DNA of 64,000 bases from a virus, in the IMG/VR virus record IMGVR_UViG_3300013113_000555, positions 6,851-70,850 of that record; one strand, 5' to 3'. Each line of letters opens with the position of its first letter. Position 1 is the first letter of the stretch. The notes under the pieces are model-generated. The model searched no databases and was not told the origin of the DNA. It saw only the letters and a program-made list of their open reading frames with translations. Shown here in pieces: positions 1 through 64,000 of this stretch. The translations under genes and the position numbers were made by a program.

Positions 1-1
1 T

Positions 2-184
2 AGAGAAGTGGATGTTGATTTAGCAGAACTTTGGGCAACTAAAAATTGCAAAGATTGTTATGGCAGGGGTTATCAGCACTATCAAAATGGTTTTAATGGA
101 ACTTATCGTAAAGATAGACCGAGTGCAGACTATTATGCGTATTGCTCTTGCGTTGTAAAAAAAAGAAAGAAGTTTGGTAAATGA
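2..184 (+). CDS. 3' end of a hypothetical protein with a CxxCxGxG...CxC (DnaJ-type zinc finger-like) motif, truncated by window start
   Basis: Frame 2 is open from base 2 (REVDVDLAELWATKNCKDCYGRGY...YCSCVVKKRKKFGK*). TGA at 182-184 overlaps the ATG of the next gene (ATGA). Not in the ORF track. Confidence 0.75.
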   Translation, partial: REVDVDLAELWATKNCKDCYGRGYQHYQNGFNGTYRKDRPSADYYAYCSCVVKKRKKFGK

Positions 185-711
185 AAAAAAAGCATATATG
201 GGACTTGAGATTTTTAACCCTATCCAAAACAGTATCTACTTGGAGCAAAGACCCTAGTACAAAAGTAGGGGCGGTCATAGTAGATAAAAACCGAAGGGTT
301 GTTTCTCTTGGCTATAATGGTTTTCCTAAAGGTGTTAAGGATACAATAGAAAAACTAGAAGATAGAGAGCAAAAATATAAACATATGGTACATGCAGAGA
401 GAAATGCCATGCTGTTTGCTAATAAATCTTTAAAAGGTTGTACCATCTATACATATCCTTTTATGCCATGCAGTGAGTGTGCGGCTATGATTATTCAAAG
501 TGGAATAAAAAAAGTAGTTTCTTTTGATGAGGAAGACACACCTAGCGTGGGACGTTGGAGAAAAAGTTTTGAAATATCAAAAAAAATGTTTAAAGAGGCT
601 GGTGTAAAAATTAAATTTTGCGGTATGACAAATGTTATTTCGGATACACCACTCTATTGTCCACCAATAGATTTGTACTATTGCGGTCGCGATATTGCAA
701 AACCTCAATAA
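181..711 (+). CDS. dCMP deaminase (cytidine/deoxycytidylate deaminase family)
   Basis: SKDPSTKVGAVIV, GYNGFPKG, HAERNA (HxE) and PCSEC (PCxxC) zinc-site motifs. Confidence 0.93.
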   Translation: MKKKHIWDLRFLTLSKTVSTWSKDPSTKVGAVIVDKNRRVVSLGYNGFPKGVKDTIEKLEDREQKYKHMVHAERNAMLFANKSLKGCTIYTYPFMPCSECAAMIIQSGIKKVVSFDEEDTPSVGRWRKSFEISKKMFKEAGVKIKFCGMTNVISDTPLYCPPIDLYYCGRDIAKPQ

Positions 712-723
712 AATATTATTTTA

Positions 724-746
724 AAAGTTGCAGGTAACTTTTTTGT
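724..746 (+). terminator. Weak intrinsic terminator candidate after dCMP deaminase
   Basis: AAAAGTTG-CAGG-TAACTTTT hairpin followed by TTG TT; AT-rich and weak. Confidence 0.35.
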
Positions 747-756
747 TAGTTTGAGG

Positions 757-770
757 GGTGTATAATAATA
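757..770 (+). promoter_or_regulatory. Promoter candidate GGTGTATAATAATA (-10 TATAAT at 761-766)
   Basis: Perfect TATAAT just before a structured non-coding region; no TTGACA at 17 bp spacing. A related GGTGTATTTAT lies upstream of the tail tube gene. Confidence 0.55.
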
Positions 771-771
771 G

Positions 772-1001
772 TGGCTGGAGATAAAGAGCGAATTTTTATT
801 CACCGTTAAAGCGGCACACTCCGGTCAATAATTACAAGTAGACTGATAGATAAAATTTAATTAAAGTTTGTTTATAACAAAAAGATTTATTACTCGTAAA
901 TCTACCAGTCTCTATAACAAAACGTGTCGCTTAACCGTACAATACCCCCCAGTATTTGTATTAACAAAGTAGAGGTTAGTATAAATACTTGGGGTTTTTT
1001 T
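772..1001 (+). ncRNA. Candidate structured RNA / 5' leader of nrdJ (three-way junction, long-range pairing, long hairpins, terminator)
   Basis: Hand-derived pairings: 772-780/819-827; hairpins 781-799 and 803-814; 840-851/900-911 (11 of 12 bp); 805-817/924-935 (12 bp, one bulge); 947-965/975-994. G-U pairs form on the + strand only. Confidence 0.6.
947..1001 (+). terminator. Intrinsic terminator-like hairpin in front of the nrdJ ribosome-binding site
   Basis: 19-bp stem (2 G-U, 1 bulge), 9-nt loop, followed by T7 (995-1001); AGGAG RBS at 1018-1022. Confidence 0.7.
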
Positions 1002-1033
1002 ATTAATGCAGGACAACAGGAGATTAATATAAA

Positions 1034-3550
1034 ATGTCTAGGTTTACTAATTCGTTTTCAGAAGAAACGTGGTATCAAAAATATAAGTTTAGTGGTGATG
1101 AGAGCGTAGAATGTACTTGGAAAAGAACAGCAGTCGATTTAGCTTCTGTAGAAAAAGACATAGTTGTTAGAAAAAGATGCGAAGAAGATTTTTATGATAT
1201 TTTAGAGGATTTTAAGTTTGTTCCTGGTGGAAGAATTACAAGTAATGCTGGCACAGGATTAAAGGGAACTACTTATATTAATTGTTTTGTAGATGGTTTT
1301 GAAGGTGCAGACCTAGACTCCATAGAGGGCATCTATGCGACTCTAACCAAGCAAGCACAGATACTCAAGAGTGAAGGCGGCTATGGCTTCTGTGCCAACG
1401 TAATGCGTCCTTGTGGTTCTCATATTGGTGGTATTGCTAATCAATCTCCGGGAGCAGTAAAGTTTTTGGAACTATGGGATAAGTCGTCAGAAATTATTAC
1501 AGCAGGTTCAAGTAAAAAATCAAGAAAAGATCAAAAGAATTTTATTAGAAAGGGTGCTCAAATGGTAACTATGAGTTGCTGGCATCCTGATATTATTGAA
1601 TATATTGAAGCAAAAAAAACTCCCGGCCGTCTTTCTAAATTTAATATGTCTATTTTGTGTACAGATGAATTTATGGAAGCTGTTAATAAAGACAGGTCTT
1701 GGAATTTACGTTTTCCAAATTACGAAGAATATCCAAAACTCTATAAAAAAGAGTGGGATGGAGATATTGATAAATGGGTAGAAGTAGCAGAAGCTAGTAA
1801 CGAAAGTGATAGCGAAGCTTGTGTAACGCATCATACTTTTGATTCTGCAAAAGAACTTTGGAATCTAATTATGGACAATACATACAACAGAAATGAACCC
1901 GGTGTTCTTTTTGTTGACAATATGAATAGAATGAATAATCTTCATTATTGTGAACATATTAATGCTACAAACCCCTGTGGAGAACAAGTGTTACCTATTG
2001 GTGGGGTGTGCTTGCTAGGTTCTATTAATCTAGTTCATTTTATTGATCCAGAAAAGAAAGATTGGAAATACGATGAACTAGAATCTGTTATCAATAAAGC
2101 AGTCAGATTTATGGATAATGTTAACGATAAGACAAATGTTCCATTAAAATCCCAAAAGAAAAACCTAATGGATAAAAGAAGAATAGGTTTAGGAGTTATG
2201 GGTTATGGTTCTGCCCTTATTATGGCTAGAGTTAAATATGGTAGTAAAAAGGCTCTAGAAATGACAGAGCATCTTATGAATTTTATTACCAATGAGGCTT
2301 ACAAAGCGTCTGCTTTATTGGCAAAAGAAAAAGGTGCTTTTCCTCTTTATGATGAAGAAAAATATTTAAGTGGAGAGTTTGTTAAAAATCTTAATGTTGA
2401 TACTATTGGATTGATTAAAAAGTACGGAATGAGAAACTCTCATGTCACATCTATTCAACCGACTGGAAATAGCTCCTGCTATGCAAACCTTGTTAGCGGC
2501 GGTCTGGAACCCTTATTTATGCATGGGTACTTTAGAACATCTATTCAGCCAACACATCCTGATGGTCTTGGAGTGCCTAAGAATGTCGATTGGGAAAACA
2601 AGAAGTTCGATTTGCCTGCTGATGCCTCCGCCATAGAGTGGGAGTGGGTAAAAGAGGGGGATGAGAACCTTTTGGCAACTAAATTTGAAGGAAAAGTATG
2701 GAAATTTGACCGCACAAGAGGGCTTTTAAAGGAAGAATGGATAGAGGATTATGGTGTATCTTATTTAAGGGGAATTGATAAATGGAACGCAGAAGCAGCT
2801 TGGGCTTCTTGCACTATGGACTTAGATGTTGACGCTCATGTAAACACTATGTCTATATTTGCCAAATGGGTTGACTCTGCTATTTCTAAAACTATTAATC
2901 TACCAAATGAATATCCTTATGAAGATTTCCAAGATGTTTATTTTAAGGCTTGGAAAAAAGGAATCAAAGGATTTACTACTTATCGAGCAGGAACAATGAC
3001 AGCGGTTCTTTCTGCTAGTTCTTCTATAGAAAATAAAGAAGAATCTGGGCTTCCAGAAGAAAGACCAAAAGAGTTAGATTGTGATGTTTATCACATTAAG
3101 GTAAAGGGTGAAGAATATTTTGTTCTTGTAGGTCTTTATAAAGGGGAAGTATACGAAGTTTTTGCTGGTAAGAACGGCTTTATTGATAAAAAGATTAAAA
3201 AAGGCACTATTATTAAGCTGGGGCGTCCAAAAGGTGTTTACAAAGCTATTTTGGAAGACGGTCTTGAACTATCTCCTATCAATCAAACCTGTAGTGAAGA
3301 AGAAGATGCTCTAACTAGAATGACCTCTACAGCATTAAGAAGTGGTGCTGATATACAAATGATTGTTCAACAGTTAGAAAAAGTTAAAGGCGATATGAAT
3401 TCTTTTGCCAAAAGCATGTCTAGAGCATTGAAAAAATATATTCCAGACGGTGCAAAAGAAGAAGGGTGTTGTCCAGAATGTGGTGGTAAAACTCTAATCA
3501 GGCAAGAAGGTTGTGTTCAGTGTACTTCTTGCGGTTGGTCAAAATGTTAA
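1034..3550 (+). CDS. nrdJ: Ribonucleotide reductase, class II (adenosylcobalamin-dependent), with C-terminal TSCPD-like domain and Zn ribbon
   Basis: PGGRI...NCFV, TNPCGEQ (catalytic NxCxE), CLLGSINL, RRIGLGVMG, IQPTGN, DSAISKTINLP and KGxTTYR motifs; C-terminal CPECG...EGCVQCTSCGWSKC. No nrdB-like gene adjacent. Confidence 0.9.
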   Translation: MSRFTNSFSEETWYQKYKFSGDESVECTWKRTAVDLASVEKDIVVRKRCEEDFYDILEDFKFVPGGRITSNAGTGLKGTTYINCFVDGFEGADLDSIEGIYATLTKQAQILKSEGGYGFCANVMRPCGSHIGGIANQSPGAVKFLELWDKSSEIITAGSSKKSRKDQKNFIRKGAQMVTMSCWHPDIIEYIEAKKTPGRLSKFNMSILCTDEFMEAVNKDRSWNLRFPNYEEYPKLYKKEWDGDIDKWVEVAEASNESDSEACVTHHTFDSAKELWNLIMDNTYNRNEPGVLFVDNMNRMNNLHYCEHINATNPCGEQVLPIGGVCLLGSINLVHFIDPEKKDWKYDELESVINKAVRFMDNVNDKTNVPLKSQKKNLMDKRRIGLGVMGYGSALIMARVKYGSKKALEMTEHLMNFITNEAYKASALLAKEKGAFPLYDEEKYLSGEFVKNLNVDTIGLIKKYGMRNSHVTSIQPTGNSSCYANLVSGGLEPLFMHGYFRTSIQPTHPDGLGVPKNVDWENKKFDLPADASAIEWEWVKEGDENLLATKFEGKVWKFDRTRGLLKEEWIEDYGVSYLRGIDKWNAEAAWASCTMDLDVDAHVNTMSIFAKWVDSAISKTINLPNEYPYEDFQDVYFKAWKKGIKGFTTYRAGTMTAVLSASSSIENKEESGLPEERPKELDCDVYHIKVKGEEYFVLVGLYKGEVYEVFAGKNGFIDKKIKKGTIIKLGRPKGVYKAILEDGLELSPINQTCSEEEDALTRMTSTALRSGADIQMIVQQLEKVKGDMNSFAKSMSRALKKYIPDGAKEEGCCPECGGKTLIRQEGCVQCTSCGWSKC

Positions 3551-3562
3551 AGAGGTATTAAA

Positions 3563-4486
3563 ATGGACTATAATAATCCAGAAGATTTATTAGAAGCTTA
3601 TGAAAACGGGCTTCTAGGTGCTGAGTGTGATCCAGAAGATGTTAGAAAGCTTCTTGGTGAGTTGCCTATGCCTATGTTTGGTGCAGCAGCATATGAGCTA
3701 GAAGAAAGTGGAAAGGGTAAGTTAAGCCTTCCTTTTAAGTCTTTGTTAAAATTTGATCCTAATTTTGGACCTAGTGAAAGACAAACTACTGGCGATTGTG
3801 TTTCACACGCTATTAGAAATGCTATAGATATTACTAGAGCAGTAGAGATTGATATAAAGGGTGAGACAGAAGCTTTTATTACTAGAAGTGCCACTGAAAA
3901 TGTTTATCAGTCAAGAAGTCATATGGGACAAGGAATGACCTGTAGTGGAGGCTCTAGATACGTTAATTCACAAGGTGGTGTTTTACTAAGAAAGAAATAT
4001 CCTGATTGTGATCTTTCAAAATATAATTCTTCTCTTGGTGCTAAAAAAAGAATTCCAAAATCTATTTATATTAATGAAGCATCAAAACATCCTGTAGAAA
4101 CCATATCTCTTATATCTTCTATCGAGGAAGCAAGAGATGCTATTGCTAATGGTTATGGACTAGCAGGTTGTAGCGGTATCGGCTTTAGTAGCACAAGAGA
4201 CAAGTATGGTATAGCCAAAAGAGGCAAAGGCTGGAATCACGCTATGGCTTGGATTGCTTGTGATGATACCGGAGAAGTTTATGATGAAATGCTATTCTTG
4301 ATACAGAACAGTTGGGGTCCGTGGAATAGAGGGCCAAAACGTCATGGACAACCAGATGGAAGTTTTTGGGTAAGAGAAAAAGATGCAAAATCTATTTTAG
4401 CTGCAAGAGGAACATTTGCTTACAGTTCTGTAAAGGGTTTTCCCGCCAAACAATTACCAGATTACGGACTAGGGGGATGGTCATGA
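3563..4486 (+). CDS. Papain-like (C1 family) cysteine peptidase
   Basis: Q-x4-D-C (RQTTGDCVSHA), NHAM and QNSWG motifs give the oxyanion Gln and the Cys/His/Asn triad. Confidence 0.82.
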   Translation: MDYNNPEDLLEAYENGLLGAECDPEDVRKLLGELPMPMFGAAAYELEESGKGKLSLPFKSLLKFDPNFGPSERQTTGDCVSHAIRNAIDITRAVEIDIKGETEAFITRSATENVYQSRSHMGQGMTCSGGSRYVNSQGGVLLRKKYPDCDLSKYNSSLGAKKRIPKSIYINEASKHPVETISLISSIEEARDAIANGYGLAGCSGIGFSSTRDKYGIAKRGKGWNHAMAWIACDDTGEVYDEMLFLIQNSWGPWNRGPKRHGQPDGSFWVREKDAKSILAARGTFAYSSVKGFPAKQLPDYGLGGWS

Positions 4487-5250
4487 GTGATAATTTAAGA
4501 TTGATTTTAGGACTTGGTTTAATTGGATTTGCTATTTATTGGTCAAGTCGTGGAGAAAATATCGTGCCAAGTAAGTTAGAAAGACCTAGTGATGAGATAG
4601 TAGAACTCGTATCTGGACTTCCCACTGTAGAAGGTGGGGATTCTGCTGAATATGCAGGCATGTTCTATGCTATGTGGCAAGAGTATGATAAGGTTGATAT
4701 TAAAAACAATTTAGAACTCCAATACTACCTTAAATATTTAGGTGATGAAGTTCTTGAGGGTGAAAATAGTGGCAAGTATCCTGAATGGTCGCCTGCCGCT
4801 GCTGCTATTATGGCAGAAGTTGTTGGTAAACAGGATGAGAAAGAACCAATAACAGAGGAAGAAAACCAAAAATTAAAGGATTTATTCTATGGTTTTGCTT
4901 GGAAAATGTATAATCCAGAGTATGATTCAGTGTTTGAAGAATACAAGGATAAGACTGTTGACGCTATTGAAAAATATGTTGATAAGGATGATAATCCAAA
5001 ACCAACCCCCGATAGCGACAAATGTATTTGCGAAGGTAAAGGGTATGTTATTCATGGCGATGGTCATAAAACAAAATGTCCGTGTGTAGAGTCTGGTGAA
5101 AGCTGCAAGCATAATCCTAAGTGCGGCTATTCAGAACCTACCCCTGTCGTTTCTGTACAAGATTGTCCAAATGGAAGATGCCCGACTTCAAGATCGGTAA
5201 ATAGCAGTAGAAGAGGAGGGTTTTTTTATAGGTTATTTGGAGGTAGGTAA
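4483..5250 (+). CDS. Membrane-anchored hypothetical protein with C-terminal CxCxGxG...CPC Cys-rich region
   Basis: Start moved to ATG 4483 (ATGA overlap with the peptidase stop). N-terminal hydrophobic helix LRLILGLGLIGFAIYW; CICEGKG...KCPC motif. Confidence 0.75.
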   Translation: MSDNLRLILGLGLIGFAIYWSSRGENIVPSKLERPSDEIVELVSGLPTVEGGDSAEYAGMFYAMWQEYDKVDIKNNLELQYYLKYLGDEVLEGENSGKYPEWSPAAAAIMAEVVGKQDEKEPITEEENQKLKDLFYGFAWKMYNPEYDSVFEEYKDKTVDAIEKYVDKDDNPKPTPDSDKCICEGKGYVIHGDGHKTKCPCVESGESCKHNPKCGYSEPTPVVSVQDCPNGRCPTSRSVNSSRRGGFFYRLFGGR

Positions 5251-5594
5251 TGAATATTCAAGAACTAGCATACATATCTCATTGTAAATCTAAAAAAATT
5301 GCTAAAAGTCAAGGATATGGTTTTGATATAGTTACAATAATTACTATTGTTAATATAATAGTTCAAATTATTAAAATTGTAATGAAGCTATATGGTTCTA
5401 AAAAAAGAGCCGCAAAAGGACTTGCATCATTGGGAGCGATTAAAAAATTTGTAATTTGGAAAGTCGTTCAAAAAAATTGTAAAGATAAAGACCAAGCCGG
5501 ATTAATTTATGAAGGCATAATGGATTCTTTATCTAGTTTAAGCAACGAAGAATTAGTTGAGTTGCTTAGTGATGATTCTTATAAGAAAGGGTAA
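5250..5594 (+). CDS. Hypothetical membrane protein (one hydrophobic helix)
   Basis: TAATG coupling with the previous gene; FDIVTIITIVNIIVQIIKIVM segment. Confidence 0.7.
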   Translation: MNIQELAYISHCKSKKIAKSQGYGFDIVTIITIVNIIVQIIKIVMKLYGSKKRAAKGLASLGAIKKFVIWKVVQKNCKDKDQAGLIYEGIMDSLSSLSNEELVELLSDDSYKKG

Positions 5595-5598
5595 TTAA

Positions 5599-5775
5599 AT
5601 GAATAAGATTAAATCTTTGTTGACCTCAAGACGTTTTTGGGTTTCAGCAGTCGGCTTGGTGGCAGTTGCATCGTCAGAATTATTTGGCTATGAGTTGAAT
5701 GTCGAACAAGTCGTTGGCGTTGTTAGTATTGTAGTAGCTTGGGTTGTGGGCGACACTCTTAGAGAGACTAAATAA
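5599..5775 (+). CDS. Small two-helix membrane protein, holin-like (58 aa, below ORF-track cut-off)
   Basis: Translates MNKIKSLLTSRRFWVSAVGLVAVASSELFGYELNVEQVVGVVSIVVAWVVGDTLRETK*: basic N-terminus, two hydrophobic helices, charged tail. Fills the gap between its neighbours. Confidence 0.6.
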   Translation: MNKIKSLLTSRRFWVSAVGLVAVASSELFGYELNVEQVVGVVSIVVAWVVGDTLRETK

Positions 5776-5776
5776 A

Positions 5777-6112
5777 ATGGAAAGCTTATTAGATTTTATA
5801 AAAGGCATGGATGGAGTAACTTTAGCACTTATTGGTTTAGGTGTTATTTTAGTGTTTCCTGTAATTTCTTCTAAAGCAAAAGATATTGCAGCTTCAATAA
5901 AAAGTTTTATAAAAAAGACTTGGGAAGCAAAACCTATTATCAAGCCTGTAGTGCCAAACCCTGTAGACGAACCTCCTAGTATGACAGAGCTAGTCACCAT
6001 GTGGGAAGCATTGCATGATGGGTGTGCCGAAAATGACTTGGCAGAAGCTTGTGCGAAATTAGATGAAGTTTGGCCCTTGTTGCTGCCTTCTAATAATATG
6101 GTAGTTAAGTGA
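5777..6112 (+). CDS. Hypothetical protein with N-terminal transmembrane helix
   Basis: Start moved to ATG 5777, 1 nt after the holin-like stop; GVTLALIGLGVILVFPVISS helix. Confidence 0.7.
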   Translation: MESLLDFIKGMDGVTLALIGLGVILVFPVISSKAKDIAASIKSFIKKTWEAKPIIKPVVPNPVDEPPSMTELVTMWEALHDGCAENDLAEACAKLDEVWPLLLPSNNMVVK

Positions 6113-6288
6113 GTTTATCTGAACTACTACTAAACAAGTTATTGAAAGAGGCTGGGATTTCTAAAGAAACCTTTGACAAGCTTGTTGAGCTAAGTGAAAT
6201 TTTTTCCGATGCTGTAGAAATAAAATCAGGCGAAAAGGGTTATTCCCTGATTTTTAAGAAGGATGTAACTGTTTATATCGAAAAATAA
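6109..6288 (+). CDS. Hypothetical protein (59 aa, GTG start; not in ORF track)
   Basis: GTGA overlap with the previous stop; MSLSELLLNKLLKEAGISKETFDKLVELSEIFSDAVEIKSGEKGYSLIFKKDVTVYIEK*; ends just before a terminator. Confidence 0.6.
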   Translation: MSLSELLLNKLLKEAGISKETFDKLVELSEIFSDAVEIKSGEKGYSLIFKKDVTVYIEK

Positions 6289-6291
6289 GAT

Positions 6292-6326
6292 AAAACCTCC
6301 ATCATTTTTTTGTTGGGGGTTTTTTT
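6292..6326 (+). terminator. Intrinsic terminator ending the nrdJ-peptidase-membrane protein operon
   Basis: AAAACCTCCA...TGGGGGTTTT stem with a G-U pair, followed by a T run. Confidence 0.65.
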
Positions 6327-6341
6327 ATACACTTACCGAAG

Positions 6342-6347
6342 TATAAT
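6342..6347 (+). promoter_or_regulatory. -10 hexamer TATAAT 6 nt before the HNH start codon (probable leaderless mRNA)
   Basis: TATAAT at 6342-6347, ATG at 6354, no Shine-Dalgarno between; lies immediately after a terminator. Confidence 0.5.
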
Positions 6348-6353
6348 TGTAAT

Positions 6354-6896
6354 ATGAAAAAGCATAAATCCTGCCTGATTTTAAATCAAGACTATACCCC
6401 TTTGACGGTTATAAATTGGAAAAGGGCTATATGTTTAGAAATAATTGGTAAAGAAATAATCGGAGAAGGAATTAGGGTTATAGAATACTACAAAGACGAC
6501 CATATTGAATCTGCTGGTGGAAAATCTTTTGCTTTGCCTGCTGTTGCTGTAACGGGAAGATATATTAAAAGAAAAAGAATCATCACCTTAAAAAAAAGAA
6601 ACTTATTAATAAGGGATGAAAGAAAGTGTCAGTACTGCATGTGCAACCTTAGACCAGAAACGGCTACAATAGATCATATAGAACCCAAAAGTAGATTTGA
6701 TACTGTCAGAAAAGCACACACTTGGGAGAACTGTGTAATAGCTTGTTCTAGATGTAATACAAAAAAAGCAAACAGAAACCCAAAAGAAGCCGGTATGAAA
6801 CTTATTAAAAAACCTGTAGAGCCTGATCCAAGTTCTTTTTATGCTGGTTTATCACAATGGCATGGTATACCCGAAGAATGGAAAATATATGTATGA
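6354..6896 (+). CDS. HNH endonuclease (McrA-like)
   Basis: CLILNQDYTPL N-terminus; RD..KCQYC; TIDHIEP; WENCVIACSRCNTKK. Confidence 0.88.
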   Translation: MKKHKSCLILNQDYTPLTVINWKRAICLEIIGKEIIGEGIRVIEYYKDDHIESAGGKSFALPAVAVTGRYIKRKRIITLKKRNLLIRDERKCQYCMCNLRPETATIDHIEPKSRFDTVRKAHTWENCVIACSRCNTKKANRNPKEAGMKLIKKPVEPDPSSFYAGLSQWHGIPEEWKIYV

Positions 6897-7116
6897 ATAT
6901 AAAAAGTGCGATAACTGTCATAGGATGCTAAGTAACGGAGACAAGGTAACAGCTATTGTTCCAGAAGTTGAAGTTGAGGGCAGGTATCGTAAAGGAAGCA
7001 AGTCTTTTAGATTAAAGCTTTCCGAAGAAGGTCTTAACATTAGAGCAGTTAAGGTCTATTGTAAAAAATGTTTAGATGTTAAACGGCATTTCTTAGATGA
7101 AGAAAAGGAGAAATAA
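6889..7116 (+). CDS. Hypothetical Zn-ribbon protein
   Basis: Start moved to ATG 6889 (overlaps the HNH end); CDNC...YCKKC. Confidence 0.7.
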   Translation: MYEYKKCDNCHRMLSNGDKVTAIVPEVEVEGRYRKGSKSFRLKLSEEGLNIRAVKVYCKKCLDVKRHFLDEEKEK

Positions 7117-7511
7117 TGCCAGAATATAGTTTATATTGTGAGGGTTGCAATTTTGGTTTTACTAGAACTTGGAAATTTAATGAATACGATAAAAAGTTAA
7201 AAAACATTAAATGTCCGAACTGTAACACTAAAAAAAAGGTGTACAGAGACTTTAACGCAGATAATGTTACCCCTAATTATATCAAGGGTTTACATGAAGC
7301 AAAGACTGTTGGTGAGTATGCAGACAAGCAAACAAAGCTTTATGGCAAATATCAAGTAGAAGATATGTCTGAAAGTTTTGTTACAAAACCAGAAAATACA
7401 TTAGAAGAAAAACTACCAGACGGAATGAGTCTATCTAAAAAAGATGGTAGTCTGCCAAGCCTAAGCAAATCAGAAATACAAAAAAAGAGAAAGGGTAAAA
7501 AAAATGAGTGA
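7116..7511 (+). CDS. FmdB-like zinc-ribbon protein
   Basis: MPEYSLYCEGC...CPNC pattern typical of FmdB-family Zn ribbons. Confidence 0.7.
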   Translation: MPEYSLYCEGCNFGFTRTWKFNEYDKKLKNIKCPNCNTKKKVYRDFNADNVTPNYIKGLHEAKTVGEYADKQTKLYGKYQVEDMSESFVTKPENTLEEKLPDGMSLSKKDGSLPSLSKSEIQKKRKGKKNE

Positions 7512-7905
7512 ATTTGTAATAAACAGAAAGAAAAAAGAAAATAAAGATATAAAAATTAAGGTTTACACTTGGTCTGGTAGGGAAGACTATCTTGACGATG
7601 ACAATATGCCTTTGATGGATTTTGATATAGAAAAAGATGATCCATTTCAATTTATTGATGCTTATGCTATCTTGATGACAAAGGGAGAAAAGACTTCATA
7701 CTATGTAAAACGAGGCAAGTATGGAAAGCTTTATAATCCTATTGGTATGTATTCAGAAGGTAGTAGCCATAAACAACTTAGACATGCTGGCAAACCAGCT
7801 TGGTCTATGCAAATAACTAACGAAAAAGTATTCAGGTACTATACAAATTTTTTAAAAACCAAAAACGCCGCATGGCTTAACAATGCAGAAAGGGAATCGT
7901 CATGA
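7504..7905 (+). CDS. Hypothetical protein
   Basis: Tightly tiled ORF overlapping both neighbours. Confidence 0.7.
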   Translation: MSEFVINRKKKENKDIKIKVYTWSGREDYLDDDNMPLMDFDIEKDDPFQFIDAYAILMTKGEKTSYYVKRGKYGKLYNPIGMYSEGSSHKQLRHAGKPAWSMQITNEKVFRYYTNFLKTKNAAWLNNAERESS

Positions 7906-8288
7906 GTAAAGTAAACAAACTTACAGATGCAGAAAAATATACTATCGAAACCAAATATCAAAATGATGGTGAGGATGTTAAAGAAATAGCAAATTTCTTA
8001 GGCAGACATGTTAATACAATTAAGAATTATGTTAAAAATAACGATTTGACTCAAACTCGTATTGATAGCGACAGCGATGAAACAGAAGAGGTGGTAAACA
8101 TTGATAAAAACGGCAGAAAAAAAGCTACCATGTTTATCAACAAGAGTGCCGGTAAGAATAACAAAGGGGTAAACATTATGACCCCTGCTCAAGCATCTAG
8201 GTCAGATGAGCTAAGAAACAAAAGATTAGCTAGTGCAGAAGACAATAAGAAAAAGAAAGGTATATTTACAATCTTTGAAGAGGAATAG
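7902..8288 (+). CDS. Hypothetical protein with N-terminal helix-turn-helix
   Basis: LTDAEKYTI...VKEIANFLGRHVNTIKNYV is HTH-like. Confidence 0.65.
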   Translation: MSKVNKLTDAEKYTIETKYQNDGEDVKEIANFLGRHVNTIKNYVKNNDLTQTRIDSDSDETEEVVNIDKNGRKKATMFINKSAGKNNKGVNIMTPAQASRSDELRNKRLASAEDNKKKKGIFTIFEEE

Positions 8289-8290
8289 AA

Positions 8291-8725
8291 ATGGGCAAAA
8301 AGAGAACGGAAAAGAGCCGTTACCCGTCCAGATATTCTCCTAATGGCTATGTTCATTCAGGACAATATATCACAGAACTTATATGTGAAAAGAAAGCTAG
8401 AACAGAAGGAAAAGAGTTGCCACTAAAATTTTGGGAACTAAAAGAATGGCTTAAATTCTATAAATATCAAATTACTCTTGCTAACAAACTTATCAAAGAG
8501 TATGGTGAGCATGTAATCATATCTGCTTTAAATGATAAAAGAATGTGGAAATGCTATTCTTTAAGAAGTCCTTTTTTAAAGAAAGTAATCGAAGAATATA
8601 AGGGTAAGGAAGAAGTGGCTAAAAAGATAGCCCAGAAGATTGAATATGATTTCTCCGAAAAGAAAACATTTGAATCAAACAATAAGAAAAAGTCTATCAT
8701 ATCAAAACTCAAGGATTTAGAATGA
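8291..8725 (+). CDS. Hypothetical protein
   Basis: Tiled ORF directly upstream of recA. Confidence 0.7.
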   Translation: MGKKRTEKSRYPSRYSPNGYVHSGQYITELICEKKARTEGKELPLKFWELKEWLKFYKYQITLANKLIKEYGEHVIISALNDKRMWKCYSLRSPFLKKVIEEYKGKEEVAKKIAQKIEYDFSEKKTFESNNKKKSIISKLKDLE

Positions 8726-9711
8726 CAACAGATATTATTAAAGAGTATGGGGATGTTTTATTAGATGCTTCTTTCATAGTTGATAACCCGCCTCCAATTA
8801 TATCAGTAAGTCCAAAGCTTGATATTGCATTGGGTGGTGGTGTTCCAGAGGGATGTCTATTTATTATGACAGGTCCAGAAAAGATTGGTAAGACCGTTCA
8901 TGCTTTACAGTTTTGTAAAAACGCACAAGCGGTAAAAACAGAAGAAAAAAAAGAAAGAAACGTTTACTATGGAAATATAGAAGGCAGGTTAAAAAAGAGA
9001 GACCTAGAAGGAATCAACGGGCTAGACTATTCACCTGAGCATTTTAAGGTTGTAGGATCGAAGAAGGGGAATATTCTATCTGGAGAAAAATATCTAGGCA
9101 TTTTTGATAACGTTATTCATAACGACCCTCATGCTGTTTGCGTAATTGACTCTTTCTCTGCGTTAGCAGCAGAAGCAGAACTTGTGGGAGACATTACCGA
9201 TACTCAAGTAGCAGCAATGAATCGTTATTTAAGTAAGTTTACTAGAAGGTTTGCAAATGTACTTCCAATCAATAGGGTCACGCTTGTTGGAATCACCCAT
9301 CTTATGGCAAATATAAATAAGTTTGGTGCAGGCAAGAGTAAGGTAGAGAAATCGGGAAATGCCCTCAAATATGCACAGGATGTTAAACTTTGGGCAACAC
9401 ATAAAAAACCACTAATGCAGGGAGAAACACAAATTGGTCAAGAAGTCTTTTGGGTTGTAGAAAATTCTGCGATTGGAGCACCGGGTCAAAAAGTAAGCAG
9501 TATTATTAAATATGGCAGAGGCATATGGAACGAATATGAACTCGCTCAATTAGCCAAAGACTTTGGGGTTGTTGAGGGAAAAACATGGATGAAATTACCG
9601 AATGGTGAGAAGGTTCAAGGGATGTCTAATTTTGCAACTTATCTAGAAAACAATCCTGAGTATTACACTGAACTAAAACAACAAGTGTTTGAAATAATAG
9701 GTATATCATGA
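8722..9711 (+). CDS. recA: RecA/UvsX-family recombinase
   Basis: LDIALGGGVPEG, Walker A GPEKIGKT, Walker B VIDSFSAL, SGNALKY and IKYGRGI motifs. Confidence 0.88.
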   Translation: MTTDIIKEYGDVLLDASFIVDNPPPIISVSPKLDIALGGGVPEGCLFIMTGPEKIGKTVHALQFCKNAQAVKTEEKKERNVYYGNIEGRLKKRDLEGINGLDYSPEHFKVVGSKKGNILSGEKYLGIFDNVIHNDPHAVCVIDSFSALAAEAELVGDITDTQVAAMNRYLSKFTRRFANVLPINRVTLVGITHLMANINKFGAGKSKVEKSGNALKYAQDVKLWATHKKPLMQGETQIGQEVFWVVENSAIGAPGQKVSSIIKYGRGIWNEYELAQLAKDFGVVEGKTWMKLPNGEKVQGMSNFATYLENNPEYYTELKQQVFEIIGIS

Positions 9712-10118
9712 AGGTAAGAGACTTGGAGGGAAATATCACTGCGTGGAAACTAACCGGACAAATAGTTACGGCTACAGATAAAAGGTCTAGGTCTAAACTA
9801 CACGTTAGGGCTAGAAAAATTTTATATGAGATGTTTCCTACAATGAAGATTTTAGAGGAAGTTCCTATCAAGCCAAGAGGCAGCAAGACTCAATACTTAG
9901 ACTTCTACATAAACCAAATTAAGCTCGCAGTAGAAGTTCATGGACAACAGCACTATAAGTTTAATACTATGTTTCATGCTTCTGCAAGAGACTTTCTTAA
10001 CCAAAAGAAAAACGATGCAGATAAACAAGAGTGGTGTTGGCTAAATAATATAACACATATTGAACTACCCTATAATGAGGACATAGAGCAATGGAAGAAC
10101 AAAATAATACTCCGTTAG
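9708..10118 (+). CDS. PD-(D/E)xK / DUF559-like endonuclease
   Basis: LEEV...YLDFY...LAVEVHGQQHY...D..KQEWC..NNITHIELPY. Confidence 0.75.
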   Translation: MKVRDLEGNITAWKLTGQIVTATDKRSRSKLHVRARKILYEMFPTMKILEEVPIKPRGSKTQYLDFYINQIKLAVEVHGQQHYKFNTMFHASARDFLNQKKNDADKQEWCWLNNITHIELPYNEDIEQWKNKIILR

Positions 10119-10573
10119 CAAGAATGCATAAACTTGAGAGTATGCTTGATGAATATGAAGGTAAAATAGGTTTATCTCAATTTCAAGAGCAAGGCGATGA
10201 TAGTGTTAAAAAATACCTATCTATGACAAGAGAGCAGATGGAAAAGTTATCTCCAATAGATTGTGCTGAAATAGCTATTACTTTGGGCGGCTTTTCTTTT
10301 TATTTACAAAGATGCTACAACAGAGAAAACGCTAGGGTTGACTGGGCTTCAAATGTTTTAAAACAAATAATCTCAGGCAAAGAACAACAATTTAGAGGTT
10401 CTTGGGAAAGTCAGTTTTCTCAAGCTATAAATAATGATGATTATGCTAGTGGCTTACTAAAACTTAAAAATTATGCACAACAAAGAGCAAATAGAATAAC
10501 ATATTTAGCTTCTTCTTGTAAGCATATGAGCGAATTATACAAAAACCTACAGTTAGCAAAGGCTATGAAATAA
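10091..10573 (+). CDS. Hypothetical helical protein (possibly a recombination mediator; position only)
   Basis: Tiled ORF between the endonuclease and the helicase block; no diagnostic motif. Confidence 0.6.
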   Translation: MEEQNNTPLARMHKLESMLDEYEGKIGLSQFQEQGDDSVKKYLSMTREQMEKLSPIDCAEIAITLGGFSFYLQRCYNRENARVDWASNVLKQIISGKEQQFRGSWESQFSQAINNDDYASGLLKLKNYAQQRANRITYLASSCKHMSELYKNLQLAKAMK

Positions 10574-11097
10574 TGGATGATGAAACCAAGATTTTACTAA
10601 AACAACTTTTAAGCAAGTTAGACCCAGAAGATATAGAAGAAGTTTTATCAGTTGGAGAAAAGAAAGAAGAAGAACCAGAAAAAAATGAAGGCTCTGCTCA
10701 TGTTATAAACAAAAGAAGGGGTAGCGGAAAAAACAAAAGAAATAATAATAGACAAGTAGGAAATAGAAAAGCTAAAAAATCTAAAAAAAGAAAGAAGGCA
10801 GGAAAGGGAAAACAATGTAGAACAGAACCTATGAATATTGACGGAAATCGTGAAAATAAATTCACAGACTTCATTAGCGGCGTACAATTATCTGGGGCCG
10901 AAAGAGAAGAGATGACAGAAGCAAAAAATGAAGATAAGAAAAACAAAGGTCGTACATTCAAATTACCAGCAAGACCAAGTTCTACAATAGAAGTAGAATG
11001 TTGTGTCTGTGGTGATGAGTGGGATGTTTCTGCTGCTCTTGTATTGGACCCTGATAGATGGAAATGTAATTCTTGTTCTACTCAAGCGGGATGGTAA
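10573..11097 (+). CDS. Hypothetical protein with Lys/Arg-rich low-complexity middle and C-terminal Zn ribbon
   Basis: KRRGSGKNKRNNNRQVGNRKAKKSKKRKK; CCVC...WKCNSC. Confidence 0.7.
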   Translation: MDDETKILLKQLLSKLDPEDIEEVLSVGEKKEEEPEKNEGSAHVINKRRGSGKNKRNNNRQVGNRKAKKSKKRKKAGKGKQCRTEPMNIDGNRENKFTDFISGVQLSGAEREEMTEAKNEDKKNKGRTFKLPARPSSTIEVECCVCGDEWDVSAALVLDPDRWKCNSCSTQAGW

Positions 11098-11100
11098 AAT

Positions 11101-12552
11101 ATGGTTTTGTCGGATGCTGCTGCTGAACGTGCTGTTCTTGCAGGGATTTGTAAGTATGGTTCAGAAGCATACTTTGATGTTGCAGATATAGTGGATGATT
11201 CTTCTTTTACAGTTGATTCTAATTCTGTAATTTTTGCCTGTGTAAAAAGACTGTTAGAAGATGATGATACAAGAAAGATAGACGTACCTAGTATTCTTTC
11301 TTCTGCTAAAGAAATCGGTTTAAACGACTTTTTTAATAATAATAATGAATTATCTCATCTAGGTGCTATCCTTAAATTCCCTGTATTGTTTGACAATATC
11401 AGGAAGTTTGGTGCTAAGATTAGAAAGCTTCAAATTGCTCGTTTAATGTACGATCAGTTGGAGCAAACCAAAGACCAATATCTACAGATAAAAGGTGATG
11501 AACCTATATCAAAAATTCTTGGTCTAGCCGAAGAATCTATATTTGATTTTACATCACTTCTTAATGACCATGACGATGCTCCTGAGTTATTGTTTGGAGA
11601 CCTAGAAGAATATCTAATAGATCGTGCAGGCAATAGAGTAGATCAAATAGGTATTCCAACTGGTTTTCCTAAATTTGATTTTTCTATTGGTGGAGGTCTA
11701 AGAAAGGGTAGTGTAAATGTTATCGGTGCTAGAACCAAGGTAGGTAAAAGTCTTATTGGTCTTAATATGGGTAAAAATATCGCAGAACAAGGCATACCTG
11801 TATTATATCTAGATACTGAAATGACAAAGAAAGATCAGCAAAACAGAGGTGGAGCAATGGCTTCATTTAATACTTCTGGCAAGTCTAGTATCAACGAGAT
11901 TGAAACGGGTAAATACGCTGATGATGATTTTAAGAAAAACAATATGATAGATTTAGCTAAAAAGCTAAAAGACCTTCCTTTTTATCATAAAAACATTGGC
12001 GGCAGAGCGTTTGAAGACCAACTATCAATTATGAGAAGATGGCTTGCCAAAGTTGTTGGTATAAACGAAGAAGGCAAAGCTAACGACTGCGTTATCGTAT
12101 ACGATTATCTTAAATTGATGGAAGCTGCTGAGTTAGCTAAAACAGATATGAAAGAGTTTCAACTGCTGGGCTTTATGATGACTTCCCTACACAACTTCTG
12201 CTTGAGATATGAGATTCCCATTCTTAACTTCATTCAATTAAATAGAGATGGAATTAGCAAAGAATCAACTGATGCTGCTAGTGGTTCAGATAGAATCATG
12301 TGGCTATGCTCTAACTTTACTATTTACAAAGAAAAATCAGATGAGGAAATTGCTAAAGACGGTCCTGAAAATGGAAACAGAAAACTTGTTCCTATTATTG
12401 CTAGACAGGGAGAAGGACTAGAGGGTGGCGACTATATTAATGTTTTGATGAGAGGTGCATATGCGAAACTTGAAGAAGGTATGACCGCATACGAACTAGA
12501 AGATGGAGGATCAGATGACGACGAAACACCAGAAGAAGATATCGCGTTCTAA
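11101..12552 (+). CDS. dnaB: DnaB-like replicative helicase
   Basis: AAERAVLAGI N-terminus, GIPTGF, Walker A GARTKVGKS, YLDTEM, Walker B VYDYLKL and QLNR motifs. Confidence 0.92.
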   Translation: MVLSDAAAERAVLAGICKYGSEAYFDVADIVDDSSFTVDSNSVIFACVKRLLEDDDTRKIDVPSILSSAKEIGLNDFFNNNNELSHLGAILKFPVLFDNIRKFGAKIRKLQIARLMYDQLEQTKDQYLQIKGDEPISKILGLAEESIFDFTSLLNDHDDAPELLFGDLEEYLIDRAGNRVDQIGIPTGFPKFDFSIGGGLRKGSVNVIGARTKVGKSLIGLNMGKNIAEQGIPVLYLDTEMTKKDQQNRGGAMASFNTSGKSSINEIETGKYADDDFKKNNMIDLAKKLKDLPFYHKNIGGRAFEDQLSIMRRWLAKVVGINEEGKANDCVIVYDYLKLMEAAELAKTDMKEFQLLGFMMTSLHNFCLRYEIPILNFIQLNRDGISKESTDAASGSDRIMWLCSNFTIYKEKSDEEIAKDGPENGNRKLVPIIARQGEGLEGGDYINVLMRGAYAKLEEGMTAYELEDGGSDDDETPEEDIAF

Positions 12553-13675
12553 GTATAAGGATCAAGGTAAGTTAAATCAGCTTACAGATATTGTTCTTGA
12601 AAATATAGAAGATATATACGAGTATTTTGATGCCAAGCACCATAAGGGTGCTAAGGTCATATTTTCAAACTGTTTTATTCATGGTGGAGATAATAAAACA
12701 GCCTTGAACCTTTATTATGATGCAGACTATAGAGTGCATTATAAATGCAGAACTCACGGTTGCGAGAAGTATTTCGGTACTTCACTGCTTTCTATGGTTA
12801 GAGGTGGACTATCCAAAGTTAAGCACGACTGGAAAGTACCGGGAGACAGAACCGTAAGCTTTGAGCAAACGGTAGACTTTTTGTTAAATATGTTCGATTT
12901 AAAATTCGGAGATATAAAACCTCAAAAAGTAAACATGGGCAACCATGAGTTTTGCAAGGTTGTAAGCAATCTCGCTCCAGAAAATAAAATCGCAGGAACC
13001 ATAGATAGAGAATATTACAGGTCAAAAGTAGAAATACCGTCTCAATATTTTTTACAAAGAGATTATAGTATAGAAGTGTTGGATGACTATGATGTTGGTA
13101 CTTGTCATACTTATGGCAAACCCTTTTTTAATAGAGCAGTAGTACCAATATATGACGATGAAGGACAGATGATTATAGGTTTTACAGGTAGAAGTATATT
13201 TGAACAATGTAAAAAATGCAGTTCCTATCATAATCCTGAAAAAGATTGTTTTCATTTTCCAAAATGGAGACACACAAAAGGCTTCCAAAAGGAAAAGGTA
13301 TTGTATAATTATTGGAGAGCTAAAAAACATATTCAAGAATCAGGCGTTGCTATTTTAGTAGAATCTCCTGGGAATGTTTGGAGGCTAGAAGAAGCAGGTA
13401 TACACAATTCTTTAGGCTTGTTTGGCACAGTATTGAATACTCCCCAAAAACAACTTATAGATGAATCTGGAGCAATGTCTGTCATACTTATTATGGATAA
13501 TGACGATCATGGTGCTGGTGAGAAAGCAGCGTATGCTATAAAAGAACAATTAGATAGAACATACAGAGTATTCATTGTTAATGTTAATAAAGAAGATGTT
13601 GGCGAAATGAATACAAATGAAATAACCGATGAAATTTTACCTTTTATTAATCAAGCTAGGGAGATTTACAAATGA
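12515..13675 (+). CDS. dnaG: DnaG-like primase (Zn-binding domain plus Toprim)
   Basis: CFIHGGDN...KCRTHGC Zn finger; RAVVPI, GFTGR, Toprim VESPGNV and MDND motifs. Start 12515 preferred (GGAGGA at 12505-12510). Confidence 0.85.
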   Translation: MTTKHQKKISRSKYKDQGKLNQLTDIVLENIEDIYEYFDAKHHKGAKVIFSNCFIHGGDNKTALNLYYDADYRVHYKCRTHGCEKYFGTSLLSMVRGGLSKVKHDWKVPGDRTVSFEQTVDFLLNMFDLKFGDIKPQKVNMGNHEFCKVVSNLAPENKIAGTIDREYYRSKVEIPSQYFLQRDYSIEVLDDYDVGTCHTYGKPFFNRAVVPIYDDEGQMIIGFTGRSIFEQCKKCSSYHNPEKDCFHFPKWRHTKGFQKEKVLYNYWRAKKHIQESGVAILVESPGNVWRLEEAGIHNSLGLFGTVLNTPQKQLIDESGAMSVILIMDNDDHGAGEKAAYAIKEQLDRTYRVFIVNVNKEDVGEMNTNEITDEILPFINQAREIYK

Positions 13676-13920
13676 GTCACAAAGAATACGCTTTAAACTT
13701 TCTTGAAAGCAAGCTACAGGCAGACTATGCGGCGGCAAAAATGTCTTTAGAATTATTGCTTGAGGAAGGCGTTGGCGTAGGAGAACACTCTACAAAAGAT
13801 TTTACAGACAATCTTATGGAAGCATTAGAACAGTTAGATCGTGCAGAAAGTATGATAGATACTCTAGAAGCACACTACGCTGTTGTTTTAGGATCGGGGA
13901 GAAAGAAAACTGATGACTAA
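13672..13920 (+). CDS. Hypothetical small helical protein
   Basis: ATGA-coupled; GVGVGEH motif; no function assigned. Confidence 0.7.
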   Translation: MSHKEYALNFLESKLQADYAAAKMSLELLLEEGVGVGEHSTKDFTDNLMEALEQLDRAESMIDTLEAHYAVVLGSGRKKTDD

Positions 13921-14665
13921 GATTATAGGATTTGCTGGAAAAAAACAAAGCGGTAAAGATACCTCCTGTAACTTTATATTGATGCTTAAAATGATTGAGC
14001 TAGGAGTTTGTAAAAATGCTAGACTTAATGAAGATGGAAAAATAGAAGTTTCAGATATATTTGGTCAATGTAAGGATGGTTTAGATTATTTTGAGTTTTC
14101 AAAAAAGCATGTTGATGTAGACAGGGTTCTTGATGCAATATCAAGTGAAATTAAGACTTATTACTTAGCTGATCCTTTAAAGCGTATAGCTATTGATATT
14201 TTTGGCTTGCCAGAAGATAAGGTATATGGAACAGATGATGACAAGAACGAGCTTACTCATCTACTATGGGAAAATATGCCGGGAATTTATCACCAATCGG
14301 GACCAATGACCATTCGTGAGTTTTTGCAGTATCTAGGTTCTGATGTGTTTAGAAAAATTAATTCCGAGGTTTGGCTAGATACCTTATTTAGAAGAATTAA
14401 AAAAGATAACTCTAGACTAGCACTTATTGGTGACATTAGATTTGAAAACGAAATAGAAGGCTGTAAATCTAAAGAAGCGATAGTGTTAGGGTTGACCAAA
14501 GATAAGTTTAAATCAGCAGACAGTCATACTAGTGAAAATGTTAATATTGATCTATGTTCTAAGATAATTAATAACGAGAAACTAAATATAGCAGAACAAA
14601 ATAAAGAAATCTATTTCGCACTGAAAGAACTTGGTTGCGATATACTACCAAACTTAGGAGTTTAA
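13913..14665 (+). CDS. Deoxynucleoside monophosphate kinase
   Basis: IIGFAGKKQSGKDT P-loop, LADPLK, REFLQYLGSDVFR and IGDIRFENE motifs. Confidence 0.88.
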   Translation: MTKIIGFAGKKQSGKDTSCNFILMLKMIELGVCKNARLNEDGKIEVSDIFGQCKDGLDYFEFSKKHVDVDRVLDAISSEIKTYYLADPLKRIAIDIFGLPEDKVYGTDDDKNELTHLLWENMPGIYHQSGPMTIREFLQYLGSDVFRKINSEVWLDTLFRRIKKDNSRLALIGDIRFENEIEGCKSKEAIVLGLTKDKFKSADSHTSENVNIDLCSKIINNEKLNIAEQNKEIYFALKELGCDILPNLGV

Positions 14666-15766
14666 ATGGGAATCCCAATCGTATACTTTAGGAGCAGTTC
14701 TTTCAACACACATCGAATGTGTCCTATGCAATTCTATATTGAATACACATTAGGTATCAGAGGAAAGGGTGGCAAGAAAGCAGACAAAGGTACTATTACT
14801 CATAAGATATTAGAGATTGCCGCTTTGTGTCAAAAGGCAGAACAGTCTGGTATAAAGGTAATCAATGATTCTGATATTGGAGAAGTCATTACAGATGATT
14901 ATACTCCAGAGTATTTTAATGCTATGGCGGCTAGAGTTTACGAATTTTATACTTCTCAATGGACGCACCATAATGAAAAACCTAGAACTAGGTGGCGTGA
15001 AAAAGATTTTGAAGATTGTGTAAGTTGGGCTTGGAAGGCTTTAAAGTATAGAGATGGGTGGTTTGACCCAAGGCAAAGAAAAATTGTTGATGTGGAACCA
15101 CATTTTGACATTACTCTTGAAGAAGATTGGGCAAAATACGAATATCCAGAGCATAATTTAGATGGCTACCTCTCTTTAAAGGGAACAATCGACCTTATAA
15201 CAGACGTTAGCGAAGAAGGTGGAGAAAAGGTATATGAAGTAGTTGATTGGAAAACTGGACAAAGAAAAGATTGGGCTACAGGTAAAGAATATACTCAGGC
15301 GAATTTATTTGACAATGCACAGTTAAGAATGTATCACTATGCCTGCAAGCATCTTTATCCTGACGTAAGTACGTTTCTAGTTACAATTTACTACATAAAT
15401 ACAGGCGGTCCTTATACAGTTCATTTTCAAGATTCAGATATGGATCAAACCATAGAAATTATCAAAAAGAAGTTTGAAACTATTAGGGATACAGAACAAC
15501 CATTAGTAATACCAGAATTTAATAGAAAGGAATCTTGGAAGTGTAAAACGCTTTGCGATGCTGGAAAAACCACTTTTAAAGACACTCATGTTTTACCTAT
15601 AGTGGAAAAGAGAGTAGGGCAAAGAACGTGCTATGGCGATACTATGACTCAGTGTGAGCAAATACGTCTAGCTATACAACAAAAGGGTATTGACTGGGTT
15701 ACTAAAAATTATGTTCACCCAGATCATGTTCATGGACACTACAAAGCACCGGGATCAACTGAATGA
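14666..15766 (+). CDS. PD-(D/E)xK exonuclease (Cas4/RecB-like)
   Basis: RSSSFNTHRMCP; LKGTIDLI; VVDWKTG; QLRMYHYA; C-terminal CKTLC/C residues. Confidence 0.82.
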   Translation: MGIPIVYFRSSSFNTHRMCPMQFYIEYTLGIRGKGGKKADKGTITHKILEIAALCQKAEQSGIKVINDSDIGEVITDDYTPEYFNAMAARVYEFYTSQWTHHNEKPRTRWREKDFEDCVSWAWKALKYRDGWFDPRQRKIVDVEPHFDITLEEDWAKYEYPEHNLDGYLSLKGTIDLITDVSEEGGEKVYEVVDWKTGQRKDWATGKEYTQANLFDNAQLRMYHYACKHLYPDVSTFLVTIYYINTGGPYTVHFQDSDMDQTIEIIKKKFETIRDTEQPLVIPEFNRKESWKCKTLCDAGKTTFKDTHVLPIVEKRVGQRTCYGDTMTQCEQIRLAIQQKGIDWVTKNYVHPDHVHGHYKAPGSTE

Positions 15767-17649
15767 AAAAGAAAACTTATACGCCATTACATTGTCATAG
15801 CGAGTACTCTTTGCTTGATGGACTAAGCAAGTGTTCTGATATTTCAGAAAGAATACAAGAGATTGGTTCTTCTGCTTGTGCTATTACAGATCATGGTTCT
15901 GTAAGTGGTGCTGTGGATTTTAGCAAAGAAATGCAGACTGCTGGTTTGCAACCTTTGCTTGGTTGCGAACTTTATGTTTGCGAAGGCTCTGTTCTTGAAA
16001 AGAGCAAAGATAATAGAAAGTTAAGTCATCAGGTGGTGATTGCTAAAAATCATCAAGGCTGGTTTGATCTTTTATCTATGGTTTCTATGTCCAATAAAAA
16101 AGAACATTTTTACCATAAGCCAAGAATCGACATTGATATTCTAGCCATGCTAGGTTCTCAAAAAAACCTAGTCTCATTTAGCGGTCATCTTGGTTCAATA
16201 TTAGCAAATGCTATTACAGATGGTGAAAGGCTTGATCCTGATTGGATGAAAAAGGGGGTTGCCAAAGCTAAAGACCTAGAGCTTATTTTTGGCAAAGGTA
16301 ATTTCTTTATTGAGATTCAATTAATTGATTCCAAAATTAATAAATTTGCTGGTTCTGTAGCAAATGCTTTAAGGCAAATCTCGAAAGTAACAAAAATCCC
16401 CTGTGTGGCTACACCAGACGCTCATTATTGCAGAAGGGAGGATGCAGAGGATCAGCGTATACTTTTGTGTACAGCATTGAAGAAAACGATCCCTCAAGTC
16501 CAAAGAGAACTAAAGCAGGGAACAGCTAGTAATGTACTGAAAACAAACTTTCTTTCAAATAACTATCATATCCCCACTTATGAAGATATGATTGAATTTC
16601 ATACAGAAGAAGAACTAGCTAATACTAATCTAATTCTTGACATGTGTGAAAACTACAATATTATGAAGTCGCCCGATCCGCCAGAGTTTAGTTGTCCCGA
16701 TGGTATGAGTCCAGAAGAATACCTCAGAAAGCTTTGTAGGGACGGATGGAATAAAAAGATGAAAGGATTTGATAAAACATCAGAACTATTTAATAAATAT
16801 GGAAACAGGGTTAATCATGAATTGGAAGTGTTCACATCTATCGGTTTATCCAGCTATTTTCTTATCATTGATGACATTCTTAATTTTGTTAGGAGTAAAG
16901 GATATATCACAGGACCGGGTCGTGGAAGTGCTGCTGGCTGTATGGTTTCCAACCTACTTAATATCACACAAGTAGACCCAATACCCTACAAGTTAATCTT
17001 TGAAAGGTTTTATAATGCTGGTCGTAACGCACCCGGTAAAATCTCTTGGCCCGATATTGACTTTGATATTCCAAAAGAGGCAAGAGAAGAAACTATTGAG
17101 TATATTAGAGACAAGTACGGTGAAGAAAATGTTGCACAGATTATTACTTTTCAAAAACTAAAAGGTAAGGCAGCACTTACTAGAGTTATGGCTTCTAGAG
17201 GTAACGTTTCATTTGATGAACAGAAAGCTATAACAAAATGTTTACAAGACGAGAATAAAATTTCTGACGAATTGCAAGATATTGAAGATGAATATGGTTA
17301 TTCTTCTAGTATACTTTGGGCATTGGAAAATACCCCGCAGAAGCTAAAGAACTGGTGCTATATTGGCAAAGAAGGTAATTTAGAAGGAAGGATGGCTAAG
17401 GTGTTTGAACAGGCTATTAGGATCGAGGGTACAAAAATTATTTCTGGCAAACATGCCGCAGGCGTTATCGTTTCGAGAAAACCGATTAGTGAATCATGTC
17501 CTATGGTGCTAGATAATAAAGGTAAAAATCAATTAGCAGGATTTGAAGGGCCGAGTTGTGAAGATGTAGGACTTCTTAAACTAGACTGCCTAGCTATTAG
17601 AGGATTAGATAAAGTTATGGACGTTGTTAAAATTGTAGCAGGAGAATAA
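15763..17649 (+). CDS. dnaE: DNA polymerase III alpha (DnaE), N-terminal part: PHP plus palm/thumb
   Basis: LHCHSEYSLLDG, ITDHG, GCELY and DAHY PHP motifs; GPGRGSAAG, FERF, PDIDFD, GKHAAGV and KLDCLAIRGL (third catalytic Asp). Ends at the KFDFLGL-equivalent. Confidence 0.92.
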   Translation: MKKKTYTPLHCHSEYSLLDGLSKCSDISERIQEIGSSACAITDHGSVSGAVDFSKEMQTAGLQPLLGCELYVCEGSVLEKSKDNRKLSHQVVIAKNHQGWFDLLSMVSMSNKKEHFYHKPRIDIDILAMLGSQKNLVSFSGHLGSILANAITDGERLDPDWMKKGVAKAKDLELIFGKGNFFIEIQLIDSKINKFAGSVANALRQISKVTKIPCVATPDAHYCRREDAEDQRILLCTALKKTIPQVQRELKQGTASNVLKTNFLSNNYHIPTYEDMIEFHTEEELANTNLILDMCENYNIMKSPDPPEFSCPDGMSPEEYLRKLCRDGWNKKMKGFDKTSELFNKYGNRVNHELEVFTSIGLSSYFLIIDDILNFVRSKGYITGPGRGSAAGCMVSNLLNITQVDPIPYKLIFERFYNAGRNAPGKISWPDIDFDIPKEAREETIEYIRDKYGEENVAQIITFQKLKGKAALTRVMASRGNVSFDEQKAITKCLQDENKISDELQDIEDEYGYSSSILWALENTPQKLKNWCYIGKEGNLEGRMAKVFEQAIRIEGTKIISGKHAAGVIVSRKPISESCPMVLDNKGKNQLAGFEGPSCEDVGLLKLDCLAIRGLDKVMDVVKIVAGE

Positions 17650-17892
17650 ATGGATACTAAAAGTAAAATGTACGCAAAATTCATGCAAGATATGATGAAA
17701 CTATCTCTCGAATACCCCTTTATACAAAAGGTTGTTGTATCGAAAGGTGCTTATGAGCTAACTTGTAATCATTTGGATGATATTACACAGCAAGAACATG
17801 GGGCCGTACAAAAACATATTGAGCAAAATCCAGAAACGGGTTGTGTGAGGTTTGAAAATATATACATTGTACCTTCGGAGGAATTAAAATGA
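17650..17892 (+). CDS. Hypothetical protein (80 aa) between the two dnaE parts
   Basis: AGGAG RBS, start abutting the dnaE-N stop, ATGA overlap with the next gene. Confidence 0.7.
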   Translation: MDTKSKMYAKFMQDMMKLSLEYPFIQKVVVSKGAYELTCNHLDDITQQEHGAVQKHIEQNPETGCVRFENIYIVPSEELK

Positions 17893-18581
17893 AAAATAGT
17901 AGATGGATTATATGTTTTGATTTTGAAACAGATTTGCCAGATGCAGAAAAATGTAATATTGTGCAATTAGCCGCTGTTCCAATCCATCCAGAAACTCTTG
18001 AAATAAAAAAAGACCAAGCGTTTAATGTTATGATTAAGCCAGAAGGTATTGATAAACCAGAGTATTTTGAAGTACCTAAGCGAGAAGGAACTATTAGTTG
18101 GCACGCTGAAAACTACGGTGTTTCTAGTGCAGAGATAATTGAGAAATGGAAAGGTGGTCTTTCAGAAAAGGTTGCTTGGAAAAACTTTTGTAATTGGTGC
18201 TCTAAATACAATGTTGACAAGAAACCTGGACAATGGTTTCCTCAACCGATTCCAGCAGGGTATAATATTACAGGGTTTGACCTTCCTATTGCTCAAAGAC
18301 TTTGTGCTAAATATAAAGTTAAAAATCCTTTTTCTGGTGTTACAAAGCTAGATGCTATGGATAATCTTTTTTGGTGGTTTGAAAATCTTGAAGAACCATT
18401 CGATTTTAAGATGGACACATGGCGTAAGTTTTTTGATATTAAAATGAAGGGTGGCGTAGCTCATGACGCATTAACAGATGTTTTTGAAGAATCAGCCATT
18501 GTAACAAGATTTCTAAAGTTTCATAGGAAGCAAGCGTCTGTTTCTAAATTTAAAGGTAGTTTTGCTGGAGTAGAAATATAG
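17889..18581 (+). CDS. DEDDh 3'-5' exonuclease (DnaQ/epsilon-like)
   Basis: ExoI FDFET, ExoII AGYNITGFD and ExoIII HDALTD motifs. Confidence 0.85.
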   Translation: MKNSRWIICFDFETDLPDAEKCNIVQLAAVPIHPETLEIKKDQAFNVMIKPEGIDKPEYFEVPKREGTISWHAENYGVSSAEIIEKWKGGLSEKVAWKNFCNWCSKYNVDKKPGQWFPQPIPAGYNITGFDLPIAQRLCAKYKVKNPFSGVTKLDAMDNLFWWFENLEEPFDFKMDTWRKFFDIKMKGGVAHDALTDVFEESAIVTRFLKFHRKQASVSKFKGSFAGVEI

Positions 18582-20206
18582 TGATTAAATTTTCATGTGG
18601 TTGTGAATTTGAACAAAACGAAAACGGTTTGCCTATATTCAATCCTAATATTGATTCATTGCCATTGAATTGTCAAAAAACTTGGGATATGATTTGCGAA
18701 GGAAATACCAAAGGTGTTTTTCAACTGGAATCTCAACTAGGACAAAGTAAAGCTAGAGAAGTCAAGCCTAGAAATATAGAAGAACTTTCAGACCTAAATG
18801 CTATTATTAGACCGGGTTGTGGTGACGCTATGGTTAAAGGTAAGTCTTTGACAAATCACTATATTGATAGAAAATCAGGAAAAGATGCTGTAGCTTATGA
18901 ATTTGAGGTTCTTGAACCTATTCTAAAAAGTACCTATGGTATTCTAGTATATCAAGAGCAAGCCATGCAGATTGCACAGTTGGTCGCTGGCTTTTCCCTA
19001 GAGCAAGCCGATAATCTTCGTAAGGCTATTGGTAAAAAGAATGTTGAACTTATGGCTAAAGTTAAACAGGAGTTCATCAAGGGTTCTCAAGAATTAAAGA
19101 TGATAAACAAAGAAGAAGCAGAAGAAATCTTTAGTTGGATCGAGAAATCTCAAAAATATTCTTTCAATAAAAGCCATAGTGTAAGCTATGCTATCAATGG
19201 TTATCAAACAGCTTATTGCAAAGCACACTTTCCTAGAGCCTTCTTTACTTCATATCTAAGACATGCAAAGGGTAAACCCAAGCCTCTGCTAGAGGTAAAC
19301 GACTTAGTTAGTAATGCTAGAGCTATGGATATTGATGTTATGCCTCCTAATATCATGCAAATGAAAAAAGAGTTTTGCTTGGTTGATAATGTTCCGACAT
19401 TTGGAATTACAAATATTAAAAATGTAGGCGAAAGCGTTTTTGACCAACTAGAAGGTTACATTAAAGATAGTAAAATTGATATTTATGGAATGAGTTGGGA
19501 AGAGTTTTTGATGCGTCTAGGAAGATTTATAAAAAGTAATTCTTTTGAATCAATGATTGAAGCGGGAGCGTTTGATTGTTATAAGATGCAAAGATCAAAA
19601 ATGATTTACCAATTTAATGTTTACAAAGAAATAAAGGATAGGGATAAAACATTCCTTTCTAATGATAATTCTAAAACTTTTATCAGAGGTATTGAAAAAT
19701 GTATAGATGATATTGTAAAGAATAGAAGAAGAAATGCTTGGACGGATAAAAATATTGAGTTTTTAAGAAGTTGTATAATTTCTTTAAAAGAACCACCTTA
19801 TGAGTTGGTCGATAGACCTTCTTGGAGGGCAAAAAAAGAAAGAGACCTTATGGGTATAGAACTTACATGTTCAGAAGTAGATGAATATGATACTATGGAC
19901 GCAAACTGTACTTGTAGAGAATATCTAAAGGGTTTTGATTCAAATTCAATAGCTATCGCCGCACAGGTAGAAGATATAAGAGAATGGAAAACCAAGAATG
20001 GAAAACACAAGGGTTCAGTCATGGCATTTTTAAGATTGAGTGACGGCACTTGTACTTTAGACAGCACGACAATATTTTCTGATGATTGGAAAAGAATGAA
20101 AGAAGCCGTATCTATTGGAAAGGTATTGTTGTTTAGAGGAACTAAAGATGAAAAATTCGGAAGTTTTATTATTAAGAAGGTACAAAAGCTGAAACAATGT
20201 ATATAA
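18581..20206 (+). CDS. dnaE: DNA polymerase III alpha (DnaE), C-terminal part: fingers, HhH, OB fold
   Basis: GTG start overlapping TAG; GVFQLES, LNAIIRPG, TYGILVYQEQ, LRKAIGKK, YSFNKSHS, FGITNIKNVG motifs and an OB-fold (MAFLRLSD). Confidence 0.9.
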   Translation: MIKFSCGCEFEQNENGLPIFNPNIDSLPLNCQKTWDMICEGNTKGVFQLESQLGQSKAREVKPRNIEELSDLNAIIRPGCGDAMVKGKSLTNHYIDRKSGKDAVAYEFEVLEPILKSTYGILVYQEQAMQIAQLVAGFSLEQADNLRKAIGKKNVELMAKVKQEFIKGSQELKMINKEEAEEIFSWIEKSQKYSFNKSHSVSYAINGYQTAYCKAHFPRAFFTSYLRHAKGKPKPLLEVNDLVSNARAMDIDVMPPNIMQMKKEFCLVDNVPTFGITNIKNVGESVFDQLEGYIKDSKIDIYGMSWEEFLMRLGRFIKSNSFESMIEAGAFDCYKMQRSKMIYQFNVYKEIKDRDKTFLSNDNSKTFIRGIEKCIDDIVKNRRRNAWTDKNIEFLRSCIISLKEPPYELVDRPSWRAKKERDLMGIELTCSEVDEYDTMDANCTCREYLKGFDSNSIAIAAQVEDIREWKTKNGKHKGSVMAFLRLSDGTCTLDSTTIFSDDWKRMKEAVSIGKVLLFRGTKDEKFGSFIIKKVQKLKQCI

Positions 20207-20218
20207 TAAGGATAACAT

Positions 20219-20674
20219 ATGGATGATTTAATAGAAGAAAACATGGGGTTGGTTGTAGATATTGTAAAAAAATTCAAACCCAAAAATCACACTGAGCATC
20301 AAGACTTGATGGATGCGGGAAGAATTGGTTTATGGAAAGCTTTACAAAAATATGACCTTAAATCCGGTAATGCTCTCTCTACATATGCTTGGCGACCTAT
20401 TAGATGGTCGATAATTAGAGAAATAAAAAATCAAAACAACCATAAGACTTTATCTTTAATCGAAAATACTTGTTTTGATGCTCAACATAAGGAAAGACTT
20501 TGGGAGTTATTTACAGCAGATATGACCGAAGAAGAAAAAAGTATTATTAAATTAAGACAGGCTGGATACAAGTTTAGAGAAATATGTAAGATTTTAGATC
20601 AGTCGCCATCTTCGGTTAAAAATAAATTCTACAACCTATTAATCAGATTGAGAGAAGCAAATAAAGATGAATAA
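20219..20674 (+). CDS. Small sigma-70-family RNA polymerase sigma factor (regions 2 and 4)
   Basis: LIEENMGLV...QDLMDAGRIGLWKALQKYD...LSTYA (region 2); GYKFREICKILDQSPSSVK (region 4 HTH). Confidence 0.82.
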   Translation: MDDLIEENMGLVVDIVKKFKPKNHTEHQDLMDAGRIGLWKALQKYDLKSGNALSTYAWRPIRWSIIREIKNQNNHKTLSLIENTCFDAQHKERLWELFTADMTEEEKSIIKLRQAGYKFREICKILDQSPSSVKNKFYNLLIRLREANKDE

Positions 20675-22310
20675 GAAAAGAGTATTATTCGTAACAGAGT
20701 CAACAGAACTAGCTTCTGGTTTTGGTACATATGCTAAAGAAATATTGCAAAGGATACATAGTTCTGGAAAATATGAGATAGCTGAATTTTCTTGCTATAG
20801 ATCACCGGACACAGTAAAAGATAGTGACTGGTTAATATATGGCAATGCTCCTATGCGTGGAGAAAAAGACTATGCAGAGCAACATAAAAACCCAGTAGTA
20901 CAATGGGGGGTTCACAAATTTGAATTAGCAGTATTGGATTTTAAACCAGACATTGTTGTTACATATCGTGATCCTTGGATGGATTCTTATATAGTTGACA
21001 GCCCATATCTACCATTTTTTCATTGGGTATGGATGCCAACAATTGATAGCGAACCACAAAAAAATGAATGGCTTTATTGGTTTAATAAGTGTGATGGGCT
21101 AATGGCTTATTCTGAGTACGGAATAAGAACCATAGAAAAACAAACAAAAGGAAGGGTTAAAGTACATGGATGTGCTTCTCCTGCTATTGACCCCGTAATC
21201 TTCAATATTATTCCTAATAAAGATAACCATAAAGCTTCTTTAGGTCTGCCTACAGACAGTATCATATTTGGCACTGTTATGCGTAATCAAAAGAGAAAAA
21301 TGTTTCCAGAATTAATGAAAGCCTTTAAAACCTTTTTAGATACTACAGACGAAGAGACAAGAAAAAAGTCTTTCTTATACATTCATACAAGCTATCCTGA
21401 AAAAATGGGATGGAATATTACTTCCCTTGCTCATGAATACGGGATTGGTTCTAAGTTATTATGTACATATGTTTGTAGGTCTTGTAATCAATTTTTCTCC
21501 TGTCATTATAGAGACGCATTAACTACATGTAATAAATGCGGAAGTTTTGCAGCATCTTTACCTAGTGTTCAAAACGGAATAGAACACTCAGAACTACATA
21601 AAATATATAATGCTATGGATTTGTATGTTCAGTATGCAATTTGCGAAGGTTTTGGTATGCCTCAAGTTGAAGCAGCAGCGTGCGGAACACCTATAGCTTC
21701 TATTAATTATAGTGCTATGGAAGATATAGTTTCCTACACCAAAGGGTATCCCATCGAGCCGATGCTTCAAAGAGAAATGGAAACTAATGCGGATAGAAGC
21801 AACCCAAACAACAAAGCACTTGTTGAAGCAATGCAAGCTTTTGCAAAACAAACTAAAGAGCAGAAAAAACAACAAAGAATTCAAACTAGGAAAAACTGTA
21901 TTGAAAGATACACTTGGGATATTTCCGCTAATGCTTGGCAAGATTATTTTGACCAAGTGGATTTGAGTAAGAATCTTGATTGGAATATACCACCTATCAT
22001 AAAACCTATTCCTAAAGAACCAATTAAAAATCTTTCAAATATTCAATTCTGTGAATGGGTTTATTCCGCTATGATTCAAGATGGATATAATATGTTCAAT
22101 CATAAAATGTTAAGTAATTTAAGAAACTTAAACTTTGGGGCAATAATAGATGGTGGAAACCTATCGCCCTGTACTCAAGAAACGGTTTTTAAAGAATGTA
22201 GAAATATCTCTGAAAAAAGATTTGCTTTAGATCAATTAAGATGTTCTAATACACCCCTAGAACTACAGCATGGATTTATTAAACAAGCACACGAAGGACT
22301 AAGAAAATGA
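20667..22310 (+). CDS. GT-B (GT4-like) glycosyltransferase with a Cys4 insertion
   Basis: KRVLFVTE..ELASGFG; RNQKRK; IYNAMDLYVQYAICEGFGMPQVEAAACGTP (E-x7-E motif). Confidence 0.88.
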   Translation: MNKKRVLFVTESTELASGFGTYAKEILQRIHSSGKYEIAEFSCYRSPDTVKDSDWLIYGNAPMRGEKDYAEQHKNPVVQWGVHKFELAVLDFKPDIVVTYRDPWMDSYIVDSPYLPFFHWVWMPTIDSEPQKNEWLYWFNKCDGLMAYSEYGIRTIEKQTKGRVKVHGCASPAIDPVIFNIIPNKDNHKASLGLPTDSIIFGTVMRNQKRKMFPELMKAFKTFLDTTDEETRKKSFLYIHTSYPEKMGWNITSLAHEYGIGSKLLCTYVCRSCNQFFSCHYRDALTTCNKCGSFAASLPSVQNGIEHSELHKIYNAMDLYVQYAICEGFGMPQVEAAACGTPIASINYSAMEDIVSYTKGYPIEPMLQREMETNADRSNPNNKALVEAMQAFAKQTKEQKKQQRIQTRKNCIERYTWDISANAWQDYFDQVDLSKNLDWNIPPIIKPIPKEPIKNLSNIQFCEWVYSAMIQDGYNMFNHKMLSNLRNLNFGAIIDGGNLSPCTQETVFKECRNISEKRFALDQLRCSNTPLELQHGFIKQAHEGLRK

Positions 22311-23380
22311 CAGCGATAGAATTACTAGATAAGGAAGTATTATATATTGGTCCTTATAGACAAAATGACGAATGGGGAAAAACCAGCAGGGCTTTCTTGC
22401 AGTTGCTAATACATACTGTTAAAAACGTTGTAGCTAGACCTCTTTACTACTCAAACAATATAGTTGATTTGGGTGAAATAAAAGAAGAACATTCTTATGT
22501 AGAAGAAAAAGATGTTATTATACAACATGGCTTGCCTGAAACACTAAATTATGAAGGCGATTTTAATTACAATATAGCAATTACTAAAGTCGATTGCCGT
22601 ATAGATAATTTAAGCTGGGTTGAAAATTTAAAACTGTTTGATAAGATTTGTGTTTTTTCTCCTTTTGAAAAACAATTACTAAAAGAATCAGGAATAAAAG
22701 AAAGTAAAATATTTGCTTTTGACTTTCCTCCGGTTCTAAGTGAACCAAAAGAAGTAGTAACTTTAGATATTCCAGAACTAGAAAATAAAACTGTGTTTTA
22801 TACCACTGCTGGGCCAGATGATGATAGCGGCCTTATGGAGACACTAACAGCGTACTATAATTGTTTTTCTTCAATAGACAATGTTATTTTGATTGTTTTT
22901 GATAATGATTCAGAAATGATTAAAAACATGGTTGAACAAATTAAAGCAAAAATGAACTGCTACGGTTCTTCTACACATTATCCAGATATAGCAATAATAA
23001 GTAATGACCCTAGAGCACTAGCATACGCTCATCTTAATTACGACTACTATATCAATGTTGGCTATAATATTTCTACGAATCAAGAGATATTAGAATGTTT
23101 GATGGGAAAATCAAGACCTATCCTTTTAGATACTGCAATGTTTTTAGAAGGTTGCTATCCTGTATTAAGTAGGACTGATGTGTGTCAAAAAAATAATAGA
23201 CCTTTGCCCAATATGTATTCAGGAAAACATTATTGGAAAGTACCGGACACTCCTGCTTTATGCAAGGCTTTAAAAACTTGTGCTAAAACTGGCAGTAGTT
23301 TAACAAATAGAGAGTTGTTTAAAAATACTCATAAAGAACAATCATATGCAAAACTAAAGGAATTAATATGTATCCGATAA
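22307..23380 (+). CDS. Glycosyltransferase-like protein (GT-B, divergent)
   Basis: YIGPYRQNDEWGK N-terminus, FYTT..DDDSGLMETLTAY and ILECL pattern of phage GT4-like proteins; canonical E-x7-E not clear. Confidence 0.6.
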   Translation: MTAIELLDKEVLYIGPYRQNDEWGKTSRAFLQLLIHTVKNVVARPLYYSNNIVDLGEIKEEHSYVEEKDVIIQHGLPETLNYEGDFNYNIAITKVDCRIDNLSWVENLKLFDKICVFSPFEKQLLKESGIKESKIFAFDFPPVLSEPKEVVTLDIPELENKTVFYTTAGPDDDSGLMETLTAYYNCFSSIDNVILIVFDNDSEMIKNMVEQIKAKMNCYGSSTHYPDIAIISNDPRALAYAHLNYDYYINVGYNISTNQEILECLMGKSRPILLDTAMFLEGCYPVLSRTDVCQKNNRPLPNMYSGKHYWKVPDTPALCKALKTCAKTGSSLTNRELFKNTHKEQSYAKLKELICIR

Positions 23381-24300
23381 ACTCAATAACTAGGTCTGCT
23401 CAAAAAGACAAAAAGTTAAATGTATTATTGTTTAATGACTCTTATACTAGCTATGTATTTAGTCTTGGGTATTGTTTTAATGATATTAATTTTTACTTAT
23501 TTGAAAACAGGTTTCAAACCTCTAGATGGATAAGAAACTGGGCTAGACCAAACAATGTTGAAATCATAAAAAGTAATGAATCACCAATAGATATTGATGC
23601 TATAATAGTTATTAACAGAGGTAGATCGTATGAAGAAGCCATATCTGTTTCTAGCTATCTTCATGTTCCAGTTATATTAATTGACTTTGCAAGTTCTGAA
23701 ATGATGACACCTATTCCTTTCTTTGCAAGTTCAAACATTACTGATAGAGAAACATTGTTAAAAAGATCAGGCCATATTACCATTGGTATTAATGAACAAG
23801 TTAGCACTTCTTGGCAATCACCTTTTCAAAAAGTAGCTGTGCCGATCAAACCTCTTGCTCCAGTACTAAATGTAAATCCAATTGAAGCAAAGAAGGTTTT
23901 AGTTCCAAGGTCTGTGCCTGATGAATACCTACAGGGGTTGCCTGCTAATATTTTTGCAGGGTTAGAGATTACAAAGAATAGTGAAGAAGCAGGCATATAT
24001 TTAAATCTTTGGCAAAATCTAGACGAAGACACAATAAATTGTATGGCAAACGAAATACCTGTTGTTTCTTTTGCTACCTCTGAAATACCTAAAGAATGTT
24101 ATTTTTTAGTGAATGAACAAAACGTAAATGATACTTTAAGGCAGTTTTTAAATGGTGGGTTTAGCCAAGAGCAACTTGCTGCTATTAACAATACTAAAAA
24201 AATAGCCAAAGAATATGTATTCACTTCACAAGAAGATTTTAAAAATAGCTGGCAAAATGTTTTTAGATTTATAGAAAACACACCTTACATCAGGAGATAA
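23368..24300 (+). CDS. Glycosyltransferase-like protein (GT-B, divergent)
   Basis: LNVLLFND Rossmann start; YLNLW...INCMANEIPVVS resembles the GT4 donor-binding motif. Confidence 0.5.
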   Translation: MYPINSITRSAQKDKKLNVLLFNDSYTSYVFSLGYCFNDINFYLFENRFQTSRWIRNWARPNNVEIIKSNESPIDIDAIIVINRGRSYEEAISVSSYLHVPVILIDFASSEMMTPIPFFASSNITDRETLLKRSGHITIGINEQVSTSWQSPFQKVAVPIKPLAPVLNVNPIEAKKVLVPRSVPDEYLQGLPANIFAGLEITKNSEEAGIYLNLWQNLDEDTINCMANEIPVVSFATSEIPKECYFLVNEQNVNDTLRQFLNGGFSQEQLAAINNTKKIAKEYVFTSQEDFKNSWQNVFRFIENTPYIRR

Positions 24301-24301
24301 A

Positions 24302-24688
24302 ATGATAGGAAAAAAAGTAAACTTAGTCGTTGAGCCACTAGAAGCACAAGATGTAGTAGTTGGACAATTAATGCAAGCACCAGACGGATACTTTGAACAT
24401 ATAAAAGTTTTAGATGTTTTAGAAGTTGACCCTACAGAAAACCTATTAGAAGCGATTGCTGTAAAAATAAAAACGGGCGGCAAACTAACACTTCAAGGTT
24501 TTGATGGTCTAGCGTTTTGTAAAAAGATTTTACAAGACGGTGCAGATGAACTATATGGAAAAAGAGTAGTATTTCAGAATTTTTATTCTATAGGATTTTT
24601 AAAAGAACATTTTCAAAACAATGGATGGAAAGTAAATTTTGCCAATGTTAACGCAGGAAGATACAGCATTATAGTAGAAAGGAACTAG
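24302..24688 (+). CDS. Truncated SAM-dependent methyltransferase-like protein
   Basis: FEHIKVLDVLE...KIKTGGKLTL resembles post-II motifs of class I MTases; GxGxG motif I is absent. Confidence 0.4.
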   Translation: MIGKKVNLVVEPLEAQDVVVGQLMQAPDGYFEHIKVLDVLEVDPTENLLEAIAVKIKTGGKLTLQGFDGLAFCKKILQDGADELYGKRVVFQNFYSIGFLKEHFQNNGWKVNFANVNAGRYSIIVERN

Positions 24689-24689
24689 A

Positions 24690-25547
24690 ATGGAAGAAAA
24701 TCAAGAGATCGAAGTAAGTCAAATACATACGGTTTGTAGAGACTGTGTTTTTGCTAAATATGATGGAGAAAACCCAAACAAACAAAGCGGGTGTTCTTTA
24801 AATAAAATACAAGACTACGAAAAAGCAGGAGTGCCAGTAATTGAAGTATTTGATGATTCCAACAAAGAGTTCAAACTAATTAATGGTAGATTCTGTATGT
24901 TCTACAGAAACGAAGAGGTTATGAAAGCTTATTCGAGTAGTACTTGGCAAGATATAGTAAAACTTCAAACTAAAGTGCCTTACCACGCTATAGTTTTCTT
25001 TGATAAAGACTCTAAATATAAAGAACTTAAAAAAACACTGTTTTCTTTACAAGATCAAGAAGTTAGTCCTAACTTGGTAACTGTTTTTAATATGGCTTTT
25101 GTTGACTATAGTGAAGAAGAAGGAAGAGGAGAAACAGTAGCCCCCTCTAAACTATTAGAATTGCTACAAAGCTTTAATTTTCATCAATACAGCCTAAAGA
25201 ATGTATACGATCAAAATCTAGACAAAAGAGACCTAACTGACTTAGCTTTTGATAACAATAAAGAAAAACCGTATCCATTCTACACTACCTTTGACGCAGG
25301 ATTTTTAGTGCCTAAAGATTTTAGCAAGGAACTAAATGATGCTATACTTATTGATATGAAACAAATAGGTTTCGTAAAATCAGTAGAAGGAATTAATGGA
25401 ATGATTGTGAATAAAACCACTCATAAAAAACACGGTGGAAATAGCTTTCATAGAAACCTTGAAGACAAAGTTTTAGAGTTTGAAGAAGATGCAGAAAAGT
25501 TCATTTACGAATCTTCGGAGGTGGTTCCATGCCTATCAAAGAAATAG
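24690..25547 (+). CDS. Hypothetical protein, Cys-rich N-terminus and possible degenerate GT-A fold
   Basis: HTVCRDCVF...GCSL...RFCMFYR N-terminus; located in the GT cluster. Confidence 0.5.
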   Translation: MEENQEIEVSQIHTVCRDCVFAKYDGENPNKQSGCSLNKIQDYEKAGVPVIEVFDDSNKEFKLINGRFCMFYRNEEVMKAYSSSTWQDIVKLQTKVPYHAIVFFDKDSKYKELKKTLFSLQDQEVSPNLVTVFNMAFVDYSEEEGRGETVAPSKLLELLQSFNFHQYSLKNVYDQNLDKRDLTDLAFDNNKEKPYPFYTTFDAGFLVPKDFSKELNDAILIDMKQIGFVKSVEGINGMIVNKTTHKKHGGNSFHRNLEDKVLEFEEDAEKFIYESSEVVPCLSKK

Positions 25548-25915
25548 TAATTACAACACCACAGCAATTTAATGATAGTTTGAGCAAAATCACTAGCGGA
25601 GAAGTTGTAGCAATAATTGATTCAAATACAACTAAGGTTAGAGAATATGAATCTATCATGTCAGATTTTTTAAAAGACGATAAGCTAGGTTTTATATTTA
25701 CTGATATATTAGTTAATATAAATGGAGTAAGCTACACTAAATATTTTAATTCTAAAGAGCTATATAGTGTTCCATTTTTTTTAAGAAAGCCTCATCAAGA
25801 AATCATAGTTCAAGAAGGCGATATTAAATCACAGATAATGCAACAAATGATAAGCAGAGGTTATTCCTTTGAACATATAGCAGAGCCTTATTTTTGCGAT
25901 ACGATTGATAAATAA
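25529..25915 (+). CDS. Small GT-A (GT2)-like fragment protein
   Basis: GGAGGT RBS; GEVVAIIDSN...KLGFIFTD...HIAEPYF resembles the DxD-proximal half of GT2 proteins. Confidence 0.45.
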   Translation: MPIKEIVITTPQQFNDSLSKITSGEVVAIIDSNTTKVREYESIMSDFLKDDKLGFIFTDILVNINGVSYTKYFNSKELYSVPFFLRKPHQEIIVQEGDIKSQIMQQMISRGYSFEHIAEPYFCDTIDK

Positions 25916-25930
25916 ATTGGAAATAAATAA

Positions 25931-26632
25931 ATGGCATCAACCTATATAAAAAAAATAAATGAACCCACAGAAATAGATATAGTTATTCCGTGTGCAGGCT
26001 TAGGAAAAAGAATGAAGTCTTATGGCCCTAAGTCTTTGATAAAGATTAAAAACAACAAAACTATATTAGACAATCAGCTTAAAATTATCAAAAAGTTTTT
26101 TCCAAATTCAAACATAATTATGGTTTGTGGTTTTGAAAGAGATTATTTAATGGATAACTCACCACAAGACATAATGAAAATTGAAAATGAATACTACGAA
26201 ACAACAAATGTTGTAAGGTCTCTTGGCTTGGCTTTAAGAGTCTGCAAAAGAGACGTTATGATAATTTATGGAGACTTAGTTTTTAATGAAGAATGTCTTA
26301 AAGTGATGAACCTTAATAAATCTTCTGTACTTGCAGGATATGATATAATGAATGATTCAGAAATAGGCTGTATAGAAAACCAAGGATATTTACAAAACAT
26401 GATGTATGATCTACCTAACAAATGGGGTCAAATAGCTTTCTTTAAAAATAAAGAACTAAAGCTTTTAAAGCAAACGTGCTGGAAGCAAACAAACTTTAAT
26501 ATGTTTGGCTTTGAAGCAATTAATGAAATTATTAATAATGGAGGTAAATTTGTAATGTGCGGAAGCAATAAGGCCAAAGCAATTGATATTGATAGCTCCA
26601 AGGATTTAGAAAAAGTAAAGGAAATTATATGA
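25931..26632 (+). CDS. Nucleotidyltransferase (NTP_transferase family, LicC-like)
   Basis: IVIPCAGLGKRMKSYGPKSLIKI, IYGDLVF and IDIDSSKDL motifs. Confidence 0.85.
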   Translation: MASTYIKKINEPTEIDIVIPCAGLGKRMKSYGPKSLIKIKNNKTILDNQLKIIKKFFPNSNIIMVCGFERDYLMDNSPQDIMKIENEYYETTNVVRSLGLALRVCKRDVMIIYGDLVFNEECLKVMNLNKSSVLAGYDIMNDSEIGCIENQGYLQNMMYDLPNKWGQIAFFKNKELKLLKQTCWKQTNFNMFGFEAINEIINNGGKFVMCGSNKAKAIDIDSSKDLEKVKEII

Positions 26633-27426
26633 AAATATTAATACAAAACTCACAAGATGAAAGAGTAATTGGTTTAGGGCAATCAATTAAAAATCATGAA
26701 GTTTTAACATTTAATCCTAGCATAGCAGTTTACAGACTGATAGAAGAAACCAAGCCAAACGTTATTGTTTTTGAAGAAGACGATAATCTAAAAGATAGTG
26801 ATATAGAATATGCAAAACATGATTATCCAGATATTAAGTTCGTATTAATTAGGGATGAACCTCATCAAAGAACAAGGAATATTAAAGAAGAATTATTTGA
26901 TTTTATCTTTGATAAGAGTAACGACTTGCCAGAAGATATGGAGCATATTAACAATCCCCACAGAAGAAAACTTAAATACTTAATTAATCAAGACTTAGTG
27001 TGCGATGGGCATTATAAAAATGAATATGACTCTGAGTTTGTTCTATTTACAGACCACCTTAAAAGTGAAGATAGAAAATTTATGGATTGTTTAAACTGGC
27101 TTGGTGACACATACAAGCTGAAAATTTATGGTCCAATAAAAGTAGATTCCCCCTACTACTTAGGCAATCCAAATAAAGATGAGTATAAGAATATTATTGC
27201 ATCATCTAAATCCATTGTTATGTATACTAATGTTTGGTTTGATTCGGCGTATGCGAATAGCAAGGTTCCAATAGTTTTTTCTGAGAATTTTATTAATGAT
27301 GTGAAAGAAATCTATAACAATGATTTTGAAATACCTACAACGCAAAAAACATGTAATAAATACTACAAAAGATATAACGAATTATCAGAATATTTTTTAG
27401 GATTCTTAGGAGTACCATGCCGATGA
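26629..27426 (+). CDS. Glycosyltransferase-like protein (CgeB/GT1-like C-terminal domain)
   Basis: LKIYG...YYLG....EYKNIIASSK pattern. Confidence 0.55.
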   Translation: MKILIQNSQDERVIGLGQSIKNHEVLTFNPSIAVYRLIEETKPNVIVFEEDDNLKDSDIEYAKHDYPDIKFVLIRDEPHQRTRNIKEELFDFIFDKSNDLPEDMEHINNPHRRKLKYLINQDLVCDGHYKNEYDSEFVLFTDHLKSEDRKFMDCLNWLGDTYKLKIYGPIKVDSPYYLGNPNKDEYKNIIASSKSIVMYTNVWFDSAYANSKVPIVFSENFINDVKEIYNNDFEIPTTQKTCNKYYKRYNELSEYFLGFLGVPCR

Positions 27427-27866
27427 TAGGAATAATAGTTGAAGATATTGAAAGTACGCCATTTATGCACTCTATGTTTAGAGAATTAAATAAACTTTCA
27501 CAAGATTATGAGTGTTATGTTTTTGCAAATCAAGTAAAATCATTGCCCACGCATAATAAGTTTTGTATACTACAGCAGATAGAAGCCTTACAGCACCAAG
27601 GGATTTTAATATCAACATCCTTAACAACTTCACAAATACTTGCAAACTGTCTTACTTGCATAAATAAATACTATTATGTTTATGACCTTGAGTGGAGAAA
27701 CTTAAAAGCATTTAATGAAAAACAATTAACAAAAATATTTTTAAATGAAGAAATAAATCTATTGACAAGAAGCGAAAGCCATTATAAAGTTTTAAGCAAA
27801 AACTTTAAAGCACCAGCAGGAATAGTTCGTAATTGGAACCATAAGCAAATAGCTGAATATATTTAG
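27417..27866 (+). CDS. Single-domain glycosyltransferase-like protein
   Basis: ILISTSLTT...KYYYVYDLEW...TRSE pattern of a GT-B N-terminal domain. Confidence 0.45.
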   Translation: MPMIGIIVEDIESTPFMHSMFRELNKLSQDYECYVFANQVKSLPTHNKFCILQQIEALQHQGILISTSLTTSQILANCLTCINKYYYVYDLEWRNLKAFNEKQLTKIFLNEEINLLTRSESHYKVLSKNFKAPAGIVRNWNHKQIAEYI

Positions 27867-27875
27867 GAGATAAAA

Positions 27876-28670
27876 ATGAGTAAAAATAAATTTTTTAACG
27901 ATACTGGAGAAACCAGACTGGCTTATTACAATAAGCAGTATCACGAAAAAAAGAAAAGCTGGAAAGAGATAGCAGATATGTTAAACACTTATCCAAACAG
28001 AGTTCGTAGAGACGCTAAAAAATTAGGAGTAATATCTAGAAGCAAATCAGATGCTCAAAAGGCTGCTCTTTCAGAAGGTAGACGCGAACATCCAACAAAA
28101 GGAAAAAAACTTTCTGATGAAACAAAACTAAAGATTAGTGAAAGTCAAGGAAAAGTTTGGGACTCGCTAACAGATGAAGAAAAACTGTATCGCTCTCAGA
28201 TAGGCCGAGAGGCATGGAACAGCAAGACAGATGAGGAGAAGGACGAATTCTTTAGGAAAGCGACAGCAGGGGTGCAGGAGGCCGCTAGATCAGGCTCTAA
28301 AGTAGAGAAGTATCTGTCTGATTTCCTGATTGAGAAAGGTTACAGGGTTGACCGACACAAGGAGCATTTCTTAAAGAATGAAAAATTCCATATCGACCTT
28401 TATGTTAGAGATTGTATAACTGCTATCGAGATTGATGGGCCTAGTCATTTTGAACCGGTATTTGGAGAAGATAGATTACAAAGAAGACAAGCAGCAGATT
28501 CACAGAAAAATGGATTGGTTTTATCTTCTGGTATGGCTCTTATCAGAGTAAAATTATTAAAGAGAGATTCACAAAGGCAATTTAGGAAAGTTGCCATATC
28601 TGTGTTAGAAGTTCTTGAAAGCATAAAAAACAAATTTCCCGCTGAAAACGAAAGGTATTTTGAAATATGA
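27876..28670 (+). CDS. HTH + NUMOD3-like + DUF559/Vsr-like endonuclease (homing-endonuclease-like architecture)
   Basis: SWKEIADMLNTYPNRVRR (HTH); GKKLSDETKLKISES (NUMOD3-like); FHIDLY...AIEIDGPSH...D.QKN...IRV. Confidence 0.72.
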   Translation: MSKNKFFNDTGETRLAYYNKQYHEKKKSWKEIADMLNTYPNRVRRDAKKLGVISRSKSDAQKAALSEGRREHPTKGKKLSDETKLKISESQGKVWDSLTDEEKLYRSQIGREAWNSKTDEEKDEFFRKATAGVQEAARSGSKVEKYLSDFLIEKGYRVDRHKEHFLKNEKFHIDLYVRDCITAIEIDGPSHFEPVFGEDRLQRRQAADSQKNGLVLSSGMALIRVKLLKRDSQRQFRKVAISVLEVLESIKNKFPAENERYFEI

Positions 28671-29407
28671 AAGATATGATCGAGGAAGAAGTAAAAGAGG
28701 AAGTCAATGCTGTGTCAGAAATTGAACTGCCAAAACCAACCGATCCAAAATGGGTTGAGTACGTTCTAGATCAATTAGCTGACCATGAACTTGCTGGTGG
28801 AGCACCAACAACAGATGGATTAAGAAGGGTTTGTGAAAAAATCTATGGTGAAATTGTAGAGTCTGATACGCAGATTCTAGAAGTTCCTGCAAAAACTGGT
28901 CCGTTTAAAGCCAGTGCAAAGCATACATTGATTATTAGAAAATACGATCAAACTAGAGAATGGCAAGCACAAATGCAAGAAGTTCCTGTTGAAGTTAGAG
29001 TTAGTGCATGTGTAGATGTTCTAGGAGAAAAGCTACCACCACCATTCAATCAACATCTTGTTTCTACTGCATGTACTAGAGCAGAAGGAAAAGCGTTGCG
29101 TAGAGCATTGAAAATTAGAGTACAGACAGCAGAAGAACTTTCTAACAAAGAAGAAGATGAACTAAATACAAGCGAACCTATCAATGACCAACAAATTGTT
29201 GCAATTAAAACTTTATCTAAAAGAAACAATGTTGACTTGATTAAGTTCGTTAAGGCTAATGCGGATCAGCCTAAAAGTATCCGTGATGTTAATAACTTGG
29301 AAGGTCGCCTAATGATTAACAAGTTATCTACTTTTCAAAGGGAGGGAACTCCTGATGAACTCGTTGGTTATAACCCGAACTGGGAAGAAGAATTTGGAGT
29401 TAAATAA
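28667..29407 (+). CDS. Hypothetical protein, possibly a Rad52/Sak-like single-strand annealing protein
   Basis: ACTRAEGKALRRALKI resembles the A-x-T-R-A-x-G-R-A-L-R motif of Rad52-like SSAPs; this is inference only. Confidence 0.4.
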   Translation: MKDMIEEEVKEEVNAVSEIELPKPTDPKWVEYVLDQLADHELAGGAPTTDGLRRVCEKIYGEIVESDTQILEVPAKTGPFKASAKHTLIIRKYDQTREWQAQMQEVPVEVRVSACVDVLGEKLPPPFNQHLVSTACTRAEGKALRRALKIRVQTAEELSNKEEDELNTSEPINDQQIVAIKTLSKRNNVDLIKFVKANADQPKSIRDVNNLEGRLMINKLSTFQREGTPDELVGYNPNWEEEFGVK

Positions 29408-29793
29408 TGGCAATAACAGCAGTAGTAAAAGCTTCTAATAGTCTTGCTTTTGAAGTAACCGCTGATACTGAACCAGAACTGTTTAAACAGGTCGCTAGGG
29501 TTCAAGAGGTTTTTTCAGTCGGCAAATGCGGAAGGTGTGGTTGTCCTGAAACTAAGTTTGTAGTCAGGACCGCTGCAAAGAAAAGCAAGTGGCTGGAAGT
29601 GGTTTGTCAAGACATTAATTGTAAGGCAAAGCTAGTATACAGCACCACAGAGGATAATAACTTTGTTTATCCTAAAACAAGATGGGATCATCTTTCGGAT
29701 GCTCAAAAAGAACAGCGTGCAGACGAGCAAGAATATGCAGAAAAGCATAATGGCTTCCTGCCTAATAATGGCTTCTTCAAATATAAGAAGTAG
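29407..29793 (+). CDS. Hypothetical Zn-binding protein
   Basis: CGRCGC...VVCQDINC; last gene of the + arm. Confidence 0.7.
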   Translation: MAITAVVKASNSLAFEVTADTEPELFKQVARVQEVFSVGKCGRCGCPETKFVVRTAAKKSKWLEVVCQDINCKAKLVYSTTEDNNFVYPKTRWDHLSDAQKEQRADEQEYAEKHNGFLPNNGFFKYKK

Positions 29794-29799
29794 CCTATT

Positions 29800-29904
29800 T
29801 AACGGAACTGGTATCTATTAAACATCTGTGACGGCAGATGAATATAGATTGGTGGCCCCATAGTTGCAAATATGGGGCGTTGGTTCAAATCCGACTTCCG
29901 TTAC
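29800..29904 (+). ncRNA. Non-canonical tRNA-like RNA
   Basis: T-arm GTTGG-TTCAAAT-CCGAC (29879-29895) stacked on an 8-bp acceptor-like stem (29800-29807/29896-29903). 8-bp arm with loop GTTGCAAA (29855-29878). Extended hairpin 29813-29849. No encoded CCA. Confidence 0.55.
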
Positions 29905-29907
29905 TTT

Positions 29908-30660
29908 TTACACCAAGTCTAATCCAGAAGGATTCAAATAACCCCCCTGATAAACACCCGGTTGTTCAGGATAGCTATTTTGAATTTCCTGTACTTTTTG
30001 AGTTACTAAAACATAGTTTGTATCTGTAGGACTATCTACAAAATTTGGATCATTAAACCAATCCACAAATGGTGGACCGGCTATGCAAATTATAGTATTG
30101 GTTTGGCAACCCCTGCAAGGATCATTTGAATTATTGGGGGCTAAAGGCAACGGTGTAGGATCATCACTGCAATTTATTTCAGTTTGAACATGATAGCAAA
30201 TCTCAGGCCATCCGTCATCTGCATTTGGTTCAAACGGATCAAATAGTGTTTCAACCCCTGTTACAATATAGGTAATATCTGCACAAAAAAGTTTAGTATT
30301 GGGACCACCATTAACGATTGTTAATGGAATCCCAGTAACAATAGGCAATTCTTGGTCAATAAGAGTAGGGTTGGGAGGAATCCCAGGAAATCCGTCATAT
30401 GAGGGTATAGTAACCTTAACATTGGCTGTACAATCTTCTATTGCGAGTCCGGGTGGGAAACCTGACGGAGTAGGTTCCGAACTACAATCATAAGCTACGC
30501 CGCAAGCTTTAAAGCGAAAAAAATCAATATAGGAAAAATCTTGAGTCTCACTAAATTCATCGCCTCTAAATCTAAGAAAATTAACTCTGTTTATTTGACA
30601 TTCATCAAAACAAACTTTACCACCCACAGCAGTACATCTACAATTGCATTCATTAGCCAT
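29908..30660 (-). CDS. Cys-rich hypothetical protein downstream of the giant tail protein
   Basis: MANECNCRC...; multiple Cys and Pro-rich loops. Confidence 0.7.
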   Translation of the reverse strand: MANECNCRCTAVGGKVCFDECQINRVNFLRFRGDEFSETQDFSYIDFFRFKACGVAYDCSSEPTPSGFPPGLAIEDCTANVKVTIPSYDGFPGIPPNPTLIDQELPIVTGIPLTIVNGGPNTKLFCADITYIVTGVETLFDPFEPNADDGWPEICYHVQTEINCSDDPTPLPLAPNNSNDPCRGCQTNTIICIAGPPFVDWFNDPNFVDSPTDTNYVLVTQKVQEIQNSYPEQPGVYQGGYLNPSGLDLV

Positions 30661-30672
30661 AATAAAACCTTT

Positions 30673-30966
30673 TTATTCGTATTTAGAAATATCTACAGTA
30701 CCTTGACCATGCTTCTTACTGTTTTTCCTATAAGGAAAAATCTTGTTTAAATACTGCTTACGCTTTTGACAACCACAACCCTTTAAACCAAAAGACTTCT
30801 TTATAAACTCTTCGGTTATTCCAAACTTAGTAAATACCTTTTCTAGAGTATCTCCTAAACCCTGTGGGTCTTTTTTAGCATGGTTGCTTAAATTTATATC
30901 TTCTTCTTTTTCTAAATGAGATACAACCTCATCTAATTTTTTTATTTCTTCTTTATTTAAAGTCAT
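30673..30966 (-). CDS. Small phage protein with GLGDT...CGCxxRxxxLN motif
   Basis: Start moved to 30966 (AGGAG RBS at 30974-30978 on the - strand); GLGDTLEK...GCGCQKRKQYLNKIFPY. Confidence 0.75.
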   Translation of the reverse strand: MTLNKEEIKKLDEVVSHLEKEEDINLSNHAKKDPQGLGDTLEKVFTKFGITEEFIKKSFGLKGCGCQKRKQYLNKIFPYRKNSKKHGQGTVDISKYE

Positions 30967-30980
30967 TATTAATCTCCTAT

Positions 30981-33900
30981 TTATTCTGGATTTTGGCAAG
31001 TACTGTTACAATCCGTACCATTTATCCATTGGGCGGGAATATCTTTAAGCCAATATTTTCCATTACAAGAAGCAGTGCCAGCAATTGTTGCAGTCAAGCA
31101 CGAAGTAACATAGCCACCATCACTCACACAACCAGTTACAATAGTACCCTGCCAACAATTAGTACCACCGTTCGTTTCACTTAATTTAATTATTGTTGAT
31201 TGAGTCCAATCAGCACCATCAAACTGAGCACTAGGAGTAGCTGCCGATTGTGTTAATTCAAAATCGCAATCATAATTCCAATCGAACTGCTGTATAACAA
31301 GAACGTCTTGATCGTCACAAGTCTTACCATTTAGTATATGATTACTATAAAAGATCGTTGTACAATCACCATTTAAACCACCTTGTTCACCACTACAACC
31401 TGCTGTAATACCAACACCAGGTCCAGCTACTATTTGATTCCAAGCTTTGGGTGGTCTTCTCTCTTCAAATGGGCCATTTCCAGCGTTCCAAGTACCATCA
31501 GTACAGTCTATAATTGAACAAGTTGTATCTGGGTATGGTGCATCTGCCGATTTGGTAATAGATTGACCAACAAGATTAGTACTACAAAGCGATAAAGGTT
31601 GAGAAAAAGTTATAGCATTACAGCCAGCAGAATTATCTATTTCAGCAAAAATGCCATAACCTGCACCAACAGCAGTAACTAATGATGTAACAGGCGTACT
31701 ACCATCAAAAGCTTCGCATGAGCCGCCATTTGCATATCCCGCCATACCAGCTTTTATAGTGGCAACACAACCATCAACTTCTGCTAAAATACCTTCTCCA
31801 AAATCTAAAACCTTGAATGGAGTTTCAGCAAAAGTGCTGTTTCCATCAACATTAAAATAGCAACTGGCTTCTTCCGTTTTCTTAATATTCTGCTTATGAG
31901 TTAATGTTAATCCACAATCACTTACATTAGCACCAAAACCAGAAATACTTATTGTTTCAAAAGCCGTGGGGTCTGCTATTGTGTCATAACAGGTTGAAGT
32001 GTCTGCTGGCTGTTGTATTGTTAAAGTAGAATTAAGAATTGCCTTGCCGTCTCTTTCAGATAATTGCAATCCTGTTCCAACAGCAAGCAAGCAAGCATCA
32101 AACGGAGCAACTACATCTCTCATGCAGACTCCTATACCACTAAATATAGAAGGTATACCGCTAACTAGTAATCTGCAATCATTGGCTGGGTCTGCTTCAA
32201 CACTAAGATTTCCAACAAAGTTTAAACTAGTAAAATTAGTTCTATCTAATTGAACAGCATTAGTGTCACAAGGATATGCTTCTAATACAGGATAGGTTAA
32301 TCCACTAGCAGTTAAATTTAGGTCTATTCTTCCTACGGAAGCATCATTTGTAGCTATAAGTCCACTACCAATTGATATTTGTTGAATACTCTCTTTTAGG
32401 TATCCATCTCCGTCCTTTGGACATGTATTGATACCAGAGAAAATAAAGTCTAAACCGCTAACGTGTACATTACAACCGTCACCGCTTACAGAAAGACCAC
32501 CTTCAAATACTATATTCTCAAATACAGCAGCAGGGAAACCATCACCGGCTGCATTTATCACAGAATCAACAAGAACTTTATTGCTATCTTGCACAACCTG
32601 CAAGCCTGTTCCAAACTCAAAAGTATTAGCTTTGAACTCAGCAACAGCACTTCTTTCACAAGCGGCATCGCCTATTATGCTTATTCCTTCAATTCCACTA
32701 ATAAATAACTCACACTCGCTTCCTTCATGAACAGAAATACCACCTATAAAGTTAAGTGATTCAAACTGCTGTAAAGCAATAGCAGAACTACCCCCGTTTC
32801 TTTTGTCTGTGCCTTCTGCTTGAATATTACTTTCAATTAAAGCACTAGCACCATTATTGGTTATTTTAAGACCCGTGCCAATTCCTATACATTCATATGT
32901 GCTTTCAGCAACAGCAGAGCCACCGCAAGTATCAAGACCGCTAATGCAAACTGGAGCCGAATCAATATTGATTTGAACTTCACAATTACTTTTATTTACA
33001 GAAGAAAGACCACTTCCAAAAGTAAGTGTTTCAAATACTTGAGTAGTGAAGCTTCCTCCACCACGATCCGTTCCCTGTACTTTATGCACAGCATTTACTT
33101 GAGAATCACTGTTTAACTGTAAACCGGTTCCAAAACCTATTCCTCTAGATATTTGGAAAGGAACAGCCGCCCTACCGCAAGCTAAAAGCCCAGAAGTTAC
33201 CATCACTGGAACTCCACTAACTATAACTTGACAATTATCTCCTGAGTCTTCTTGGATAGAGAATGGGCTAAAATCGTCAGCATGAAACTTTAATTTAGTA
33301 AACCTTTTTTGAACAAGAGCACTACCACCACCACTCTTGTCAGTACCTACTGCAATAAGGTTTGTTCTTACAACACCGCTACAAGTACCACTTGTTAATT
33401 CTAGACCAGAACCAAAAACTAATCCAGTAACACTTGCCGCCGCTGTAGTTGTTCCACAACCATTGTCAGTATCGCCTGCGACATAAAAAACTGATTCAAT
33501 CTTTGCTGATTCTGGTTCAGTACCATCGGTTACAAAGAGACCTTTTCCAAATTCAAGGTTTTCTTTTAATGCTGAATAATATGCATTACCAGCTTGACCG
33601 CAGCTTGTTATACCACTAACCAATATTCTAGCAGGTCCACCACTAACAGTGATTTCACACCCGTCAGTATTTACATAAATTGGAGTCCTAGTAGGGGTAT
33701 CTGATAAAAAGTTAAAACTTGTAACAGGCTGGTCGGTTATAGTAACAAGAGTTGAGTCTTTACCGCTAACTTTCAACGTTGAATTAACAACACCAGAACA
33801 ACCATTGTCTACAAGTTCTAAACCAGTACCAAATATAAGCCTTTTAGCATCAAAGGGGGCAACTACAGTACCACAGCCAGAACCAGAATCATCAACACCC

Positions 33901-36900
33901 GCTAACTGCACAGTTTTAAGACCGCTTACAATTAAAGAGCAGTCAGAAACATTTTCAGAAAGGGCAATATCTCTAAATTCTATTCCTGTAACAGTATTTG
34001 ATTCAAGACCAGCACCCTTAGTACAAGAATCAGTATACTCATTACCCTTAAACCATAAATCAAGGCGTACCTCGTTAGTATTTTCAGCTTTTAATCCTCT
34101 GCCAATTTTTAAAGTTGATATGGTTTCTTTAAGATAATTAGAATTATTGCATGATGCTATTCCAGATAGCGTTAAATTTGTTTGTATTCCAGTAACAGTG
34201 ATTTCGCAAGTACCATTGCTTTCTATTCCAAGGTTTTCTCCAAAATTTATTTTAGTAAACCTTTGAGTAACAGCAGTTGGAGTACCACCTCTTCTATCAA
34301 AACCATCTGCAATAAGCTTTACATCTACTCTTGGTCCATCATCACAAGCATCAACACCAGCAGTTAGTTGTAACCCAGTGCCAAACCTAATTTTACTTAT
34401 ATCGGATTCAGCAAAAGCACTAATGCTAGGACACTCTGCCAAGCCTTGCACCTTAATAGAAGGTTGAACTCCACTAATATGTATATTGCAACCATTAGTA
34501 CTTCCAGTTACAGAAAGATTACCTTCAAAAATTAGATTTTCAAATCTTCTTTCTATGCTAGTAACAGTGGGTTGCCAACCACAGCTAGTGGGAGGACTTG
34601 AAATTCTTCCCCATTGAAGCCCCTGTGCTTTAATATCAACTTCAACAATACCACTACAATTGGAATCTGTTATCATACTGGCTTTTAATCCACTACCAAA
34701 GATCAAGCCTTTTGAATTATAAGTTTCAATTACTGTAGAACCGCAGGTTCCGCTTTCTATAAATCTAAACGGTTGCTCCACCCCACTAAGATATACTTCA
34801 CAACCTACACCAGTAATAAGACTGATAAAACCAGCGGTTGCTATGGAATCAAAATTAGTTTGTACGTTGTAACCTGTTTGTGACCAATAACACTGATAAT
34901 CGTCATCGCCACCGCTACCCCCATCTCTAGTCCATTTTTCTCCAGTTATAGGAATATTATTTTGAAAACCACTAACAAAAATATCACAAGGATTAAGACC
35001 AGTACTTACAGAAATATTACCAGTAAAAGCTATTTTTTCCCAAGCTGTAGTCTCAGTCTTAGCACCATCTACACGATCACCACACGGATCAAGTGGATTT
35101 GTTACAAGATCATAACCACTAATCGTAAGATTATGATTGATAAGCATGGCACATTTACCATCTACTTCTTTCTCCACAACATCTAAACCAGTACCAAATA
35201 TAAAAGTATCTGCGTTATAAGTACCTAGTCCTACACCGCCGCAAGTACCAGTATCAATAATAATGTTTGGCTGATGGAAACCACTAACAATAACTTCACA
35301 ATTACTACCAAAACTTGTAGAAAGTTCACCAGTAAATATTATTTTATCTAATATCCCCCCATTACCAAGAGGAGCACTTGCTACATAAGCATTGCAATCA
35401 TTATAATCAATAGACCAAGTTTGACCACTAACTACAATATTATTAAAACCACTAACAATAGTTGTACATCCATTTACAGTATGAGAAAGATTACCGGTAA
35501 AAGCGATTCTTTCAAAAACATTTGAAGTTGGATCACCATCCGTTAGAGAACAATCTTCTCCATAGGTTCTAATCCAAGGTGCTCCAGAAGTTTGCAATAT
35601 TACATCTAAAATACCCGTACAACCGTGTTCTCCCTCTCCTTCATAGTGCCATTTAAGACCAGTTCTAGCAACTAAAATATCCCAATATGTATCAGGAACA
35701 CCCCCGTCAAGGAACTCGTTGTCTCTTCCACAAACACCAGAATTAATCATAGCAAGAGGCTGTTGAAAACCGCTTACATAAACATCACAATCATCTCCTG
35801 TAACAGAAATATTTCCTACAAAATTAAGGTTTTCAAATAAGGTATCAAATGATGGGTTTCCCTCCTTTTGCCAAGTGCAACCAATCACTTCGCTTCTAGT
35901 ATATACTGTGCCTAAAGCCTTTATATTACTGCGTAATTCAACTTCACAAGGAATAATAGCATCTCTGTCAACATATCTTAAACCAGTACCGATAATTAAA
36001 GAAGAGAACACAGTATTTTGTTCGGCATCACCGCAAACCCCAGAATTAGTTATAGATATTGGTTGTTGAAAACCACTAACTATAACGGCACAGTCGTTAT
36101 CAATATCTACTGTTGTAGAAAGATTACCTGCAAATCCTAGTTTAGTAAATCTTTTTTCGACAGTGCCTTCAACGTTAGTAAAAGAACACCCGTCTTGAAT
36201 ATATTCTGTACCACTAGCAATAAGATTTGTGTCAACTCTTAGATTAGTAACATTATAACCAGTTATAAAAAGACCAGAACCAAAAGCTAAACATCCATTT
36301 ACACTTTGTTTTAAATAACCACCAAAGTCTTCTGGGCAAGTATTTAAACCACTGACACAAAGAAAAACAGCATCACCACTACCACTAGGTTTTACTAACA
36401 ATGAATTTTGACAATCTTCAATAGTCTCTATAACCTCAAAACCGCTAAAAACTATTGATTTTGTATCATAGATAGTATTCTTTTGGGATTCTGGGTCGCC
36501 AAAAGCTATATATGCCGCATCAAATCTATTTATAGGAAACACATAGTTTTTACAATCGTTATCATCATAATAAACAGGAACCTTACCTATGCCCGTAGGA
36601 TTAGAAATACCCCAAGGCCAAGTAATAGATATTTGATCTGAAACAGCGTTTCCATCAGCATCATAAGTTTCAGCTAAATTTGTCGCCGTTGCTACAGCAC
36701 TAACACTACCAGTACCAAGACAGCCCGTTATATTTACATGAACTGGTCGAGGCTGTTGAGCAACAGTCCACACTCCTCTTTTTCTATCTAATCTTAAATC
36801 TAAAGGTGCTACAGGCCAAGTCTCAGGTTGTTGAAGAAAGCCATCTAAAAACTTATCTGTCAAGCCTTGCGACTCATATTGACCATTGCCTGTTATATTA

Positions 36901-39900
36901 GACACAACATCAACAGAATTAGGAATAGGTTTACTGTTTGTATCATAGCCCCACCCCTGAATCATTAAAGGGCCACGAAGTGCCATAAAACGATAATCAT
37001 CTGTATAATCATCATTTTTTTGAACACTCCATCCAGAAATCCCTTGGTCTTCTTTTCTAGCTAAAATTTCAAAATCATGACCGCTAGAAGCTGCGTCTGA
37101 TCTTTCTGTCAACAAAACTGAGTTTGGATTAGATAAAGGGTCTAAAAATGCTTGAGTTACACTAAGAGGTGTATAATCTTGAGAAGGAGGTTGTGTGCTA
37201 GAAGTTTTAAAACTATTACATTCACCAGTTTGATAAGAAATAAACCGAGGTAGTCCACCATCACCGCTTTTAGATACAGGTCTTATAATACCATCCCAAC
37301 TCATAATGGCAGTTTTTGCATAGCCACTATCAGTAGGTATAGCAACATTTAACTCTTGAATATTTTGGCTATTTATTTCTACTCTACCACTATTGGTTAT
37401 TCTACCAATCAATGTATGATGTGCTGATTTGGGAGCCTTTGCAGTTCTACCTATCTTATCTTCTAAAAATTGTTTAGTTCTATCAAAGCTAAAAGAAGAT
37501 TTTTCTAATCTTTTAGCTCTAACATTTCTCATGTTTTGAAGTCTGGTCTGACCTATTCTTTTTAGTCTTTCAGCATTGCCCTTAGAAAACTTACCAAACT
37601 GCGGTGTATAAGTGCTAAACTGATATGAAGTAGTGAATCCTCCTGCACCAACACTAACATTAACATTGGTTAAGTTAGGACCACCCGAACCAGTCCAACC
37701 TGATTTAACAACCTTGACAAATGAGCGACCATCAGTTACAGGTTCTAAAGTTGCATTTCTTGTTTCTATATAGTCTTGTAAACCAGCAGAATAATTTAAC
37801 TCAGCACCTAAAGGAATTTCTGGAAAACCAGCTAAAGTTACAGAACCTCTCTCTGATTGCCTCATCTGTGTTGCAGCATCTTGAACCTTTTGTAAAGCAG
37901 CTTGTTCCATGATTTGATCGCTACCGTATTCCCAAGGAACTAAACCGTCATCATTTTCTAATGACACCGAACCGGGTGCTCCCGCAACTCCAAAAGGTCC
38001 ATATACCTCTAAGTTATTTTGAACACAACAAAATGCGGAGTCAGGAAGTGCCGCTGATGGAAACAAACCATCAACAAAGCTACCCTTTTCAACACCTTGA
38101 TTTAAACCAGTTGGAATATCAGTGAGGGTTGCTGCTGCGTTTAAGTTTTCTTTAAAAGCAAGTGCATCAAATGCAGGAAGATATGCTGAAACTTGTGTAA
38201 ATGGAGCAGGAATAGTAATATTGAAATAAATAGAATCACCACTAGGATCAAGATTGTTTCCAAGAACCCACTTATCATTTATTTGTGCCTTTACCCAAAT
38301 ACTAGGATCAGAAATACCTGTTCCTGTTCCATTAGTTATATAGTCTTGATCTCCAATATAAGAGGGGTCTCCAGTAGCATAAGTACCACTACCCAAAAGC
38401 AATCCACTTAGCAAAGGAAACCTTAATATTGGTTGATATAAACCTTGTTCATCTCTAAAGAAATCTGTAGCAGGACTATTATGAGCTAAACCCAATACCT
38501 GACTAGTTCCATCTAAAACCCAAGCTTGATTTGATGTATCATGAGTGAACCTATAGGTGGGTGGTACTCCACTACCGAAAGCTGATGCTGAATCTAGCTT
38601 ATAACATACAGGAATACCATCGCTATTTACTAAAAACTGTTTTCCATAATAATCTTGAGCATAAGACTTTACAAAGTCATAAATTAAGTCAGAATCTTTT
38701 GCAGTGTTTTCTTCAAACCCTCTATCTTTATTATCGTCTTGGGGTCTTGGGATTACAATATCACCTACAGGAACATTGCCTTTTGCAGCCTCAAGATTAG
38801 CAGCATTATCTCTTTCAGGCTTATTTCCGATTGTACTAAGGTGCTCGCCTAGCTCTCCACCTAAATCACCACTCATAGTAGCAGTCATTGATTTAAAGCT
38901 AGAGTAGTCCATAAGTGCTGCTCTAATCTCAGGCTCAGTAACCCAAGCTGTTGCTGGTGTTCCACTACCAATAGGAGAATTAAGACTTTTATTTAATTTA
39001 TCAAATTCTAATTCAACTCTATAGTATCCAGAAGGATGAATTTCTGCTTTTAATAGTCGATTGTCTGAATTTACGCCCCAAAAAGGCTGAATAGGAGAAT
39101 CGCCTTGAATGCCACTTTCACTAGTTAATTGATATGGTTGAAGTTTTTTCCCACCCATAATAAATATTGAAGTGTTCTCATTTCTTACTTCCTTACCTTT
39201 TGTAAATGATATAATACCCCCTTCTGCTTGAGGATAAGCTAGTTGTCTATTAAGAATAAAGGTATCTAAAGCGTTGGACGCAGGAGGATTAGCTCTACTT
39301 ACTGTTCTTACTTTTATTATCTTTTTTAAACCAGCAGAAAAAGTAGGCTGTAATTCTATATAGTAGTCACAGCCTGCATCAGAACAAACCTGACTTATTA
39401 ACTCTGACATGCTAATTGTTGGACCAGAAATCCTATAATAGTTTGGAGAAATAGGTATTTCACTTAAATCAATTAAATAATCAGATTTTAAATTACCTAA
39501 GTTATCAAAACCATTGCTTGCAAGACGACCATATGTGGAACTAGAAGAACCCACATATATAAGTCTATTATCTTTTAAATATTTTTGATCGCAACTAGGA
39601 CCGGGTGCAATAGGATTAGAACAAAGTGAATGTATAGCAGCCTTTATATCCTTCCATAACATACCTCTTTCATTTGCTATCAAGCTCAAGGTGTTTTGTT
39701 CAGAAGTTCCTCCAAATCTTTTAGAACTAGGGCATGTATTCGCACTAGTGCATATTTGACCTTTAGATAATGTTTCTATAAAACCATAAGCATTAATTAA
39801 ATTATAAACATTTTCTGTATCACCGGGATAATCATTTACAATTATTTGAGTATTGTCTAATATTAATCTGGGGTCAGAAATGCTAACAGAGAAAAGAGGG

Positions 39901-40232
39901 TTTCCATTTGCGTCATTTTTCTGAGTCCAATCTTGAACTAATCCAGCAAACTCAAAATCTTCAATTCTAAAATATACAGGAACACCCGGTGTGGGATAAA
40001 CAAATCCTGGGTCTGCTATATCACCAGACCTTCTTACACCATTATCATACCATACTTTCGGCCCAATACAAGGGTCTTCGGCTAACTCTACAGTAAGAGA
40101 TGATCCTTGTTCGTTCCATCCTGCCGAAGCACTAAAACTTTGTACACTTGCCCCTAAAAAGATAGTTTGAACCAATGGTCCATAAAGACTGTTTGGGCTA
40201 CACTCATTTTTTTTTGCGAATTCAGTTGCCAT
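30981..40232 (-). CDS. Giant tail protein: N-terminal tail-tip/hub-like region fused to a long Cys-patterned repeat fibre
   Basis: 3083 aa, located after the tape measure and a 559-aa tail gene. About 30 alternating FG(T/S)GL and FxGN(L/I)S...CxVxVSG repeats in the C-terminal half. Confidence 0.75.
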   Translation of the reverse strand: MATEFAKKNECSPNSLYGPLVQTIFLGASVQSFSASAGWNEQGSSLTVELAEDPCIGPKVWYDNGVRRSGDIADPGFVYPTPGVPVYFRIEDFEFAGLVQDWTQKNDANGNPLFSVSISDPRLILDNTQIIVNDYPGDTENVYNLINAYGFIETLSKGQICTSANTCPSSKRFGGTSEQNTLSLIANERGMLWKDIKAAIHSLCSNPIAPGPSCDQKYLKDNRLIYVGSSSSTYGRLASNGFDNLGNLKSDYLIDLSEIPISPNYYRISGPTISMSELISQVCSDAGCDYYIELQPTFSAGLKKIIKVRTVSRANPPASNALDTFILNRQLAYPQAEGGIISFTKGKEVRNENTSIFIMGGKKLQPYQLTSESGIQGDSPIQPFWGVNSDNRLLKAEIHPSGYYRVELEFDKLNKSLNSPIGSGTPATAWVTEPEIRAALMDYSSFKSMTATMSGDLGGELGEHLSTIGNKPERDNAANLEAAKGNVPVGDIVIPRPQDDNKDRGFEENTAKDSDLIYDFVKSYAQDYYGKQFLVNSDGIPVCYKLDSASAFGSGVPPTYRFTHDTSNQAWVLDGTSQVLGLAHNSPATDFFRDEQGLYQPILRFPLLSGLLLGSGTYATGDPSYIGDQDYITNGTGTGISDPSIWVKAQINDKWVLGNNLDPSGDSIYFNITIPAPFTQVSAYLPAFDALAFKENLNAAATLTDIPTGLNQGVEKGSFVDGLFPSAALPDSAFCCVQNNLEVYGPFGVAGAPGSVSLENDDGLVPWEYGSDQIMEQAALQKVQDAATQMRQSERGSVTLAGFPEIPLGAELNYSAGLQDYIETRNATLEPVTDGRSFVKVVKSGWTGSGGPNLTNVNVSVGAGGFTTSYQFSTYTPQFGKFSKGNAERLKRIGQTRLQNMRNVRAKRLEKSSFSFDRTKQFLEDKIGRTAKAPKSAHHTLIGRITNSGRVEINSQNIQELNVAIPTDSGYAKTAIMSWDGIIRPVSKSGDGGLPRFISYQTGECNSFKTSSTQPPSQDYTPLSVTQAFLDPLSNPNSVLLTERSDAASSGHDFEILARKEDQGISGWSVQKNDDYTDDYRFMALRGPLMIQGWGYDTNSKPIPNSVDVVSNITGNGQYESQGLTDKFLDGFLQQPETWPVAPLDLRLDRKRGVWTVAQQPRPVHVNITGCLGTGSVSAVATATNLAETYDADGNAVSDQISITWPWGISNPTGIGKVPVYYDDNDCKNYVFPINRFDAAYIAFGDPESQKNTIYDTKSIVFSGFEVIETIEDCQNSLLVKPSGSGDAVFLCVSGLNTCPEDFGGYLKQSVNGCLAFGSGLFITGYNVTNLRVDTNLIASGTEYIQDGCSFTNVEGTVEKRFTKLGFAGNLSTTVDIDNDCAVIVSGFQQPISITNSGVCGDAEQNTVFSSLIIGTGLRYVDRDAIIPCEVELRSNIKALGTVYTRSEVIGCTWQKEGNPSFDTLFENLNFVGNISVTGDDCDVYVSGFQQPLAMINSGVCGRDNEFLDGGVPDTYWDILVARTGLKWHYEGEGEHGCTGILDVILQTSGAPWIRTYGEDCSLTDGDPTSNVFERIAFTGNLSHTVNGCTTIVSGFNNIVVSGQTWSIDYNDCNAYVASAPLGNGGILDKIIFTGELSTSFGSNCEVIVSGFHQPNIIIDTGTCGGVGLGTYNADTFIFGTGLDVVEKEVDGKCAMLINHNLTISGYDLVTNPLDPCGDRVDGAKTETTAWEKIAFTGNISVSTGLNPCDIFVSGFQNNIPITGEKWTRDGGSGGDDDYQCYWSQTGYNVQTNFDSIATAGFISLITGVGCEVYLSGVEQPFRFIESGTCGSTVIETYNSKGLIFGSGLKASMITDSNCSGIVEVDIKAQGLQWGRISSPPTSCGWQPTVTSIERRFENLIFEGNLSVTGSTNGCNIHISGVQPSIKVQGLAECPSISAFAESDISKIRFGTGLQLTAGVDACDDGPRVDVKLIADGFDRRGGTPTAVTQRFTKINFGENLGIESNGTCEITVTGIQTNLTLSGIASCNNSNYLKETISTLKIGRGLKAENTNEVRLDLWFKGNEYTDSCTKGAGLESNTVTGIEFRDIALSENVSDCSLIVSGLKTVQLAGVDDSGSGCGTVVAPFDAKRLIFGTGLELVDNGCSGVVNSTLKVSGKDSTLVTITDQPVTSFNFLSDTPTRTPIYVNTDGCEITVSGGPARILVSGITSCGQAGNAYYSALKENLEFGKGLFVTDGTEPESAKIESVFYVAGDTDNGCGTTTAAASVTGLVFGSGLELTSGTCSGVVRTNLIAVGTDKSGGGSALVQKRFTKLKFHADDFSPFSIQEDSGDNCQVIVSGVPVMVTSGLLACGRAAVPFQISRGIGFGTGLQLNSDSQVNAVHKVQGTDRGGGSFTTQVFETLTFGSGLSSVNKSNCEVQINIDSAPVCISGLDTCGGSAVAESTYECIGIGTGLKITNNGASALIESNIQAEGTDKRNGGSSAIALQQFESLNFIGGISVHEGSECELFISGIEGISIIGDAACERSAVAEFKANTFEFGTGLQVVQDSNKVLVDSVINAAGDGFPAAVFENIVFEGGLSVSGDGCNVHVSGLDFIFSGINTCPKDGDGYLKESIQQISIGSGLIATNDASVGRIDLNLTASGLTYPVLEAYPCDTNAVQLDRTNFTSLNFVGNLSVEADPANDCRLLVSGIPSIFSGIGVCMRDVVAPFDACLLAVGTGLQLSERDGKAILNSTLTIQQPADTSTCYDTIADPTAFETISISGFGANVSDCGLTLTHKQNIKKTEEASCYFNVDGNSTFAETPFKVLDFGEGILAEVDGCVATIKAGMAGYANGGSCEAFDGSTPVTSLVTAVGAGYGIFAEIDNSAGCNAITFSQPLSLCSTNLVGQSITKSADAPYPDTTCSIIDCTDGTWNAGNGPFEERRPPKAWNQIVAGPGVGITAGCSGEQGGLNGDCTTIFYSNHILNGKTCDDQDVLVIQQFDWNYDCDFELTQSAATPSAQFDGADWTQSTIIKLSETNGGTNCWQGTIVTGCVSDGGYVTSCLTATIAGTASCNGKYWLKDIPAQWINGTDCNSTCQNPE
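31640..36480 (-). repeat. Degenerate protein-level tandem repeats (alternating A/B units of about 40-60 aa)
   Basis: Hand count: about 17 GxGL-type and about 14 FxGNLS/C-V-VSG-type units; not conserved at nucleotide level. Confidence 0.8.
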
Positions 40233-40249
40233 CTTATTCCTTTTTTTCC

Positions 40250-41929
40250 TTATGTGCCACTACAATTATTATAAGTAAAAGCAATGTTTTTTGTGTATCT
40301 GCCTTGAGTAAAATTCCAACTTTGACCATTAGAAGAAGTAAAAACTTGAGAATAGTTCGCTGTCAAGCTATTGTAAATTGTATTTATAAAACCATTTACT
40401 TGACCGCTAGGATTGGTCTTATTTATTTCTTCAATACTAGCACAGGATGTAGGAGGAACAGTAACTACTTCTACACTTATAGTTTTTACTCTTGCTGTAG
40501 TAGTACCTATATCTTGTAAGAGTGGTCCTTGTGCTCTGCCCAAAATAGTTTGTGTTGCAAAAACATCTGATTCAAGTTGGTCGTCAACAGTAATGTTTTG
40601 AGATATTATACAGTCACCCGTTATGCACCCCTGTAGGCTATCATCATAACTAATACTATAACTAATTGTTCCCTGCAATGGGTTCTCACCAACAGTAATG
40701 GTTTTTGGTCTATCAGCTAATATAATAGCTCTCTGACAACTACCCTGTAAAAAAGGTTCACTATTTAAGGTAGCATGTGCTGCCCTTTTAAAGAAAACAT
40801 CTTTAGTTTGTAAATTTGAAAAATATGCCCTAGCCTTTTCAATAGACTGTTCTTGTTCTCTTAATTGATTTTCAGTAACAGAGTCTCCATTATAATTAGT
40901 TCCTGCTTTATAATCAATAAGACTATAGCCCTGAATCTGACCTTGCACTGTTGCCGATGTAACACCACCCTCTGTTGAAAGACTAATATCAAAAGTTTCA
41001 AAAGCACCGTCTAGATTATCAGAACCCGCCGCTTGAGGCTGTAAGCTAAAAGTCTCAGTTACAGAAACAGAGTTATCAGTTCTATTAATAGATGCATTTC
41101 TAAAACGATCATATATTGTTAAAGATTGTCCCGCCTTAGTTATAGGGAGACCTATAAGACCGCTGGCAGAAACCGTTGTGATAGAAGCATCTGATGAAAC
41201 ACCATATTTATCATTTAAATAACCAGTTGCATAATCATAAGCCGATTGCCAACCCGGTTTAGATTCTAATGATGTAGGACTACTGGTTCCTGTATATGTA
41301 GTTCTTCCTTTAACATCTATAGTATGGGTAAAAATACCATCCCATAAAAAATCTTCTGTATAGACTACCGTACCAGTACTTGTTCTATAATCACCACTAA
41401 ATGAAGCACCAATTCTTTTTTCTTTGAAATCTGATTGCCAATTTTCAGAAAAAGATTCAATAAAAGGAGGATGAATTGGAACTCTTGGGTGTGGATCACC
41501 ACCATCAAAACCACTTGGATTTATAGTGTCTTGGCCCGTACCTTGCATCAAGGTAGGCATACCAAACTCTACAGTATATTTTGCTGATCTAGTATAGTTA
41601 TCTGGAGTGCTTTCTATAGAAAAAGAATTTACAATTGGGCGACCACTAATTATTGGATTAGTACCACTTCCATCATTGCATGTGGCTACTAATAAATATC
41701 CATCTTGGGAAACAGCACTTCTTAAATTATCTATTTCTTTAAAAAGACCAGTAACACCAAGCTGAATTTCATTGCCAGTTAATATAAGATCGCCATCTAA
41801 TACAATCCTATGGTTTGCACCCCAACCAGAACCTTCTAATGTTTTATAAGCATCTGTTGATATATTAAAAATTGGAGCAGGTCTAAACTCATAATTTCCA
41901 TATTTAAATTCTACTGAACCATGTGACAT
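40250..41929 (-). CDS. Putative distal tail/baseplate protein
   Basis: Immediately downstream of the tape measure gene; beta-rich Ser/Thr/Gly composition. Confidence 0.55.
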   Translation of the reverse strand: MSHGSVEFKYGNYEFRPAPIFNISTDAYKTLEGSGWGANHRIVLDGDLILTGNEIQLGVTGLFKEIDNLRSAVSQDGYLLVATCNDGSGTNPIISGRPIVNSFSIESTPDNYTRSAKYTVEFGMPTLMQGTGQDTINPSGFDGGDPHPRVPIHPPFIESFSENWQSDFKEKRIGASFSGDYRTSTGTVVYTEDFLWDGIFTHTIDVKGRTTYTGTSSPTSLESKPGWQSAYDYATGYLNDKYGVSSDASITTVSASGLIGLPITKAGQSLTIYDRFRNASINRTDNSVSVTETFSLQPQAAGSDNLDGAFETFDISLSTEGGVTSATVQGQIQGYSLIDYKAGTNYNGDSVTENQLREQEQSIEKARAYFSNLQTKDVFFKRAAHATLNSEPFLQGSCQRAIILADRPKTITVGENPLQGTISYSISYDDSLQGCITGDCIISQNITVDDQLESDVFATQTILGRAQGPLLQDIGTTTARVKTISVEVVTVPPTSCASIEEINKTNPSGQVNGFINTIYNSLTANYSQVFTSSNGQSWNFTQGRYTKNIAFTYNNCSGT

Positions 41930-41946
41930 TTTTTATTCCTCATACT

Positions 41947-44900
41947 TTAAGACAATCTTGGATCACTAAGAGAACCATCTGGGGTTTGCATACCCTTTAA
42001 TTGTTCTGCAACGGCAGCTAAAACATCATTCTTTACCTTTTCACCAAACGAAGTCATCAAAGCACCACCATTTAGTACTACATCAACTGTTCCAACTTGT
42101 GCATTTAAATCAACCTTTAACTCTGGAAGATTAGCAAGTTTTTCTGCTGCCTGAGAAACCTTATCTGCAAACTGGTTTTCTCCAGAAAGTGCTTGGCTGG
42201 CTTGTAATAATTTTTCTGCTGAATCATTAAGGACTGATCCCCCCTGATCTAATGCTTTAGGTATTTCTTTTCCTAGCCTTGAATCCCTCCTGTTTCTAAG
42301 TGGATTTTTATCTCTAGCTCTATCTACTCTTTCTGCTTGAGTTTGTTTCAAAAATTGTTGTTGAGTTGGTTGTTCTTCAAAAATCTTATTAACAGCATTT
42401 TGCTGGGCTATTTTATTAACATCTGGTTTAAGAGCATTAATATCAAAAAGAGTATTAGGAGCAGCGATTCCATTTGAACCACCATCCCTAAGTGATGAAG
42501 CTATAGCGTTACTTCTTGCAATGTCCGCTGGATCAGCACCGTCATTAAATGCTGCATTAGCAGCAGAAACTACGTCTGGATCAAACTGTTCAGCGATGGA
42601 AGCGAACGCATTAGTAGAGGTTGAAGCTCCAGCAACGGTTGTAGAGCCTTCAAACCGGTTTGTATCTGGTGTGTTCGGACCACCACCTCTAAAAGCAAGA
42701 ACTGTTTTTGTAAGTTCAGCTAAAGCGTTTTTAGTAGTAGTAACCTGATCTGTTAAAAGAACAAACTGTGCATCTAATGCTGTTATTTTGTCATTAGCTT
42801 GTGATTCTACAGCACCTTCTTTTCCTTTTTGTATAGCGGCAGCATCATCTAATAGCTGTTGTTTTTCATCATCAACATCTTGTGATCTTACAATTGCATC
42901 ACCAAGCACTTCGCCACCTTTAACGTCCTTTATACCTTCTCCTACAGCCGTACTTGCAACTTGCTTTAAGTTTGCGAAATCTTCATCGCTTACACCAAAT
43001 TGTTGTCTAGTAAAATCATCTAAGCTTAATAAATCTGCTAACTCATCAAAACTAAAGTCACCAACATCTTCTCCAGCGGCCAGCCTCTTAGCCTTGCCCA
43101 AAGCAGCAATAGGCTTATTGGCTTCTTCTATTATCTTTTGTCTTTCTTGTGGTGTTTTTGCATCGCCAAGCTTTCTAGCCAAACTAGCAGCCTTTTGTTG
43201 TCCGGTAAGCTGAGATTCTTGTAATTTAGCAAGCTCGCTTTCTATAGCAGCAAGTTGGGTAACATCATCTCCAAGCTGTTGTAAAGCATCACTTGTTCCT
43301 TGAAGTGCTTGTTGATTATCAGCAAGAGCCTTGATTAATTGGTCTGTATCTTCTTCTTGAAGTGCTCCACCAGCTAGACCTTCTTGACCAGAAGCTTCTC
43401 CTAGTCGCCTTTTTAAACTTTCTCTTTCGGCTTGTAAACGCTCTCTTCTATCAGATAAAGAAGCGGCACTTAAAACATCAGTTTCACCAACGCCTGCGGC
43501 AGCAGCACCTCTAGCTCCAGCACCACCAGCATTTACAGTAGCTTCAAGCTTATTTCTCAATCTTTCTTCTGCTTGTTCTCTAACATTAACACTTTGATTT
43601 AAGAACTTATTGAATTTATCTTCAAAAGCTTCTCTTTGACCTATAATGGTTAGTCTTTTTTGCGTTTCAATCTGTGCTATTTCACTTTGAACATTAGCAG
43701 CGTTAATAACAGCAGTATTAAGAACATTTAAACTATTAGTAACCTCCGCTAATGCAGCAGCGGTTTGATCTGTAAATTGATCTATACCAGCAGTTAAATC
43801 ACCACTAACTAAACTTTCTTTAAGTTCTTTTATACCAATCGTTCCTCCGTCTTGTCTTGATGCACCAACAGATGCCTCTAAACCTGCTAAAAACTTTTCT
43901 CTTACGTCCTTTGGTAGATCGTCTAGTTCATCGGCGTTATCTTCTTCAAATCTTTTTCTAATTCCAGAAGCAGTAATATCACCAGACTTAACATCACCTG
44001 TACCCAAGTCTGCTTCAATATTATCAATTAATTTCGTAAAACTTGATTCTAGATTTTTACCAAAATCTAATACCTCGACTGTTTCTGCAAGAGCCTTATC
44101 TCCACCTGGTCCAACAGTAGCAGAAATGTTTGCCACGCCCTGTTTAATTTCTTCCCTAGAAGCAGCATCTATATTTTCAAAAGGATTAAATTTAGCACTA
44201 GCAGTAATAGATGTATCACCAGAAAGTATTTTTTCTACTTCTGAATTAATATTATCTGCAACAGTGGTAAACTTATCTGTTAAACTAGAGACACCTTTAT
44301 TTAATTTATCAATAGCAGTACCGAAAGCATCAAAAAGTTTTAAACTTGACCTTATTTGTTCGTCTCTTTGTTTTGCTGCAAGTGTTGCTTTTATTTGAGC
44401 AAATGTCTGATCTTGTTGTGCTCCTGTGCTTGCCTTTAATGCTTGAAAAACATTTGCTGCCTCGGAAGCATTTCCTCCTAAAGCAGCAGTAACAGCAGCT
44501 AATTTTTCAGGATCAGCTTTGTCTCCAGCAGCTAATATTTGTTCTATAGCAGCAAAAACATCATCAAGATTAGAAGCATCTGCTGCCTTTGTTACTACAT
44601 TACCTTTTTCGTCTTTTATTGCCCTTCCCTGTTCATCCCTTTCTGTAACTTTAACGCCTTTTACTATATCTCGTACACCACCCTCTGTTCCTACTTTAGC
44701 TCCTAAAGTAGCCAATAGATTGTCTGCTCTAGCTTTGCTTGCTTTTCGTATATCTCCACCCTTTTGAAGTGTAGATAAAAACACACTATTCGCTTGCTGA
44801 AACGGTTTTAGTGCTTCTTTAAAATCTGCGTCTTCTCCAGCTATTCCAGCAAGTTGTTTCTCTAAATCAGCAGCCTCAAGCTGTGCTGCATTTGTAGCAA

Positions 44901-47900
44901 TATTTTTAAATATTTTAGCAGTTTGTTCTAACGTCTCTGGATCAGAATTTTCAGTAAGCTCTTTAAAGGTATTTTCTAGATCATTGAAGTCTTCAATGTC
45001 TGACAAATCTAATTGTGCAAGTTTTTTGGCACTAGAACTAACTGCAAAAATAGAATCAAGAGATTTTGCACCTAATTGCTGTAAGGCATCACCTGTCTCT
45101 TTTAATTTTTCAGTGTCTAATAAATTAACTGATGTTATAAAGCTTTCTACAGCCTGTGTTTGTTGATCTAAAAATACTGCTCCTTGAACAGAAGCAATAC
45201 GATCATCTGCTACTTCTTGTCCTGACTGACCAGTAAATAAACCTTTAATTTCATCAGAAATACCAGCAGTAGCAAATGATAAACTACCGCCGATAGCGGT
45301 GCTTGCTGCCCCAGTAATTCCTTGTTGATTAATAAGGCTTCCAGCCACGCTAAACACACCAGAAACAGAAGATGTAATACTGTTCAATGTCCCTATTGTA
45401 TTTTGGTATAAACTGCTTTGTGTAATAGCATCTTCAATCGAGGAAGCAAAATTTTTAAGACCAAGAGAAGTAACCCCCAACTCATTAACAAAAGGTTGAA
45501 GAAACTGTGCTATCTTATTTCCTGAGTTTTCTTTTAAAGACTGACTCCAGCCGGTTAAAGCTTCTTCCGAAGAAGCAAAAGCAGAGGAAATAGTTTTACT
45601 TTCAGCTAAGTCTATCGCAGCACCTACTGACACTCCAACAGGACCGCCTAAAACCCCGCCAATAACAGAAGCATCAGGAATACCGCCCTCGCCTCCTTCT
45701 GCGGCTTTCAAACCGCCATTTTCTATTTCATCTAATTTTTTAGAGGTTGTTATAACAGAACTAGTAAGTTTTTCTTGTGCAGTAAGAAACTTACCAATCT
45801 TTTCTTGATCTTTATTTATATCAAGCTTTTCTACATCTCCTAAGTCTCCAAGTGCCTCACTAGCAGCTTTAGCAGCTTTATCTAAAGAAGTAAGAGCATT
45901 AAATATTTTTTGATCTTTGATACCACTAAATAATCCATCTATTCCTCCTACAATAGCACCTCCAATAGCACCAACAACAGTGCCAACAACAGGAATAGGA
46001 ATAAGGCTACCAATACCCGCACCAATAGCAGCCCCCTTAGCAGCACCAGAAGCAGCACCAAAAGCACCAGCAGCGACAGTACTTCCTGATTCAAAACCTT
46101 TAGCACCACCAATTTCTTTAAGACCTACCTTATCTCCAATAGTATTAATAATAGGGTCAGCTAATACCGCAGCAATAATACCAGGTATGCTTTTACCCTT
46201 TTTAAAAGCACCTTTTAACTTCTTAGGGTCTTTAAACTGGTCTACTAAATCAGTAAAAAAGCCCTTGCTAATTTTCTTAAAATTGCCTTTCTTACCTAAT
46301 TTCTTAATACCATCACGAAAACCATCACCAAACAAATCTTCTGGTATGCCACGGAAACCAGCATCTCTAACTTTTGAAACTCCTTTACTAGCAATATCTG
46401 AAACAAATGATTTTGATTTGTCACTACTAGTAATTTTTCCAGCCAACTTAGAGAATATTCCCTTTAAACCGCCTCCACCCTTGCCACCACCACCAAGCTT
46501 AGGCAATAAGTCATCAAAACTTAATAGACTCTTTTTACTTCTCCTTTTTCTACCTAAGTCTTTATCTCCCTTTTTTAAAGTGAAGCTCTTTTCACCTAAG
46601 CGTGCCTCTGGTGATAAATTAAAAAACTGTTGCTTGTTTTGTTTTAATTGTGCTAAGTCTCTTTTTCCTTTTCGGGCCTCTGCTGGATTTGAAGACTTAA
46701 CCCTTGTTTCTGCTTCTTCAATATCTTTATCAAAAATAGCCCTATCTGCATCATCCTGCTTTCTAATTCTTCTTGAACGATTATTAGCAATTAATTCTCT
46801 TCTTTCTTGCCTAGTAAGATTTTTTCTTTTTTCATTTCTTGCTGCCCTTTCTTTTTTTACTCTTACACTTCGATCAATCTCTGCCACCTTATCTGGTTTT
46901 TTAACAACAGATTGTTCCAGTGTTTCACCAGCCCTCCTATTAGTAGCTACAGACGGAGCATCAGCACCACCTTCCAAGGCAGAAATGGTAGCCGTCTCTG
47001 CTTTAGCAGCCGCTTCCGCTATTTTATCTGGAAGTTCGGTAAGTCCTTCTGCTGCTGCACCAACGGCTTCTGTCAAAGCCCCAGTAGCTTCTGTAGCAGC
47101 CTCTAAGGATGCTATTTCTCCATCAACTGCTTCAATTTTTTCTGCTACCTTTTTTTCTTCATCACTAAGAAGTGCATCAGTAGCATCAGAAAAACTATCA
47201 AAAAGCCCCTCAAGCCCCGCAGACAGAATAGGAACAATTGATATAACTTCACCGATATTGCTAAAATCTACAGATTTTAAAGAACCAAACGCAATAGTAG
47301 CCTTGCCTACATTTTTAGCAAGCTCTGAAAAAAATGCTGTACCACCAGAAGATTGACCGCCATTTTGAAATGATTGAACACCAAAAAGACCACCAGTATT
47401 AAAATTTTGCAAACCTGATTTTTCAGAAGAATCTTTCTTGATAACAAAAGAACCTCTATCTAAAGTAGCTGGAAAGGTATCTTTATTGCCTTTGCCCGGC
47501 ACTGTTGCTATTTTAGAAATATCTGAACCTAGCAGACTACGAATAAGCGAACTATCGCCAGTACGGTTGAATTTTTTAAGATTCTGTAATCCTATTTTTT
47601 CTGCTAATTTAGGATTAAATACAAGTTCACCCGGTGTAAGAAGCGAGTTAGCCGTAAATGTTAAACCACCTCTTGATTTTTCATCTTGGGGCAGTATCTC
47701 GAAAGGGGTTGTACCCTTGATGTCTTTTGTATCTCTAGATGCAAATACTTCAAAGTTTTTTTGAAATTTCTCATCACTAATTGCCTTATTAACAACCTTG
47801 CTAATAAGACCTCCCTCCGGTGCTCTAGCTAAACCTAAATTAGCTTTTACCTCTGCTCTTTTTAATTCTGTTATAGATGCACCAGGTGGAGACTCAAAAA

Positions 47901-50900
47901 ACGAAGAAAGTCTAGCTGTCGCTGTCGCATCTAAGTCTTTTAAGTCAAAAAGTTCATTTTGGCCCTGTAGTTCTGAGCCAGATATTACAGAAGCTAAAGA
48001 CTCAGAAACAGCACCTTTAAGAGAATTAAAAGTTTCTTGAATAATCTTTTCATCTAAAACATCACCAGAATCAGTAGAGATAGGCTTAAAGAAATTACCT
48101 AAGCCCAAAACTTCATTTAATAATGGAACAGTATCACCTATTAAATTAGAGGCAAACTCCTTTATTTGCTGTTTCATTTGGTCAAAAATAACATTTGACC
48201 TACCTTTTTCTTTTTTTCCACCAAATGTTAAATTGCCTTCTTCGTCAACCGCTGTTTCCTTGAAACCAAAAGCACCGTAACCACCCCTAGGAAAAACATT
48301 TACTTTTGTTTTCCCTTTTGGAATAACTATGTCTGGGTTTAATTGTTCTAGAAGCTTAACTGCTGACGCTGAAATATTTCCCCCAATCGAGGGGTCATCT
48401 TTGTCTCTTCCTACAAAACCAGTGTTGTTTTTTTCGCTGTCTGGACCTATTAAAGCACCAGTTTCTTCTGGCTTATTATCTACAATAAGGAAGTCTGTAA
48501 AGACCTTATCTTGACCTGTTCCGCTGCCTTTACCAAACCTTGCTCCAACAACACTTGACAGACGACTTTTCCCAGACTCCGCTGCTATTTTAGCCTGCTC
48601 CTTTATAACTTCTGGTAGATCATCAAATGAACCACCATTTTGAAATTTAGGTAATCCAGTTTTTTGATCTACATTCTTTTTAGGAACAACAAACTCGCCA
48701 CCCTCAAGTTCTGCTGGAACTCCACCTTGGCTATGACTTGGGCCTTTTACAAAGCCGCCTTTTGCAAATTTAATTGCTCCTAAATCTCCAGGAGTGTTTA
48801 CTTTAGCTATTGGAATATTAGGCGTAGCTATAGCTTTTGCTTGGGCTTCTAACTTACCCGCAGCTTTTTTAATCTCTTCTAAAGATTTTGGTAATTCATT
48901 ATTATACAGTCCACCAAGAGCTAGAATATAATCATCTTCGTCTTTTTTTAGTTCTTCGGCAGCTTTTTCAATAATCTGCTTTCTTTTCTTTTGTAACTCC
49001 TTGTATACGTCACTTGTGAACACGGATGATTCAAGCTGTGCCTTTTCCTCATCTGTAAACTGTGCTTCTCTTTGAATATCCCCCTGAGCGTCCTTGCCAA
49101 GAACTTTTACTGACCTTGAAGTGTTTTGGCCTGCTCCTGTATCAGTACTAGCAAGACCACCTTTAAATTCTGCAAATCCCCCTGTTGCTGCTTCTATTGC
49201 TGCTGCTGCTTTCGCACTAGGAAGGGTATCTCTAAATCCTTGAAGTTTATTTGCTATTTCTTCCCCATTTTTCGCAGCTTCTTCAACTGCAAATACAAAA
49301 CTCTGACTAAAAGAGTTTGCGTCATCAAAACTATTCTTTAATTCTTCTTGATTTGAAATTATTTGTTTTTGAATTATGTTTCTTTGTTCTTCATTTTGTT
49401 TCCTAGTCTTTACACCTCTGGATGTAGAACTCTCTTCGGTAGTCAGTCTTTTTTGTTTTCCTTCTTCTACTTGTCTATTTTTAAAACCAAAATCTAAATT
49501 ACCTACAGGAGTAGATGTGTTTTTAAATCTTCTTTTATCGTCAATGTCACTTCCATCAGTTACAACTATCGGTTCTACTGGTTCTTGTGGTAGACTAGTT
49601 ATTAATTCTCCCGATGTGATTCGGTTTGTATCTAAAGAAACCCCTGATTGTTTTAATGACTCTGCTGATTTTTGTTGTGCCGCTATTCTATCTAATTCTT
49701 TAAAAATATCTATAAAATTTTGTTTAGCCTTCTGTTGTGCTGCGTCTATTTCACCAAGATCAGCGTTTACACTTTGAATAAGAGAAGCAACATCTGTTGG
49801 TCCAATATTATCTCTTTTAGTTTTTAACTCTTCCTTTTTTGCTTCATTTCCTTTTATCCTTGATTCTAACTTTTCAATTCTTCTTGCGACACTGCCTTTA
49901 TCACCAAGTTTGCCAGCAGAAGGAAGAAGTTTACCCTTGTCATCTGAGAACTCAGTTTGTAAATCTGCTAATTCTTCTATTAGTTTTTCATTTGAAGATT
50001 CAAGACGTGATATTTCACCACTAATCGCCCTGATTTGATCCCTGCCTCCAACCCCGCCTGTAGCACCTACAGCTAAAGCTTTAGACCTGTTGCTAGTAGT
50101 TAAAGATTGTTGTTTATTTGCTTCTTCTACGGCTTTTGTAGTTGAAGCAGCAAGAGCTTTTACATCAAATGGAATTTTAACAGCACTTTCTTTTGAACCA
50201 GCACGTTCCCTAATGAACTTTTTCTTTTCAGCATTGCTTGCTACTTGTTGAAACTCCTCTTTAGATTTTTCACTTGTTGCCCTTACTGTTTCTTCAATGT
50301 TTTGCAATAGGGCTTCTGCGGGATCAGTTGGAATAGCAGCAATAGCTTTGTCAGCAGTCTTTTTCTTGGATTTTTCATCAGACACTTTGGCAACATTAGA
50401 ACCAATACCCAATCTAGTTAGCTTATCTAAAAGGTTACTATTTCTTATTAAAGCCTGAGTATTACTTGTTAGGGCTGTTGTATTGCCCTTTAAAGCGTCT
50501 AAGAGCTTAGAGTCAGGACCAATCGGACCTCCACCGCCTCCACCGCCCCCACTACTGCTGTCTCCACCACCCTTCTTGTTTATACTATCTAAGGCTTCTT
50601 CGGTCTTATCAATAATATCCTTTGTCTTTGTAATACCATCTTTAAAACCTTTAAAAAACTCACCACCAAGATCAATAAGCTTTATTCCACCTAAAGTAGC
50701 GAGAAGAGGCAGAAGAGGTCTTAAAGCGTCTACGGTTTTAATAAAGCCATTTGCAACCGATACTGCTGTTTTAGCAAAAGTTTGAAAGGTTTTAGACTGA
50801 GTTATATTTTTAATCAGCGTAGAAAAGTTTTCACTTAGAGCAGATATTTTTACAGATAAGGTATCCGCAGCACGGGCTACATCTTTACTTAAACCTTGCT

Positions 50901-52149
50901 TGGCTCCCTGTTGTGCTACCTTAAATGCATTTTCGGTTACAGAACCAAAGTTTTTAATTGCAGGTAAGATTTTTCCTATTTGACGAATACCACCAAGTTC
51001 TTCGACCACTTGAGCAAGTTCTATGGTTCCTAAACCCTCAAGCTTAGTAGATATCTCCCTAAAAGAATTGAAGAAACCTATAAAGTTATCTTTTGAATCT
51101 AAAAGCTGAATATCAAAACTTTTAAGAAACTCTATAGTACTTTTTCTTTGAAGTCTACTAAAAATAGTTCTAAGGCCAGTTGCAATAGTATCTGCTGTTT
51201 CGCGAGTAGTAGAACGAACAGAAGTGAATATAGCTAAAAGCTCATTTAAGCTTTGCTGTGGTCCTTGTTGAATATCTTGGCTTGCTTGTGCAAAAACACC
51301 ACCAGCACGACGAATAACAGAAACCAAATCCTCAGACTCAACTGCAAATCTTTTAGCTACATTATTTAAAGAGCCTAAAACTTCTTCCGTTTTACTAGCA
51401 GAAATATTAAACTGTCTAAGTGCAGCAATTACACCCTCAGTAGTACTTTTTATATCACCAAAAGTAGGAGCAAGACTAGCTTTAGAAATAGCTCTTAATG
51501 ATTGCTCTACTTCCCTAATACTCTGACCCGTTTGTGCCAAAGTAACTGCTGTTTGAGCCAACTCTATTTGACTAATACCTAAAGTGCCTGCAAGATTTCC
51601 AATAGCCCTATCTAGTGACTGAATTTGTGCTTTTGAAGAACCTGTAACTTGTTGCAATCTAACAATCTGTCTTTCAAATTCAATACCCTTAGATATTCCT
51701 TCTTGCACTGCCCTAACAAAACCAAAAACTGCACCGGTAGCAAGAGTAAAAGCTGAAAATCTACGAATAGCCAAAGCTGCATCTTTACCAAATGCTTCTA
51801 TTTCAGTAGCAGCCTTTTTTGCATCCTTGCTTGCTTTTGAAAGATTTTTCGATAGGTTAGCAGTAGTATTAGCCAAGCTATTAACATTAGAAATACTACG
51901 TCTAGAATTATCTCCAGCTTGTTTTATACTTTTGGATACTTTTTGTGCGTTAGAATTAAATTGACTAAAACTTTTATTAAGAGTATTAATTTGACTATTA
52001 ATATCTCTAAGGGCTTTTCCACCACCTTTATCAAAATCTAATTTTACAGGCACAGAAACACTACTAAGGTCTTTCTTAATCTTGTTTCTTACTTTAGTTA
52101 GACCTTTAGGACCACTTAAAATAATCTGTGCGTTAATATCAAAAGCCAT
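41947..52149 (-). CDS. Tail tape measure protein (3400 aa)
   Basis: TP901-like core (GVIAALRQFNISASKTEEVLGSLNNVAKRFAV...RRAGG), long Ala/Lys/Glu helical stretches, FAKGG..GP....GGVPAELEGGEFV motif; downstream of tube and chaperone-like genes. Confidence 0.9.
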   Translation of the reverse strand: MAFDINAQIILSGPKGLTKVRNKIKKDLSSVSVPVKLDFDKGGGKALRDINSQINTLNKSFSQFNSNAQKVSKSIKQAGDNSRRSISNVNSLANTTANLSKNLSKASKDAKKAATEIEAFGKDAALAIRRFSAFTLATGAVFGFVRAVQEGISKGIEFERQIVRLQQVTGSSKAQIQSLDRAIGNLAGTLGISQIELAQTAVTLAQTGQSIREVEQSLRAISKASLAPTFGDIKSTTEGVIAALRQFNISASKTEEVLGSLNNVAKRFAVESEDLVSVIRRAGGVFAQASQDIQQGPQQSLNELLAIFTSVRSTTRETADTIATGLRTIFSRLQRKSTIEFLKSFDIQLLDSKDNFIGFFNSFREISTKLEGLGTIELAQVVEELGGIRQIGKILPAIKNFGSVTENAFKVAQQGAKQGLSKDVARAADTLSVKISALSENFSTLIKNITQSKTFQTFAKTAVSVANGFIKTVDALRPLLPLLATLGGIKLIDLGGEFFKGFKDGITKTKDIIDKTEEALDSINKKGGGDSSSGGGGGGGGPIGPDSKLLDALKGNTTALTSNTQALIRNSNLLDKLTRLGIGSNVAKVSDEKSKKKTADKAIAAIPTDPAEALLQNIEETVRATSEKSKEEFQQVASNAEKKKFIRERAGSKESAVKIPFDVKALAASTTKAVEEANKQQSLTTSNRSKALAVGATGGVGGRDQIRAISGEISRLESSNEKLIEELADLQTEFSDDKGKLLPSAGKLGDKGSVARRIEKLESRIKGNEAKKEELKTKRDNIGPTDVASLIQSVNADLGEIDAAQQKAKQNFIDIFKELDRIAAQQKSAESLKQSGVSLDTNRITSGELITSLPQEPVEPIVVTDGSDIDDKRRFKNTSTPVGNLDFGFKNRQVEEGKQKRLTTEESSTSRGVKTRKQNEEQRNIIQKQIISNQEELKNSFDDANSFSQSFVFAVEEAAKNGEEIANKLQGFRDTLPSAKAAAAIEAATGGFAEFKGGLASTDTGAGQNTSRSVKVLGKDAQGDIQREAQFTDEEKAQLESSVFTSDVYKELQKKRKQIIEKAAEELKKDEDDYILALGGLYNNELPKSLEEIKKAAGKLEAQAKAIATPNIPIAKVNTPGDLGAIKFAKGGFVKGPSHSQGGVPAELEGGEFVVPKKNVDQKTGLPKFQNGGSFDDLPEVIKEQAKIAAESGKSRLSSVVGARFGKGSGTGQDKVFTDFLIVDNKPEETGALIGPDSEKNNTGFVGRDKDDPSIGGNISASAVKLLEQLNPDIVIPKGKTKVNVFPRGGYGAFGFKETAVDEEGNLTFGGKKEKGRSNVIFDQMKQQIKEFASNLIGDTVPLLNEVLGLGNFFKPISTDSGDVLDEKIIQETFNSLKGAVSESLASVISGSELQGQNELFDLKDLDATATARLSSFFESPPGASITELKRAEVKANLGLARAPEGGLISKVVNKAISDEKFQKNFEVFASRDTKDIKGTTPFEILPQDEKSRGGLTFTANSLLTPGELVFNPKLAEKIGLQNLKKFNRTGDSSLIRSLLGSDISKIATVPGKGNKDTFPATLDRGSFVIKKDSSEKSGLQNFNTGGLFGVQSFQNGGQSSGGTAFFSELAKNVGKATIAFGSLKSVDFSNIGEVISIVPILSAGLEGLFDSFSDATDALLSDEEKKVAEKIEAVDGEIASLEAATEATGALTEAVGAAAEGLTELPDKIAEAAAKAETATISALEGGADAPSVATNRRAGETLEQSVVKKPDKVAEIDRSVRVKKERAARNEKRKNLTRQERRELIANNRSRRIRKQDDADRAIFDKDIEEAETRVKSSNPAEARKGKRDLAQLKQNKQQFFNLSPEARLGEKSFTLKKGDKDLGRKRRSKKSLLSFDDLLPKLGGGGKGGGGLKGIFSKLAGKITSSDKSKSFVSDIASKGVSKVRDAGFRGIPEDLFGDGFRDGIKKLGKKGNFKKISKGFFTDLVDQFKDPKKLKGAFKKGKSIPGIIAAVLADPIINTIGDKVGLKEIGGAKGFESGSTVAAGAFGAASGAAKGAAIGAGIGSLIPIPVVGTVVGAIGGAIVGGIDGLFSGIKDQKIFNALTSLDKAAKAASEALGDLGDVEKLDINKDQEKIGKFLTAQEKLTSSVITTSKKLDEIENGGLKAAEGGEGGIPDASVIGGVLGGPVGVSVGAAIDLAESKTISSAFASSEEALTGWSQSLKENSGNKIAQFLQPFVNELGVTSLGLKNFASSIEDAITQSSLYQNTIGTLNSITSSVSGVFSVAGSLINQQGITGAASTAIGGSLSFATAGISDEIKGLFTGQSGQEVADDRIASVQGAVFLDQQTQAVESFITSVNLLDTEKLKETGDALQQLGAKSLDSIFAVSSSAKKLAQLDLSDIEDFNDLENTFKELTENSDPETLEQTAKIFKNIATNAAQLEAADLEKQLAGIAGEDADFKEALKPFQQANSVFLSTLQKGGDIRKASKARADNLLATLGAKVGTEGGVRDIVKGVKVTERDEQGRAIKDEKGNVVTKAADASNLDDVFAAIEQILAAGDKADPEKLAAVTAALGGNASEAANVFQALKASTGAQQDQTFAQIKATLAAKQRDEQIRSSLKLFDAFGTAIDKLNKGVSSLTDKFTTVADNINSEVEKILSGDTSITASAKFNPFENIDAASREEIKQGVANISATVGPGGDKALAETVEVLDFGKNLESSFTKLIDNIEADLGTGDVKSGDITASGIRKRFEEDNADELDDLPKDVREKFLAGLEASVGASRQDGGTIGIKELKESLVSGDLTAGIDQFTDQTAAALAEVTNSLNVLNTAVINAANVQSEIAQIETQKRLTIIGQREAFEDKFNKFLNQSVNVREQAEERLRNKLEATVNAGGAGARGAAAAGVGETDVLSAASLSDRRERLQAERESLKRRLGEASGQEGLAGGALQEEDTDQLIKALADNQQALQGTSDALQQLGDDVTQLAAIESELAKLQESQLTGQQKAASLARKLGDAKTPQERQKIIEEANKPIAALGKAKRLAAGEDVGDFSFDELADLLSLDDFTRQQFGVSDEDFANLKQVASTAVGEGIKDVKGGEVLGDAIVRSQDVDDEKQQLLDDAAAIQKGKEGAVESQANDKITALDAQFVLLTDQVTTTKNALAELTKTVLAFRGGGPNTPDTNRFEGSTTVAGASTSTNAFASIAEQFDPDVVSAANAAFNDGADPADIARSNAIASSLRDGGSNGIAAPNTLFDINALKPDVNKIAQQNAVNKIFEEQPTQQQFLKQTQAERVDRARDKNPLRNRRDSRLGKEIPKALDQGGSVLNDSAEKLLQASQALSGENQFADKVSQAAEKLANLPELKVDLNAQVGTVDVVLNGGALMTSFGEKVKNDVLAAVAEQLKGMQTPDGSLSDPRLS

Positions 52150-52163
52150 GTTTTACCTCTTAA

Positions 52164-52207
52164 TAAACAAAAAGCGACCCACTCTGTTAAAACAAAATAG
52201 ATCGCTT
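52164..52207 (-). terminator. Terminator-like hairpin between the chaperone-like gene and the tape measure gene
   Basis: On the - strand AAGCGATCTA...TGGGTCGCTT (10 bp, 2 G-U), then TTTGTTT. Confidence 0.5.
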
Positions 52208-52228
52208 ATCCAAGAATTATTTATACCC

Positions 52229-53131
52229 TTAAACTTTTTCCTGTTGTTTAGGGGTAGTTTTTTTAGTAGTTTTTCTAGTTCTCTTAGGTTTTGGTTTTTG
52301 TTTCTCAACAACTACATTGCCGTTTTCATCTAACGGTTTGCCTTCATCATCTAAAAATGGAGAAAAGGTAACTTTAAAATTACCAGAATCGTCCAAAACT
52401 CTACCATTAGCATCTACAAATACAAAATCGTCGTCGGAAACCCATTCAATATAATTTCCATAAATATCAATATGCCTACCGTCCTCATCAATATATTTGC
52501 CCTGTTTATCAACAAGTCTATATTCATCATCTACAAAATTAAACTGCTTTAAAAACTTGTTTTCTGGCAGTTTCTCATCAACATCTTCTGTATCAGAAAT
52601 TAGGTAGAAAAATTCAGTCGCACCGGCTACAGCCACAGGGTTATCTTGATTTAATAAATATCCAGTTAAACCGTTTTCAAAAAAGGGTTTACTATCCTTT
52701 TCATACACCAAACAATTAGCAAATAGGTAATTAAACCTTGCGGCATCAGCCCTTCCCTCACAAGTATTAGAATCTAAATCACTTCTAGAAGAAAGAAGCT
52801 CTACCATCTCATTTCTAGAAGACTTCATTTTTAAAGCTATTGTTTTAGCTTCCGAAAGTTTAATTCCTCCAGAAGCCAATTGATACTCCATATCTACAAC
52901 TTCTTTTCTAAGTTGTTGATATCTAGCCTCTCTATCATCACTCCAAAGGCTTCTTTTCCTTAATTCTTCTTCTAATTGATCCCTAATTAAAGAGCCTGCT
53001 TGAAGCTCTGAATTAAAAGTTTCCCTACGAAGCTTGTTTGCTGCTGTAAGCTTTTCAATATTTGGTCTAATTACCGCATATTTTACACCACCAACTTCAA
53101 ATACCCTTTTACCATCTTTTGTTTCTGCCAT
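52229..53131 (-). CDS. Tail assembly chaperone-like protein, paralog 2, with C-terminal DxxG repeats
   Basis: Lies directly upstream of the tape measure gene; aligns by eye with the 351-aa protein at 53445-54500. Confidence 0.55.
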   Translation of the reverse strand: MAETKDGKRVFEVGGVKYAVIRPNIEKLTAANKLRRETFNSELQAGSLIRDQLEEELRKRSLWSDDREARYQQLRKEVVDMEYQLASGGIKLSEAKTIALKMKSSRNEMVELLSSRSDLDSNTCEGRADAARFNYLFANCLVYEKDSKPFFENGLTGYLLNQDNPVAVAGATEFFYLISDTEDVDEKLPENKFLKQFNFVDDEYRLVDKQGKYIDEDGRHIDIYGNYIEWVSDDDFVFVDANGRVLDDSGNFKVTFSPFLDDEGKPLDENGNVVVEKQKPKPKRTRKTTKKTTPKQQEKV

Positions 53132-53133
53132 AA

Positions 53134-53448
53134 TTAATTCTCCTGATTTTCCTTATCTAATTTAAAGTTTGTAATAAATCTATTCCAAGTAAACGAATAT
53201 TGTGCTAATTCACTTTGAGCAGCACGAAGATTAGAATTTCCAGAATCTAATATTTTTGTCCTAGTTTCTTTCCAAATGCTTCTTAATTCTTTTTGCTCTT
53301 TACTTAAAGAAGAATAAGGAATACCATGACCCCACATAAAGCCAAACTGTTCTTCAAAAATAGCCAAAGAGCCAATTATTGTTGTATTAAATTTTTTTTC
53401 TAAGTTGTTTAATAATCTTTTTTTAGAAAATTCGTCGTATCCACTCAT
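53134..53448 (-). CDS. Hypothetical protein in the tail module
   Basis: Tiled ORF with ATGA overlap. Confidence 0.7.
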   Translation of the reverse strand: MSGYDEFSKKRLLNNLEKKFNTTIIGSLAIFEEQFGFMWGHGIPYSSLSKEQKELRSIWKETRTKILDSGNSNLRAAQSELAQYSFTWNRFITNFKLDKENQEN

Positions 53449-54500
53449 TTTCCTCTCCTTTGTGCCATTTGTCTCATGGCTTCTTGCTGTAACTTTAACT
53501 TAACATCCGGTAAATCCTGTTCTTCAACCCCTCGCCCATTCTTTAGTGCTTGTTTTCTAGAATTTATTTTAATTTGATTATCTAAACTGTTTAACCCTCT
53601 AATTCTATTTGCTTCTTGGGAACTATCTGCCACCACAAATAGCTCTCCACCACCATCTGTTCCTTTTTTATCAAGAATCTTATCAGCCTCTTTTCTTTTT
53701 CTATCTTCTTCTATCTTTTTTCTTTGGTCTGCAAACCAACCATCTAGCATGTCATCATCTTCTATAACCTCATCATCTGGTCTTTCCATGCTTTCGTATA
53801 CATTGTCATACATTCTAGAATACAATATTATAGACTTCTGATCGTTGGTTAATTCTAATGAATTTTGACCAAACATTTTTTCTTTTCCAATATTCCAATA
53901 AGACCTAATAGGTTCTGATCTAGCTAAAAGTCTAGAATCTTCATTAGTAAGCCAATTAGTATTTAAATAATTAGAAAACTTATTTAATAAGACACTATCA
54001 CTTTGCCAAAAATTAAAGTAGTCGTAAACCTTATTATCTTTATAGTCTCTTATGGTTATTGCAAGTAAAAAATCTTCTCTTATGGTCTCTGCAAAATTCT
54101 CTAAAGTTATATGATCCAAAGAATGCTTTCTTATTAAAAGCTTTTGTATATTATTATTTACCTGCTTTATTCTTCTACGAATAACCTTTTGTTGTTTTAA
54201 ATTAAAGAGAGCCTTGTATAAGGCAATTTTTTGGTCGTCTAGATATTGATTTTGTTTTTCAAGATTAGCTTCATCATCTCGGTTCCAAGCCCCACGAACC
54301 GCAAGTAGATTAGAAGCTTGATCTTTGGTTATTAGGCCATCAAATTTAACCGTAGAAAGTACTTCTTCAAACACCAATTCAGAAAGAGCAATGTCTTCTG
54401 GAGTTGGGCGACAAGTCTTGTATAGCTCTCCGTCTATTTTTAAATAGACGATGCCTGTTCTTAACCTATTTACCAATCTGTTTTTTTTAAAAATATCCAT
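53445..54500 (-). CDS. Tail assembly chaperone-like protein, paralog 1
   Basis: First gene after the tail tube; shares a G..Y...RP..E...DQ....L..R..W..D.EA pattern with 52229-53131. Confidence 0.55.
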   Translation of the reverse strand: MDIFKKNRLVNRLRTGIVYLKIDGELYKTCRPTPEDIALSELVFEEVLSTVKFDGLITKDQASNLLAVRGAWNRDDEANLEKQNQYLDDQKIALYKALFNLKQQKVIRRRIKQVNNNIQKLLIRKHSLDHITLENFAETIREDFLLAITIRDYKDNKVYDYFNFWQSDSVLLNKFSNYLNTNWLTNEDSRLLARSEPIRSYWNIGKEKMFGQNSLELTNDQKSIILYSRMYDNVYESMERPDDEVIEDDDMLDGWFADQRKKIEEDRKRKEADKILDKKGTDGGGELFVVADSSQEANRIRGLNSLDNQIKINSRKQALKNGRGVEEQDLPDVKLKLQQEAMRQMAQRRGK

Positions 54501-54519
54501 CCTAATCCTATTTCCTAAT

Positions 54520-54543
54520 TGGGGCGGGTTTTATCCCGCCCCA
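54520..54543 (-). terminator. GC-rich hairpin after the tail tube gene
   Basis: Perfect 9-bp stem TGGGGCGGG-TTTTAT-CCCGCCCCA; the U-tract on the - strand is poor. Confidence 0.55.
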
Positions 54544-54564
54544 TAAAATACTTAATATTAAATA

Positions 54565-55737
54565 TTAATTATCAAATGTTGAATCTTTAGTGAGTGCTCC
54601 CAAGTAGGTTTGTCTTGTGTCCCACCAACCAGTTCCAGATACGTTAAAATCATCATTCTTGTGAAGAACTGTGAAGTCATTAAAGGTTGTATAACTATAT
54701 GTTACAGCAACGTTTCCTCCACCAGCATCACCCCCTCCGTATGAAACAGAAGCAAGTTTATTTTTTTCACCAAGATAAACTCTCAAGCCTTCGCAGGTTG
54801 AAATTCTGATCTTATTATCTTTAAGGTTAGAAGCAGTAGAACAAACACTAGCACCACCACAGTCATCAATAGCGTTGACTTGATCTCCAGAAACACTAGT
54901 AACTTCAAAATCACAAGTAACTTCAACTGGGAAAGTAACAGTTCTTGCGTAAGGACTTCTACTTCCAAGTTGGAACAAGTCTTCTCTAGAGAAGTCTGTA
55001 GACACTGTAATCGAGGAAATATGGGTAACTCCACCACTAGGCAAGAAACCAGAGGTTCCAACGCCCAAGATTTCTGTAGGAACAATACTATAATCTGCAT
55101 TAGCAGTTTGAGCTTGGTATCCAGCAAAAAGCATGTTCTCTCTACGGTTAACACCACCAGTACCAATAGGAGCATCATTGTTTCCTGCAAAAAATCCGGT
55201 TGCAGCAGCTAGAGTCCAAGGAGCAGAACAGGTAACACCATCAGCACCAGTACCATTATAAGTGTTCCAAACCTTAACGTTTCCAGCAAGACTAACATCT
55301 TCTGAAAAATTATCTTCAAGCGGGAAATTATAAGATACCGAAGAAACTGTCAAACCCGACATTTCAACATACTGGTCTGGAGTACCTTCTACAGCCTCTA
55401 GTGTTTCAGGCCAAATACCTAATTGCATAATTGTTTCAGCAGGAGCACGTTTTGCAAGCTCTGGACCAGCAAGAGCACCACCAGTAGCATCACACGCAGC
55501 AGCAAGCATGTAGACTGTTGGAAAACCATCCAAGACCTTGCTCAAACTGATTTCAATATTAGGAATACCTTCGATATTCTCATAAATTGCAAGCTGACCA
55601 AGCTCAAAAGCCTGCTCAAGATTAAAAGTTGTTGTGATAGAAACAGACTGAACACCGTGTGCCTCACGGAAAACAGTAGTTCCAGGTTTACGAAAAGCTA
55701 CCTGTTGAATTGGGTAGTAAATTCTATTATTAGCCAT
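54565..55737 (-). CDS. Major tail (tube) protein
   Basis: HGVQSVSITTTFNLEQAFELGQLAIYENIE; ITVSTDFSREDLFQLGS...FPVEVTCDFEV; bracketed by a promoter-like motif and a hairpin; position upstream of chaperones and tape measure. Confidence 0.78.
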   Translation of the reverse strand: MANNRIYYPIQQVAFRKPGTTVFREAHGVQSVSITTTFNLEQAFELGQLAIYENIEGIPNIEISLSKVLDGFPTVYMLAAACDATGGALAGPELAKRAPAETIMQLGIWPETLEAVEGTPDQYVEMSGLTVSSVSYNFPLEDNFSEDVSLAGNVKVWNTYNGTGADGVTCSAPWTLAAATGFFAGNNDAPIGTGGVNRRENMLFAGYQAQTANADYSIVPTEILGVGTSGFLPSGGVTHISSITVSTDFSREDLFQLGSRSPYARTVTFPVEVTCDFEVTSVSGDQVNAIDDCGGASVCSTASNLKDNKIRISTCEGLRVYLGEKNKLASVSYGGGDAGGGNVAVTYSYTTFNDFTVLHKNDDFNVSGTGWWDTRQTYLGALTKDSTFDN

Positions 55738-55796
55738 TAATTCTTCTCCTAAATATGAAAAAGTTTAACTTTCATTTTATTGTTAAGTTAGCAATG

Positions 55797-55807
55797 ATAA
55801 ATACACC
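55797..55807 (-). promoter_or_regulatory. Promoter-like motif GGTGTATTTAT upstream of the tail tube gene
   Basis: Intergenic; matches GGTGTATAATA at 757-767 in 8 of 11 positions. Confidence 0.4.
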
Positions 55808-55817
55808 ATTTTTTAAA

Positions 55818-56774
55818 TTATGCCATAACTATCTCAAAAGTGGCTCTTACGGTTCCCCTATGCAATCTAGCAGTAGGTGACTGCATTTCTGTAACATTTA
55901 TACCATAAAATCTAGCCATCTTAAAACGATAGGCATTTACAAGTTTGGGATACATTGGTGCGTCAGGCAATATCATACCTCTGTAGTCTAAAGGATAGCC
56001 TGTAGCACTAGCAACTAAATTGTTATCATATAACCATATACTTCTGTCTTTTTCTAAAGATATTATGTCAACTAGCTGATTTCTCCACCATCTAGATTCA
56101 GATATAATATGAAATAAAACATCAGTATAAACAAAATTGCCAACAGTACCCATTTCATAAGGTCTAAATTGCCTTCTAGAAGTTGCCTCTATGACAACCG
56201 CAGGTAATTGAACCCTATTATTAGCCAATATCTGCCAGTTACCAGAGCCAGAATCATACAATGTTGAATCGTCAACCCTTAAAGAACCATATTGAATCTC
56301 ATCCCACCAAGGGGCTTGATCTGCAATATAGGTTTGAACGTTTCTATAAGAATAATTTAATTGAACATTAGAATTTTCAGGTATAGCACTATTAAATACA
56401 ACTCTACCCAAAGGATAGTTATAATGATGACCATAGGTAGCATCACCAGTTCCGTAAAAAGTACCATTCACTGTAACCCCAGAAATTTGAACAGGTTGGC
56501 TATCATAATAAACCCCTGTTTCCCAAACCCAATCTTTTCTAGCTGCTTCCCAAATTTGACCTTGTGAATAAGAAGGATCGTCTACAAGTCGCAGTTTGTC
56601 AAACGTTCCACCAAAAGCACCAGATGTAGGTATTGATACATTACTAAATGAACCTATACCTAGCAATCCCCAATCTAGATAAGACTTCATATTACTCTCA
56701 ATTTGCGAAGTCAATAAAGTCTCACCAACTTGAGATACATGCTTATTTAATCTAGTATAAGAATTTACAGCCAT
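55818..56774 (-). CDS. Putative tail completion/terminator protein
   Basis: Position just upstream of the tail tube; RVQLPAVVIE...YTDVLFHIISE pattern. Confidence 0.5.
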   Translation of the reverse strand: MAVNSYTRLNKHVSQVGETLLTSQIESNMKSYLDWGLLGIGSFSNVSIPTSGAFGGTFDKLRLVDDPSYSQGQIWEAARKDWVWETGVYYDSQPVQISGVTVNGTFYGTGDATYGHHYNYPLGRVVFNSAIPENSNVQLNYSYRNVQTYIADQAPWWDEIQYGSLRVDDSTLYDSGSGNWQILANNRVQLPAVVIEATSRRQFRPYEMGTVGNFVYTDVLFHIISESRWWRNQLVDIISLEKDRSIWLYDNNLVASATGYPLDYRGMILPDAPMYPKLVNAYRFKMARFYGINVTEMQSPTARLHRGTVRATFEIVMA

Positions 56775-57433
56775 TATTTTATTCCTTGTGTGATCTTAGT
56801 TAGTTCTCGCCTTATAACAGCGTCTATTTTAGACTCTATAATGTCAGCAGTCTCAGTAACAAAATTATTACCTTCTGTGCCAGCAACCTCTCTAGGAACA
56901 CTCCATACACCACCTTCTTGACGAATCATTATACCTACACCAGTTCTACTTTGAGGGTAGTTACCAGCCTTGAAATTATAGCCAATAATCACTGGTGAAG
57001 TACCTACAAGAAGCAACCAATTTAGCCACTCCACCACCGTCTGACCACCAAACATATTAGTAGATATAAAAACCGCTTCCGGCAATGTTAATACATCAGA
57101 ATAATCTGAACGTATTGCTCCAATATTAATTAATCCTAAACCTTTATTTTTTTTGTATTCTACGGAAATATTATTAGCCCAATAATTTATTATTGAGTCA
57201 AACTTAGACAGGCTTTCTAGTCCTATCTGACCTCTAATATTTTGATCGCTTGCAATAGCCACATAAGCCCTTGAACTCTTTAAGGCTTCTTCTATAGTGG
57301 GGGCAAGAACTTTTTTTATATTCTTAATCAATAAGGGTGTTTTTTTTTCAAACTGTCTAGCTATTTCTTGTATTACACCCTTTTCAAATTCTGATTTAAA
57401 ATTTGGTAGTTCAATAGATGCTTTAAGAGTCAT
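56774..57433 (-). CDS. Putative neck/tail-completion protein
   Basis: Start moved to 57433 (ATGA overlap); WLNWLL...SRTGVGIM...WSVP...GT..NNFVT. Confidence 0.5.
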   Translation of the reverse strand: MTLKASIELPNFKSEFEKGVIQEIARQFEKKTPLLIKNIKKVLAPTIEEALKSSRAYVAIASDQNIRGQIGLESLSKFDSIINYWANNISVEYKKNKGLGLINIGAIRSDYSDVLTLPEAVFISTNMFGGQTVVEWLNWLLLVGTSPVIIGYNFKAGNYPQSRTGVGIMIRQEGGVWSVPREVAGTEGNNFVTETADIIESKIDAVIRRELTKITQGIK

Positions 57434-57951
57434 CCTGATTTCTCCCAAAGGCAACTAATAAATGGACTATTGCCCCACCCGCAAGGTTGTGGTTCGCTTA
57501 ATCTTTGATACCTATGTCTTCCATAAGCCGCTATATCTGTAGCAACAATTAATTCTTTAGCTCTTTTTAAAGCTGGGGTATTGGTAGCAAAAGTCATAAC
57601 CTGAATAGTTCCTGCTGGATTATTTACAGTTCCTACATCCATAAATTGCTTATAGTCCCATATAACCATCAAATTAATATTTTCAGAAGTTTCTAGCCCC
57701 TTCTTGCCATTTCCATTACACATAGGGCATATAGAACCAAAAGGAAACGGAACTGGTCCACCATCCTGAAAGCGATTAGAAGACTTATTACCTATAGGAT
57801 CAAAAACGCAATTAGAACAATCTTCATACTTTGTAACACCATAATACAAGGTACAAGGAATAGTCAAAGCGTCATCGTACAATAGCGAAGATATCGCATT
57901 GTTAAATAAATTCTTTAAATCGCTATTTATGATACCAGAAAAATTATTCAT
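57430..57951 (-). CDS. Putative head-closure protein with Cys4 insertion
   Basis: CSNCVFD...CPMCNGNG; position in the head-tail joining block. Confidence 0.5.
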   Translation of the reverse strand: MNNFSGIINSDLKNLFNNAISSLLYDDALTIPCTLYYGVTKYEDCSNCVFDPIGNKSSNRFQDGGPVPFPFGSICPMCNGNGKKGLETSENINLMVIWDYKQFMDVGTVNNPAGTIQVMTFATNTPALKRAKELIVATDIAAYGRHRYQRLSEPQPCGWGNSPFISCLWEKSG

Positions 57952-57952
57952 C

Positions 57953-58435
57953 TTATACTACTGTATATGAGATATGGTAGGATACATTACCTGCTGTGTT
58001 ATTTATAGTTAAAGCTTCACCTAGCTCTGTTGAGAACATAGGTGAGTCTGCATCGCCTTGAACAGCAACGCCACCATTAGCTGCAACGGAAAAACCAGAA
58101 AATATAGGAGTTGCATTTGTTTGAAAAGTAACAGTAGAAGCTGCGTCTGCAACAAATGTATAGCCAACAACCTCAATCGTTCTTCCTTCGATAGCCTCAA
58201 CAACAGTACCAGAAGTAGCAGCACCAACATTTCCATCTGCCGTTCTAACAAAATCTTCATTTAAAGCATACTGATATTCATTATTAATTTGACCAGTTGT
58301 AGGCAAATTACTAACATAAGTATCAATAAGGTAGTTTGATCCTAATGCACCGGAACCAGCACCTCTAGGTGCATTAACCAAAATAGTTCCTTCTTTATGG
58401 GTTGTGTCTGGACCCTTGGGTTGAAAAACTGTCAT
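57953..58435 (-). CDS. Hypothetical virion protein (beta-rich)
   Basis: Gly/Ala/Thr/Val-rich ORF in the structural arm. Confidence 0.55.
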   Translation of the reverse strand: MTVFQPKGPDTTHKEGTILVNAPRGAGSGALGSNYLIDTYVSNLPTTGQINNEYQYALNEDFVRTADGNVGAATSGTVVEAIEGRTIEVVGYTFVADAASTVTFQTNATPIFSGFSVAANGGVAVQGDADSPMFSTELGEALTINNTAGNVSYHISYTVV

Positions 58436-58449
58436 TTTATATTCTCCAA

Positions 58450-58998
58450 TTAATAGTTTCTATTTCTATAGGGGTTTTGAGTGTCCTGTTGTCCCAATCC
58501 TCCATCCCCCATAGGGGGATAAAAATCATTTGAAGCAAACGGAGACATAACAGCACGGATAATTCTTTTTCCTTCATAACTAAAGTTATATTCATTCTTT
58601 AATTCTTCATAGGCTTTACATGGACCGTTTGTTAATAAATCTTTTAGGTACTGACCATAAGCACCAAGTTCAAGAACAGCAGGTCCACATCTAGCCTTTA
58701 CTCCTTGCAATAACGCAGCATTTCTAAAATTGCCTTCATCAGCCATACAAGAAGCTCTTAAAACCATAAAGTTAATAAATTCTACACCATCGTCTTGACC
58801 AATAGGATCGGGGCTTATTGTGTTTTGTTCAACATCAACGATATAAGAACTATTAAAGTTAATATCTACTGGTAAAAAATACGCAGCAGTAATTAAAAGT
58901 TGTTCCAATCTTGAATTTGAATATTTAGTCTCACCACAACCAGCATCGTTAAGCATGGTTCTTAGCATCAATAAACTAGTGTTTTGCCAACTTGCCAT
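58450..58998 (-). CDS. Putative head-tail adaptor
   Basis: MLRTMLND...YSNSRLEQLLITAA pattern of connector proteins; position. Confidence 0.55.
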   Translation of the reverse strand: MASWQNTSLLMLRTMLNDAGCGETKYSNSRLEQLLITAAYFLPVDINFNSSYIVDVEQNTISPDPIGQDDGVEFINFMVLRASCMADEGNFRNAALLQGVKARCGPAVLELGAYGQYLKDLLTNGPCKAYEELKNEYNFSYEGKRIIRAVMSPFASNDFYPPMGDGGLGQQDTQNPYRNRNY

Positions 58999-59007
58999 TT
59001 TATTACC

Positions 59008-59316
59008 TTATCTGTCTGACACGAAAAGTATGCCATCGCCTTGTAATATTTGCGAAGCATTGGTATTTATAGTAATTTCTATTCTATAGGTTAAGCCGGA
59101 AGTACCGCCTTCTATATACATCTCTATTTTTGAACCATTTATGGTTTCACCAGTTATAGTTAGATCGCTTACGCCACCATCAATTTCTTCTGATGTTACA
59201 CTAGCTATTGATGTTATTGTTTCACCCGAAGATAATAAAGCTGCAAATTCCATAGAGAACCTACGCTTTTCACCCGGTTGTTTACAAAGTCTTTGATTTG
59301 CTGTAATATTTGACAT
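59008..59316 (-). CDS. Small Ig-like fibre/tail adaptor protein
   Basis: KQPGEKRRFSMEF...GETITS...GGTSGLTYRIEITINT...ILQGD pattern. Confidence 0.55.
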   Translation of the reverse strand: MSNITANQRLCKQPGEKRRFSMEFAALLSSGETITSIASVTSEEIDGGVSDLTITGETINGSKIEMYIEGGTSGLTYRIEITINTNASQILQGDGILFVSDR

Positions 59317-59325
59317 TTTTTACCC

Positions 59326-59862
59326 CTAATTGTAGGACGTTCCTCTTTCATTTATAATCCAAGTACTGTTTTGACTATCTACTTTCCAAGTATCTGATTG
59401 AGCAACCCTTATCCATTCGGAACTTCTTTCTGGTATAGCCCAAAGAACACCCCTTCGGTCTAGAACCCATATTAAAGTTTGACCAACTATATCTATAGGT
59501 AAGTCATTGTTTACTATAATGCTCGATAGTATTTCTATTGGTAAATCTTGCTGAGTAAATACAGCTATTACCTGTCTAAATTCTATAGGCAAGTTCTGTT
59601 GTGGTAGTTGTATATTCCTTAAATGTTCAATAGGTAAATTATTAATAAAATTAACATTAGCCAGTGTCTCTATTGGTTTATTAAAATCAATAGAAAGCTG
59701 CTCTAATGTTTCAATAGGTAAAGATAAAATTACAGAAACTATGTTAACCGCATCCGTATAATACCAACCAAAAGTTGATACAGGAGTAAGGTTATCGGTC
59801 AGAGTAGGCTCTGTATACCAACCTTGGGTTGATACAGATGTTAAGTCTGTTCCAATAGTCAT
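59326..59862 (-). CDS. Hypothetical protein with six (L/K)PI(E/D) repeats
   Basis: LPIETL, KPIETL, LPIEHL, LPIEFR, LPIEIL and LPIDIV at 14-16 aa spacing. Confidence 0.65.
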   Translation of the reverse strand: MTIGTDLTSVSTQGWYTEPTLTDNLTPVSTFGWYYTDAVNIVSVILSLPIETLEQLSIDFNKPIETLANVNFINNLPIEHLRNIQLPQQNLPIEFRQVIAVFTQQDLPIEILSSIIVNNDLPIDIVGQTLIWVLDRRGVLWAIPERSSEWIRVAQSDTWKVDSQNSTWIINERGTSYN

Positions 59863-60533
59863 TAGCTTCTGTTTCTTTCATTACCTGATTTCGTTAGTGT
59901 GTAAAGTATTGTTGAGTTATCTTGTGCATAAAATTCAAATACACCAGTTCCGTTTTCAAGTATTCTTCCTTGTGCCATTGATAGTAATATATCCATAATA
60001 TCGCCAAATGGAACTCCGTCATATTGTGTATTGTTTAATTCGTTTACTACCCCAGTTGGCAGCGTTGTTTGAATAGTTGTTGTTTGTTCTGATATTGTAC
60101 CAGTAGTTGCTATTCCAGCAGCAATAAGATCGTCATAGTTTATTGATATTCTATCAATAAGATTAGAAACCTGTGCTTGTGCTAGTTTAACCTGCCCTTC
60201 TGTTGTAAATGGACTAGTAAAATCATCAGAGAATACGTTTCCAACAAAGTTGGTATTGTCCGATATCTGTATTTGCCAGTTATTAATTGTAAAAAATGTA
60301 GCCCCAAGAAAATTTCCTTCAACAGTGGGGTCTCCACCTACTGATCTGCACGCTGGTACAAATTTTAAATAATCTCTTAATTTGCTCCATTGCTTCCAAG
60401 ACGAATAAATATCATCTTCTATACTTATAGAAGATTCACCATCATTTATAATAATAAGCTTATTGGGTCCATCAAAAGTAACTTTATGATAAAGTTGCCA
60501 AAGATCATCCCCCCATATTTGCCATAATAACAT
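59862..60533 (-). CDS. Hypothetical virion protein
   Basis: VTFDGPNKLII...DIYSSWKQW...RSVGGDP...FFTINNWQI; structural arm. Confidence 0.6.
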   Translation of the reverse strand: MLLWQIWGDDLWQLYHKVTFDGPNKLIIINDGESSISIEDDIYSSWKQWSKLRDYLKFVPACRSVGGDPTVEGNFLGATFFTINNWQIQISDNTNFVGNVFSDDFTSPFTTEGQVKLAQAQVSNLIDRISINYDDLIAAGIATTGTISEQTTTIQTTLPTGVVNELNNTQYDGVPFGDIMDILLSMAQGRILENGTGVFEFYAQDNSTILYTLTKSGNERNRS

Positions 60534-63040
60534 TATATATGCTCGATAAAGTTCATAGAAGCGACTGCACTGATAGATTTAGGTTCAGTGTTTTGCGACT
60601 CTATTGTTAATACTTGATTTTGTAAGTCTTCGGCGTAAGCTGTTAGGTTGAACGCAATGTCAAGGTCGTCTGTTCTTTCTTCAAATTCCCACTGTTCCCA
60701 TTCTCCATAGTGCGACTTCCACCACCAGCCATGACCCCAAGCTACGGATGTAACAAACACAGCAGCAGAACCCGTAGTGCTAGAGAAGCCCACACCATTA
60801 GCTTTGTGTCCTACTGTTGCACCAGAAAACTTACCGTTGTAAGAGCCATAATTAGCTGTAGTCGATCCATCTGCTTCTGTTCCGTGAGCATCAGAAGATG
60901 GTGCGATTCTAACTCTTGTGATCGCTCCACCACCGTCTACTTCACAGACTTTCAAAACAGCCTCTCTGTGATTTTTAATACCAGAATCTAACTCAAGAAG
61001 ATCGCCAACTGTGTAGCCAGTTCCACCGGAACCGATAGTAGGAACCCCACCAATTCGGAAACCCGTCATACCATCACTCCAATCAACATTACTAAGGTTA
61101 GCATTGTGTGGAGTCCAAATAGCATCAGCTACTTGAGAATTCTTTCTGATCCTCAGTAGTGCTGGTCCATCGGCCAACCCAGCGATTATGTGGTCGCCAG
61201 TACCAGCGGCAATGTTGATAGCAGATGCGTCTACAACCGCACCCGTATATGTTGAGGCAAGCTGAAAATCATCGCTATCAGTAACAATGACATAGTAAAT
61301 TCCGTAATCATCAAGACCAGACAACGCAGTATTACCATTAGATTGATAGAATACGGGAGTTCCGGTTGTTAAGCCGTGATTTTTAATTGTGATCGTATCT
61401 GTACCAGCATCAACTGCGGTCGCAGCATCAAACGTTCTACTAATCCTGTCGTCCAATAAGGAAACTGCAACATCTGCTAATTGGGTATATGCCCTGTTGT
61501 CTAATCCTGTCGGACCTCTGGTTGCTCTTGCTTGAACTCCAAAAATAGGAATCTCACCAGCCGTACTATCAATGTGCCTCACATCTCGCTGTGCATTACC
61601 GTGATGGTAGCTAGGCATATGGTCATCGTTGGTCTGCTTGAACACACCAATTTTGTTGATCTTTAGAATAGTTTCCTGACCAGCAGAACCAGAGCCATTG
61701 TTCAATACTTCTGCCCTAAATGGTAATGCAGAAACAGGCGTTGGTGTAATGGAATCTTTATTATAGAACTTGAATTCGTGACAGATGATTTTCTCACCAG
61801 AGTCATTGTACACACCAAACCTAGCTTTACCAACGCCATTATTAGGAATGGTGATAAAGTAAACGTTTGTCTTAGTAAAATCTAAAACAAAACCTTGGTT
61901 GTCTGATCCGTCTAACTGATTCACATTAAATTCAGACTGAGGAATAAAATCGCTAACTACGCTTCCAGTAGAGTTGCTTCTGTGGGCAACGCATACAATT
62001 GTTTCTCCACCAGTGTTTTCTCCACCGCTAGGGTCAAAGTCAGTATTTGTACCGTTAGCTTCTAGGATTTCCCAAAAGAAACCATTATTGTCATCGTAGA
62101 ATCCATACCTTCTGGTGACACCCGGAGTAGCTGCCGTTTGATGAACAGCAAACTGAATTTCCGTGTCTCCACCTCTACAAAGGGGAACGTAGAACTGGCT
62201 AGTCATAACCGATCCACACCCAGCAACAGTTCCACCAGTGGTTAGGTGCAATGTTTTAGTAACCTCGTCTGCACCAACAATCCCAACAGAAGTAATAACT
62301 GCACTTTCTTCTCCATCAATACTCATATTTCTGATGGTTTCGGCAGCTTGAAACGGAGTTAGGGTAGCGTTAACCACATCTCGTAAATACAAAATATTGT
62401 TAGCCGTGTCTGTAGATTTCACTACTCCGTAAGCACCGCTAGTGTCTCCTCTTACTTTGTCTCCAACAGTAAATCCAGAACCAACATTTACTCCACTATT
62501 GTATTTGATCGCAACTTCTTCTGAAACATACTCAGGGTCAGTCGCATCAGCCACATAGTCAAAGTTGAAGGTAAACTCTGGAACATTATTTAATGTAATA
62601 GAATATGCTTGGGTATCAGCAGAAACACCCGGAAGGGCGACACGCAAAAAGTTTTGGTCAGTAATAGACGCTCTAAACTCTGGATTATTAGAGTCAACAA
62701 TTGTATTAGCCTGATAGTAAATATCACTAATCTGTTCTGCATCACCAGCAGAAGTATTAACATCTGCTGTATAAGTGCCTCCAATACTAATTTGATCGTT
62801 GTCTGCAAATGCCCCAGTAACTTCTTTGAGGAAAAGCTGTCCAGCACCGCTAGAAAAACCAGCAACATTTACACCTGTAATAACAGCCGATCCGCCACTA
62901 GTTACTATTGTATCGCCTACAAAAAACTGTTGTCCAGGTTGTAGATTATCATAAAACAGAGAAGTTCTCTTGAAAGTACCTAATTTTTTACCGGTACTAT
63001 CAGGAGGTATCTGTATGCTTGAAGTATTTATATGGGTCAT
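60533..63040 (-). CDS. Putative tail fibre/appendage protein (mosaic beta domains)
   Basis: 835 aa. Two F(x)VGD...SGA.G.V...LYL..V...F...E.I segments; lectin-like middle; HGLTTG.PV.Y...GL.D..IYYV...F.LA module; GGTGYTVGD repeat. Confidence 0.6.
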   Translation of the reverse strand: MTHINTSSIQIPPDSTGKKLGTFKRTSLFYDNLQPGQQFFVGDTIVTSGGSAVITGVNVAGFSSGAGQLFLKEVTGAFADNDQISIGGTYTADVNTSAGDAEQISDIYYQANTIVDSNNPEFRASITDQNFLRVALPGVSADTQAYSITLNNVPEFTFNFDYVADATDPEYVSEEVAIKYNSGVNVGSGFTVGDKVRGDTSGAYGVVKSTDTANNILYLRDVVNATLTPFQAAETIRNMSIDGEESAVITSVGIVGADEVTKTLHLTTGGTVAGCGSVMTSQFYVPLCRGGDTEIQFAVHQTAATPGVTRRYGFYDDNNGFFWEILEANGTNTDFDPSGGENTGGETIVCVAHRSNSTGSVVSDFIPQSEFNVNQLDGSDNQGFVLDFTKTNVYFITIPNNGVGKARFGVYNDSGEKIICHEFKFYNKDSITPTPVSALPFRAEVLNNGSGSAGQETILKINKIGVFKQTNDDHMPSYHHGNAQRDVRHIDSTAGEIPIFGVQARATRGPTGLDNRAYTQLADVAVSLLDDRISRTFDAATAVDAGTDTITIKNHGLTTGTPVFYQSNGNTALSGLDDYGIYYVIVTDSDDFQLASTYTGAVVDASAINIAAGTGDHIIAGLADGPALLRIRKNSQVADAIWTPHNANLSNVDWSDGMTGFRIGGVPTIGSGGTGYTVGDLLELDSGIKNHREAVLKVCEVDGGGAITRVRIAPSSDAHGTEADGSTTANYGSYNGKFSGATVGHKANGVGFSSTTGSAAVFVTSVAWGHGWWWKSHYGEWEQWEFEERTDDLDIAFNLTAYAEDLQNQVLTIESQNTEPKSISAVASMNFIEHI

Positions 63041-63061
63041 TTACAATTTCCTTTTTATATA

Positions 63062-63103
63062 TTAAAACGAAAGCCCTCTCCCTATATTGTATAAGGAGAG
63101 AGC
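63062..63103 (-). terminator. Intrinsic terminator
   Basis: On the - strand a 14-bp stem GCTCTCTCCTTATA-CAA-TATAGGGAGAGGGC followed by TTTCGTTTT. Confidence 0.75.
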
Positions 63104-63122
63104 CATAAATCGTTTTTAAAGA

Positions 63123-63998
63123 TCACGGATTGCTATAGTTACGCTCAAGGGCGGATACAAGTGAGAAGACGTTTGTAGATTGTCTAGTCACAGTTCCAGC
63201 AGTTGAAACGTACTGAGCAGTATTCAACCCAATAGCAACAATAGTAACAGGGGCGTTTTCACCAGCAGAAGCAGCACCACGCTGAGTGTTGTTATCAAAG
63301 TCAAATTCAAAATCAACCGGAGAGGTTGTAATATCAGCAGCTACTCCAGCGATCATATCATTTCCAGAAGTATCCTTAACAATAATGGCTTCATCAGTAC
63401 CATAGTCACGACCAGTATTATCTCCTGCATCATCATTAGTAAAGAATACAACAATCTTTGTATCGTCGTCATCAATAATGTTCTGGTTAACAGAAATACT
63501 AATAATAGACAAGAAAGCAAAGTTTCTACCAACACCAAGAACATCGTTGAAAGTAACATTGTTTTTCTCATTTGCATTGAGGTCGTCAATAAACAAATTC
63601 AAAGTTGTACCATTTGGAGAAGCAAAACTCATTAAAAGATCAGTTACATCACCACGGAAAACATTTCCAGCAGTAGAAATATCTGATACTGGTCTAAAGT
63701 CACTATCGTCTAGACTTGTAGCGAATCCGCGACGAAGTTGCTTTTGTAACCACTGGAAACAGTTAGCAAGAGTACCGTTATTACCAAACAGTCTCCAATT
63801 AAAGCTAAACGCTTGTGACTGAGGACTTCTGATAAAGCCGTTCTCACCACTAAGTACAGCGGTAGCATCGTCTGCATTAGCAGTAAGTGTATTGTCTTGG
63901 AAAAGACTAAGAGTATCGTTTGTAGAAGTAGTTGTACTAATTCCAGAGATAACATAGCTTCCATCATTTGCTGCATCTTCTGCACTTCCAACTCTAAC
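63123..63998 (-). CDS. Virion structural protein, 5'-truncated by window end
   Basis: The frame of the 169-aa track ORF stays open to the window edge (...FQWLQKQLRRG...MSFASP...ALERNYSNP*), so the listed ATG at 63632 is internal. Confidence 0.75.
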   Translation of the reverse strand, partial: VRVGSAEDAANDGSYVISGISTTTSTNDTLSLFQDNTLTANADDATAVLSGENGFIRSPQSQAFSFNWRLFGNNGTLANCFQWLQKQLRRGFATSLDDSDFRPVSDISTAGNVFRGDVTDLLMSFASPNGTTLNLFIDDLNANEKNNVTFNDVLGVGRNFAFLSIISISVNQNIIDDDDTKIVVFFTNDDAGDNTGRDYGTDEAIIVKDTSGNDMIAGVAADITTSPVDFEFDFDNNTQRGAASAGENAPVTIVAIGLNTAQYVSTAGTVTRQSTNVFSLVSALERNYSNP

Positions 63999-64000
63999 AA

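Follow-up and report, generated by a model that had tools for sequence, protein, structure and literature searches.

A family of structured RNA leaders, previously uncatalogued, was found in uncultured marine phages upstream of the genes encoding ribonucleotide reductases (RNRs). Some 59 copies, with 43 distinct P1 helices, were recovered from viral and marine metagenome contigs by pattern scans and a covariance model. An RNR gene was the first or second ORF downstream in all the copies confirmed by the model (55 of 55) and in all those coming from an independent scan (4 of 4). The leader most likely controls the amount of RNR made by the phage. In the window (the whole stretch of 64,000 nucleotides analysed in this work), our preferred reading, held with a little better than even confidence, is that positions 757-1001 are the promoter-proximal leader of the nrdJ operon and act in cis as a signal-dependent attenuator.

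The IMG/VR virus record from which the window was taken spans 90 kb and was estimated to be 58% complete. The gap between a dCMP deaminase gene and nrdJ (322 nt) contained, at unchanged coordinates, all the features listed in the earlier note: the TATAAT box (761-766), P1 with its two G-U pairs, the middle domain, the 12-bp long-range pairing and the 19-bp terminator stem followed by U7 (Table 1). The nrdJ product matched the Pfam families Ribonuc_red_lgC (7.4e-110), Ribonuc_red_lgN and TSCPD, corresponding to a class II RNR with a TSCPD C-terminus. The next gene (3563-4486), encoding a 307-aa protein without Pfam or PHROG match, was conserved (68-97% identity) directly 3' of nrdJ in nearly all nrdJ-type contigs reaching that far, and was absent in the L013 group.

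Table 1. Features of the leader region in the window and small basic ORFs of related contigs (L numbers). Coordinates are those of the window unless a contig is named.
Feature	Position	Strand	Pairing, basis or remark
dCMP deaminase gene	ends 711		upstream neighbour of the leader
AU-rich inverted repeat AAAAGUUGCAGGUAACUUUU, then U run	724-746	+	sequence
GGTGTATAAT, promoter-like -10 element	757-766	+	sequence, homologues
P1 5' strand UGGCUGGAG	772-780 (core 774-780, GCUGGAG)	+	pairs with 819-827
J1/2 junction AUAAAGA	781-787	+	conserved, probably single-stranded
P2 hairpin	788-806 (788-793 with 798-806)	+	homology; putative register in the window
Pseudoknot 5' strand UAAAGCGGCAC	807-817 (extends to 805)	+	pairs with 924-935
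P1 3' strand CUCCGGUCA	819-827 (core 819-825, CUCCGGU)	+	pairs with 772-780
P3, long irregular sequence-variable hairpin domain with A-rich internal stretch	840-911	+	minimum free energy fold
Pseudoknot 3' strand GUGUCGCUUAAC	924-935 (core 924-932)	+	pairs with 805-817
Intrinsic terminator	946-1001 (stem 946-965/975-994, 19 bp; U7 995-1001)	+	fold
nrdJ RBS AGGAG	1018-1022	+	sequence
nrdJ, putative regulated gene	1034-3550 (ATG at 1034)	+	ORF and Pfam
Small basic ORF	L302:2128-2337	-	
Small basic ORF	L227:11016-11216	-	
Small basic ORF	L296:7846-8082	-	
Small basic ORF	L368:2092-2394	+	
Small basic ORF	L314:6765-7091	+	

Folding of the + strand was stronger (z = -3.28, equalled in 1 of 200 shuffles) than that of the - strand (z = -2.08). 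G-U pairs, which are compatible with the + strand only, were common in P1 and in the pseudoknot helix across the homologues; this shows that the element is on the sense strand of the RNR gene and bears out what the wobble pairs of the window alone had suggested. Each genome carried a single copy in sense orientation, and a search for a second copy elsewhere in the genome found none.

Relatives were first gathered by nrdJ protein similarity alone (67-96% identity), ignoring the RNA. Eight of the nine distinct relatives obtained in this way carried the element, and it was located upstream of nrdJ in the groups L002/3/4/12, L005, L006, L013/14/15/19, L016/17, L021 and L029. The sequence between the conserved blocks largely differed among relatives; the blocks that recurred were GGTGTA, a G-rich strand with its complementary strand, CGUUAAAGCGRCAC, then GUGUYGCUU after another 97-125 nt, and a terminator. 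Pattern scans based on these blocks revealed copies in IMG/VR, in two contigs binned into a marine metagenome-assembled genome (MAG) and in numerous contigs from TARA and further marine metagenomes. Of the pattern-scan copies, 55 were accepted by a covariance model built on the 5' domain, which rejected chance matches, and four further copies were obtained with a scan needing neither GGTGTA nor the 3' strand. An exact 14-mer scan gave mostly chance matches and one new member. The two MAG contigs (L334 and L337; JABXKB010000076 and JABXKB010000078) were 16 kb long, had been binned into a marine Promethearchaeota MAG and carried a phage-type leader: the nrdJ of L337 was 86% identical to that of the window, and the leader of L334 did not differ from the one in the L003 phage contigs. 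Both are most likely mis-binned phage contigs.

The contigs L007-L011, L031 and L032 encoded an nrdJ 71-75% identical and lacked the leader. In these phages nrdJ was joined to the upstream unit, following after a short gap a gene encoding a Cys-rich deaminase-like protein; as it directly follows the preceding gene, the element was either lost or never gained in that lineage.

No match to the elements of the window, L216 or L299 was detected by BLASTN in the GenBank phages (50,697 records), and the closest cultured RNRs were at most 55% identical. In Pelagibacter phage HTVC008M, nrdA starts 73 nt after a primase gene and no element was present there. The earlier note had recognised no known riboswitch consensus, and the databases agreed: none of the 4227 models of Rfam 15 matched the 64-kb window at gathering thresholds, and a search of positions 650-1100 with E up to 10 gave only chance miRNA/sRNA matches to the terminator hairpin. 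A literature search brought up no description of the element.

Covariation was strong in P1. In the alignment of the covariance model finally used (R2), 94.0% of the cells of the 7-bp core were paired (79.2% in shuffles), with compensatory changes in 7 of 7 pairs and a covariation score of 0.656 (0.329 in shuffles) that was matched by 0 of 500 shuffles; controls in which the partner strand was slid by 1-3 columns were paired in no more than 54%. Our own count of the core over the 43 distinct helices gave 97-100% pairing at 5 of the 7 positions, with several pair types each. R2 was built from a seed of members with the same spacer and replaced a first model (R1) which mixed registers (62.6% paired). 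No structure emerged when the 5' domain was aligned with MAFFT and analysed with RNAalifold, since the spacer that follows CAC is variable.

The long-range helix was conserved in sequence as well as in pairing. AAAGC..CAC was invariant in all members, and the 9-bp core AAGCRRCAC/GUGUYGCUU was paired in all 38 distinct strand pairs. Core position 5 was G-C in 33 of them and A-U in 5, with neither G-U nor A-C observed, under a search pattern that permitted all four combinations; the A-U form was seen in three or more clades (L002/L003/L337, L407 and L411). At core position 4, G-U alternated with A-U. The same helix was recovered by RNAalifold on unfitted MAFFT alignments. Its 5' strand sits inside the P1 loop, and in most members only 1-3 nt separate CAC from the 3' strand of P1; therefore the two crossing helices, both supported and separated by a short linker, form an H-type pseudoknot and are not alternatives to each other. 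Their spacing fits a coaxial arrangement. A test for conservation and covariation in related phages had been set beforehand as one able to refute the proposal; the helices were conserved, covaried and were tied to five RNR lineages. What did not survive the comparison was the argument from mutually exclusive helices, as the competing hairpins were not conserved and P1 and the long-range helix can coexist. The hairpins at 781-799 and 803-814, for instance, appeared in the single-sequence minimum free energy fold but not in the homologues, the second being lost wherever GCGG reads GCGA.

The remaining parts of the fold were more variable. AUAAAGA, or a close variant, was located directly 3' of the P1 5' strand in most clades. 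P2 was assigned through members in which this hairpin is unambiguous (L401, with GCGAAA/UUUCGC, L013, L016 and L407); in the window it would consist of GCG/CGU closing pairs, a CAC bulge, AAU/AUU pairs and a UUUU loop. Its length was very variable, and its closing pairs always adjoined UAAAGCG. P3 was closed by 840-845/906-911, with inner stems. In the folds of all 53 distinct homologous regions, a closing stem of 5 bp or more connected the first third to the last (mean z = -1.66 vs. mononucleotide shuffles), and the L216 clade showed a few compensatory changes. Positions 868-885 of the window and their P3 equivalents in L006, L021, L016 and L029 were unstructured and A/CAA-rich (AAUAACAAUAACAAAC in L021), resembling ARN-type Hfq- or S1-binding sequences.

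TATAAT lies within GGTGTATAAT, and a nearly invariant GGTG was found just 5' of it. GGTGTA (AGTGTA once) was kept also in the members coming from searches in which it was not a requirement. A start 6-8 nt 3' of TATAAT would coincide with the beginning of P1, so that transcription may begin near 772-774, judging from the sequence. Counter to a simple -10 reading, one clade reads TATTAG. The motif was not general in this phage (8 matches with at most one mismatch vs. 5 expected), and the other exact copy of GGTGTATAAT, at 37168, was inside a coding region. In the L216 clade (L216:1689-1711, and the corresponding site in L279, L317 and L318) a second motif, AGTGTAAT, was present 13 nt 5' of GGTGTATAAT and may have arisen by tandem duplication of the promoter-like element. 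NrdR boxes, tandem 16-bp palindromes with the consensus acaCwAtATaTwGtgt, were also considered: inspection of GGTGTATAAT and its flanks by eye against this consensus, a weak test, showed no palindrome and no ACAC...GTGT pair.

Just 5' of the promoter-like motif is the AU-rich inverted repeat, which can also be written AAAAGTTGCAGGTAACTTTT plus a T run. The same repeat, of the form AAAAGUUG...CAACUUUU, was present 14-15 nt 5' of GGTGTA in L006, L016, L029, L221, L257, L353 and L378, thus recurring at a constant distance in several contigs of the nrdJ and nrdA types; in the L272/L299 clade a CAACTTTT motif was found 4 nt 5' of GGTGTA. From its sequence, the repeat is probably a weak terminator or insulator closing the upstream dCMP deaminase unit, though it could also be a palindrome for protein binding.

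At the other end of the leader, a GC-containing hairpin followed by a U run, as in intrinsic terminators, was present in the window and in most members, where it was strong (-13 to -23 kcal/mol, U5-U8) and began 12-20 nt 3' of the pseudoknot 3' strand. A scan with a terminator consensus missed that of the window because its loop is 9 nt long. The RBS of the RNR gene was found 15-30 nt after the terminator, which leaves no room for another promoter, and thus every RNR transcript coming from this side must pass the terminator. The L302, L367 and L347 types had no separate hairpin: U6-U7 was located directly 3' of the pseudoknot strand, followed by the RBS of a small ORF. In these types the long-range helix has A's upstream and U's downstream and resembles the stem of a terminator whose structured loop is very large. 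In L302-type members the pseudoknot helix with U7 could itself act as a terminator.

Taken together, P1 encloses the AUAAAGA junction, the variable P2 and the strand UAAAGCGRCAC, and past the long and variable P3, GUGUYGCUU pairs back into the P1 loop to complete the H-type pseudoknot. The folded leader would set, in cis, the number of polymerases reading through the terminator. Action in cis on readthrough is suggested by the position and orientation of the element, by the lack of room for a second promoter and by the variety of its expression platforms.

Three candidate pairings that might switch the terminator were considered. When the nascent RNA was folded without the 3' arm of the terminator, in most members the 5' arm paired with the 5' strand of P1. 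This candidate antiterminator was rejected: cognate pairs were no better (-6.2 kcal/mol) than non-cognate ones (-7.0 kcal/mol; permutation p ~1), and the pairing is a generic attraction between G-rich and C-rich strands. GGUGUA is complementary to UAC(G)ACC, a conserved sequence at the foot of the terminator (AUACC in the window, 942-946), and this complementarity was seen in most clades. With a transcription start 5' of 757, the resulting helix (P0) would act as a classic ON switch. The P0 reading is possible but not supported, the pairing between GGUGUA and the terminator flank being weak (mean -4.3 kcal/mol, rank 33 of 140 permutations). Pairing of 937-945 with the 5' strand of the terminator, as suggested in the earlier note, was restricted to the lineage of the window and L005. 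The first two failed their tests, and thus no conserved RNA-only switch was demonstrated, and no conserved antiterminator was found among the homologues.

The proposal of a riboswitch or attenuator was therefore borne out in part. A conserved, structured and covarying RNA resembling an aptamer domain (7 of 7 pairs in P1; the G-C/A-U swap in the pseudoknot) was found in the putative 5' UTR of functionally coherent genes, as all 59 copies precede RNR genes. A platform competing with this domain was the part that did not hold: the terminator was there, but no antiterminator accompanied it, and the competing hairpins were not conserved. Sensing of a cobalamin-related signal, also proposed at the outset, is unlikely, since the same RNA with the same platform precedes B12-independent class Ia nrdA genes. 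The identity with the cobalamin riboswitch was likewise rejected, with no match to RF00174 and the element present before class Ia nrdA/nrdB as well as class II RNRs.

The RNR genes downstream, reached directly or after one small ORF, belonged to five lineages at most 33% identical, three of class II and two of class Ia. The class II lineages were the nrdJ type of the window, a second TSCPD-bearing type (33% identical to the first), and a third with an RNR-II insertion domain and no significant BLAST similarity to the other four. The two class Ia nrdA lineages, with ATP cones and nrdB partners, were 30% identical to each other. The RNA shared by these lineages is therefore far better conserved than the proteins encoded after it. 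Three nrdJ genes were oversized and probably carry intein insertions: L029:2992-6396 and the first ORFs downstream of the element in contigs L353 and L378 encode 1134, 1324 and more than 1100 aa, vs. about 840 elsewhere.

In several clades the ORF between the leader and the RNR gene encoded a small, very basic protein (67-111 aa; motif (F/Y)E(I/V)xxxVRDKxGNPTG, including VRDKNGNPTG, and a Lys/Arg-rich tail) with no match in Pfam or PHROG. It was missing from most nrdJ- and nrdA-type members. It was rejected as an obligatory partner of the leader, having no homologue in the genome of the window (a record 58% complete).

The signal read by an attenuator of this kind could be of several sorts. 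That it is a small molecule tied to the supply of DNA precursors, the leader being a riboswitch, is possible and is put forward only tentatively; a small-molecule ligand is made plausible by the conserved junctions, the large aptamer-like fold, the association with one gene class and the precedent of the 2'-deoxyguanosine riboswitches, whereas the missing antiterminator counts against a textbook riboswitch mechanism. A protein or polymerase contact could be the signal instead, and a protein might just as well recognise the invariant sequence of the pseudoknot helix. A more specific version, in which a new phage aptamer responds to a deoxynucleotide or another DNA-precursor signal (dATP or dNTPs, a deoxynucleoside, or the NTP/dNTP balance, for example) and gates readthrough into the RNR genes, appears quite unlikely. 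Antitermination or autoregulation dependent on a factor is unlikely too, if a shade less so: a phage or host protein, or RNA polymerase, would recognise the invariant pseudoknot and the junctions and allow passage through the terminator, and the leader would be a timing device rather than a metabolite sensor. Conservation of the pseudoknot helix and junctions as sequence, beyond pairing, argues for such a factor, as do the failure to find an RNA-only antiterminator, the strong terminator directly before an essential gene and the conserved basic ORF between element and RNR in several clades. This ORF is nevertheless absent from the genome of the window and from most nrdJ- and nrdA-type members and has no database match, and no candidate protein was found; moreover, the RNR itself cannot be the common partner, given five unrelated lineages.

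The remaining alternatives dispense with a signal acting on RNR expression. A stand-alone phage sRNA of about 230 nt, with its own promoter and terminator and a role in trans or in structure, would be bracketed much as observed by the promoter-like element and the strong terminator, and the upstream hairpin with its U run would isolate the unit; RNR would then be expressed by leakage of the terminator, and the linkage would be positional. This is distinctly improbable: linkage and orientation to RNR genes were 100% across five lineages, a separate RNR promoter has no room after the terminator, and L302-type members, without a separate terminator hairpin, run into the next RBS. Least probable of the readings weighed here is a constitutive module sensing nothing, in which a structured 5' end protects the mRNA and a leaky terminator fixes a low level of expression. 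5'-terminal stems do stabilise bacterial mRNAs, P1 starts at the putative 5' end and no switch was found, but a stabiliser needs no invariant 9-bp pseudoknot, conserved junctions or some 170 nt kept across unrelated RNRs, and the terminators are strong.

A precedent for control of RNR by a DNA-precursor-related metabolite through RNA is provided by the 2'-deoxyguanosine riboswitches, variants of the purine riboswitch known before RNR genes in Mesoplasma florum (2'-dG-I) and from marine metagenomes (2'-dG-II). They share with the phage element a structured 5' leader before RNR genes, a terminator platform and a marine habitat, but they are three-way junctions of about 70 nt with a loop-loop contact, whereas the phage element has about 170 nt plus the terminator and an H-type topology, and gave no purine or 2'-dG match with E up to 10. 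The adenosylcobalamin riboswitch (RF00174), which precedes nrd operons in some bacteria and represses B12-independent RNRs, is similar in its large aptamer, its long-range tertiary pairing and its association with RNR; it differs in that the phage element had no Rfam match and precedes B12-dependent and B12-independent RNRs with the same platform. A core pseudoknot fold with conserved junction strands is also seen in the SAM-II/SAM-V, preQ1, fluoride and two-subdomain ZTP riboswitches, the last with a variable-length insertion between the pairing partners as well, but there was no similarity to these H-type pseudoknot riboswitches or to ZTP in sequence or model, the phage element is much larger, and no strand shared between aptamer and terminator was found in it.

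Among factor-dependent systems, HK022 put, lambda nut/boxB and EAR, compared here by description, are similar in being promoter-proximal structured RNAs followed by a terminator to be overcome, and in being phage-encoded; unlike the phage leader, they affect numerous terminators downstream and have no tie to a single gene class. Other factor-dependent precedents are lambda N-nut and the RAT/LicT-type antiterminators. A catalogue of 8,495 candidate structured RNA motifs from IMG/VR ('DNAVirus_X', 29-151 nt), based on the same data source, may include parts of the phage element, and mentions neither RNR nor riboswitches (PMC10690425). In papers on marine phages only glutamine riboswitches were reported, and none were found in pelagimyophages (PMC9004378, PMC7029224).

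The element is well defined and short enough for in-line probing and termination assays, for which the natural compensatory mutants serve as controls. RNR determines how many DNA building blocks are available and is among the commonest metabolic genes in marine viruses; to our knowledge, essentially nothing is known of its control in phages. The presence of a nearly unchanged RNA before five unrelated RNR types points to a shared regulatory input that bypasses the enzyme. If this input is a metabolite, the leader would represent a new riboswitch class, one of the few borne by phages; if it is a protein or the polymerase, a new antitermination system. Should a deoxynucleotide or another DNA-precursor signal be sensed, the leader would be the first natural RNA sensor of its kind, and these phages would own a dNTP feedback loop independent of the class of RNR.
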